Positions 1 to 64,000 of a stretch of DNA of 64,000 nucleotides are shown here, piece after piece. Origin of the DNA: Phoronis australis. Its lineage: Eukaryota > Animalia > Phoronida. The notes beneath the pieces are model-generated. The model was not told the origin of the DNA, ran no database searches, and saw nothing but the letters and a program-made list of their open reading frames with translations. The position numbers and the translations under genes are program-made. The number at the start of each line of letters is the position of its first letter. Position 1 is the first letter of the stretch. The DNA lies in the NCBI GenBank assembly GCA_002633005.1, contig NMRA01000042.1, positions 1,247,019 to 1,311,018 of the forward strand, in the 5' to 3' direction.

Positions 1-83
1 CAATAAGTCCTGTAGCTTTAAGTGAGATTTCTACAGCATTACGACCGTAAGTATCATTCAAATGCATCTACCACCCTACACAC

Positions 84-3000
84 CTCTGGTATTGCTACAC
101 AAGATGGCCGTGTTCGTCCATACAGGATGTAGTAAAGGTCAGCCAGATCACAGCGTACGCGGCAGTCATGTGACGTCTTTGTGCTGAAACAAGAACAGAA
201 AACATATTGTCACCCTGTAATTAGTGTCAGAAACATCATTCTCTACATTGAATTTATTGTTTATTATAAGTTGAACCACTGCAAGGTCATGTTTCTGAGA
301 ATGTTACAATCTCTTTATAACTGGATAACAGCAAATTTTCAAAACAAACTTTATTGAGCTAATTGGTCTCTTAAGACAAACAGATCCTGCCTGCCAGATG
401 GCACATCTAAGCAACTCACTGTTATGTGATTTAGATACAAGTTCATAGATGGTGCTGAATGCTGTGGTCTTTCGTATTATGGATAAACAAGGTGGTTCTT
501 TGAAGATTCTGGAACAATGCAGACACTTGTTTCATTACCCATCTACATAGCACTGCATATTTTCAAACACTTACTTCATTGTGGTCCACAATCTCTCTGC
601 CAGGGCCTCTGTATTCAGTATGCTCTCCTTGGCATTGGCTTTGAGAAATGGTGGGTTGCTGATGAGAGTTTTGTAGATAAAATGGCTGATGTAGGGGTCA
701 GAGTCGTCCTCCGCAAGGTCAAGCAGCCAATTAAGGTCGTCTCTCTGGCAACCGGTGTTGGCTAGCAGAATAACACAGGAATGCATATGACGCTTAATGA
801 CTACACAGTCACTCAAAGAGGAGACCTGGGTTAGTGATGCACTTAATATCATGGTGAACATGCATGTTCATCATGTTCTGCCATGTTCAGTGTTACAACA
901 TCTAGTGTCATGACTTTCAGGAAAGAAATGAACGTGAACTTTAGTCACATGTAGATGGCAAACTAATAAAATTTAGTTCAGTAACTTTCTGTGAACATTA
1001 ATCTACTATGATGGTGATGGAGACATGACAGTTTTGTTAAATAAATTCATTAACATCAGACATGGAAATTTTAAATTGATTATTAAAAAATCATGGGTGA
1101 CACTCTACTCTGACGTCTTTGACAGGTAGGCACCAACAACCTGGAAGGGTGCTTAAGGAGGTGGGACAGAATAACTGAGCGCAGTGCATAGAATGCATCC
1201 ATTTTTTATCAATGTTAAAAAAATACAAGAGGGTCCTAAACACATCCACACCACATTCACTCGAAAATGAAAATTAAATCCCAGGAGTGCAATCCTTGTA
1301 GTCTGTCAGACAACAAAGGATTCAACTTGGGCCATGTAAGTGGGAGTCCACCACTTGACAAAGGAATATGCAGAAACAAAACAAATTCACAGGTCATGTT
1401 ATAAAATCTTCATTCATGACACTATCCGACTCATTCGCTAGTGGTGTGCACATGGCTATCAACTGATTTACTAAACACTAAGATTTAACATAAACACAAT
1501 AGTCAATGTGACAGATATGCAAATTTGAATACTTGTAAATGAATAGTTAATAGAATTTCAAAGTCTTTTTATTTTTACGTTCTTAATAAAACTGCACCTT
1601 TAATCTGATCAACAAGAATTTCCAACGCTGCCTGTCGGACATCAATAAACACTCCACGCTGAGCGTAGCTCTTGAAGATGGCTGAGTCAACAGGGAGGTG
1701 TCCAAACTGCTGAAGGTTGTGAAGCGCCTTCAGACAACTGGTGAAATGAAATGAAGAAACAGAGGCAGATACAACGAGATCAACGACTGCTAAACATAAC
1801 CATGTATAAACAGAACTTGGTAAATACACTGAAAATAAACTTGCTTTTTGATTTAACAGGTAAAATACACTGAAAATAAACTTGCTTTGATTTATCAGGT
1901 AGAATACATTGAAAGTAAACTTGCTTTGGTTTAACAAGAATCTCCAGTTAGTTACTCACAGGTAGTTGGCACAGATAACTTACCTGACAGTGATCACATT
2001 TCTGTAACATGGCAACAGTTTCTCAAGGTTCAAAAAACGCGTGACTTCCTCAAGGAGTTGTTTGATGTCCGCAGAGATGGACAGAGTACTAGCAATGCTA
2101 CAACAAAGTGACAAGTGACTACCCAAGTTAGGGTCCTGTTGTTTGATAAAAACACATGGAAGCAGCATAATAAAAGGCTAACGAGAAAGGCTAACCTGTA
2201 AAATGTAAGTATAGCGCAAACATCACCAAATTGTAAAGCTCATTTTAGTGTTCTAAGTCTTACTGCCTCTCCCTTTCATTCATAGGTGCCACTCAACGAG
2301 AACGAAATCTGTCGATGATGCGTAACAAACAAGGCTACAACTATCAACGAAGTCAACTGTGTTTTCAGTAAAGTGACATCTGTTCTATTGTTCGAAACAG
2401 TCAACATTTTTTCACGTCAATAATATTCTTCAAATTCAAACTTTTAACAAGAATTTAATGTTTTCAAGTTATTTGTACACATCTCTGTCTGTCATGCCAT
2501 TGCAAGTAAATCACTTGGTGATCTGGTGCAACATCATTATCTCTCCTCACTTCATAGAAGAGCACAGTTCGGGATAAGGCTATAAGGACAATTGCCTTCC
2601 TCCAGTAAACAGCATTTTCTTTCTTCCCACGACATGAATCAGTTCCAAAGAAGACGCAGGGTAGTAAGGCAAATGAATTTCCATCAGAAGCTTAAGGAGA
2701 CACTACGCCGTCTTGTGTAGGCAACAGTAATATGCTTTAAGTACTTAGCTTGTGTGAATGGAGTCATCTGTAACCTACCAATGTCGTTAAATCTTTCCAG
2801 TTCCAACAAATATGTGGAAGGGATAACGATTTTTCGACGCTCACTTGAGACACCAACTGTAAGTTCATCATTACCAATGAACAGCAAACATAGCATACGG
2901 TAACTATGTCAGAGGTGATAATTGTCGGTGATTTTTACACTGACGCTGGACACCTAGAGACTTGCAAGTCACAACAATGAGCCTATCATAACAGACTGAA

Positions 3001-6000
3001 GAAAGATTGATTGCAACTTGTAATGACCTTACCTACACACTGTCACCATGGTTACAGCAGGTGTGATGCTGTTTGTCAGAGCATCTATCAGAGCAGCTCT
3101 GTGGTAGTTATCTGAGAACTGAAATAGTATGACAATGGATTAAGTAGGAGTTATTTTCTACTTTGGAATGCTTGCTCCAAAGGTTTTAAAATTTAAAAAT
3201 CATGCCTTGGGAAAACTTGAACGTGGAAGACAAACTTTCTGGTTAATTCCTTAACAGTGTGATTGTTTGGCCAACTTAGTTAGAAACACTACATATAGCG
3301 GTAACGTGAATAGGAAGTAGGTTGAAAATTGCCAAATGTTTTTAAGAATGAGTTTTGTGGCGAAAATGATCTGTCAGTGCTGCAAATCACTGAACTATGT
3401 CCAGTAAGTATTATGACGTAGTGCTGGAAAATAACAACGCATGATGCGAGGTATCTGAGCCCCCGAGGTACGTCATTAGTGCAAAGGTCACCTATTTGCA
3501 ATTTTTTTTGTTTTCACTTTTACAAGTTGTCCATGAATACAACTGCACTTTGTTTATCGTAGTTTATGTTAAAATAGCATGGTCGTTTAGTTCCTGTCCT
3601 ACATTAACATAGTTAGGAGCGTGTAAATACATCCTTAAATAAAGGGCACTAACTCATCCGATGACATCATTCCTGGACAACCAACTCAAGCACAGTCACA
3701 TACACTGTGAGCTTAGCAGCGTGAGAGGCACAGTTTTCTCTGAGATTGGCTGCTGGGAGATGGTGAATATGTCAACAAGACATTATTTTTGTCCAATAAT
3801 GTATTAATGTAGCAAATTTGGAGATTGGCCTATTGATGTAATTTATTTATCTAAGAATGATGTCTAAGGCACACTCTGTCCTTAGATAGATAGATCACAA
3901 TCGCAGACATGATTATACAGAGGACTAAAACTGCAACGCTGACAAACAGATGGATTTTCCTTGTCAGGGACATCACAGATAGTTCCATGCAAACATGCTT
4001 AAAACTTCCAATCTAAGCTGAAGCCATAAACGGCAAATTATCAATTTAAAATTTCCACCAATCTATACGCATTGACAAGTAATCGTGAAATCACAACTTA
4101 CATCTACTTTTAATAGCGTACTAATTTTGAGAATGTTGAACTTTGCAAGAATTCAAAAGCTTGAGGAAATACTTTATTCCATCATTATCATACTGACAAA
4201 TGAATAGTTTACACAACATGACGACTACCATCTATATGGCACACAGTGTGGGGGACAAGTGAAATTTCATTTTGGTAAAATTTGTCAACAAAACTAAAGA
4301 AATTTTCAGTCAACTACTAGCTTAATTTGCAGGTGTAGATGTGATGAAACAACAATTGTTAGTTTCCAATAATATATAAGATAATCAACCCACGAAAAAT
4401 TGAAAATGTCACAAGTTACTGGGGTCCCGGTTTTTGAAAACCAGTTTGATGCCTTTTATTCAGAGGAAGAAACTGGTTTTTCAAAAGCCAGGAACGTCAA
4501 AAGCAGTTATTACTAACAAGAAAATGACGTAAGAGAGAATATTTTTTGTGCAAAATAAGCAAAAGATTGTCATACCTTGTTTTTTGAGTTGTCATTGTAC
4601 TTAATGAGGTCAATGATGAAAGTGAAGACCTCCTGAGGACATATCCCGTGAAGGTTACGAAGTGACGCCATTGCACATGGAATGGCCTGAAAGCAGGCAT
4701 TACATTATGTAGGAATCAAATGAATTATCCACAAAACAGGAATAATGAACTTGGTTACAAAGTGGATTGATAAAGCAAATAGGAATTTCTGACAATTTAC
4801 CGATTTCATTAGAGTTTTAGAAATCTGGCAACAAAAGATGACTCAATGTTGTTGTGGCACAGTCAGTGAGCCACTTTGATTGATCAAAAACACTTAGTCT
4901 ATAATTTAGTAATTCTTTAAAAAATGAAACAAACTTTCATTCAATAATTTTATTCCATATCACACTACCAAAACAATATTTATAGACTCCAGCAATTTTA
5001 TCTTGAAAAATCTAAAGATGCCAGGGTTAGAGCTTAAAGTTTATTCTCACAAGGATATTTGAACGAAGATGAAATTTTTCACAGGTTTAAAACAAACTTT
5101 AAACAATAAGTACAAGTATTGTGCTTCTTGTTTCAAAGGCAAGACAAAGTTTTAATGAGTGACCAATTTCTCGTGTTAGTGCTAGTGTACAGGTAGGTGC
5201 CTAAAGCTTCATCAGAAAGTATGGCTAATCAATGCTTAATTCTAACAAGTTGAACGTAAATATAATCAACTATTGTCAAATGAAAGGGTATGTTTGTAAA
5301 ATGCACTTTTCCATGCTCAAAAGCAGCAACCTGAAAGTGTTTAAAACAAAGATGACACTTTCATCATTATATAATTACCTTTTGTAAGAAATAGTGTTGG
5401 AAGTTTGTGAAGTTATTCTGTCTAACAATAGTCGGACATGAATGAGAGGAGAAGATCTTTTTGAAGATGGTCATCATAGCAGGGGGTCCTGTCCAGCCAC
5501 TAACCATAGCATTGGCTACCTGGGGAAGGGAAACAAAACATGTAACTATAGTACAAAGTTGATGTTGTCAAACATCAATACTAATTTGAATGACTAAGAT
5601 TACAAACTTAAAGAGAACTGATTAGTTAAAGTTGACATTTTAGTCAAAATGCCAATCAACAAAGACGATATTTTACTAAGTCTAAACTGAAGCAATGTGA
5701 TCAGTTTCTCATGGCATCCCGTGACCTACTCTAAATTTTGGTGCACAGGAAGGCACATTCAAGACATTAACCAGTTTTTGGAGGCAATATGAACACATTG
5801 GTCAGAGTTTAAGCAAAACAGTTAAGTTTCATGAATGTGAAAATATCAATGAATGTTACTGTCAGTAGCGATCTTTGTCAAAGGATCTGAATGTGAAAAG
5901 ACTGTATGTTAGTCCCACGAAAACTGTGCATTTTTTTATTCCGTTATCTCGCTTAAAAGGAAATTCTGATATAACTTCACATCACAAATATTAACGCACT

Positions 6001-9000
6001 AATTTAGTGAGTCAGGGTAAACATTCAGCCCTTGATGGCAAGCAATGCAGTAAAAAGATAAAGATTGTTGACTCAGCACTGCACATTAGAAATTATGAGG
6101 TCAAATGGTTTTAAAATATATAATTGATGAGCAAAGATCACATGGGGTATTAAAAACAGGATGTTGTTGTATCTCAGTGACCTCTATGGGTCAGTGGAGA
6201 AATGGTTCATCCTGGGAGGCACACGTGAAGACATGTACTTTTTATTATTTATTGATTCAGGGCAACACATGATACCCAACAGCTAAAAGGTCTTTAAATT
6301 ATTTTAAAACTAAACCAAAAATACTATATAAGTTTTCAAAAATTATTTCATCAAATTAGCTCTACACCATTTGCAGTTTTTGTTTTTTGAAAAGTTCAGT
6401 GACACATTATAAAGTAGTTAGGTTCTGTCCACAATTTAACAAAACATCTGCCAATATCTCAGGGATAAATGAACAAATCAATGTGCAAAGTCTTAAAGAA
6501 ATTTAAATCTCAAAATTAAAAGGAGCAAAAAAAGAAATAACCAGTCTATCTCTTAACTATTAATACTTTACTGAAAAAAACAGCAAACAGAAACCAGGCG
6601 ATACTAACATGCGCACACCCAGCAGGGGCTCAGTGGGCTCTCATTTGGCAAAGTGGACAAAAAGGTCCGCCTCAGAGAAACAAAAACTCTGAAAGAAAAG
6701 TTACAATAGAAAACGAGACAAAAGTCCATTAAAACGACAGAAACTACCAAAATTCGATGAATGCACAATTCATAGCTCTGAACGTACCCCACATTCTCAA
6801 AAATTCGAGCCCCCTATTTTTTTAGGCTGGGTGCGCGCAAGTACTGACAAACACCGTTTCACACGGACCGAGACGTACCTTGGCCAGACAGTTGCAGGCG
6901 TTCACACGCACTTTGTAGAAGCACTCATCATTCTCTATGGTAGAGGTGAGAGCTTGTCTTGAGGCAGGAGTGGTGAACTCATGTAGTGCCTCAATGGCCT
7001 GTGAAGGGACAAGAACAGAATCGTGGAAAATACAGCTAAAACGTTATGCATATATGATTTGTGAAAGCATAAAAGAGTATAGTCATAAACAGCAGTGCAG
7101 TAAACAAATATCACAAAAATTCTCCTCTAAGTAAAAACAACGCAAAAATTCCCGTTAGTAAAGAACGCCATAATTACCCTTTTAGACAAGGTACCAACAG
7201 GGCGAGTAAGGGCCCTGCATTAGTGCAACTTTGCTAGGCAACGACAACAGAGATGACAGCCATAATTCAACAAATGAACATTACTGTCAGGGGCAACACA
7301 TGTACAAGAAATCATCTCGTCCAGGTTCTGAGCACCATGCTAATCTGATTCCTTCAACAGTTCACACAATTAAGTTATGTTGCAGCTTTGTAAAGACTGT
7401 TATCCCACAAGCATGAATTCACAACAAAGGTGCAGTTGACAAGGTTGGAATGCTGATTGGGATAACAATACTTCAATTTGTTGCTTTTAATAAAAGAAGA
7501 AACTGCATTTCAGTATAGCTAACTTAATTTCAATACCGACTTAGATTGTACCAAACTTTGTTTGTGCTAACCACCGAGTTTGGCTTCACGCCAAACACTA
7601 AAATTTTCAAATAATCACTAAAGTATTTAAACACCAGCACCTTGACTTGTCGTATACACAAAATTTAAATAATTGAAATACTCAGCAGTGCATTCTATAA
7701 CCATCATACCCGACGTGTGTGCAAAAATGGTGAAGGCAGATTTTGCAAGAGCAAACTGACGCTGATCCACAACTTCTCAAAAACTTTGTTTTTAAGTACA
7801 CAGTTTCGGCTTAATGTCCAACTTCTGATTTTTAAATTTCCCAACTTAGGGGCTCCGGGCAGTAACCTATACCAATACAGTAATATGAATTTAAACACTT
7901 TTCTGTTTAACATACAATATGCTAAACAAGTGAAATAATAATTTGACAAATTTAAAAACAAAAATACCAAAATATGAAATTTTACTTCATTCGATAGCAT
8001 GATTTGTACCGTACACGACTAAAATGTCAACTATCATAAAACAAAACTTAGGCGAAGGCTCAACAATTTGTTATGTGCAATATTGAGGTCACCAGCATTA
8101 TATTCATTTATTGAATACAAATAATAGATTAATATAAAATCAGATATCAAACACACACACTTAATAGAAGTAACTATTCAACAATATGTAACATACTGGC
8201 TTACTGGAAAAAGAACAAGTGAATAATCATCCACTAATTTCTATTATCCACTTGGGCCAAAAGGAGTCGCGTTGTATGTAATATATCCATCCAGAAATAA
8301 TTGCTCTAATCTTGCACATTCAGTGGTTCACTTAAAATGGAGCTCAATCAAATGCATCTTAACAACAAATTCAGAAAACCTGCCGAGCCAAGTTTTCCTG
8401 ACAACCATGTTTACCAGGAAAAACAATTTTTATCAAAACCAATCACGAATAACCTAAAAATGAGTTCAAAATCATGACATCTCAATCCCACGTCGCAAAA
8501 AAAACTATTCCTGGCACCAAGTTGTATTTTAAGTTTCCACCAAGGTTGTTAATAAATACTCAGGCTAGGCATCCAATAAGATTACTGGAAACCTTTACTG
8601 CCCTGCTCCATGTTGATAGTTCAAATGTTACAGGAAAAGTCACAGAGGGCGGTGCTTGGTGACAACTATGCCAAGTATAAAAACAAAACTCTAAAATGGC
8701 ACAACATAATTTTACCCAGTTGCAAGATGGTTTCAGTCAAGCTACAGTTACGGAACATGTTTTTCCTGCTGACCACTTTAATTCTACTGTTGCTCGTGGA
8801 GTCAGGTATGATTTTATCTTTTCAATAACATTAATTCGTTCGTTTGCACTTGATGACCTAAGCATTAAATCTATGCTTTCAGTTAAGTGAACATTTACGA
8901 AATTCTGAGCTGTAACAAGTTCGTACCCCAAATCTAGGGGTCATCAAGAGCGAAATCTGCCTGTAACGTACTTGACCAAAGAATAACATGAAATTACACT

Positions 9001-12000
9001 TATCTTGAGTTCGTACAAAAATAAACATGAAAATATGAAAAACAATTCTGAGTTCAACTTCGAGTTCGAAGATTAGACGCTAGGCCCAGATATAATTTAA
9101 AGCCCCTCTTGACAAAGTCAGAAATGAAAACAAACATACAGTAGAATCTTCACCAGTGTTCTTATGGACAGGGGATGGATTGATGCTCAAAATGGCACCA
9201 TCTAACAACACTAATTCTACGTTATATCACAGCCTTAAACACCATTTTGGCACAGCAAGGGGTTAAATATTCTGTAATTTATAAGTTTTAACAACAAACT
9301 GAGGTAAATTATTAGTAATTGAGTTGACATGTCTACAGGATGTTCCTTGACGTTCAATTTGACCAAGCACAGAAGTGCCTCCTATGAGACATTTTCATTA
9401 CACTGCACCATTCAAGTGGATCCAGGAGAAAAAATTGAGCATAGTGAACTGATCTACAATGGGAAAAAGATCATGTGTAGCAGACATCACTTAAACAATA
9501 AAGATGGAGCTACTTTTGACATAACTACAACAAATGAAGGACAGGAGATTATAACAAGTGTTCCTCGATTCGTGCACCAAAATGTAGGAGACCAGTCATC
9601 ACATGTTAAACTAGTAGAGGCAGTGTCAGGCAGACAAGCAGGTCAGTAAAAATGTTTCTTTTAACTACTCATGATACAAAACCAACTTTCGCGGTATTCA
9701 GTTTAACAAACACTCTTTTCTTTAAAATTGATCTCATCAACAATCTAATTTTTAGCATTAATCTTTAGAAATTCAGAAGGTCATGCAACACCTTGCAAAT
9801 TTACACTGAGCTCGGTGACAACATTCACATGCCAAAACCAATATGGCTGCACTCAGGTGGAGTCACCATCTTGGGGCTTCATGTCAAAATCTGTTCACAA
9901 TCACAGCTGGATAAGAGATTAAAGTCGAATAAAGCTTTTTACTTTTATTCGGTCTAATAATAACCATTACTTTGATAGAATTCTATTTCCATTTACCAAC
10001 AAGAACATTGAAGCCATCAAGGAGTCAAGATAACACTTCCCTTTTTATTGGACAATGGCTGATGAGGCTAACAATAAAATCACGAAATAAAAAATAGCGA
10101 TAATATTCACCAACAGGGGTCTCGCACTTTTAGAACCATTTTTTCCACTGAATAATGTGTCTGAAACTGGTTCTCAAAATCCAGGACTCGTGACTATTGC
10201 CCATGTAGGCATTGCCTGTAACTTTTAGTTGCCGGTGTCAATTACAAGATCAGATGAGCGCGACACAGTTTTAGTTACCATAAAGCGATGTGGTTAAGAA
10301 TTTAACATTGCCAGCCAGACTAAATGCCCTAAAACATGCAGTTCATATTGAGGTTGAGATCTGCTGCTTGGGTGGTTTAGCGGCATAGTGCCGATGTGCT
10401 TAATTGAGTGAAGAACTATGCTAGAGAGAAGATACAACAAGCCTTACTTTAGGTTGGTTTATATAAAACATGGCCCATTAAACAGTGACCATACAACAGA
10501 ACTATGCTGCAGGTTTTACCACAAAACTCTAAAACAAGGTAAATTTAAGCCCAATATTTCACTCCACTACCCCACGCCCATAAAATGTACACTTCACAAC
10601 TTTGACATGGTATAAAACTGACATGACAATACACAGGCATTGTATCCAGGGGAAATGAAAATATAAGAGCAACTTCCACACTTAACTTACCAAAATCCTT
10701 CACAATACCAGGCATGGGGAAAGCGGCATTTGAAGAAAATACATCTCACTATTTTTGAAAAAGTCTTCTTAGTAGGTGCTGACAAAAGTTACTTCATCAC
10801 GATGTCAAATGGCACCATGTCAAGGTTGCTGCTTTATGAATAATATTAATAATTAAAGAGGATACACTTTGGCTCAGTGATTAGAAGTCTGTACTTTCGT
10901 TTCGGAGACCCAAGTTCAAATCCTGGCTAACTGGTTGACAATCGATCAGTGCACAAAGATGCCTCCTACTCCTCTGAGCTCGATTTTACTAGTGAAAGCA
11001 TGCAAGGGAGTGAATGAGAACCTGGATGTGAAAGTGATTTCAGGGACGACTGTGGAAATATGTAAAAAACAACATAATTTCTGACTGCCAGCTTTGTTTT
11101 TTTATTAGCCAATAACAGAGACACAGTGCGCTATGACACATGTACAAGTGGCCAGTTGGCTGGAGCTGTCCTTGGCACCATGTTGGTCACCCTACTGGTG
11201 GTAGCTGGAGGACTCTGGCTGATTTATAGGTAAGACTCAAGTCCTGAACTCATACAGTTGATTTGATAACGGCATGTCCTGGGACTGCAACAAACTCAGT
11301 TCAATTTCAAGTTTTCAACCCTATGACTGTTTTCAATCTCTCATAAGAAAATATAGACATGTTAAGAATAGCTGAAATTTCAATGGCAATAACTTTTGTT
11401 TTTGTGACATTTCTTAACCCATTTCAATTTGACTTTTGAAATTTTCAACCTCTGACATTTTTATCACTAACCTCCAATTTGAAATAATGTACAGTACATT
11501 GTTGTTTTTTTCATAAAACATCAAGTGAACACTCCCATGCAATTTGAAATTTGAAAATTAAGAGGATTTTAAAAGATATCAGTTAAAACATTTTTGCAAT
11601 GCAGAATTTCATGGGAGTGGGTAGGTTCCTAGTAAATCCAAGAACACAAACGAAGCATATTAAGAAAAGAAGCATTATCTTTGCTTTCTCACATTTCAAT
11701 CAATCCAATACATGTCTTACAGGTACTTTAATGAAAGAATAGCACCTTACTTCATCCAGTCAATAGAAACCAAGCCCAACAGATGCCAAGACAACTTGTA
11801 CGCCCCTAGCAACTATCTTCAAATGGACCCACCCAAAGTGTCACCAACACGCGTGACTGTCAAAGAGCAGTCCAAGTCAGCAAGAGGGGTACCAGACACA
11901 CTGGGAAACTATGACACCCTACCACCACCAAAGCCCTGCCATAACTCCCACGATGCAGCGAAGCAGGAGCCAGGTGAAGACTATGACTATATACCGCTCA

Positions 12001-15000
12001 ACTCCCCAACGACAAATGCATTACAGTACGAGAATGTAACATTAACACGAGGTCAACCGAGTATGGAAAGTGCTAAAGATTCATACACTACAACCAAAGT
12101 ATGAGACTAGTGCGATAGTGGAAACAGAGGTGTATGCAGAACAATTCTTACATGTGCCTTGTGAGTAGGGCAAGATCCTGCAGCCCTGGGGGGACCTGAA
12201 TAGATTTTTGACTGGAGATGGAACAGGAAACAGCAAGAAAATCAGGATACTCGACTCATTTAGAGAATAATTCAAAAAGGGATCGACTTGTACGGAACTT
12301 CCATGTAAAGTCACCCTTCTGTAGAGCTGTGCTCCAAAAACGCCATCCTTTAGTTGGTGTTAAAACCCATAAGCCAAACCCTTTTGTAAGGATTTCCGAA
12401 TGGCTGCCTTTTTACCTATTAAGCCTGAAACAGCACAAGAGGGGATGCCATGTTGCATGCTGTCAAAAATAGCTGTAACTAAGATATTATAAAGTACGTG
12501 TTGAATAAACAGTTGACATTGGCAGCTGCTTTGTCAGAGTAGTCCATGTGGATCTCGTTTACTGTATGTACAACCAGACTGTATGCTGATTGTTCTACAA
12601 ACCAGTACGACTAGTGTAATTCTCAAGTTGTTTTTTCAAATAAAATTACAGAGGCTGACAAAAACACCATAACAGACAATACATGGTGCTTTGTGATTTG
12701 CCATGTATTCCAAAATCTTAAGACAGATAGTGTGAGCATGATTGTCACTAACATATTGTTGTCAAAGCAACGGGTACACTGCATTGAATTAGCATTGTTA
12801 AGTCAGTTGGTAATTTTAGAGATCAAAAACCTATAGTAACTTACACAAGTGCCCAACCCCATAAATGTTGGCACATTAATCTGAGCCCTGGCAGTTGATC
12901 TGACCTACGTGTTGGCACGTGTGAATTATTCACTATCATGTCTACATTTAATAATAAGACTATACCAAACCTGATTAAAAAGCAGGGTGCATGTTTACAA
13001 CAACTTCATATGGCTATCATGAAAGTTTTATGGCACATTTGCAGTGAAAGACTGTAAGTCAACTAATCAAAACAAATTATCATGATCTGCTGAGCTGACA
13101 CAAATGTGAATAATTTTACCCTCCCTTATTGAAAAACATGGCTGTCACACGTTTAGTCATTACTTTTATGTACATATGTTAAAAAGCAGGATAGATAGTA
13201 AGGTTCATTTTACATGTATGGTAGTTCTAATGAGAAACGATCTGAACAAATGTTTATTATAATCATACATACAAGTGCAATATAATGATTGAGCAAGATG
13301 ACCTGATTTCATCAAACATTTCTACAAAGCGCAGACAGTTGACTAACACCTGCTGCATGACGTGACATCAATTATCACGGCGGCAATTTGTACTCACACC
13401 TCTTGAACTCAGTTGGAAATTGATGAAACTAAGTCAGGGTTAATGACCACCCCAGAACAAAACAGCCCAAAAGGAAAACGGAAATCAGTAGAAAATACAA
13501 CAAAATTGTCTGTAAATCAGAAGTTAAACAGCTGAAATATTTTGCTCTAATAATTCGCTGATTTTTGATGAGATGAGATTTTGACAATTTTTTTGAAAAC
13601 CACCAAATTAAGAAATTCACACACAAAAACACAAATTTAATGTATGCATCTATAGGATGGACGTATAAGTGAATCTTAGGGGCATAAGCCTTAAGTGAAA
13701 CAGGAAAACAAATTATTGCAAAAATGTTCCTGACTCAATTCGACTAAGTAAACATACAGTTGATCTTTGTGTTGACAAATTTCATATGGAAGAGACAATA
13801 CTATATGTAAAAACTTTCAATCATGTAACGGATTTATGGTTATCCAGGAATTATGACTCGTGCGTATTATGATTTGAATCCATAGAAAAAGTTTCTCTGT
13901 TTTGTACAATCCAGCACTGAAAGACAAAACTGTGAACAAGACTCACCAAATTTTGTGCGACGACATCTCGCTCATACCTCAGCTGGTACTGCCACATGTA
14001 GTCTGGTTGTTGCCAGGCAACATGCCGTAACACTTTCATATCTGGGTCAAGGCACAGCCACAGTACAGGAGAATCAGCACTGTAACAGCAGAGAAGCCAC
14101 AGGTCAAAGGTCACATAATCATAATGCCAGCTTTATGTAAAACACTTGGAATGTTAACTATTAGGATGGCACAAATAAAACCTTTAACTTACAAAATTAT
14201 TGAAAGTATCTTTTTTGGTCTAGAGGACAGTCATATGTTAGTCGTTTTTCCCAAACGTGAAGTTTAGGTTTTAAGAACCAGTTCCTCAAGCGACCAATAG
14301 AACATCGCAAAAGTTTCCCAGATTCAAAAAATATTTTACACTCGCACAAATTGACAAATCAAAATGATTAATGTCAGCGACCATTTGCATTTTCACAAAT
14401 GGCAGTGATGCAAACAATGTTCGATAGATACTATTGTGTGCGACGCATACAACCACAAAGAAATGTCCAAATCCCACAAACACAACTGTGACGATTCCTT
14501 CTGCCATGAAAATGCTTTACATTTAAATTGAGCACAAACAAAGAACAAGATGACACTGGTGTTGTCAATAAATGTCATATGCAGTTCCATTTATAAGTGT
14601 GAGTTCACCGTGTCAGTTTTCACCATGACAGTTTGGACTGTGACAAAAGTGTCAAATAAACGGCACAGTACACAGAGGAGGCAGTGTGGCCCAGTGGGAT
14701 AGGTTTCTGTTTCCTTTACTCAAGGTCGTGGGTATGGGTCCCACTAGTGGGCCACACCGCTAGAGCCTTGAGCCAGGTCTCTAGCTCCTCAGCTTGGTTT
14801 TATCTATGAATACAGCACAAAAATGGTTCCAGGTGATCAGTGCAACAGGCCTATCCAAGCACCCTGTTCACATCTGGTACGTGTACCAGACCCCCTACAA
14901 CTATTATTTTTTACAGTACACTCACTCCATGGCAGTGAGGTCCATGTCCACCTCCTCGCCAGTCATCAGAGGGATCTTCTTCTTCTTGTTCCTGTGAGTA

Positions 15001-18000
15001 ACAATATTCAGACCACAATTACATACACTGATGAGATAGCTTCCTCTGAATACTAAATGGCAAAATTTAACAACTGTGACATTTACCCACAATCCTCTAC
15101 CCTAGTCGGACACTTACTCAGCCCACATACCACTGTGGACAGACGTATGAGAACAGTACTACCATCTCTTATCAGTACCAGAGTTGAACAGCCTGAATTC
15201 AAAATTGTTCCCATAATGTTGTTATCTCTAAAGAATCAATGAGCCTTCCACAAAAATTTTCATTTACCATAATATTATGTTATTTTTTTAACAAAAAAAT
15301 CAGTAATACTTGCTAATGATTATTTCCAAAAACATAACTGAATACATGAACTCCCGATGTAACTCACAAAACAATTTTTTTCATTTATATGAAATTTTCC
15401 ATGAATTTTTAACCTCATTTTCCATGAGATTTCCATCTAATAATTTTTCGGTTTTTATGTTTCCATGACTAGGAAAGTTAACATGCTTGAACAGAAGATA
15501 TACAATAAACAATAGAATTGTGCCATTAACAAGGGAACTGACAAAAAATATCCATAAACACTATCGAAAGTGAATAACTATCATTTTGGATAGTATTATA
15601 TCACTATTAGCCAACATAATACAGTGATCCCTCAGTAACTTTTCTGCTGATAAGCTATCAAACTTTCTGGAAAGTGATCATAATCGCAAAAATTGTAAAA
15701 TAATTTACAAATTTCAATTATCCTTGGGGTATAATTTTTGATACCCAGACTAACCTTCGACTTTTTGAGTGACAGGTAATTTCAAATCTGGTCTTATTTT
15801 CCTCAATCTGAAAAGTGTGACTAAACGATCCGTCCAGTTCCTGAATGACAACAGTCAAAGGACCCTGCAAGGAGACAAAGAATTTATCAAACAAGAAAGT
15901 CAGGACATATTTTTTAATCTATGATAGATTCAACAGTTAATCCATCCAACTTATTTTCCATTGAGCATTCCATGCCAATCTGTCAGAATTCTGCCTTTCT
16001 GAAGTCCACTTTTGAGACATTCAAATACACCAAACAATCACAACAAACCAAAAAGTGGCAATTTTCACATCATCACCCATGGCTCCTTACTTCATTTCAT
16101 AAACTGCACCACTGCCCGCAATTACAAACATGAATGTCCCTTCAGCAAAACCAACCCAGAGTCCCATACTACAAAGTTCACAAACCTTTTAAAATTCCAT
16201 AGCCCTTTAAAACAATTTGTTATGACACACATTAGAGTCCCCTAAAATTTTCGTAGCCTCTTACCACATATTCCAAGGCCCCTTACCACAAGTTTCATAA
16301 ACCCTTACCACGTATTTCATGGCCCCTTTGGCCATCATGTCTTGTTTAATTTCCAGCTCCACAACATTCCTCTTGCGATTGAACACAAAACTTCCAGAGA
16401 ACCTTGCACAGCCACTCTGAGACCTAGCCAATCAATTAAGGAGTCACACAGTGAACAAAACTTCTTCTAACTCTGGGGTCTTCTGGGCAGTTTCTGTGAT
16501 AGCACAGAAGAGTTTCAAAGAGAACAATCAGAAAGGCAGTACCTATGTTCTCAGGCTACCTTTCTCTCCTCATCGCTCTCTGTTTCCAGCAACAACTCTG
16601 TTGTCACATTACCCCTGTAGACTATGTTGTTTGCTTTTGTGACCATTGTTAATATTCAGAGATGTAATATTCTGCTAAGAATGCAGTAGCTATACAGATC
16701 CAGGCATAATTCACGACGACCTTTCTTTTGCTGCTAAGTATTGAACTTTGTTACTCAAGACACAAAGATCAATATCAAAAAATCAATTTCACAAAAGTCT
16801 TCAAAAACATGGTTTACATTTCCGTTAAATGCTGATTAAGAAGCTGATGTTATATACTTTGTGGAATACAAGAACGTAAATCAGAAAATGAATTTATCAA
16901 AGGTTGTACACCTGCTCCAAGCTTAAACATAACTAGCACAACTGGCTTAAACATAATGGAGAACTCTACTCAGTGTTGACAACACTCAGCTCAAGTAGAT
17001 ACGTCTGCTTAGACACTGCCCCGTCTGCTGGAAGAACCCCATGCACGAGCACTTCTCATCTTCCTGCCAAGAACTTCTTTTTGAAAAATTGTTGCGTAAT
17101 CCGGTTGTTTTTTTTTTTTGACAGTTTATATTCGTTTTTGAGCAACACGGTGATGAAAGTGAGGAGATTTTGCAACAGCCGAGAGAGACGGTGAGACAAA
17201 ACAAAAGCAATCAGACAAAATACCGTTTTCCCTTCATGAAGGCTACTTCTGTTAACAGCAAAAATGACCGGCAATAACTATTAGGGCGGCAGACACAAAA
17301 TGGCTTAACCAGAGTACTAACTTTCCCATTAATTTCCCTTCATTCTCCGTCACGAGGGAAGACTCCTCATTTTGTCTGATTACTTTTGGCTTGTACTATA
17401 CAGTATATTTTAAACGAGAATGCCAAAAATGACACATGACATATATCGCATCGTCATCTGAGTTGAATCAATTCGATTACAGGTTCGTTCTTCACAAGGT
17501 ATGAATTGGTTTAAGGTCACTAAGAGACCCTCACACGAGCGAGTTCGAGTTGAACTGAAATAAGCTGAACTCCTTATGTTACCAGACACGCTTATCTGCA
17601 CCAAAATGTCAACTCAAGAAGCCAGTAATACTATGTAACTGTCAAAAGGATACACCCACTGATCAAGAAACACCTGGATATCCTTGCCCGTCACTGTTGA
17701 TATGATTTTACAGAACTGAAAGCATACAAAGACACGATTTTAATTGGGAGATGAAGAATTGGTGGGATAACGAAATTAGATAGCATTCTTCTGTTGAAGA
17801 TTGAACATGAGAAGAAGGCATTTCCACTTCACTTAGAAATTAACTTTGGAAATAACACCTGGTTCATTTATGGCACTATGCCATGAATCCCTTAATTTGG
17901 GCAAATGAACACTTTATTTTCCTGTACAGGGTTTATATAGCCCACAGGAGGTGCTACTTGTTATCTTTCTCTCTCACTTCTGCCTGACAAGGTGAAACCA

Positions 18001-21000
18001 AGACCTTTTTCACTTGTAAGTTTTCCTAAATATCGCTGACAGTTCTTCATGGTCCACAATTGACCTATCGCCTGGATTTTGAGTGACGGCTTAACTGACC
18101 AATCAGAACGCAGCATTCTTCACACACCATCGTATCCAAGCCGCCATTTTACCCCACAAACAACACGTTGCAAAACTTAGTGTTTATTTGTCGACTTTTC
18201 GCAAGAGGGCGGACCTTGTGATAGGTCAGTTTGGGAATGACCTGGTTCCATTGCATGCCACTTAATAGACAAACTGCTTAAAAGTGGCACATTAGGATCT
18301 TGAAAATTTACTGTTAAAAGATCACATATAGCCGACATATAATGAGAATAAATCTAATGCGGTACTTGCTAGTTTTGATGATGACGTAGCATTTGATCAG
18401 TAGAAGTCTCTATAATGGGCACACTACATAATCATCAAAACTACCAAGTCCAGTTTATTCACATTTTATTTATTCCACAACTGGATGACTAACATACATT
18501 CGAACATATGGCTTATGGATGGCTTGATAACAACGTCTACAATACACACATATCAACCAAAGACAAGGATCAGATAATGGACAGTCATCCAGACTTACAG
18601 AATTTGTTGACAGCAATATGTTGGACCAGCTGTTGGACTGGAACTTCTGTTGTGATGCCAACACTGCCAGGGACAACAGTTTGTTGAGAACCTGAGGATA
18701 TAAGTAGAGATGTGAGAGAGGTGGAAGCAAATTCTCATGCTAGAACTTGGTGGAAGAAAGTGACCTAGGTTGCATTTCAAGGTCCAGGTAGATCTGATCT
18801 ATACGTGTACTGGATCACTCTAAAACCTTACTGTATTTTTATTCAATGAACTACGAGAGTGTTCAGTCACAACTGTACCATTCTGACAAGCATACTCCAA
18901 ACATGCTTCAAAGTTAAACACCAGTGTTCGTTTGTGCAGCTATATAGTATAAAAATAAAACATTATTTTCAAATAACTCTTCGTGTATTTTGATTTTGCC
19001 TGGCAAGACATTGGCAACATTTCTAGTACTAAATAAATGTCATTTTGTCATGTTTTTTATGATGAAAAAGTAATCATTAAATGTTGACTTTTGTTATCTT
19101 TTGACTGACATTGCTATTTTTAAGACATCAAGCAGCCAGCCCTCCCAAAAAACATATTATTTGTATGATGGTGAAAATGGTGATCATATTAAATGATTCC
19201 TAAAATGCTTAGAGATGGGCAACTACAGAGTAGTCTTTGGATTGTTTGAGTAACATTTAATAATCAATTGTGATGAAGGTAATCACAGCGAGGAAGATAT
19301 TCAATTTCGAAACGAGCTTGACAAAACTTCTGGCATTTTGGAATACCAGACAGTTGAAATTTATAACTCAGAGTGAACAAAGACAAAGAAGATTTTTATC
19401 TAACAGGAAACCACATGATGGGAGTATCCCTAATGAATGTTATATTTACCTGCAGTAGCAGCTCTCGACCAATCCGAAGCTCCAGAATCCTGATTGACAG
19501 GTGGGACTTCTTAATTAACGCCTCCGCATACCTGGGTGGCAGGGTTTGGGGGTAGTTCAGGTTGAAGTACCGGCGAGGGTCCTTGGGAAGGGGTTGGGGG
19601 GCCAGGGACGGGTCCAGAATGATCCCACACGTACTCTCTTCAAAGTCAGTCACAAACCTCATCTCCTGATGTTAAATGAAATCAAGGAATAACATTTTTT
19701 TAAAGCGGCAATAAACCTTTTGATTTGTACCACTTGTACCACAGTTGGTCTCAACTTGTTCCTTACTCGGATGAGAAGTGATTTTTGGTCTTGCAAGGAA
19801 CTGACAGCTCATCACTGCTCGAGATTGTTCCCAGCGAATAAAATTACATACAATAACAAGTCAACTTGAAGAGCCTGGTCTCAGGCAATAACGGGGTGTT
19901 TGTTCTTTCCAAGCCCAAAAATCAATTTAAAACAAAACAACTCGAGACCAATTTCATAACGGTAAGTGACCTATTGAGATTTTTTGTCACAGAAGGTGGG
20001 TTCACTGCCGCTTTACTATTAACAACCGTAATCAAAATAGGAATGGTATTTGTTTAGAAGTAGTAATAATAATAATAATAACAAAATGATAATAATAACA
20101 AAATAATAATAATAATAATAATAATAGTAATAATAATAATATCATAATTTAAGTAGCTCTACCAAGAACTTTACAATCAAGCACAAGTTATATACTATGA
20201 GAAAATGGAAATAATTCTGTGGTGGCCACCCCTCAAAACTTCAGCTACTATAATCTAAACCCCGAAACCCAACCAGCAAATACCAAACCCATGCTACAAA
20301 TTGCATAACCTCTCCCTTTAACCTCGGATCAATACCATCAGAACAAGCAAGTATTTAATTCAATATATTAATAACAACTTGAAAGAGTAACAGGCAGCAT
20401 GGAACACATATTCTCAACTTAAACCCTGTATACCCAGTTTTCTTCACATTTCACCAGATACCCTTTGTAAAATGTCTTATTTCATACCTCACTGATGAAG
20501 TTCCTGTATTCGTTGTTGCCAAACACTTTCTTGATAAAGAGGCTTGTTATGTAACCAGATATCCCTTTAGTCAACCACGCATCAGACCTGTTCAGCAATT
20601 AAAACATACACAAAGTTTTGAGCAATTTTAAACAATTTGACCTTAGCAATCACTAGTATTTTCCTGACAGTGTATAATGTAGAGTATCATTTTATTTTTG
20701 TACGATTTCATCTGCGCACCGCTTACAACTGTTAAGCACATCGCACAAAAACCTTCTGGAACATATCTAAATTGTTGTTCTGTTACAGCTTATAATTATG
20801 TAAAATGGTATAAAACACTGTAGGGCTCTATATAAGGCTCACCACAACTGCATGGGAATGAAGCAGCCAAAGAACTGTTCAGCGACAGCCTGTGCCATCA
20901 GTCTGCGTGACACCATGGTCTGGTCAATGATACGGGCGGAATGAAGCAGGTTAGTGCTGGAATAAATTGTACATTCAACAGATAATGTCAGAAGACACAT

Positions 21001-24000
21001 CACATCCGAAATCAACATAATCCTATTGCCACCACCATCATGGTCACCACAACCATGGCTGCCACAATCATGCCCGACACTGTCATGGCCGCCATCATGG
21101 CTAACACTGTCATGGCCCCCTAATTGCTGTCACCCTACTGTCAATGTTCTCACTGGCAATGCCAGAGTTGTTATAATTGGTGTTGTAATTGTGGTGATTA
21201 AAGATGAAATCATTATTGTCATTGTTTCCAGGATTGTTAGAATCCTTTCCTCTCCATAACAGTCTTCTGATGTATTTTTTCACATTAAAAACATTGATTC
21301 AAAGATCAATGAATACTTGTAAGACAACTGCACGTCAAACAGCATGCATTAGTTATTATAAGATGTGATGAGAATTTAATATTCAGTTCTTAAAAGGATT
21401 CAGATGGTAGATAAGTGTATTCAAAGAAATGGCCACTATGTAATAAAAATTTAACAGATATTACTAGACGTTATTCCATCAAGTAACCACTATAATACAG
21501 ATCTACCAATAATTCTTTTGTCGAATTGGTGTGTGTGAAGTTAGTTTCAGAACAAATCAAACAAATTGTCTCACAATTTGGAAATGTGTCAGAAGGTTCG
21601 GAACAAACCTGAATATCTGGCCATTAAGAAAAATGTAAGTCAGTGTTAAAATAACTGACGCATCAGCTTCGATTTCATGATCGTGGACAAACATCAGACT
21701 CCCAAATTGACATGGTCATTCAAAATGAAGGAATTTATCTTGATTTGAATGTACTTACCTAAGAATCGTCATGGTAGCATATGGTGCAGTCTCCATATAG
21801 GACTGGTCTACAAACACCTGCTTGTAACAAGAGTATGGATATCGACTGGACAACAGCTCCTCATAGAACTCAAATGCCTGGAGAGGAAGAAACAGAACAA
21901 ACAGTAGCATGGTTGTTGTTTCTTAAACTTGGAACTTGTATCTAAAAACTGTGACAAGTGATAGCACTTACACTGAGTCTCCCCTGAAATATCAAGGCAT
22001 ATACATTCTTTCGCAAGACTTTAAAAAAGCTGAAAAACCCACTCTCAACTGACAATGGTGAATTTCAAGGCCAAAATGTTTAGAAAAAATATGTTGAAAT
22101 ATTTGGGGTTTCTTTCAGAGTCTTAGCCATAATTTCTCAAAAGCTTTTTAGAAAACAGCTGCAGGTGCTATATCAAGTTACAGACAGTACCTAGTGGTAT
22201 CATGTCATTTACGTACAACAGGTGGCGCACTTTCATTTGTTTGAATGTAGTCTCAAGTGTCACATGATTTTTGACAGTTCAGTTTTTCCTCACATTTTAG
22301 GATCCAACATTCTAGATTAAGGCACCATCAAGTGAAAATCTAATCGTTGTAATCCAGTCACGCAACTGTACCAACAAGTGTCACTCATTATTTTACTGTA
22401 GGTCTCTCAATAACCAGAGTCTAATCTCAGAACTCTGATTCAAAATTTAACCAATCGCGCCGCATTATTCGAGAACATGACGTGCAATTGTTCAAATTTC
22501 CAGTCGAGTTTTGAGCACAGAGAGTTCAGATCCTGAACTGCAAACTAAGCAAAACTTCAGTTAGTGAAGATGTTGATGAGACAATAAAAGTCTCACATCA
22601 TATGGGGCCTGTTTTTCAAGTTAGAAATTTGACTATGAATAGCCAAAAGTCGTCCTCTTTAGCATTTATCGAAACATTTTGTCTTCCGTCTAGTTGAACA
22701 GACGACAGATTTCTGTCTTTTGACTTCGAAATGTAGACAGATTTTCTGACTTTCAGCCTAAGCATGTTTTAATGAGAGAGGCTAAGCCATCGGTAAAATG
22801 ATTTTTAGCTGGAAGTCAAAAGACAAGAGCAACAGAATTTTCAAGAAACAGGTACCAAGTCTAAGGAATGGCAGCTGGCTTTTTACCTCATGTAAGAAGG
22901 CTGTACTGTGCTTTAGCAGAGGCATCAGGTGAGGTAGACAGAAGTGGGTCACCTCATGCATGTTAGGGTCAACCAGGATCTCAAAAGGGCTGCAAGGGAA
23001 AGTTCTCAATAAATAGTTTTGGCAGAAGCCACACAGGAAGATGTTTTTAAATGCACATCACAGTTGTTAGTAAATTACATACTTGCTCAAACTCAGGATC
23101 GCTAAGAGACAAATCAAGAATAATTTAATGAGATGTCTAACACGTTTATTTTATTAGACGGTCATTATACCATTTATCAGTGCATCATTAAGACGTTGGC
23201 AACAATGTTGACCAGATCGCAGTTAATAGTTCTTTATCAACCAAGCCAGCTATAGTTGTGTCAAAGGCAAAAATTCTTTTGTATTTATTTGATAATTAAA
23301 AACAACATGACATACAAATTCAATTTGTCAAACTTTTCAACGACGATTCACATAATAATTTTCTATGTTTTGTATTGTGCAGTTAACACCAAATGACATT
23401 TGGCAAAAAATTAAGGATTTGATGACAAATGAATGGGAATATTACCAAATTATTTTTGTTCCAAATTGAAGAGACTATACCGTAAATTAGGCAACCTTGA
23501 AGAATCGAAGGACAAAGTTAGCATAATTAACATAATTTATGCTTACCCAACAGCCAATGCTATGTTTGGAGCTGGGGTGGGTGTGGAGACAAAGTAATGA
23601 AATGTCTTCTTTGTGAAATCTGGGGAATACACAGTCTCCAGCAGGTCCCCACATGATACTGCTGTCATATCTTTGTCGACGGTAAACTCAAGTTTCCACG
23701 TACATGGTTCGGAATAGGAGTCCGCACAAGGGAACCACAGCCTAAAAAGATGAGGAGGCACCAGATTTCACATTAATCACAATAGGAGAATATAGTATTC
23801 AAATAAAATGACCCGGAATTCCCATAGATGACAGATGGGTAGAAGCCAAATTCACATCAGAGTAGTTTTCCCTCACGACAGAGAATGAATGAGAATCAAC
23901 AGGAAAATTAGTAAGATGGATAAGCCTTTCCAATCTGTAATTAGAATTTTGCACCCTTGGTGGTTATTACCAACCATATTGTTGTTAACAGCTGAATTAG

Positions 24001-27000
24001 CCGTCGTGATGGGTAACGCTATTTTGTCTGATTACTTTTGTCTTGTACTGTACATGATAGTCAATTTCATGCAAGCCTATTTAAATGACAATGCTAAGTC
24101 TAAAAATCCACTAAACAGATACAAGCACGAACTTCAAAAAATACCTGATATAATTCATAAATTACCTTGATGAGTTTTCATAGCCATACGAGAACAGGTG
24201 CGCACTTCTCTGAGTCATGGTTTGGTTTTCAATATCAGGAACAACAAACATGAGACCACCCACTGGCTGCTCCAAGGAGAACTCCAGGCTGATGCGAATA
24301 GGTTTGAGTTCTGAAAGAATCGAAAGCCACAGCGGACACTGACATTGTTTTTCAGTCTAATAATCCAGCCTTCAACATTAAATGGAAACAGAGTCCGATT
24401 AAATTCACCACATCAAATACTCATCAAAACGTATTGACAAATTGTCAGACCATTTTGATTCATCTTATCAATGAGGCTGACCTAAGGACACAGCTTCATT
24501 GTAGTGTGCTTTGCATTTCAAAGTCAAAAGTGATTTAATTCAGAGGCTAACAAAAAGACAAACATTAGTCTGATTATTATGTTTATTACTGTAGTAAAAG
24601 TATTGTTCGGCATGTTCCATTCCAAGAAATACCCACCAAAGGTTAAAAGTTAACAATCTTACCCTGAACAAGAGGCACCGCCTCACTGGGGAACCTGACA
24701 GTAACCTCTCCATTGCCAATATCACTGTCGACAACTTTCATTGACTCGGTCTGGCAAGCCTCGAAAAAATCAAGATGACGCCTAAATACAAACAGGAAAC
24801 ATCATTAGCCACAATCTCGTCACTCAGATAACTCGACACATAAGTAGGCAATTGTTGCAACTAGGAAAAAAGCTTTGGAGAATCAACGCACTATTATTCT
24901 GTTTCCAATGGTTAAATCGCAACTTGGGAAAAGCATAAAACCCAAAACTTAGCACACAAATCTTTATGAACTAGACATTTGTTAGTTTGAAATGTAACAA
25001 ATGAATGAATGCAGTTTTAAATAATTTACAAGCTACCACTTGAATACAAGCGACAACTGTTGCAATTCAATAACTTGTAACATTCACCCACTAAACAGAA
25101 TCAGCAACAGTGCCTGTTGTAATTGTAATTAGATTTTTGAGTTTTAGAGTCTACATGCTTAACAAAAAGGTAAAATTAAAATTGAATTCGATCATGCCTA
25201 TGCAAGAAAAGAGGCTTGAAGAGAGTATAGTGTGTTGTAAAGCCAACAGCTCACCTTTTAGAGTCACCTTGACAAATGTCCAGCGTCGGGTCATTGTACA
25301 AAAATGGCGCTTCCCACTGCTCATTTATACAAACCCTGTAGATTCTTGATTAGGAGTTAAGGGGAGACAAGACATGAATACACCTTTGCTGGAAGTCAAG
25401 CTCCAAGAATTGAATCAACACAGCAACACAAAACATCAATAATCTCTTAGAATTTGAAATAAAGTAATATTAAATTGTCTAATACATCATGAATTCTACC
25501 AGTCCTTAAAAAAGTCACATAACTGAAAATTGTATGACCATTTTCTAAAATCTATTGGTTTATTCACACCAACCTCTAGCTTATTTACATTAACACGATG
25601 TTTCAGTCAGTCATTTCACCAGTCATCTTCAGGTGTTAGTTTCATCAGTGGTTCAGTGGTTGGAGTGCTGGATTGACAACTGAAAAATTTCAGGTTCAAA
25701 TATCGTCGAGCACTAGGGGAAAAAATACAACCCAATTGCTCACAAAGAGTGCTCAAAACTATAACACTTGAAGATGGTCGGAGAAATGACCAACCAAAAC
25801 GTAATGCAAATGTAACTAGGATAGAGCTTGGTGTATATAGACCAATATATTTCAGAAAATGTTACTACCTCCAAGTAGTTCAAAGATATCATTGTACTCC
25901 ACAGTGGAAAATTGGATGCATGTAATGACATTAATGGGGTTCAATAGTTGACCCGAGACAAACTGTAAAAAAATGTTGTTGGTTGGAGGTTCTGTCCTCT
26001 AAAATCAGCAATCGTTTGAGAGATCCATGTTTGAGATCACCAAATTTGTTCAAGACTCAACTTAAATGCTGACTAATCGACTTCACAAAATCATGAAGTT
26101 TAAAATCATGTAAGAAGAGTGCCACACAACTGGTTAAAGTCCAAGAGCGCTAACTATAGTTTGGTTGTACTGACCTGAGGCTAAATGCCAAGACACTAGG
26201 CAACTTGGAGCCACCACAGACAGAGAGTTACAAATTGAGCTGTCTGCCTCCAGTGAACTATGACTCAGCTCGATTAAGGTTACCCGCACACAGCGAGGCT
26301 ACGTTTGCAGTAATCAGCGTAAATGTAGTACAAACGATAACAATGAATGAGCACGAGAAATCTGTTGTCAGATGATGCAATAATTAATTTTCATTGGCTA
26401 AAAAATGTAACTGGCTAAGCACTTAGCTCACCTAGTTAGAATGCTGTGAGGATTTACAGACAATTGCCTCACCACCTCAAGAAGCAAAATCTTCATGATT
26501 CATTTTTCCACAAATGTGAGATGTGAGCTATGCTCACTTACAACTGAGGTGCGTAGCTCTCGGTCTGTAGTAGCACTTAGAGCTGTTGTCATGAGTGTGC
26601 TTCACCATTACAACAAATCAATTCAAATATGTGAGACAAATTAACAAGGATATTACACTGTTTGCTATTCAGTTGAATCCTCCTAAGGTCTGGCTTGAGC
26701 GGGTGAATGGTCAGTTCTACATAACCCTGAAACATGGACAGTGTATACATTCAATATCACATTAGAAGGACATAATTGATGCATATCTATAGCGAACTAT
26801 GTATAGTCATATGAAATTATCAGACAAACATGAACTGAAAAGCTGTAATACCTAGATGAATTAAATAAATTATCATTCAACTTCCTCGAATTATAAGGCA
26901 GGCTCTTGTTGGTAAGTAATGTAAAATACAAAATTACTAAAAAATATAATTGTGCTGTTGTAAATCAGTACATTGATATGGTATAAATAAGAATTATTAG

Positions 27001-28171
27001 CCTTCTTACACGTCACCTATAGTTGAGCCTGAAAAGAGCTCTGTCCCGACCAGGTTTGAACCCAGGACTTTCTGCTAACCGTCTAGATGTTCTAGTCCAC
27101 TGAGCTATCAGGACAGAGATCTGGCATGTAATAAGACTAATAATTCTTACTTATTCCAGATCAACAGCATCATTATTAATGTATTATACACATTAAGTGT
27201 ATTTGCACTCCTAAGTTCAGGTAAAATGTCTCCCATCAAGTCTAACTGAATTTCTATAATCGACCACTGGTCCCGATAGGTCAGTGGACTGAATCGTCTG
27301 GATGATGGGCAGAAAGCTTCAGATTCGAGCCCTGGTCAGGACGGAAATCTTTCCAGACTTAACTACATGTCATGTGATGTGACCAACAAGTGGCGTGTAT
27401 GAAGACTAATAATTTTTACTTAGTTTTGTACTCACAATTAATGATCTGTGTTCAAAGTTGAAGGCAGTGATGCACAAGATTTGATGAGCTGAAAAATCAT
27501 GAAGTTTCACGAAGCAAACAATGTAAATGCCAAGAGTACCATTGAGCACAGAAAAATACACCACAAAGAACATGTCTTGCTGTTTTAATGGTGAACAATG
27601 ATGCATAAACAAAATCGTTTTGGGGCTAAATCTGTTGCAAGGATACACTACGTGTTTACAAAGACATCAGACATTTTGCTTAAACGTATTAATACACAAT
27701 CAGTGAGAGTCAACTTGAGCCTTGCAACTGAAGGTTTACAAGTTTAAAGTTATATCTGCAAGCTCACGCATTATCTTTGTAGTTACACGATTGGTTAAAT
27801 ACTGCAACTTATAACTTACTGAAATCACGTTTAAACAGCAATCACAGACCTTTGACCAGTGACTACTGTGACATAATGTTGAAGAATTGCATTGCATGAT
27901 ATCAACTTCAGATTCCCATGATGAATGTCATTAAGGCAAAAATAAAAAATGTGGTAAGATGCTTTTATGTTTTTTCTATTTTTGCATGTACCAAGTCTGA
28001 TGAGTGAAACAAGGCAAGAAACCCTTTCAGTTTACGGAAGCAAAGTAAGACCACGCAAGTTGTAGTTATCTATTTTTAAATGCAAAAATACAGTTTAACT
28101 TCTTTATAAGGCTAGAACAAACCCAATCTGTATGGCCTGGTTGGACTGTTTGGCTTGGAGTCCTTTGGCAT
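84..28171 (-). CDS. TAF2: Transcription initiation factor TFIID subunit 2 (3' end runs off the window)
   Basis: 26 in-phase coding exons (minus): 28171-28123, 27488-27436, 26726-26654, 25345-25255, 24781-24663, 24310-24166, 23741-23547, 22989-22887, 21877-21759, 20956-20843, 20587-20488, 19665-19450, 18691-18599, 17715-17654, 16423-16309, 15864-15755, 14991-14926, 14079-13947, 6998-6879, 5519-5379, 4686-4576, 3118-3033, 2097-1984, 1737-1598, 761-575, 183-84. Translation matches TAF2 blocks I recognise: [123 protein letters not shown]. Confidence 0.97.
1819..1938. repeat. Tandem repeat, about 39-bp unit x 3
   Basis: GGTAAAATACACTGAAAATAAACTTGCTTTGATTTAACA repeated three times with variation in a TAF2 intron. 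Confidence 0.85.
6607..6842. mobile_element. MITE
   Basis: Left TGCGCACACCCAGC, right revcomp TGCGCGCACCCAGC; about 235 bp, non-coding, in a TAF2 intron. Confidence 0.6.
8757..12104 (+). CDS. Nested single-pass type I membrane protein, 284 aa (signal peptide, putative degenerate Ig-like domain, TM helix, Tyr-motif-rich tail)
   Basis: Exons 8757-8805 ([16 protein letters not shown], signal peptide, phase 1), 9339-9641 (phase 1-1, 101 codons), 11109-11229 ([26 protein letters not shown], phase 1-2), 11723-12104 (cytoplasmic tail to TGA). All GT-AG and phase compatible, total 855 nt. TATAAAA at 8676 and AATAAA at 12504. Lies inside TAF2 intron 6999-13946 on the opposite strand. Confidence 0.8.
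10870..11045 (+). mobile_element. tRNA-derived SINE family S2, copy 1 (degenerate)
   Basis: A box TGGCTCAGTG, B box AGTTCAAATCC, body TGCACAAA.ATG.CTCCTACTCCT...GTGAATGAGAA.CTGGAT shared with 61805-61980. Confidence 0.65.
14678..14912 (+). mobile_element. tRNA-derived SINE family S1, copy 1
   Basis: Head GGAGGCAGTGTGGCCCAGTGG (A box), body nearly collinear with 39190-39430, 3' hairpin TCTGGTAC/GTACCAGA and T-rich tail. Confidence 0.8.
16255..16326. repeat. 22-bp tandem repeat overlapping a TAF2 exon/intron junction
   Basis: CTTACCAC recurs with 22-nt spacing (donor junctions at 16309/16308, 16287/16286, 16265/16264). Confidence 0.7.
16424..17653 (-). other. U12-type GT-AG intron of TAF2
   Basis: 5' end GTATCCTTTT after CAG TGG GT; branch-like TCCTTAAT (16442-16435) followed by TGATTGGCTAG with no polypyrimidine tract; junction restores DQWV-SQSG. 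Confidence 0.9.
17193..17403. mobile_element. MITE family A, copy 1 (TIR consensus approx. TACAGTACAAGACAAAAGTAATCAGACAAAA)
   Basis: Inverted ends CAAAAGCAATCAGACAAAA / TTTTGTCTGATTACTTTTG; interior aligns by eye with 23785-24052 (reverse) and 37809-38065. Confidence 0.7.
20063..20148. repeat. (AAT)n microsatellite, interrupted
   Basis: Direct reading. Confidence 0.95.
21028..21120. repeat. Degenerate 12-15-bp tandem repeat (core TCATGG)
   Basis: CCATCATGG / CAACCATGG / CTGTCATGG units repeated about six times; explains the spurious SWP-rich ORF. Confidence 0.7.
23785..24052. mobile_element. MITE family A, copy 2
   Basis: Ends TTTTGTCTGATTACTTTTGTCTTGTACTGTA; interior is a diverged reverse complement of copies 1 and 3. 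Confidence 0.7.
25346..26653 (-). other. U12-type intron of TAF2 with apparent AT-AA termini
   Basis: 5' end ATATCCTTG directly after ...CAG TGT A; branch site CCCCTTAAC (25364-25356) about 11 nt from the 3' end; frame-preserving junction A|GA ATC TAC (C-R-I-Y-R-V) requires the intron to end in ...TCAA. Confidence 0.8.
26986..27149 (-). mobile_element. TIR-flanked element carrying a tRNA-like cassette
   Basis: About 22-bp TIRs (AAGAATTATTAGCCTTCTTACA / revcomp AAGAATTATTAGTCTTATTACA) enclose a minus-strand tRNA-like sequence (27044-27115) with 7-bp acceptor stem, A box TAGCTCAGTGG, B box GGTTCAAACC and a broken anticodon stem. Confidence 0.7.
27269..27422 (+). mobile_element. Second, inverted and partial copy of the tRNA-cassette element
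   Basis: GTCCCGATAGGTCAGTGGACT...GATTCGAGCCCTGGTCAGGAC followed by the same terminal repeat GTGTATGAAGACTAATAATT. Confidence 0.6.
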
Positions 28172-28676
28172 TCCAGTGGTCTCGTCAATTTAGCCTACAA
28201 TGAAGTAAGTTCAAAACTGAAAAACTGCATATTAACAGCCATAGTCATTAGTCAATATATCTTGAGCATTCTTTGGCTTGCAAGAAGGTTGTAAAACAGC
28301 CATAGTACATATGTCGTGGACAAAAAGTTGTATCAAACATGTTCTGTTTAGGTCTCAGTAATCACAATTAACGACAGTTTGCAAAAATGTAAAAAGGTAA
28401 TTTATCTACACTGTGATGGTAAAAAAATTTTGAGCCATTCATTTCAAGTAGCTTTAACTTAAGTTGAGATTACGAAAAAAGTAGGTCTAAGATAATGATC
28501 TCCATTTACTAAATTTCTTTGTGAATCATCTCCTCAAGGAAGATGAATTGCAGCCACATGTTCTGGTTGTGCCAGTGTGGGTAAAAAACTGGCCAAATAA
28601 AACCTGATACAAAATTAGTATCGCTAAAAGCTATACTCTATCGGTAACCTTTCCTCGGTGAAAAGCTAGTTGAAGA

Positions 28677-29336
28677 CACAGGCGTCCTCAGCTTCTGATC
28701 GTCCCCAATACACTACATATAATACTACAAGGTAGGACACTCCCGACTAGAAATTCCACGGGTGCTTCACTTCAGCCGTCCATAGCAAACATAAAACTCA
28801 GTAAATTTACACAAAACAGGGGTTCAACAAACCATGAAGAATTGTTCTTTCTCCCAATACCATTCACGGTGTCCTGTTACGGCGACTTCGTAAGAAATTC
28901 GCAGTCAAAGAACAAAAATGTTCACAAAAAGCCCCCACACACGTTCTCCCTAGGCCTGTCGAGGTCAAGGACGGTACGGAAATTGCCGCTTTGTCGCGTA
29001 AAGTCACGATGTAGCTACTTCCGTAACTCACCGGCAATTTCCGTACCGTCCTTGACCTCGACGGGCCTAGGGAGAACGTGTGTGGGGGCTTTTTGTGAAT
29101 ATTTTTGTTCTTTGACTGCGAATTTCTTACGAAGTCGCCGTAACAGGACACCGTGAATGGAGAAAGAACAATTCTTCATGGTTTGTTGAACCCCTGTTTT
29201 GTGTAAATTTATTGAGTTTTATGTTTGCTATGGACGGCTGAAGTGAAGCACCCGTGGAATTTCTAGTCGGGAGTGTCCTACCTTGTAGTATTATATGTAG
29301 TGTATTGGGGACGATCAGAAGCTGAGGACGCCTGTG
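28677..29336. mobile_element. Foldback / long-TIR non-autonomous DNA transposon
   Basis: Arms 28677-28988 and 29032-29336 are inverted copies (3 substitutions and one 7-nt indel seen), 43-nt spacer, termini CACAGG...CCTGTG, flanked by 8-bp direct repeat GTTGAAGA (28669-28676, 29337-29344). Confidence 0.93.
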
Positions 29337-29503
29337 GTTGAAGACTCATACAATTAGATTATTCCTAATTGGCATCTTTGCTCCTTATAAACTAACCAGT
29401 TATCAATTATTTGTACAGCTTGCTTCGTAACCAAAAACAAACACTTTTCGTAACGAGTGAAAATCATTTCGTTGAATAATTATCGGTTCGTGATGTCACT
29501 TAC

Positions 29504-29797
29504 TTCGAATGGTTAACGTACATCTCACTTCAAGTTTACCCTCCAACTTCACCTATGTGCACCTACAATAAAGTAGTTATTAAGAATGTTCCCAAGTAAT
29601 TTTATGTGGGTTAAGTATCCTACGATTACAACATTAACTTGTTAAATTCACTAGTTGCGATTGCTCAAATAATGAATTGTTGACATCTGATTACTATGAA
29701 TTGCTCCTTAAATTCAAAAGGATATTCTCTACCAAACAATTAATGATTTTCTTTATCAGATTTCAAATTTACGACAACCGTAAATCGGTCAACAAGC
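29504..29797. promoter_or_regulatory. Putative bidirectional promoter for TAF2 and EBP2
   Basis: Minus-strand GTAAGT donor at 29503 (likely TAF2 non-coding exon 1, splicing to the acceptor at 28195) and the EBP2 ATG at 29798 are under 300 bp apart in divergent orientation. Confidence 0.6.
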
Positions 29798-32700
29798 ATG
29801 GCTTCTGAGTCTGAAGAGTCGGAGTTTAGTGATGTAGAAGAAGGCAGTGGCGATTCGGATGCCGAGGTAATACATTGTGTCTTGGAGACATTCCGTTGGT
29901 GTGACATTGGTTCTTATGGGAGTTCGAATATTTAGCCATGGCAACCAAGAACTACTAGGCATCTCATTGTTATTGGTCACTCTGCTGTCCTGGGCTCTCT
30001 TCAATCTTCATTCAGAATCAGACAGTACTTAGGATCTTCAACTAGTCACTGCTGACTATCTTAACCAGGGCTCGACATAACGAGCTGCAGGTCGCATTTA
30101 CGACCTGAAATTTGAAAATGCGAGCTGAGATTTCTGTCAGCTCGTATCAAGTCGCAAAATGCGACCTGGAATTTCCAACGAATGAGAGATGAGGTTTTAC
30201 ACTTCTCGGCAGATACCTGGCAATGATATGAAAGCAAGTCTTGTTAATCCGACCGTCATTTGGTTGTTGCCAAATCCAAGTTCAAAAGAACACTAAGGTC
30301 GATGTTCCCTAAGCCCTATATTCTATGCCCGTAGCCAGTTATTGCAACTAAACCGGTACTAGATGCAAAATTGTGGTTAGCGAACTTTTTTCTTCTCTTC
30401 ATACACCACCCCCCTCTNCCCCCCCCCCCTCGGCAACTGGTAACTTTTCAACTTTTCGCTCCCCGGACCACTGTCGCCGTAAAATTTTCAGACTCAAATA
30501 GAAATAATTTTCCGGCTGAAACGGGCAGTTAAAAACAAAACCATTCCGGCTGGCTAAAAAGGCACTGTGTAGGTGGTAACGGTATCTAGGAAGCCACCCC
30601 TACTAGATGGGTTTTGTCTGGAAAAAATCGTATTATTTTGTAATATTGCAGTCTTTTAATATCCTATTACCGCAAACACTCAGTTTACCGACTATCCTCT
30701 AAACGTTCCCCCTCAACTTTTGAGAAATTCCAACTGAGCGCCCACAGTTCAGGCTAGCGCACTACAAACGACCATGCGTGGTTTAAAATTTACACGCAGC
30801 CTATATGGTGTGTCACTCTCATTCTACGCAACAAACTCAGTTTTCAAAAAACGTCTTTTCTCAATACGTAAAAACCATATCCCGGCTTTGTTTTATGCCA
30901 CCGAAAGAAAGGTAACACTAGTAACGTGCGTGTAGTTTTGTGACTGACCTATTTTTCCCGTGCTTGGAAGGTATATTGAGGAGCAAACTCGTCATTACCC
31001 GATGGAAACCCGCACGGAGGGAATCGGGAATTATTTTGAGGCTATTCATTTCATGGAAAACTAATTGTTGATTACGTAAACAGCATAAGTATCACATTTT
31101 GTTGTGAATTTTGCACTGAATTGTTCCCGTGCATCCAAATAGGTCATTCGGTTAGGGCATCGTTTCACGGATACTTTGGCAGATGTTTTTCAAGCGTCGA
31201 GTTAAGTTGCAAAATTTGGGCTGCGAACAAAAAGTGGAGGGAATTTGCACTCCGAGTTAGTTTGAATCTTTAACGACTTTTATGACAGACAGTAGCAGGT
31301 CAGACCTAGCAAAATGCAGGATATTTTTCACTTTTTCATCAGGCATTTTCTCCCTCTTCACATAGCAAACTTAGCTACTTGAATGCACGTGTCAGTTAGA
31401 GAGCACTGATTCAACTTTCACGTCGGCAACTTGCCTTGCGCTCGGGAGCCTTTCAATGGTGGTCGTGAAGAACAGTAATGTCGTATTTGCATGAACGAAG
31501 TCAATTTTGCGATATGAAATTTGTGGGTATTTAACGCTGCAGGTAAAAGCATAATCTAAACATTTTCTCCATAATCTAAAAAATCAATTTTGGCGCGTAA
31601 AAATGGAGGGAAAATTTTCGACCTGGCATTTATGAATGCGAGTTGGATTTTGAAAATGCTACCTGGGAATTTGGCTAGGTCGCAAAATGCGACCTGGCAA
31701 TTTTAATAACGTCGAGACCTGTTGACTCTTGTAAAGTTGCGTCCGTCTTTGAAGTCCATCGTTTAATGACCAGTACAGTGCAGGACATGACAATTTACTT
31801 TGTGGCATATTGTATTCGATCAAAAATGGTCTACTATACTCTTCGCTCTCCAATGACTGTTTTCAAAAAGCTTGTTGGGTTGTTCGTTCATGTCAGTGTG
31901 TAGTTAAAGCCTTTGTGCAAGAGAGTCCTCTATTATGAGAACTAGTTTTCCATAATAGTCGGATGCATGGGTCCCTGATTTGAGAACCAGTTACTACTAT
32001 TGAATAATGCCTGTTATTCAGTGGTAATAACAGGTTTTATGGGACCCACCTGTCCGATTATTACCTAGTTTTCTTCACAGAATAACTGAGAACAGGTTTT
32101 CAAAATCTGAGGTCCCTGTAAGTGACTGTTGCCATGTTTTCGATCATTTTTTGAAACCCTGAAGAAGAATTAGTGCTGTCTTTGAAAATTTAATTGGTGG
32201 GAATGCCAGTAATCAATGAGTACTGGGTGATCTGTTACAGAATACATTATGGTGGAAAATTGAATTTATAAACTTTTGTTATTCCATATTAAATCTCCTA
32301 TAGCATGCACTTTAAAAAACCCTACAGGTTTTGGTTAATGTTTTTGTAGGCAATACACTGTACGGAACTATTAATTACCCTGAAAGGACAGAACCACATT
32401 ACGAGGGGTGTTATACTTATATAAAGACATTTGTATCAGCGAATTGTCTGTTCACTTAAATGCTCGTACTCATCTTAGCGTCCACCCCCTAGTTTTTAAC
32501 TTTCCCAAGTTAAGCACCTTGGGCATTGTTCCAAACAAGTACGGTAAAAAGCATTTCAAAAATCAACTGCAATAAATCAGTGAGCTTCAAGCCATGTCAC
32601 TTTAATTATTCGCAAATTCTAGATTTCATTTATTCTCTTTCAGCTGCAAGCCGCCTTTAAGGCTGGTCTACTAAAGCCTGGGTTGAACACACGAGCACCA

Positions 32701-35700
32701 AAAGAACTCAAAGAATACCGAAATAATGTTGTGAGTTCATGGTGTATTCCATTTATTTTGTATTATTTATGAAAAAAATTTGCTTGTGGTGAAGACGAAT
32801 CCATTGATGAGACAATGACTGCCCTTGTGAGAACCATGCAGCAGTGATTCTCTAAGTTGATGGCTTGGCACTGTAAACATTTGCACTTTTTCCTGTCAGT
32901 AGAACCCAAGAGTCAATTGGTAGCAAAATTGTGCTTGCTTTTTTCTCACATAAGAAGTGGTTTCTGGGCTTTGGAAGAGCTGGTGGTTTTTTGTTGCTTG
33001 AAACCAATATCTGTACGTAAAGTGACATGCCATGACAAGTCAACTTATTGATCCTGGTATCGAGTCAACTGTCAGTTTAGTAAAGAATGAGTTCAGACCA
33101 ATTTCAAAACTCTTAGTGGTAAGTTAGTTTCTTTAACAGAAGGGGTTTATAGCTGGCTTAAAACTGTTCAGCCAAATAGTATTGCTCCGGAGACTGTGCA
33201 AGTTACTATGCACACCTCCCACCAGATTATTTGCATTCTTGGTCAAATTCTCAAGTTTCATCACTCATTATAAGGAAAGGACACTTATAGAATTATATAA
33301 TCTTTCTCTTGTCACCATATACCTGCAGTTTCATTTTCTGCTTACCAGAACGTGGGATCTCTGGGGTAAAAACTTTGAACAAGTACTTGAACGCTTAACC
33401 ACTAATCACTCGTAATTTGATTTTGAGCAAGCAATGATACAGGAAATGGGTATTAGTGTACTTTACTGATTGAAGATGTCTTCTTACATGACATACTTTT
33501 AGGTTTCATGTCTTTTGTCTTAACATCAGTTTTCCATTTTCTTTATGCAATGCTGTGCATTCACGGTTTCCAGGCTGGCCTAAAGCACAAGCTGGCCCAA
33601 ATTCGACAGTCGCTAGAGTGGCGAGCTCGTCTGGATTTAACCAATAAACCGGCTCCAGCCGCACCAAACATGGAGGTGGAAGAAGAGGGCGACACTGATA
33701 CACACAACGACTTCAAAAGGGAATTGAAATTGTGAGTTGTTTGTTGTTTGACTATTTCCGTGAATCTCTAATGGTACTTCAAAGCTGCCCTTTCCCTTTA
33801 CCAACTGCTTGATGAATGTGAAATCAAGAAAAAAGTTTCGCCTGATAGCCTTTTCTGTATACCTGTGTATTTTGTAATTTTCCACATTGTGTCTTTTGAT
33901 GTTCAGCTATCGCCAGGCTCAGGCTTCGGCACTTGAAGGTCTGGCGCGACTTCACAAGCTGGGTATCCCTACAAGGCGACCGGATGACTACTTTGCTCAG
34001 ATGGCCAAGACAGATGACCACATGAAGAAAGTACGAGAGAAACTACTGGCCAAGCAGCTAACCATGGAGAGGTCAGAGAAAGCCAAAAAACTCCGGGAGC
34101 TGAGGAAATACGGCAAGAAAGTGAGTGGGGCAAACGAGGGGGCATTTTTTGGCACTTATTATTATTATTAGCTTCATTCTTTGCAACTAGGAGGAGACGG
34201 GTGGTATCTTATTGAATGTTACACTGAGTGACCAAGATGGCGGGCCACCTTCAAAAGCTATCAACAAACTTTCATCAGATTGCTGTTAGTAATTAGTTTT
34301 ATGACTCTTTGATAATACTTGTATTTGTGCTGCGCGTAGTCAATGGTGACATGATGGAAATGGATAAACAGTGTAGAGTTGTAATTAGCAGGGTTTGGAA
34401 TTTTCCACGGAAACGCGGATTTCCGCTTTTTTCAAATGTTCTGTCCGGGCATTTTATTATATTTCCGCGTAAAAAATCGGATTTGATATAAAATTTCCGC
34501 GGCAAATTCCTTTCTGACCGCGGCGTTGCAGACGACGTTCACCTCGAAAAGCAGAAGTTGCTCTTTATGTTTCGGAGGAACGTAAATTGTCAACATTGCC
34601 GGGGCATCTGGGATAGCGTGGTGGGATTTTCAATGGCGTCTCGTGTTATTGTAAACCGCGCCGACAAATACTACGGCTCTGCAGCCAAAATATTACTGTT
34701 AGCATATTTTTCCGTCCAGATGCTTTAGCTGAGGACAAAAGCTTGTTTTTCTACCTATTAACAGGTGAGCATAGTTAAGAGCTTCATCAAATTTGCACTC
34801 ACAAGGGATACGCATGTATTTAATAATTGTGCTTGTCACTAATAACTCTGCCAACATTGTCACAAAAATACTTTAGTTCAAATACTGAGTATTTACACCA
34901 ATCGCTTACTTTTGAACAGGTTCAAACAGAGGTCCTGCAGAATAGGCAGAAGGAGAAGAAAAAGATGTTGGATCAAGTTAAGAAATATAGGAAAGGTATG
35001 GTATCTTAAACAACACATTGCTTGCTGGTCGTTAATACACCAGTGATATACGATAATTCTTCACCCATTTAGCATAAAATATGTCCAACTAATGGAATTT
35101 TATTTTTGTCAAATTTCCCAAGAAAAGTAAAGATTAAGAAAATGATGCATTTATTGTTACCATGGTTTGCTGTGTACAACTGATTTAAAACAAATTTAAG
35201 CTAGAGAAATCCTTAAACTAGTTTTACTAGAAAAATGGCCATTTTGACATTTATTTTTGTGCAAAACTGAGGAATGACTGTAACCAGTATTAATGCATGA
35301 CTTTTTGTTTGTTGTGTCTGCTATCGTTCTGACATTACCGTGCTTAAGCCATGCACTGAATTGAATGTTGTCTGAAAGTTGAAGAATTTGCATAGGTTAG
35401 TAATCAACTGAAACAAAGACATACAAGGAATGAATACAAAAATTATATTACAATGAGCAATAAGAAACAAAGTGAAATGGAGAAGAGATTTTGATTTTTC
35501 GAATTAGTATTAATGAAGTCTTTTTTATTATTTGCAATCATGTTTTTGTTGAACAATTAAAAACTCCACTACTACAGAATCTTGTTTTGCAATAATTTTG
35601 CTTTGAATCGAAACAAGTATGCCGCAATGTTCAATATATCTAAATTTCAACATGTTTTACTATACTCACACACATTTCCATCAGAAAAACATTTTCTATC

Positions 35701-37591
35701 TAATGAACAAGACCCAAACAGTATACATGTACAGGAGTGATCTAGATGCACAACTGCATAGTAACAACATCAATGACAACACTCACAAAACATCACTTTC
35801 TACTACAAATTAATGCTTATTTTGCTGAAGGTTAAATGGGTGAAGTTGCTCATTTGAACTGCTCTGTTTGCTTAAACTCAGGTCAAGAGAACAAACTCGA
35901 CTTCCTTGATGACGATGGACAGTTGGTCAAGTCTAACAAAGCTTTCAGCAAAGGTGAAAATAACCCAAGGTGAGGAAATCTAGTTGTGAGCTACTGTTAG
36001 CAAACTTGTCATTTTCTTTATAACTACGTCAGCACAAAATGTTGACAAAAACCTTTTGGTATTGTCTTCTTTGCAAATAGTGCTGGGTTGTTTATTCATT
36101 CCTTTTAGTCATTTATTCCTTTAGAATACAAATCCTGGAGTCTGTGGTGTTTTGAGAAGTATATAATATCTTAATCTGTTGAGTTGCCATATGCTTAAGT
36201 TATTCATGATTACGTAAGCTTCTGCAATTGCCTAACACATTAGGCTGCAACTCTGGGGGTTGCAGGTTTAAATCTGCATTGAGACTATGTGTGATAATGT
36301 CCTTTTAATACAGCAGGTATTTAACGTTTCTTGTTACTGATTGCTCTGACATAAGGATTGACTGCCGCTTACTTGATTCAGGACTGTCTAAAGTTTGGAG
36401 TTCGGCTTGACCTAATTAATGTTGCGTGGGACTTAAAATATTTAATTGATCTGATTATTACTTTTATTTCTGTTTAAATTGCAGTGCAAATAAAAAGAGG
36501 ATGTACAAGAATGCCAAGTTTGGCTTTGGAGGTCAGAAGAAGCGGTCCAAACTGAACACGGCAAAAAGCGCGTCCGACATGTCCGACTTCAGCTCCAGTA
36601 AACACTCGTCACGACCTCTGATGTTCAACAAAGGAAATAAAAACAAAGTATGAAAATTGCTAGAGTGCCTGACCTTACAGTCATGTAGGGTCTCATTGAC
36701 AAGTCTGCACATTAAGCCAAATATCTGCAAAACAATAGATTTTAACTTTGCAGAATTATATTTTATGAAATCTGAAAGCCTTGAAAATGTGGTTTTTGAA
36801 TTTTTATCAATCTGCCATTAATTGGGTGACATGATCATGTCTTTAGTAAAAGTTAGGAAAACAGGAAAGTTCATTGATATTAAAACAATGGTGTCAATAA
36901 TATGATCAAATTTTATTTGGTATAAATGTTCAAAATGGGATCTCAAAAACGCTATAGTTTACTGAAATATTTTATTTTGTGCAGCTTTTTTATGAAAATC
37001 TTAAGTCATGCTTTTTGAAACCCCTATAAGTGGAAACTTTAAAAGCAGTTACTGTACTTGACAGCGTTTTGGAGAACTGCTCATGTAGCGCAGTATCTGA
37101 AAGTTTTGTACTAATGTGATGTTATTTCTGAAAAATGAATGTTCCGTAGTTAGCCAAAAATGGACACTTTTCTTGGGTCCTACATAACCTACAGGCCTGA
37201 AAACTCATCGCATTTGTTGACCTGTGAAGGAGTTAGTTGCAGATGTCTGGAAAGCAATCTCAGTGCATCAATATTGATTTCAACGTTGAAATTGTTGTAA
37301 TTAAATTACTTCCTAAATTGAATTTGCATTGTATGCGGGCTGTTCGGTGAGCATCTGTGGCAAACATGCTTTTAATTATTTAAGTGACATTTAAGTGATT
37401 TATTTATTGTTCGTGTTGCTATATAAAGTGGAATTCAATTTTTCAAGGTTTCACATGTTTGCGATGTTTTAAGATGAAGACTAGTTTCCAAAGTTTGATG
37501 CGGCAAAGCTAATGCGGTCTTTTACTTGTAGAAATCAAAGCGACCGGGTAAGCAAAGGCGACAGGTCATGAAATCAAAGAAGAAACGATGA
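29798..37591 (+). CDS. EBNA1BP2: rRNA-processing protein EBP2 (EBNA1-binding protein 2)
   Basis: 8 exons: 29798-29866, 32644-32730, 33574-33731, 33907-34120, 34920-34995, 35882-35969, 36485-36647, 37532-37591. Motifs LQAAFKAGLLKPGLN, NDFKRELKFYRQAQ, IPTRRPDDYFAQMAKTDDHMKK, LRKYGKKVQ, KNAKFGFGGQKK, KRPGKQRR are characteristic of Ebp2. Confidence 0.96.
30066..31721. mobile_element. hAT-like non-autonomous element in EBP2 intron 1
   Basis: Imperfect TIRs CAGGGCTCGACAT / revcomp CAGGTCTCGACGT; both ends carry clustered subterminal (A)GGTCGCA/TGCGACCT motifs; no clean TSD and no transposase ORF seen. Confidence 0.7.
31966..32125. repeat. Short palindromic dispersed repeat family (core TTTGAGAACCAGTTTC)
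   Basis: Inverted arrangements of GTCCCTGATTTTGAGAACCAGTT; related copies at about 4420-4495, 10115-10200, 41730-41755 and 45448-45490. Confidence 0.7.
34389..34530 (+). mobile_element. Probable truncated end of a hAT-like element
   Basis: Starts CAGGGTT followed by repeated TTTCCGC/GCGGA subterminal motifs and CpG-rich sequence in EBP2 intron 4; partner end not found. Confidence 0.4.
37067..37195 (+). repeat. Dispersed repeat shared with 54594-54723
   Basis: Collinear blocks CAGTATCTGAAAGTTT, ATTTCTGA, ATGTTCCG.AGTTAGCCAA, ACATAACCT in the last introns of EBP2 and FZR1. Confidence 0.7.
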
Positions 37592-37808
37592 GAAGATAGG
37601 ATTGTTGTGAAAAGAGTACGAATCTGTAAAGTGACGTTGATGTAGAAGGAATATTGTGCCCTCATTCAGGCTGATACTGGCTTGTTGGCACGGCGCGGTA
37701 CAGACTTCAAGTTTTATAAGTACCTTGGTTGTATTGGGTGAACTGTGGAGAACAACCAAGTGTTAGTCAAGACTGAAGCTGGTTAACGGAAGTAGCTTGC
37801 TTTTGGCA

Positions 37809-38065
37809 TACAGTACAAGAGAAAAGATATCATACAATACCATTTCCCCTGTCATTACAGCTAATTCTGCAATAAAAATGACTGGTAATAACTAGTAGGC
37901 TGCAGTATTCTAATTACAGAATGGCTTAGCCAACTTTCCTGTTAATTCTCCTTCATTCCTGGTCATGAGGGGAGACAACTCTGACAATGAATTTGGTTTC
38001 TGCTCTGCCATCAGGACAGGGAATTCTGGGTCACCTTGTCTGAATACTTTTGGCGTGTGCTGTGG
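37809..38065. mobile_element. MITE family A, copy 3 (downstream of the EBP2 stop)
   Basis: Starts TACAGTACAAGAGAAAAG, ends TTGTCTGAATACTTTTGGCGTGTGCTGTG; shares internal blocks (AAAATGACTGGTAATAACTA, AATGGCTTA, CCTTCATTC) with copy 1. Confidence 0.7.
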
Positions 38066-39189
38066 GCCCGAGCCTGTAAACTCAAAACCCTAGCAAAGAC
38101 AGCAAAGTTACTGGAGTTCATATTCCAGTTACTTAATTAAATGTTAGTTGTTCCCATTCCAAAGTCTAAGACAAGGTGTTGAAGAGACATCTGGTGGTAG
38201 AACTGGGTTCTGTTTTATGAAAAGTGTTTCAAGTCTTATTTCAAAAAATTTGACTTGCGCTTTCACTGCACAATTACTGAATAAAGTTTTTGACTTTTTG
38301 AATTATCGTGGGCTTGATACAAACTGTGTACAGTTGTAATTCTAGTGTAAACAATAGTCTCGCTAGGTCTCGCTTCATCACCTGTTTTCTTATGGGCACA
38401 AATGAGTCACTGTGAGAAAATCAAGTTTTAACTAAAAGTTATATTGAGTACAGCATAGGCAGGTAAAAATGACTAACTGCATAGTAATTCAAAATAAGAA
38501 GAGCAGTTAATTCATCAAAGCCACTGTATAACCTTAGAAAATAAGGCAGTGTCTTGGTACTTGATTTCACAACTCGGTCATATTACATATTATAAACAGG
38601 GCTCAATATAAGTTTAAAAATGTGGATATCCCAACGACTTCAGGGACGATTTAATCACTCGTGCGATAAATACTAATATTTTTGATTGTCACGTGGAGAC
38701 TGGCCATGTTTTGAATTATGGAGAATAAAGTCTCACAGATTGGACTGTGTGTGTTACAGTTGCCATTTAATGTTTACAAATAATAATAGTAATATGATAG
38801 ACTCATAGTTCCCTACAGCGACTTGAATTGCTTGCTAAACCCCATGCTTCATAGAAAGATAAGACAAAACTGCAGTGTATTATTACTATAAATTAAGTAA
38901 TTCATGTTATTGTCTCAACAGGCATCCAAGTCTTGTTTCGTAAAAAGTGGGTTTTAACAGACTCGAGACCTTACGCTTTTTACGATTGGTCTTACGCTCC
39001 CACTTGAAAAAGCTAATTAACATATAGCCAAGTAATTGCGAGTGCATCGGCTAGAAATAGTTTTTAGTTATTCGTAATATTTTCAGAGACTTTCCACTTT
39101 AGCTCAAGTGAGCTTTAGTTATACAATTTCAAAAATAGTTGTGCAGAGCGGAAGACCAAATTTCTGTCTAGAGTCTTATGTCACTTTTT

Positions 39190-39430
39190 AGGAGGCAGTG
39201 TGGCCTGGTTGATAAGTGCCCGCTTTCTTTACTCGAGGTCGTGGGTTCAAGTCCCACCATGTCACACTGCTAAACACTTGAGCCAGGTTTCTAGCTCCTC
39301 AGCTCGGATTTAACCATATATCAATAAAGCATAAAAATATTTCCAGGTGATCAGTGCAATGGGCCCACATGCGAGGCCTGCGCACGTCTGATACAACGTG
39401 TATCAGACCACCTGCAATTATTTTTTTTTA
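39190..39430 (+). mobile_element. tRNA-derived SINE family S1, copy 2
   Basis: A box TGGCCTGGTTG, B box GGTTCAAGTCCC, shared body CTTGAGCCAGGT..CTAGCTCCTCAGCT..TTCCAGGTGATCAGTGCAA, 3' hairpin TCTGATAC/GTATCAGA, poly-T tail. Confidence 0.85.
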
Positions 39431-40617
39431 TATGTCACTTTTTACGAAACGGGACTATAAATATCTGCCGGATATCTTTAACAGCAATGTACGACCTCAA
39501 CCAAACTAGTGCAAAATCTCCACCTGATGAAAATGAAGAAAATGCTAGCAACATCCATTACGATGCTTGATCAGATACAACAAGTCTGTACCAATTAACT
39601 TTATTCATCTATGGTATAAATACATTTGAATTAAAGACTCGTATTTGGCAGTGATCATGATCTTCATATAGATAACATTCCTACCTTCAGCTTCATTGGA
39701 ATAATTTGTTATCTGGATGCTACAAGGAATAGATTAATGTAATGTTAGACCTGTGATACCTCAATGGTGCTATGTCACAAACATTTTGATATACAAGGTT
39801 TTCATTTACATTTTTAAGTAGGATTTCAAAACCAATAAATAAAGGATGTATATTAAGTCATTATGTTGCCCAGCTGCTACATTTTAGGGCTTGGAAGCTC
39901 TTCAAATTTCTTCCCCGTTAAAGCAGAAGCGATAAAGAATGCGCAACAAGAGAACAACATTTAAATGAGCAAAAGCCCAATAAGTTAAAATCTTTGATTT
40001 TGATAATTATGCTGTATAAAATACTACAGGTGAAAATGGTGACCACAAATGAACAGACCAGCCGTTTACAAGGAGTTGCTGGACAGATTGCAAATAGTGA
40101 ATATAATGCTGATAACAGTTCATTCTGAAACATTCTGAACAGCCAACTGCTACCACAATCCCACAATTCCCTGCTTCGGGCGTGAAAAAATGTCCACATC
40201 ATTAGTATACCCAATGTTCAGTAGCAGTCTTCAAACAAGATCAAGTTTTAAGTCAAACACAACGTTCATGGCTGTATGCCACTCTCTAGTGTGCTGAAGA
40301 GGTGACTCAATTCTCTTGTGTCAATAATCCACAAATGTGTTGTTTTCACTGTCCAGTTATCACTTTCCTGGCTATGACCTCCAGTGTTCATGTTGCTAAA
40401 TACAGCTTGTTTGTCAAACCACCGTTTTGGGTGTTGAATATCAACCACCAAAATGTCTCATCCAACTGTTTGGGCAAGCAGTGTTTTTAGCGCCCATTTG
40501 AGAGGCTGGTCTAGCTAACCCGTCAGTAGGGTATAATCAACACTTTTTGTTCCTCATTTTTCTCAAATGAGCGCTAACTATCGCATAATGGCGAAGGTAC
40601 GAATAGTTTGTGAAATA

Positions 40618-43600
40618 TTATTGCATATTTTCAGTCTGTTCCTTTACCATCCAAACAGCATCCATGAATTTTGTAATTGCTGTATTCTGTCGAGCAAAAC
40701 ATAACCTTTTGTCTGACCGGTCGGCGTCGATCTACAAAATGAAAGAATATTTTGAAATTATGCTTTTGACTATGTAGTGTTCATTCATGGCATTGAATGT
40801 ATTTTTCTTAAACCCTTGTGCAATGTTATCTTTGAAAAACATCGTTTTAGTTCAAATTTTGAAAAAGCGTGTTAGCGTTCCTAATTACTTGTCATAACAC
40901 TGTTTACCTTCATAGATTGTTTTAACAGAAACATTCACAGCAGTGATCTTGATTTGAGTTTGAAGTTTGCATTGCTATCTTGATCTAATTCAACACTGCA
41001 TGGCCTAATATTCATCAGCGGCATCACATTGAATAAATATGAAATTGGTGTTCAGCATCTAATAATAAGTCCAAAATAGATTTTATTACATTAAAAAGTG
41101 AAACACAATCTCTGCTCTCGCAAAGGTCTTAGCTACAAGTCTTTCAGAAAAACTGTATAAACCATTCTGTGACAATAAAATTTATTGACTGAGAAGTTAA
41201 ATTTTTAACAATACATGATAATTGATCCAAAGATTGTTTTGCACACCAGTAGTGCAAGTAGAAGGTTCGACAACTAACTTGGAAATTTAAAGGTACATTG
41301 TCTGCAACTGACCATTACAGGACACAGAATTATTAATAAATCAGATTTACGTCGTTTTCTGTGACCTAGGCCATTGGAGCCTTTCACTTAATGATTCATA
41401 CAATGTAGGCAATGCAGAGTTTTGAAGACTTCTAGGTGTAAAATAAAACATATCCATACCAGGGGCCTTGTGATCCAACCAATCTCTTGTGCCTCTGTTT
41501 GAGGGAACATGTATTTTTTGACTGGCTCTTGCTGGGCACGGCGTATAACTTGTTTAAAATGAGCTGAAACAAATTGATGAAATTATGATCTGGATCCACA
41601 GAATTTTTAAAAATATTTATAATCGAAATTTGTAAGATACATACTGGCTACTATCTTGTGAGATTTGACACTAGGGGACATTAAGTTTAACTCGACTGAT
41701 GGTAATAACCACTGACAATGAACCCACTATTTGAGAACCAGTTTCCAGTATTAAATGGGCATCACGCTTGTCAAAAAATTTATCATTGCTTGACTGAAGT
41801 ATAATTGCTTTTCCTGAGTAGTAAGCCTATGAAAATTTAAAAAACAATAATTTTTTTTTGTCATTAATTCCAGAAACATCTGTTATATATGCGCTCTTGA
41901 ATTGGTCAAATGTCCATTTATTTGTATATAAACTTTTGAGAATTGCAGCTGATTCACGCATCGAATACAGAGGAAAGAGTGTTTATACGTATCGCAATAT
42001 GCGTGAGTAATATACGAAAGTTGTCGCTATACTTACGATCTTCTTCCCCCTCCATGGAGTCATGCTGCGAGTTCACTTTACTCGTTGTTGTGTGAACTGT
42101 AATGGGAAACAGGAAATTTAGTTACAGGTTTGAAATCTGAGTTTGAATAATCCAATTTATGTTTGTCTAAAAATAATTCACAAGGTTTCTATTAAGTGAA
42201 ATAAAAAGTAAGGGGGCAACTGAGACCATTTGACGTACTCAAACTATTGTTGAAGTCAATAAACACAAAACTATACTTATTATCATGTTTGTGGAAATAT
42301 TCATTGACTCTTAAGCGAATAGCCTGCAAAACTAACAATAAAGATAATATACATTCCACCAATGGTATTTGTCAACTGAAAAGCACGTTTTACTAAACCT
42401 TTCAATGTGCCTAGTGAATGTTACCCTGTTTTTTTCTCATGCACATTCTAAACATTGCTAAAATTAGCATGACTAAGTTTGCTAAGTTCAATATCCATAG
42501 GTACAATTCTAGGTATAAATAATGTGTAATTATCATTTAATTAAAAAGTAAATTCACTTACACAAAATGTTGATGTTGAGCAAATTGGTGTGACAACCCA
42601 AGCATCACAACAGCATGAAAATTATAAAAATCAAGTACAGGGGAGTACTGCTCTCCACAAAAATCAGAAATACATACCAATAAACCTGTTAGCTCATTTA
42701 TCATTTGTATGAATTCAAATGAGAAACCTTAATTTATAAGGCTTGGATGTCAATAATGTTTTTCCTACTGGATTTTTTGCCAAAAAGTTTTTTGATTTTG
42801 AAGTAAGTTTTGGCATAATTTTTTAACTTCTCCAAAATAAAACTCGAAAACTGCCTATTTCAAGAACGTACTTGACCAGTGAGAGCAATATTCTAGCTAG
42901 CAGCGAGTTAGTTTAATTGCAGCTAAGCATACAACTAATTCACTCAGTCACCATGTTACAAAGAGCCTCCTTTTAAGTTTTAAAAACAACACATTCCGTG
43001 CCTAGTCACAATGCAGTGTATGATATTTTTGTATGTTTGGTTAATATTTATGTCTCAAAAGCATTTTTTAACCTAAAAAGAGGCTCATTTTTAAAATTAT
43101 GGTAACTGCGTAAATAAGATTTATTAGAAAAGATCTGCAGGTAGGTATCTGAATACACCGAAGAGGAAAAGACGGTTGTGCTTAAACACAACACAACTTG
43201 TGATTTGACTGAAATCTAGCAGCCAATTTGGTTCCTAGCTCAAACACATAAATGGGTTGCGCAAACAGAACTGTAAAATAGTCAATTACAACAAAAATCC
43301 TAAATTCCTGACATGACTAGTTGTTACCTGATAAAGACTTTAGGACAAAAGAAAGATTTTTTAAAATGTACACAATAATTGCCCTTTGATCTAATAAATT
43401 TGAGCACTTTAGTTCAAATATCTTTGTAATTTTGGCAATTTTTTGTACAAAACTATGACGACTGAAAAAAGATTGAAACAAGTTTGTGGGAAGAAATTAC
43501 AACAGTTCCACACATCACATTTTGAATGTTTCTTGAATCAATGAGTTTTGAAGAACAATCATATGGATATTTGCGTATGGAAGGTATTTGCAGACTCAGA

Positions 43601-44517
43601 AATTCTAAACAAGAGCTGAAGACAGTGTAGACATATCATTTACTGACAAAGGCAAAAGGCAACTGGGAAATAAGATGCATTCTACGTGCAACCTGGTAAC
43701 ATAGATTACAACGAAAACTTAAGTACGGGGTATGTATACTTACAGTTGTCTAGAAAAGACAAAAAGAAGAGTATGAGAGTCAATAATACTTATGGAAATA
43801 AAAGTTATTAAAAGTATTCATCACGGGTGTTATGCCAATCTTTGTTAAAACTTGTTAGAGGCAATATGTCACAAAAAGAATGACCTGTGGAAGTAGCCAG
43901 CCAGCCACTGTTGCTAAAGTTGCTGAAGGCCCATACAGCGTCATATAGTTTATTTGTAATGTTAATTAGAATGTATTACTATTAGGTGATAAGCAGAATA
44001 ACTGGAATTCCCGGTGGAGGGTCACTCATATTAACAAGGCCGTGCTCACAGGCGTGTCACCAAAAATTACAAACAGACCCCCCACTGCAGGTGGCAGGTC
44101 TGCTAATTTCCACCCCCTTTAGCAGGATATTTTTTCTGCTACACCCCCTTTGCGGGGACGAAATAGAAATTTATGGGCCTATTGGACCCCGCGCGCGTAG
44201 TGCAAAACTTAATGAAAAAGTATCGCCTATACCTGCATGCAATTATTGATACATGCCTGTGGGCAACTTGTCAGTATAGGAGTGACCCCCGGGCTGTAAT
44301 TATAACCACTCAAACTAAAGATGGTGGGTTAAACAAACACATTGATTAAAACCAATAGACGGAATTTCACTATCAAATACTTACTTTTATTGAATGGGTT
44401 TACACTGTAATTTGTATATAGTTGCTGATTCCTGAGTTCTTTCCCAATTGTCTCATTCATGATTGCCTGTTGGTGAACAAAATTCACAGGTGGTCTTTCT
44501 GGTTTCGCCGCTGCCAT
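40618..44517 (-). CDS. CFAP144: Cilia- and flagella-associated protein 144 (FAM183 family)
   Basis: 4 exons: 44517-44385, 42096-42037, 41563-41460, 40731-40618. Translation VHQQAIMNETIGKELRNQQLYTNYSVNPFNK...PVKKYMFPQTEAQEIGW...RLCFARQNTAITKF matches the FAM183 pattern (VHQNQILRELYLKELR...KKYPEAQTENQEIGW in human, from memory). Confidence 0.88.
44010..44293. mobile_element. MITE with CCCGG...GTCACTC terminal inverted repeats
   Basis: Left CCCGGTGGAGGGTCACTCATAT, right revcomp CCCGGGGGTCACTCCTATA; GC-rich island in CFAP144 intron 1. Confidence 0.7.
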
Positions 44518-44611
44518 AGTTGCACCGTAACTGAGTTCTACACCTTCACCGGACTGTTGATACTGTAAGAATGAACGTCTGTGTTGTATCAGTGACCTAA
44601 ACAATCACCTT

Positions 44612-44626
44612 GTTGCTAGGGGTAAC
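44612..44626. promoter_or_regulatory. RFX X-box upstream of CFAP144
   Basis: GTTGCT-AGG-GGTAAC fits GTNRCY-N0-3-RGYAAC, embedded in a longer palindrome (ACCTTGTT...AACAAGGT), about 95 bp upstream of the ATG of a ciliary gene. Confidence 0.7.
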
Positions 44627-46240
44627 AAGGTACATAAAGAATCGGCAAAGTTTGTCTTCGTACCGCGCATTTATTTATATTGAGCTTAGTACCTGCTTCT
44701 CTGAAGTGGTTATTATTATGAACATAGTCATCTAGTCGAGTACGAGGTATTTTTAACATTTTCGTGGTTGTTTCATCCTCAGATTTTCATCTAATGTATT
44801 CAGTTTGTTGAGTGACCGGTAGGTGTCAGGTAAAACTCCCAGTATGCACCTCGATAACGCCATTTTTGTTTAAAACGGGAGAGGAGACCTTACTTTGTTT
44901 TGGTGTATGTTTTCTCACGGAAATACTTGATAGAGAAATCTATGTAAGTTAATTTGGGCAACGTTTCTCTCCACATATATTTGGGGAAGAAGTAGTGCAT
45001 TTTGGTTTATGCTATTTTGCATTGAGTTATAATATATGGTATTGACAATAACCTGGCAGCCAGCTGTATGAAGATTATCGTCAAAATACAGATAGGTGCC
45101 ACCGTTCCACTGTGTGTTGAGCTCCGTTAGACCCCGGAATTTCACACATCCTGGTTAGTTTTGCTCATCATCTTGTCGTGAAACCTATATCAACATCTAG
45201 AGCTAACGACCGGTGGCGGTGGAGGTGCACTGCATGCAAAACTTGAGAGTGGGAGTCGGGCAACAGTGACACTCGTCTCATGAGTCATGCATGGTTATAC
45301 AGGTTATTCCCCATTCATAGGCATCGCACCATAGGGTGCCCCCCCCCCCACTTTTTTCAGTGCTGAGCCGCCCATGCCATTGCAGTTCAGTAAGTGTAAA
45401 ACAATGTAATAAGCGTCTTTTTCTTGGACACTGGTAGGGGTATTGCTGTCCCTGATTTTGAGAACCAGTTTCATCCATTGAATAACGGGTCCATTTCAAG
45501 AGGACCGCAAACGCATCTCAATTGGTGGCGCTTTTTTATGACACATATATATATCATCCTTTCAGAGCATAACTGCATGTTTTTTGAGAAAAACAGTGGA
45601 AATAATGCTTAAAGAATTTGAAAGCATCCAGACTCAAGCTCTGCAATTAAATGAAATACTAGTAATAATAATAACATATACTTAGCTTCAATTTCATGAA
45701 GATTTTCAGTACTATTTGTTCACTCAAATATCAGAGGAATCGAAAAATGGTATTCCTAAAAGAGAATCATACAGTAAATTGGCACTGGAATCTTGTCACA
45801 TTATGGTACTTTGCAGTCTAAATTTGGCATCTTATTTCCATGACCACCAGACCAGACATACCAACCCAGCAGCTGCCTTACACCTTAGAATGTGAACTTT
45901 TAAAGCTTTGGACATAAAAAGTTTTTCAGCAAGATGTGTCTCCTCTCTACCTAGCATAAGTCTGACAAGTTTGGGAAATGACAGTTGCTTTTTGACAAGT
46001 TCAAGGCATTGTACGAAATCTATAATGATAGCTTTTGTAATGACGTTATTGGTGGGTTACCTTTGGACGTTCATTGAAAAGTGATATGCTGTCACTTTTA
46101 TCAAGACTTGAACTTTTCCTTTAACAACAAGATTGTGATTTGGTGTCTAATTGTGATTACATTTCAGTTTTAACTCCTGATTTTTTTCCAGATTTTCTAT
46201 TTTACAATGTATGAATAAGCATCTTGGCAAGTACTGAATC

Positions 46241-49200
46241 ATGGACCCTGGATACGAGAAGAGACTACTGCGGCAATGCAATGGACAGGGCTCGCCACTG
46301 TGTCTCTCTGTAGGTATTATGGAATTTTACTCGGTCAAAGTTGAAAATAATTAATTGTTTGTCAATGGAATGTTAGCCTCCATTCCTGCACTTTTTCATG
46401 GCACTGCGACTGTTCTAGTCTTCGAATGCATTTTTCTTTTTTTTTTCTGCATGCAACATTTCTCTGCTCACAAACCTAAAGTGGTTCTCATATGAAGAAT
46501 GTCCATTGTAAAGCCTAGGGATGAATTTTGTGATTGAAAGAGTAGTACCCTCTGTGCCTTGGATTGTAAAGGCTGGACCGTGAAATTTCACCAATTCTGG
46601 ACAAAGATAAGTGCCAAAGTCACTTTTTTTAATTTTCCAAAGGCTTTTGAACATGCTGTGAATGCTTGCATTTGTTCATGAAAAATATCTGATGGGAGCT
46701 ATTGTACAGTACTTGAACAAAGGTGAAATGTCACTTTAAATGGTGCTACTTATGTTTTCTGAAAGGAAAGAGAATCTAAATTTTCATTTGTCCACCATAT
46801 TGTGTTCTAAATTAGTAAGCTTTTACTGTATTAAACTTTCCACTTTTTTGACTTCTGATTTTTCCCATAAAGGATATTTAGTACCAAATTGTAACATTAA
46901 AATGATTTTCCACGTTGATTTTTATCATCTGCAGCTACCACCAGACATTGCTTTGAATGGCTGTGGGCATTCACAACAGTGTGAGAAGCCTTTCAAAAGG
47001 ATAAGAGGGCAATTTTGGTACCTTGTCTGAAATTGGTGGGATTTTAGCACAGTATTGCGAATGTGATGTGACACTACAGTCTATTGTGAATGTGATGTGA
47101 CACTAGAGTCTATTGCGAATGTGATATAACACTAAAGTCTATTGTGAATGTGATGTAACTCTACAGTCTATTGTGAATGTGATGTGACTGCAGTCTATTG
47201 GATAAGAACTGTGTGCAAGCTTGTGACAGTTGCCACTTGCCAATCTTGAAATACTTTGCTAGAAGGCTATTTTCGGAGTAATAATGGCATATAACTCTTT
47301 GGAGTTTAGGATTTATAAAAAAATTGGGAGTGTTATGGTCAGTGACTGTTCTGGAGAAAATTTAAAAGCCTCGGTCGAAGCAGTTTGTGAATTAACTAAA
47401 GAACTCTTCCGTGTTATTTGCTACAGCCTGCTGGAAGCCCCTCCTCCTCTCCGATGAAGGACAGCTATGGTGACAGGTTCATACCCAGTAGGGCTGGTGC
47501 CAGGTGGGCCATCAATTTCAACTCTAAAAAGGTACGCGTGGCTTTACCTCTTTCAACGTGTCTGCATATTAGTTTTAGGCTGGTGTCTTCTATTGGCAAA
47601 TAAGTATAATTTTGGAGTAGCAGTTATTTCTGTCTAGATTTATTGGCATTTAAGGGACAATAAAACCTACACCTGTCAAAAATGATTTTTATTTAGGGCA
47701 CTTATAGTTTAGAACTTGTGTCTCATTCTGGTCAATACTCAGACTAGAAGTGATTGTGGGTTTGATAGGAACTCTTGTTTCTTCAGACCTGGCTCATTCT
47801 GTTGCTTATTACAGAAACCTGGCTCATTGAATTTGAAACAAAAAGATAAGAATGCAATGTTGTTGCTTTGGAAGAGCAAATGTGCCTTTGAAGGAAGTTG
47901 ACGTTTTTGAAACCAGAATATGATGGATAGTGGCTCTTGAATTTTCTTGTCATTTCCCTAATTGCAGTTTTATGCGCCCACGCATTTATCTGTGGCAGTT
48001 TCAGGTTCTTTTTGTGATCTTGGCAGGTGTGTTCCTATTGCTGACTTGCTATGCACCCACTGGACTGGAGGCTATTTTAAGTTCACTAGATTGCTCTCAT
48101 CAGTGAGAATGTTTAGAACAGTAATCATCACTTGTATCTGCGCTCTATGCAATACACACAGTGGGCACATATATCAATGCTCCACATTGCTCTTGTTGTC
48201 ATTCTTGATGAAACCATAGTTAGTGAGCTAGTGTAATCATCACGGCAACATGCACTTCACCATAAAAGATCACGGTTATGTTGCTACAGTATACCCACAC
48301 TGCACTCAAAATGGCCTAATGGGCACGCATTAGCCATTACTGAAGAGACTTGTTAATTTTCTTGTATCAGGACCAGAGCCCGTCCCCCAGCCAAACGAGG
48401 AAGCCAAGAGAGGCCACTGCTGACAACAACAAAGATGGTCTGGCCTACACATGCCTGCTGAAGAATGAGCTGCTAGGGGCTGGCATTGAGGACCTCAAGG
48501 TAGTGATGGTGATTTTGCACTGATTGCCTCTGGGTGGAAGTCTTGTGCGTAATATGTAGTTTTGTCCGTAGTGTTCATTGATCGTGCACCTTGGCTTACA
48601 TGTCATGTTGAAATGATCCTGAATTCTTTTTTTTTTTTGAAATGATACGATCAGGAATTCCCATGGCAATTTTCAAGACATGGTATCCCTTTCTGTATCT
48701 ATTTAAGTAATGAATTTTATCATTTTAAATCCTGAAATTCATGTAGCAACTTTAAATACAACTTAAAGCATCTTTCTCTCTATTACTAGATGATTGTGAA
48801 TTCTAACAAGCTGCCCCATAACTTAGTTGTGAGCTTGATAAGAAGTTTGTTATGTGAGTGTTTTTGAAAATTGGCCAAATTCAGTTGCTTATCAATCCAT
48901 GGCATTGTTCATGATGATTAGAATACAAGATCACTTAGTATTTGCCAAGTCCAGCAAGTGTCGGGAGTGGGTGCCTATTAGTCAGAGAATGGTACTTAAG
49001 TTCAAGAAAGAGAACCTTCTTGTTCACTGTGTAGGATATTTTGCCCCTTGTTGACATTTGTCTAATTTATTCATCCTTGTTGACAGGACAATCAGCCGGA
49101 CGACCGACGTATCTTGGTGCCACGTGAGTCGCCCAACCTGTTCCAATATCGTGTACCTAGGCGGAGCCTTGATATGGACGACAGCTCGCCCTACTCCCTA

Positions 49201-52200
49201 TCGCCGGTAGGAACCAAGAGCCAGAAGCTTTTGAGGTCACCCAGGAAGGTCAGTCTGGGGAAACGAGTCCAATGTACTACTTGGGTACATGGGAAGTGGT
49301 TTATATACAGTTGTTCATAGGCAGTGTAATTACAGTAGATTGGTTTGTTTGAGGTGAGTTATTTAGAAATATACTCCTGGAATTTGCCAGTTGCCAAATG
49401 TCGTGTTAAGGTTGTCTCAAACCGTATTCACAAAAATTGGCCGTTTTTACAATATTTCACATAATGTGTCTAGCACAATACCTTATCAACATTCTCGTGG
49501 ATCGTTAAATACAAAATATATATCGTGTAGTAAGAAAAAAGATTTAGCAGGACCACATTGGAACCGCACAACCGCGTAGAAATTTATGTAATACTTATCC
49601 GAGGTCAAACATTACAATACTGTCACTAAAATTGAATCTCCCACTAAGCATAGAGCAGCTCCATGTGTACCCTCTGCCCTTTCAATCACCAAGTCGCCAG
49701 AATATTGAGTCAATGAAGTGTAAATATCATAGAAAGGTGCCGGGAAAATGAAGATGAGACATAGTTTTGATCCTCGGGGAGTTGTGTATCTGCATGCATA
49801 CAGCTGTTGAGAATGAATGCTCCGAGTCGCCGCACACCTCTGTGACTGTGTTCACGAACACAACAAGTTGGGAAAAAAGATGAATCCTCACCCAAATTCA
49901 TGAATTGGATAGTTAATTTGACATTTATATCAGTCTCCTGGCGTGTGGCATATGTAACAATGAACTGTTGACCTACTTTTAAGTAGATCAACTGTTGACC
50001 CCCACCTGTCGGACTGGAGACGGTCACAAAATTAATGTTTTTGTGATAATAAAGTTAATTACGCACTGCCAATTCAGTTGACATTTCAAGTGACTGTTAT
50101 TAGCAAACATGGTTAAGGCATGTATAGGTTATGTTGACTGAAGTTTTCACCGAATAATACACGGAAGACCTTGAAATTTTCACGTCTCCCAATCTAATCA
50201 GCTTTTTTCGTCTCTGCCAAATTGACTTAATCTGAACTTAGGAACATGAGTTCTCGAAAACGGCTTGGTGGATTTCACTGAAACTTTCCAAATTTAATAT
50301 CTATTCATAAATCTCGAAAAATACTGTGATGATTTTTGATATAAAGGCCTAGTTTTTGCGTATTGTAACAAAGACAAATATGTTTGTTATTTCTTATAAA
50401 AAAATACCTTACCTTTTGTGAGTTGATTTGTTATAGAAACCAAACTAAAAGACTAATCGAAAATTCCTGATGTTTTCGAGGTAACTGGTGATTCAGAAGT
50501 TTTTATTCAATTCATTAAAATTGACTGAGGGGTTATTTACCTGTGAATGTATCTTTCTTTAAAGAATTGAATTTTGATTTAAAATAGGTGTTCATGTAAT
50601 AATGATGATGGCACATATATACTTTTACTAGTTGACAAAGCGTGGTTATTTTGGTGAACATGTTAGAATGGAGGCCACTAAATAAGGTTTGATATACAAG
50701 TTAGAATGGAGGCCGCTAAATAAGGTTTGAGATAACCTTAAGAATTGTGTGACTTTGTCATTAAAGCACTCAGTGTTTCATTCAAAACAAAATATAGATT
50801 AAAGGAAATTTTATGTGTTCACATATACATGTTAAAGCAAGAACTGTCGAAATTATCATAATGTAATCATTGCACCACGTGGACCAGAGGTTGCATGAAT
50901 CTTCAGAACTTGGTGGTAAGTCTGGTTGTTGCATGATATGATGCATTTGTTACCTATCATACAACATCAATGAATGCAGTTGGACTGTGTTGTTTTTAGG
51001 CAGTGCGAAAGATTTCCAAGATCCCATTTAAAGTGCTCGATGCTCCAGAGTTGCAAGATGACTTCTACCTGAATCTGGTTGACTGGTCATCACTAAACGT
51101 GCTCAGTGTGGGTCTAGGCACATGTGTCTACCTGTGGAGTGCTTGCACCAGTCAGGTAAGGCCCCGCCACGATTGCGGGTGTACCATACCCCCTTATCCA
51201 CAGGTAAGGCATTGTGTCAACACCCTGGGGTCACCCATGTCCGGCTCATCTCAACTGTGAGTTTGAATTGCTCTGGCACATGGAAATTTAAAACATTATT
51301 TAAGTTGAGGAAATGACTATTTTCCTTATTTCTTACCATAGTCAATTATGACTTGACTACTGTACAGTAGTAAATTTTCAAGATAGCTGCGTTGCACAGC
51401 GATCAAATCGTTGGTTGATAGGTGTTCTGCACCACCTACAGGTCCATGTAATGCAGATGCTAGGTTCCAACTTTTCCTGCTACCGTAATCCCAGAAAATT
51501 TCCGCTGCTGTGCGATGGGGTGTGCTTATGACTTAAGGAGAAGGCTAACCTCTTGAAATATTCGTGTATGAAGGGCAATCCTGTGCCATACACTTCCCAC
51601 TTCGAAGAAGAATCTGTGGCTATGAAGTTATTGGCCGCAGCTGATAACGTAGAAGAATTCTGATCACAGTCCGATGTCAAAAAGCTAAAATAAATTAGTG
51701 GACTTAGTGACCAAATCAAACAGTGGGAGGGACTGACAGTCTAATTTATTCCTTTGTTTTTAAATTAATTCACCATGTAGTAATTGAATTGCTGTCCACT
51801 GAATCTGAGTCGGGATCACGTGAAAGTTGCTTTTGCGCTCTTATTACTCTAGAGAGCGCAAATATGAAAAGTCGGCCATAAGATTGTAATGTTGGGGGTA
51901 GTTTGAATGACTGGTGCATCGAGATTTTTGAGGAAATTAGCAATTGTTTTAGGAGAAATTTACCCTTGAGGCTATTTATTGCCATTTAACACACAAAAGC
52001 AATGCGGTGTTGTCACAAATTTTCAGAACAACAAGAGCAGATAGAATTAGGGTGATGATATGCGTGTGCGCTTTATAGGCATAAGACTTTTAACTCAAAA
52101 TCTAGTGGCACAACTGTATAAAATTATTTTCTTTTCCCTAGGTGACCCGTCTGTGTGACCTCTCTGGCGATGGTGACTCAGTGACGTCTGTGGCCTGGGC

Positions 52201-54938
52201 AGAGCGTGGAAACTACGTGGCTGTGGGCACGCACAAGGGATATGTCCAGATCTGGGATATAGCTGCTACAAAGAAGGTTGTTGACCTTGATGGTCATTCA
52301 GCCAGAGTCGGTTAGTCTCACAACTTGGCCTTTGCTTTGTAATAGTATCTAGAAGTGCCAGCAACGCTTTATAAATCAAGTTTGAACAAAATGACCTAAC
52401 CAAGAGTGAACTTACAAATAACCCAGTAATGGGATATGTAATCACTGTGCAAGTCAACTTTATTTGGCCTAATTCTAGGTGCTCTTGCTTGGAATGCTGA
52501 TCTACTGTGTTCGGGCAGCCGTGACAGGTTGATCATACAAAGGGACATCAGAACTCCATCTGGTAGTCATAAGAAACTCTCTGGACACAGGCAAGAGGTG
52601 AGAACACAGGGGGTACTACCAAACTGTGGACTGAGTTGGCCTTGGTTAAAAACTTCTGCACAAATGCAAGCACATTTCATTTGGCTGTAGTGCCAGTTTT
52701 TGTCTTTGCATTCCGACCTCTACTAATGTCTACACACACACAGGCACACACGCACACGCACACACACACACACACAGTGTTCCCTCTTCTCCAACTGTCA
52801 TAACCGCTTTACCCATTTTGTCATAAGTCTGGTCATGGACTGATGATTGTGAACCAATATAGAAAATCTTGATCTGGTGTGATTATATGACGGTAACAAA
52901 GCTCTAACAAATAACAATAGCAGATTGTTTTGATTTATTGTATTGTGGGTATAGATGGACCAAAAATGCTGTAGCACAGAAAGTTTGTTAAAACCCAAAA
53001 AAGGCAGAAATACAGCCATCAATTTAATGTATGGAAAACTAACATACTAAAAATGAGGTGTCTCCACTTCTGAACAGTCAGCGTTCACAGTTAGTGACCA
53101 TCTTCGTGAATCTCATCTGAAGGCAGTATGTGCCAGTAGAAAGCTCTGGTTTCAATATTGAACTGAAACACATGTGTGCACACTTAGCACTTATCTATTC
53201 TTTAGGTGTGCGGCCTCAAGTGGTCACCTGATCACCAACACCTGGCCTCTGGTGGTAATGACAATAAGCTGCTGGTGTGGAACTCGTCCAGCACATCACC
53301 TGTACAGACGTACTCGGAGCACCTTGCAGCGGTCAAGGCAATCGCGTGGTCCCCCCACCAGCATGGGCTCCTGGCCAGCGGTGGCGGTACCGCTGACCGC
53401 TGCATACGCTTTTGGAACACATTGACAGGCCAGCCCCTACAGTACGTGGACACTGGTTCACAGGTGTGCAACCTGGCATGGTCGAAGCATGCGAATGAAC
53501 TGGTATGTCAATCTTGGGTATCACTCATGTTTTGTTGCAAACAGTGTTGCACAAATTTAAAATGAGAAACAGTAAAGCGTATATGAATATGACACAAATG
53601 TGTTGGTAGTGTGTAACTAGGTCATTGAGGAAACCCTTTGACCCTGTCTACTCCTCTTCCTGTTGTAGGTGAGCACCCATGGCTACTCTCAGAACCAGAT
53701 CCTGGTGTGGAAGTACCCTTCACTGGTGCAGATAGCAAAGCTGACCGGCCACTCCTACAGGGTCCTGTACCTGGTGAGTCCAGTCTGTCTGTGCTGACCA
53801 TACCAGAAGGCTTGCAGATAGCTTATTACAAATGTGCATGACAGACTCTGGTGTTGTTGGTTAATTTCCACCAAAAAGCAGTCACCACTGTGTGTCAATT
53901 TCCCAGGAGCGTGGAAAAACAATTTACTTTGAAATTTCCAATTTTCGGCTCATCTCTTGTGTTTTGCTTCTAAATGAAGATTAGAATATTTATCATTCCT
54001 TTTACATGAGCAGGGCTTCAGCCTGCCGATATTCCAGAGGAAGCGGCCTGTCTGTTTGTCACTGGGTCGCAATCAGTCAGCAATCTGTTTCGCATATCCA
54101 ATATGCCCAAATTGTGTCCTTGAAATCCTTATTGGCAGTGGTTACAAATCATTTTTACATTCATTGGATTTGATCATACATTTATTTCGAACATCGGCTG
54201 AAGATGCATTACGTTTATGGAGGATCTCATTGAGAAGTCTGCATAGATTATTAAATAACCAAATATCTACTGTAACAAAACTAAAGATTTTAACTCAGTA
54301 AAAGTATGTATTTTCTGAAAGTAGAAAACTCCTAGAATTTGATTTTTCTCTTTAATTAAAATATTTCTGAGCAAAACAGAAAGGCATGTTGACAGCAAGA
54401 CATCGTCAATAAACACGATTAAATTTATTTCATTTAAATGTTCAAGATGAGATCTAAAAAATGCTGTGTTGCAGTTTTCTTAAATATCATTGTGGTTTTG
54501 CTTTATGTAATTTTTTTTCATGAAAATAATAACAGTCATATTTTTGATAGCCATTCATGGAAAAGTGGAACATTTTAAAAACAATTCATGTGTTTTAGAG
54601 AACACTGAAAAGCTCAGTATCTGAAAGTTTAATTTCATGTGAATCTGATCTGTCATTTCTGAGATGCGATGTTCCGAAGTTAGCCAAGTTTGAACATTTG
54701 TCTAGGATCCCACATAACCTCAGCATGCAAGCTGTTTTGCAGTGTAGCAGTTTACACTTGCACCTGACTTACACTTGTCAACATCTTCACTTTGTGGTTC
54801 CAGGCCATGTCACCAGATGGCGAGGCGATCGTGACGGGTGCAGGCGATGAGACATTGCGTTTCTGGAATGTATTCAGCAAGACAAGGTCGACTAAAGAGT
54901 CGCAGTCCGTGCTAAACCTGTTCAACCGCATTAGGTGA
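46241..54938 (+). CDS. FZR1: Fizzy-related protein / Cdh1, APC/C co-activator
   Basis: 10 coding exons: 46241-46309, 47427-47531, 48371-48499, 49087-49248, 51000-51155, 52142-52310, 52479-52597, 53206-53502, 53669-53773, 54804-54938. N-terminal YEKRLLRQ, C-box [40 protein letters not shown]40 repeats, C-terminal IR tail (FNRIR*). Confidence 0.98.
47054..47200. repeat. Minisatellite, 29-bp unit x about 5
   Basis: Unit ATTGYGAATGTGATGTGACACTACAGTCT in the FZR1 intron after the first coding exon. Confidence 0.9.
50661..50735. repeat. Local direct duplication, about 38 bp x 2
   Basis: GTTAGAATGGAGGCCRCTAAATAAGGTTTGA occurs twice in tandem. Confidence 0.85.
52731..52776. repeat. (CA)n microsatellite, interrupted
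   Basis: Direct reading. Confidence 0.95.
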
Positions 54939-57414
54939 AGGTTGCAGTCCAACATGGGAGATTATGATTTGATAGTGCTGTTGCAATATTTTGGTAGGGA
55001 GTGGACGTTTTGTCTTTATAGCTTCAAGCTTGATGTTACTGTTCAATTTTGAAAGTGACAAAGGCTTTTCACTAAAACAAAGATAAATCATGCAAAGAAA
55101 TTGGAGAATTCACATTGTTGACCTAAATCAAGGCAGTTTTTGGGATGTTAACTTATTTTGTAAACGGTAGTTTTAGTTGGTAAAATGTTCCCCTTTTGGT
55201 AAATGCCAAAATCACATTTTAAAGAGAGCTTTAGATGAACTCCTTCATTTTGATAAGCTGTTTATTTTGACTGCGTTGTCATACGTTGTTATGTTGTTGG
55301 AAGTGATGTTGTTTTGATCCGTTGTTATTGTTGTACGATTCAATCTCAAATTGTTCGGCATCATTTTGTCAGAAAACCAAGTTTGGCGATCTGTGCAGCC
55401 AGGTCAGACTGTCTGTTACTGGGGTACAAGTTTGTCATTTGAAGTGTAGTTACCAAAATTTGTTCCCTAGTGGCTGTGTCCAAAAATGTCTATATCAGCC
55501 ACCGGTGTCTCATGTCAAGTTAGACTCGATTCAGTAGTATCCTAAAAACTCTCCCGATGGATCCTAAATCCGAGGGCCAGATCTCTAAACCCAACGGCCA
55601 GACTCTGCAAACATCATGGTCGGAGATCAGGTAGTCTCCTCGTAGTACTGTGACTCACGGCTGATAGTGCCTCAATTACATAATGCTGCTGACGTTGATT
55701 TGACAAGTTTTGCAGCAGAGAAGTGCTTATATTGGCTGACAGACAGTCAACTGTCATGAGTGCCAGCTGTGTGTAAAGGTATATCACCTAATGCTACTAT
55801 TGATCTAATGGAAAGTCATGCAGTCGTGTTGGGTGTCGGAATAACACTCAATCGGCAGGATAAGCCGAGCACTGACCGATATGTGAATAAGGTATATAGG
55901 CCAGAGAAAGGTTTTCAGCCACTGAATTGGTCCTTCACTTTGCAGTGGCTCTAAGTGTGTAACTAACGACTATCTATTGCTGTTAGGCTATGCAAAGTTT
56001 GTGCTATGAAACGTTTGAGACTGTTTGCAATCATCGCTATGTTTATGAATCAACGGCATGTTTTTGGTGATGAGGGATCAAGTCTTTCTTCTGGATTCGT
56101 CATTATAGAACTGGCGATGCAAAAAGAAAAAATTCAACAATCAATCAGTACTTTCTTTTTCTTTAATAATGTAATACTTACAATAAGGGAACCCCGGTCA
56201 GTTCACACTGCTTTCCAAGGGGCCCTCAAAATATGGATGTAGCATTGTTCACGATATTATAAAAATGTATATTTATTTTGTCACATCAGTGTGATAACGG
56301 CACTTATAGCGTACAAGTTTCATTTATGCAAGCCTGTAAAATGTCAAAATGTTTGTACACTTGTGAAAATGGCGATAATTGTAAACGGTCCTTTTAGTTG
56401 AGGAAAAAGTTTGTGTTTGTGTACAGTCAGTCACTGGGTGTCAGAAGCTGACTTCTACAGGATAGCGTTGGATGTCGAGAACATAATTTTGTTCTATTTA
56501 TGTTTTTGTACATACTTATTTAACTTGAATATTGTTGAGGATGGTCTAATATTAATAAAATTATCAATTTGACAATTGTTTAATTAAAAAAAGTTGCATC
56601 AACAATACCTAGCATAAAAACAATAACCATTAATGGACAGCGTTACAGCAATCACCCCCCCCTCAAGACTTTCCTAAAATGTTTGTTGTAATTAGTAAGT
56701 TTTAACAGCTTGTATTCAGTAGTTGGCTTGGGACTTAGGGAATCGCTCTACACGAGCGAACGTCATAAATATCGGTTTGATTTGACTTCAATTGGTGAAT
56801 GTGAAATGTTAGTGAAAATTGTCAATGGATGACGAAGCAAAGGAAAAAATTACGCTTGCTGACTTCATGGCAATTTATCAAAAAGCTTGAAACCTTTTTG
56901 TTTAACTCAAAATTTGATAGGTAAACTGTGTCACTGAATTCGAAAGTAACCTGTTGTTTTTAAATTGATACAGCTAAACACAAGAATGCCAAGCCAAAAA
57001 CTGGCAAAAATGCATGTTACATTTATTTAGGATGCAAAGTATTACAAAACCATGATATTTTAAACAGTGCAACAGCAATAACAGTCTACAAAATAGTTGT
57101 ATGAAATATGTGACCATCTACCTAAAGTGGTATCATAGTCAAAACTGAGATGGTGATTACAGAATGGATCATTACTCAAAACCTTGCAAATGAACAACAG
57201 TGTGACACCAATGTAACAGTACAAAGCAACACCAGTGACTGATGAATGTAGAGTACAGGCCTTTGTACATACAGGAACATTAAATAAATTCAAATAGAAA
57301 CTAATTTCCAGTCCCTTCTGGAACTCGGTCTCAAGTTCCCACACATCACCCACTGGTGGCCACAAGTAGATTTCTCTTGTCACTAAGTCAGCCCAGACTT
57401 GCAACACAGACAGG

Positions 57415-57672
57415 CTAGTCTTCCGGCCTTTCTGGAGGAGGTCCGCATGGCTGCAACATCTTCTCCATTAAACTAAATCTCACTCTCGCCTTGGATTCGT
57501 TCTCGGCTATGCTGAAGTAATTGAGCATATCAAACTGTCCCATGTACGCCGTGTTACTGTCACGGTGTTGATTGGTCATCCACTCCCATTTGTTGGTGTC
57601 CGCATGACCTGTACCGATGTACTTGGACTGGAGGTGTTCCAGCTGTGAGTGAATGTTGTACCTGTCACCCAT
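57415..57672 (-). CDS. SF3B5: Splicing factor 3B subunit 5 (SF3b10)
   Basis: Intronless 85-aa CDS MGDRYNIHSQLEHLQSKYIGTGHAD...MEKMLQPCGPPP; an acceptor TTTCAG just upstream (about 57682) indicates a 5'-UTR intron. Confidence 0.98.
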   Translation of the reverse strand: MGDRYNIHSQLEHLQSKYIGTGHADTNKWEWMTNQHRDSNTAYMGQFDMLNYFSIAENESKARVRFSLMEKMLQPCGPPPERPED

Positions 57673-60600
57673 GCTGCCCACCTGAAACAATGGTTGACAA
57701 TGTCAGTAAATGAGTCTGTCAAATCACTCCACTTCATGACATGCCAACAATTACAACTCCCAATACAAACAAACAGGTGCGGATATGTTACAATTGAATT
57801 TACGCTATATAAAATGGAATTTAGTGCATAAAAGTCAGACAAAATATGACGTACAATTAAAGTATTCGCTCTCACCAAATTATGCAGCAACGTTGCAAGT
57901 CTGTCAAAAACGAAACACTGGCTATTTTAGTATTTCACTCCTCTGCTAACTGGTTTCATTTTGTGCATTGCTCATCTCAACAAAAAGACGGTGTCCCTAG
58001 TTAAGAGCTTGAATCCTACAGACAGTCAGTGTCGTGTGAAAGCTTTAATGACAACAAACCACAAGCTATGCCTTTACACAACATAACCAATTATTAAATA
58101 TACTTTTCTGAGTAAGACAAGTATGTTGTCTCATTTTTAAAGCCAAATACAGCAGGTAAAATTTCAGCCTCTTGTCTCTTTGAGATAATTAGAGGTTAAC
58201 CTAAAGACCTGAGGCTCCATCACGAGATCAGTTTCTGAGAATTACACTTCAAGATTTGCTAAAACAATACAATTAATCAAGAAGTAGAAAATAAGGGGAA
58301 TATGTTTTGAAAACGCATTCTGACTACGTATTCTTGCAATGAAACAGTACCAAGACCGTTCCAAGCACAGGTTTCAATCAATGAGGGGGGCTAAACCCAG
58401 CAGAAGCAAAGCTAAGGCATCCATACAACATACAATGCAAGAAAACCCTGCGAATGTACGAACGACAGACACAAACTGTTGACCTATAGGTCTTCAAAAA
58501 CTGACCCATGGCCATAGGCATAGACTTAGTTTGAGGCCCTGGGCTGTGGGTCAATTGACCCATAGATTCTTTTTTCTAAACTGAACGCTGTTACAGCCTA
58601 TGCGTACATGCACCATTTCAGCATTTTAAGGTTGGTCAACCTCAAACTCTGGAGCTTCACAGTATCTTCTGAGCCAGGTAAAGACGGTGGTCACAAGTCT
58701 TTTTAGCCATGCCAGCCGCCGATGTTCACAACACAAGACTTGAGTCGAAGACAGAACTGAACAAATTGGAACTAGTCTACTCTATAATCCACAACCAGCA
58801 ATTCAAGCAAAACCAAAGTGGATAGTAGTGTAAAATTTTACATGATTATCAATAACCGATAAGTGTAAACGCCATCAAAATTCATTAGATCGTACTTTAA
58901 TTTGTGCCTGTCTCTTCTCCACAAGCTCGTAGAAACAAGATGGCTACTTTAAATACAAGGGTGCCACCTGGTGATGAAAGAATGTTAGTGCAGTGGTGCA
59001 GCTGGTCAAAGACCGCAGCGTCTTTGAGCTGGTGAGTGAACTTGGAATAATTATTCCAATTTCACGCAAGTGATCTTGAGATTAAGCAAGCGTTTGCGAC
59101 ATTTAGTGTGAAGCTGATAAGTAGTGGACACGAATTTGTTTGTCGTGAGTTAATGTATCTGTTTTAATTATTTTTATTGCCCTCTGTATGTTATTCTGGG
59201 TGTTACGGTATTTGTTTCCAAAGGTGGCTTGACTAGGATGGTTGGGTGGGTTACTGGCGACCTGGGACCTTTGCAATGAAAAGGATTAAGAGCTAGGTCG
59301 GATACAATGAATAACAGTAGGCCTACCTACCGTACCGAGAGGGTTTTGCATTGAACAGTTTGTCATGCCCGCGGGTTGTACCTGCCACCTCATCCACCCG
59401 TGTGACGTGAGTGCTTAGACTCTGAGCTTGCCTAAGTTGCAATTTGCTCGTAATTGGCGGAAGTGTTTTCATTTTATATCTAACTTATGACACCCTGTCG
59501 TCAAATCCTTTCTTATCTGATTAAGGAAGAAATTCAGATAACACTTGTTGATTAAAAGTGTCAAGTTATTTTTGGCAAAACTAGTAAAGTGGAATTCAGA
59601 TTTTCATTTTTAAACGTGCAATTTAATGAATATTAGTTTTTCACTGGTACTGCAGTATGCTGTGTGATGTCATCAGGTCTAAATATTGATGACAATCAGA
59701 CATTATTTACAGAACACAACTCTCTGAGGTTCTGCTGACAGGTTTTGAATGTTCTCATATAGATGATTAGACTTTTCTGGCCCCATGCCGGCTACATATT
59801 TTTACCTTTCTGAGCTCAGTACAGACCCACGTGACAATACGCCAATGTATGTATCGTCAGGTACAACCGTTCCGATTTTCAAAAGGAAAAACAGCACAAA
59901 GCAGAACGAACAGCCTTGATTTCTATAGCTAGGCTAACAAGATTGGCCTCCGAAGAGACTAAATTTATCACTCGAACTGATTTGCCTTTTGAAGTAGCCT
60001 AACACTCCGCGGACGGTTTGTAGCACTCGCAAGTTTTGGAATAACCACTCGAATAACTGTAATTTCATCTTGTTTACTTTCTCTCAACTTCTTTGTCAAG
60101 GAGGAAAAAAATAAGAGCGCCGGACCAAATGTATTGTATGATTGTATTGTGTTATAGTACTTGACTTTAATATGACGCCAGGTCATACTGCTGAGCTTGG
60201 GACAAATAATGTACAATAGGTGTCACTGGCATCCGACTCGAAATTCATCATGAAATGTCGTAAGGTATCAATGTAGTCGGGTTTAACAAAAATGCATGCA
60301 TCGATACCTAATGTACCGTAAGTTTTGTGCGTATTAAAGCTTATATGTTTTTATGTCTAAAATAATGTTTTTAAAACAATTTTTGCTCAAGTAAGTCAAA
60401 CGTATAGGCTCCTGCGCCTAAACTTAGCTCACAGGCGCACGCCGCGGCTAACCGACGTATATGTGCGTGTCTTACCAACTAGTACAGGGTGCTTTTGGTG
60501 TCTGCATCATTTCTTTTCATTGAAATATTTAACGTTAGCATATCAGTTTCTATAACTCTATCGTTTTGCAAGTTTATTCACACTGGCCTTTGCCCTCATA

Positions 60601-61406
60601 TTCCGAATATGCACTTGTACACAAACAGGTATAGTTCCACTGGTCAAATTTTTCATACAATAACACGACTTTACTTGCACGCTTTCAGCTGTTTGAGTGC
60701 GCATCGATTTCCATGGATTTCTATTCAAGCCGTTGGTTGTCACGTTTTTTCTTAGTGTTCAAGTGTTTTGCACGAACGCATGCCTCAAATATTTTTGTTA
60801 GAATAAATCAAGTGGCGTCCCGTCAAACTTTTTAGACCCGTTTCGTTGAAACAAAATTTCCTGTAAGATAAAGACCGACCTTCACACACATGCTTCCCAT
60901 GCAGCATAAATGCGGTACATTTCTATTCAGGTTGAACGTCAGGATTGAACTGAGGAAACGGCTGTTCGCTGAATTTTGAGCCCAGCCTTTATTTTAGCAA
61001 AACCAATGAATAGGCCGAACAGGATTCTGCGTTCCAACATTCCCTGTAATGCATGGGGTAACACTTTGTGAGTTGCTAGTGTCGTGTTTGAAACATATGG
61101 AAACCAAAGTAGTTTCTATCGATAGCTGCAATATTTTTGATTTAAAGCTATTGGCCAACGTGATTGCAGAATGTTTACTGTCGCTGTGTCGGCTGGTAAA
61201 AAAAACATATGATGCATAGCCAATCTTGCAACGTTGTGAAAATGATATAACAACCACTATACATGCACGAACATGAATACTTATTCATTGTCGCTGAGAA
61301 ATTTTAGTACAAAACAATATTCTTAAAAGTGTCAAAACGACAATGAGCATTGCTTCAACACATAATTCCTGTAGGAGCTACATCAAAACCCACAGATTAA
61401 CGGCGG

Positions 61407-62354
61407 CTAGACACGATTTTGCTTGGCCGTTCCAACGAAGTCATCTTGGCGTGGAGGCTCTCGCCTTCTTCCTATGGTGGTGTAAGGGCCGCTAGTAGGA
61501 TACACCCCTGCCCTCCAATCCATCTCTCCTCTCATGGAGAATCTGTTAGCGAGATCGACGGATCCGTTGGTTGCAGCAAAGTTCCATTGACCCCCGCCGC
61601 CAGACTGCGCAGGCTGCTGCCAGACTTCTAAAGGTGACCATCCCAGATTAGACGGAGCGATACCCACGGAGCTGAAAACAGGAGGAGGGAACCGAGGACA
61701 AACTTGGAACGCTGAGCTCACCGTTGCGGAGGTAGACGGCTCTGAAATTAAGAGAGGTCTGAAATGAAAAGTAAGACACCATGTCTTTTTGACGACAGAA
61801 ATGTCACCTCAGAGGAATTAACGGTAATTTGGACCTCCAGACTCCACATGGAAAACCCAGTTCAAATCCTGACCTCGCTGGCAGACTATTGAGTATTGCA
61901 CAAAAATGTCTCCTACTCCTTGAACTTCCTCACAGTTGTGAATGAGAAACTGGATAAAACATGAAAAGCTATTTCCCAGATGTGGTATTAAATATTTATT
62001 TTCAAAAAACAGAAGTCTTCGCAGGCATTTGTGGACTTAAGTATAATATGAAAAATTCGTTTTCAAAATTGCGAAGGCATATATAGCTCTTGACTTCATG
62101 AATTAAAGGAGAAGTTATGCCCGAGGCTACACACCTCTGCCACCTCGTGCCATAGACTCGTCTTGTTCCTGTCGTCGACGTAGAGCTATCTGTTTGGCCA
62201 TAACCGACTGGCGGATGGCTATAAGTGTACACTTGGAACACTGGCACTCCTTAAACACGCAGAATCTCTTGTGGCCTTTCAATACACGAATTTCACCGTG
62301 GTTACGACAGCGTGCGCACTTGGGGACCCGTGATTTTGGTTTGTTGTCATCCAT
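61407..62354 (-). CDS. DM-domain (doublesex/mab-3 related, Dmrt) transcription factor, about 184 aa, subfamily unassigned
   Basis: Exon 62354-62135 encodes [12 protein letters not shown]...[36 protein letters not shown] (complete intertwined zinc-binding DM domain); phase-1 intron to exon 61741-61407, which is open to TAG. Start codon assumes the upstream exon is non-coding. Confidence 0.9.
61805..61980 (+). mobile_element. tRNA-derived SINE family S2, copy 2 (in the Dmrt intron)
   Basis: B box AGTTCAAATCC and body blocks shared with 10870-11045. Confidence 0.6.
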
Positions 62355-64000
62355 TATCTGAAATGTGACACTAGAGATTTTAATGACATTTAAAGATACT
62401 TTTTTCCTTACAGTCACCTAGTTAGAACACAGGATGAATCTCCTCTGTCGAACATATAGATATTTCGTAACTTTCAACCCTGTTTGTTTTTGCCTTATTT
62501 TGCCTTATAATGCAAAATCATCAGCGACTAAAAAACGCTTTCAAAGTTCATGGGTGTTCGTCAACCGTAAAATTCCGAATTGGAAAATGGCGCATGTGCG
62601 CATTGTCTGTGATTTGAGTTGGCAACGGAAATCGAATCAATCCTCTCACGGTAAGGAGTATTATGAGACCGATAAGGAAAAGGCCTGAATTCGATTTGCG
62701 TTTTTAGCGAACTACAGCTTTAACGACCGACCCTTTCTCGGAGTTTAAAATAGCCCTTTAGGCAGTTTACCGCAGACCCTGTGACAGCAACCTCTCAAAT
62801 TGTGCCCCTTCAATACGTGACCCTAATAAAATAGATTTTCACCAAGCTGGAATATAATAAAGTAAACTTTGACCTTTTAGGCGTCATGTCATTCTCGGAA
62901 ATAGTTGAACCGAACTAGCTTCCTACAAGGCGTTCCGTTCACTCGTTCCGACTAGGTGATGCAATTTCTCTCCATGATTTTTCTCCGGATCTCTCTGCCC
63001 TTGGTAGGGGTTTATTACGTTGCTTTTAGTTTAATATTCCCTGATTTAGTGCTTATTTTTGGATCCTAATACCCACAAAAGGTCAATATCATGACCTTAC
63101 AGCGTAACATTCCCAGGTGTAAAAAGTGACTATTTCTCTTTAATTTTTGTTGATGCATAGTTTCTAGCGGTTGGCATCTGGGGCCAGCGTTTTAAAACAT
63201 GTCGCGAGGGTGTGAAATTGGCGACAACCAAGAGTCATGGGGATGCTGAAGTCGGCGGTTGGGACCGGAGGAATCCTCCGTTCCTGAGCTCCAACCATCC
63301 TGCGTGACGTACGCAATCGATCGCACACACACTCATAAAATGCTTTTATCCCTCCCTAGGCCTACAATAACTGTCACATTGCGTGACTCCAGAATCGTTG
63401 CTCCAAATTTTATGTTTCAATTAAATTGGCTGCGTTTTCCGAAATTTGTGATCTAAACTTGAAGAACATTTCTTCCTTGCTTACCGCCGAAAACGCAAAT
63501 TTCTGGTATCGATTCGCCTCTAAAAATGAGAGTTTCCCGTTCGCACACTGCTATATTATTATTTTTTATAATCTTACATCGTGTAAGAGTACTGCTCATA
63601 AATTTATCTATATCTTCTTGCTTTCTCCGATTTCCCGATTACATGCAACTTGCATGTGAGTCTCCGATGCAAAAATGGCTACATTTGTTATACATGTACA
63701 TAACATTTAGCTACTTAGCACATACCCATACACCAGAACCTTACCGAACAAATTACACTAATAAGTCATGAAGCATCCAATTAAAATAAACCTCGATGAC
63801 ACCACTAAATGTCTAGTACCGTATTTAGACTTGAAAGAAGTACCTATAGCCATATCTACTTACCCGATTGCCTTCAGCCGACTGACGTCCTCAGTTTATG
63901 TTCCCATACTGACGGTCATGTACTTATAGCACGTGCGAAAAAGATACAGTTGACAAACATAACGTAGATGAGACCACGAAAATGTTGCCACCATCACGTG

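Follow-up and report, generated by a model that had tools for sequence, protein, structure and literature searches.

A gene nested antisense in a TAF2 intron of the phoronid Phoronis australis is spliced into two mRNAs that encode predicted single-pass membrane proteins

Results

A gene on the opposite strand within a TAF2 intron

We analyzed a 64,000-nucleotide stretch of contig NMRA01000042.1 of P. australis, referred to here as the window; all positions are counted from its first letter. The minus strand carries TAF2, the 3' end of which lies outside the window. The TAF2 exons flanking positions 6999 to 13946 match residues 622–662 and 666–699 of the human protein and meet at 662 and 666 with three window residues between them, indicating that 6999–13946 is one intron of 6,948 nt. 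The first-pass annotation of this DNA had described the intron as much larger than the others of TAF2, and the sizes agree with this: 22 other introns, estimated from tblastn ends, measured 246–1,454 nt. Among 24 full-length proteins aligned of 47 matches, the window TAF2 was nearest to that of Lingula (71% over 832 residues). In an unrooted tree of the same 24 proteins, a set with no named annelid, echinoderm or arthropod, it fell outside the molluscs.

A second gene on the plus strand occupies about 5 of the 7 kb of this intron. Its four exons (8757–8805, 9339–9641, 11109–11229 and 11723–12104) have GT..AG intron ends and lengths of 49, 303, 121 and 382 nt, which give phases 1, 1 and 2 and an open frame of 284 amino acids, as the first-pass annotation had proposed. 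An Rfam search of 6500–14200 gave no match. A TATA-like box at 8676–8682 (+), found with a GC box at 8647 (+) by motif scan, marks a putative promoter. An in-frame ATG upstream of the exon 1 coding part is a candidate start and would add 10 residues, K and R among them, to the signal peptide (8727–8756, +).

Transcription and splicing of the nested gene

RNA evidence came from two studies, P1 and P2. P1 provided a contig set (X1), the RNA origin of which is a guess, yet its contigs are spliced. P2 provided three raw RNA runs (X2–X4), about 18–19% of each of which was read. The first-pass annotation had named the junctions 8805/9339, 9641/11109 and 11229/11723 for an RNA-seq check, and plus-strand spliced reads crossed all three. 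E1–E2 was covered by 8, 15 and 0 reads in X2, X3 and X4, E2–E3 by 18, 4 and 0, and E3–E4 by 15, 22 and 5. The aligner placed the E3–E4 cut 6 nt leftward, and the skipped length of 493 nt equals the intron 11230–11722. X1 contigs span E1–E2 and E3–E4. The first mate lay on the minus strand for nearly all spliced reads and for the exonic depth, and the orientation was reversed over the TAF2 exon at 13947–14075; the transcript is thus from the plus strand. Read depth over exon 4 exceeded that over the TAF2 exon by factors of 19, 16 and 2.6 in X2, X3 and X4, ratios that rest on few TAF2 reads and are uncorrected for 3' bias.

Five read ends were stacked at 8726 in X3, about 50 nt downstream of the TATA-like box. 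Read 5' ends at this position leave no leader before the ATG at 8727, though transcripts start further upstream than their reads. At the other end, read depth defines a 3' UTR from 12105 to 13680 (+), with AATAAA at 12504 and 12639. Reads ran on to about 13,680, with an end pile at 13679 (5 molecules, X2), and no canonical polyadenylation signal was found near this end by motif scan.

Exon 2 is a cassette. An in-frame E1–E3 junction, in which exon 2 is skipped, was found in 10, 14 and 2 reads of X2, X3 and X4; donor 8805 is used in both E1–E2 and E1–E3 reads. Exon 2 inclusion was about 0.57 in X2 and 0.40 in X3, so that the skipped form made up 40–60% of junction reads there, and in X1 the skipped contig was the deeper (38 versus 15). 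X4 had no exon 2 read, even at 82% identity, where 3–4 fragments were expected (P about 0.03). A divergent exon 2 allele in X4 was rejected, as no read was found at that identity. X4 also carries other alleles, making the effects of tissue and genotype on the missing exon inseparable. At position 11130, one base was shared by 34 of 34 (X2) and 27 of 27 (X3) reads with a minus-strand first mate, which fits both isoforms arising from one locus. The nested gene thus gives two mRNAs, for predicted proteins of 284 and 183 amino acids. The skipped mRNA stays in frame; its product would have the leader, an ectodomain of 16 residues with one Cys among them, a transmembrane segment free of charged residues and the full tail.

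Predicted layout of the proteins

Hydropathy was calculated according to Kyte-Doolittle with 19-residue windows and a cut-off of 1.6. Values above the cut-off occurred only at window starts 1–4 and 131–142, that is, in two segments at the N-terminus and at residues ~134–157. These support the signal-peptide and transmembrane exons of the first-pass annotation as predictions. The coding part of exon 1 (8757–8805, +, phase 1) corresponds to the predicted signal peptide, which by a reading of the −3, −1 rule may be cleaved after VES. Exon 3 (11109–11229, +) encodes a stalk of ~16 residues with one Cys (C129) and the predicted transmembrane helix, which has GxxxGxxxG and no charged residue. The coding part of exon 4 (11723–12104, +; read depth 9–38) encodes a predicted cytoplasmic tail of 126 amino acids.

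Exon 2 (9339–9641, +) has 101 codons and phase 1-1. The module contains C18, C39 and C63 and an NxT at 23, with no Trp and no Cys in its C-terminal half; the long form has four extracellular Cys in total. Strand prediction from the single sequence indicated a beta-rich module whose matching rows were mostly Ig-like. A domain of ~100 residues on a phase 1-1 exon is a feature of the Ig superfamily, though not specific to it. The canonical consensus of this superfamily is a Cys pair on the B and F strands and a Trp on the C strand, and exon 2 has neither. For the degenerate Ig ectodomain that the first-pass annotation had proposed, the exon size and phase fit, but the canonical residues are lacking. 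A PDB search by sequence gave four rows, all at chance level (E ≥ 0.36), and an Atlas search with exon 2 gave bacterial clusters at best (0.78) and no lead. Atypical members of the superfamily such as Alr exist (10.1101/2022.03.04.482883, as far as the available text describes them). A single beta-sandwich is a likely but tentative fold for the ectodomain of the long form.

Tyrosine motifs of the cytoplasmic tail

All tail motifs quoted in the first-pass annotation are present in the translated sequence: YLQM (Y189), YDTL (Y221), the overlapping YDYI/YIPL (Y245/Y247), LQYENV (Y260), PPPKP and a C-terminal TKV. Motif excess was evaluated with 20,000 shuffles of the tail, in tests picked post hoc with the sequence already seen. 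Five of the eight tail tyrosines are in YxxΦ (1.19 expected, p = 0.0024), four YxxΦ tyrosines directly follow D, E or N (0.57 expected, p = 0.0009), and the exon 4 frame has the highest YxxΦ count among the 38 stop-free frames of at least 90 amino acids in the window. A relaxed ITAM pairing, YxxL/I-x(6-12)-YxxL/I/V, was matched twice (0.03 expected, p = 0.002). The strict ITAM, Yxx[I/L]x(6-9)Yxx[L/I], was not matched; the spacing of YIPL-x9-YENV fits, but its final residue is V. LQYENV, which is also a YxN site, is the single ITIM by the definition [I/L/V/S]xYxx[I/V/L] in the text available of 10.1101/2022.03.04.482883. The ITIM noticed at first pass is thus present, at a frequency not unusual in shuffles (p = 0.16). 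The other single motifs were likewise not significant (YxN 0.46, YxxM 0.12, PxxP 0.84), and the PDZ-type C-terminal end gave p = 0.023.

YxxΦ doubles as a clathrin-adaptor sorting signal, and its excess therefore does not single out SH2 signalling. Pfam gave no match for any exon, including with the PAG and LIME1 models. In an Atlas feature search of the tail, a PAG/LIME1 cluster ranked second at 0.76, and six of the ten best family-bearing matches shared one family or clan. One third of shuffled proteins reach 0.8 in this search, and a value under 0.9 is only a lead.

Homologs and variation

No homolog of the nested protein was found, so that every motif is read from this one sequence. Against longer proteins, none of 64 candidates for exon 2 and none of 68 for exon 4 reached E ≤ 1. 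The sole match of exon 4 among 1.84 billion representatives, a tandem-repeat protein of 1,181 amino acids matched in 17 stretches, was rejected as an artefact. Pattern matches in metagenome and viral contigs were not confirmed either (0 of 108, 0 of 138 and 0 of 4). The best relatives of the TAF2 host exon in the collection were 80–83% identical, and one neighbouring small protein was absent from it by exact look-up. Close relatives thus seem to be absent from the collection, and these blanks are weak evidence of the fast evolution claimed at first pass: the missing homologs agree with that claim but do not prove it. Paralogs were found neither in the 64-kb window nor among the listed X1 contigs at 82% identity. 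An exon-3-like peptide at 7283–7345 was rejected as a paralog remnant, as 5 of 60 shuffled queries scored equally high.

Variants were drawn from the best-supported 40 of 193 and 40 of 132, and the following figures hold among those listed. Of 14 coding variants, 9 were nonsynonymous and 5 synonymous (4 to 1 in exon 2), and pN/pS was 0.5–0.7, not different from neutral (p = 0.2–0.3). Neither a coding indel nor a stop was listed; indels were listed in the 3' UTR and introns. An X1 contig showed 5 changes in 382 coding nt versus 17 in 462 UTR nt (Fisher p = 0.048, the UTR count being derived from contig totals). At least 8 of 284 residues, about 3%, differed between X1 and the window. Codon bias exceeded the intron background and was not frame-specific (frame 0: 0.016, frame 1: 0.004).

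Discussion

Nesting itself is ordinary. Nested genes of mammals commonly lie in the largest intron of a broadly expressed host, on the opposite strand (PMC11694760, in the part available), and the present gene shares this pattern. The literature searched describes no nested gene in TAF2, and the choice of this host is likely incidental.

We are somewhat inclined to read the locus as encoding, from two mRNAs, a 284-amino-acid single-pass protein with a likely beta-sandwich and a 183-amino-acid form nearly without ectodomain, both with a tail that acts as a docking scaffold by way of its phosphotyrosines. Phosphorylation of Y189, Y221, Y245, Y247 and Y260 by a kinase of the Src or Syk/Shark type would recruit SH2 proteins: PI3K p85 to the YxxM site, and either Grb2 or an SHP-type phosphatase to LQYENV. 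TKV at the C-terminus may be a ligand for a PDZ scaffold protein. The long form would respond to a ligand and couple the tail to it. The short form, in which the single stalk Cys and the predicted glycine-zipper transmembrane helix probably mediate dimerisation, would be an adaptor of the kind of SIT (SHP2-interacting transmembrane adaptor) or TRIM that works independently of ligand. The proportion of the two mRNAs would then determine how far signalling depends on ligand. An immune cell is the likeliest single setting, a view that we hold tentatively. The first-pass annotation had proposed an immune receptor; the predicted single-pass protein and tyrosine-motif tail agree with that, but about half of the transcripts lack the ectodomain exon.

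The short form resembles SIT, which has 196 amino acids, a 22-residue leader, an 18-residue ectodomain with one Cys and a 136-residue tail with ITIM, YxN and YxxL/V sites (PMC2193021, available text). It has a leader, 16 instead of 18 ectodomain residues with one Cys, one transmembrane segment and a tail of 126 instead of 136 residues, likewise with ITIM-, YxN- and YxxL-type sites. The YxxM is shared with TRIM, where it is a p85 site (PMC2212462, in the part available). Transmembrane adaptors (TRAPs) are defined and divided into raft and non-raft types in the accessible part of PMC2803307. A short extracellular part with a single transmembrane segment is found in the short isoform only, not in the long one, and the long non-catalytic tail with several tyrosine motifs is present (126 amino acids, 5 YxxΦ, no Pfam domain). 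The juxtamembrane CxxC of the raft TRAPs LAT, LIME, NTAL and PAG is absent, as in SIT, TRIM and LAX, the first 10 residues past the transmembrane segment containing no Cys, and the layout is thus of the non-raft type. Pfam and phmmer detected no sequence relationship to SIT or TRIM, and the likeness of layout is one of predicted sequence, with dimer and phosphorylation putative. SIT and TRIM are vertebrate proteins, whereas the present short form is from an invertebrate and is produced when an exon is skipped, the same gene encoding a second form with a 100-residue ectodomain; it also differs in its class I PDZ-type end and the lack of an N-glycosylation site in the short ectodomain.

The long form is closer in plan to Hydractinia Alr and Botryllus FcoR (PMC12582321), which, as far as the available text goes, are invertebrate single-pass proteins with one module per exon, ITIM/ITAM-like tails and alternative splicing that changes the ectodomain (genotype-specific in Botryllus FF genes). 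They have several ectodomain modules and the splice variants described there keep at least one, whereas skipping in the nested gene removes its only one; no cluster was seen here, and there is no homology. The V-set and I-set domains, Fn3-like spacer and six invariant Cys described for Alr contrast with one module of 100 residues and four Cys. Biomphalaria PTC2/GRC are spiralian single-pass proteins of 166–530 codons without known domain or outside homolog (PMC7494358, available part) and, like the nested protein, lineage-restricted orphans. They are clustered with alleles up to 85% divergent, whereas the nested gene is alone in the window and about 3% divergent, and its tyrosine-motif tail has no counterpart in the text examined. 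By analogy, the short form may work like a TRAP and the long form like the Alr/FcoR receptors; we assign the gene to none of these families.

Several other explanations were weighed. The protein may have a non-immune role in adhesion, guidance or as cargo, with YxxΦ serving mainly in endocytic or lysosomal sorting and the PDZ ligand anchoring it at junctions or synapses. The YxxΦ excess suits sorting signals equally, the PDZ-type end is uncommon in shuffles, and neither a gene cluster nor strong polymorphism was seen in the window, X1 contigs or listed variants. The acidic or Asn residues before four tyrosines and the relaxed ITAM pairing are more suited to kinase substrates, however, and five sorting signals in one tail are more than usual; we consider this role unlikely. 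We rate as still less probable a receptor for immunity or allorecognition with one Ig-superfamily domain, in which the symmetrical exon 2 is skipped by leaky splicing and the resulting mRNA has no function of its own. Such a receptor would account for the phase 1-1 exon of 101 codons, the mostly Ig-like strand matches and the ITIM, and any phase 1-1 exon can be skipped without loss of frame. Leaky splicing fits poorly with a skipped form that reaches 40–60% in X2 and X3, has the greater contig depth in X1 and is the sole form seen in X4. Divergence is also at the low end of the 3–85% given for snail PTC2 alleles in the available part of PMC7494358, and no paralog was found in the window or the listed X1 contigs.

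A spliced antisense transcript, non-coding or decaying, with its open frame free of selection, would fit the lack of homologs, a pN/pS not below neutral from few variants, and a codon bias that is not frame-specific. This is very improbable, as signal peptide, transmembrane segment and tail lie one per exon in the correct order and phase, the frame is kept in both isoforms, YxxΦ is in excess, and indels are listed in UTR and introns but not in coding exons.

A bolder form of the preferred docking-scaffold reading is that a SIT-like adaptor evolved independently in an invertebrate through skipping of the sole ectodomain exon, giving a ligand-sensing receptor and a ligand-independent, disulfide-linked adaptor from one locus in a ratio set by tissue or genotype, X4 having only the adaptor form. 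We regard this as rather doubtful.

Transmembrane adaptors have been described from vertebrate lymphocytes. No invertebrate one was found in the literature searched, most subscription papers being outside its scope. Such adaptors are short, of low complexity and fast-evolving and are thus missed by homology searches; a phase 1-1 cassette ectodomain followed by a YxxΦ-rich tail offers a screen for them. Were the protein to act only in trafficking or adhesion, the locus would be ordinary, another intronic gene for an orphan membrane protein. If the short form signals, it would show that invertebrates can have a transmembrane-adaptor layer of tyrosine signalling, and would suggest that a receptor can become an adaptor in a simple way, by losing one symmetrical exon.

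Minus-strand transcription in the host intron

The TAF2 acceptor at 6998 was joined to approximately 8213 by spliced minus-strand reads in two raw RNA runs (two reads in X2 and two in X3), and a motif scan detected a GTAAG donor at 8204, close to this read junction. The depth of RNA reads on the strand opposite the nested gene was 0.7–0.9 across 8102–8368. The minus-strand signal spanned 8100–8600 and was linked to 6998. This minus-strand segment may be a cryptic exon of TAF2; alternatively, the putative nested promoter may drive a divergent transcript that is spliced into downstream TAF2 exons.

An 84-codon ATG frame from 12218 (+), within the 3′ UTR of the nested gene, probably arose by chance. 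A peptide at 7283–7345, similar to exon 3 of the nested gene, was rejected, as its likeness was no better than chance with shuffled queries.

Repeats and neighbouring frames

Short interspersed repeats at 6642–6840, 10139–10180, and 10845–11027 attract many reads originating at other loci. The stretch at 10904–10973, which has a second copy within the window (61850–61920, 77% identity), looks tRNA-derived by eye. Immediately upstream of TAF2, two overlapping opposite-strand frames at 28674–29175 encode near-identical peptides, implying a long inverted repeat.

Four frames, which we take to be EBP2-like (33878–34171, +), FZR1/CDH1-like (53206–53565, +), SF3B5-like (57415–57702, −), and DM-domain gene-like (62127–62417, −), are usable as synteny markers.
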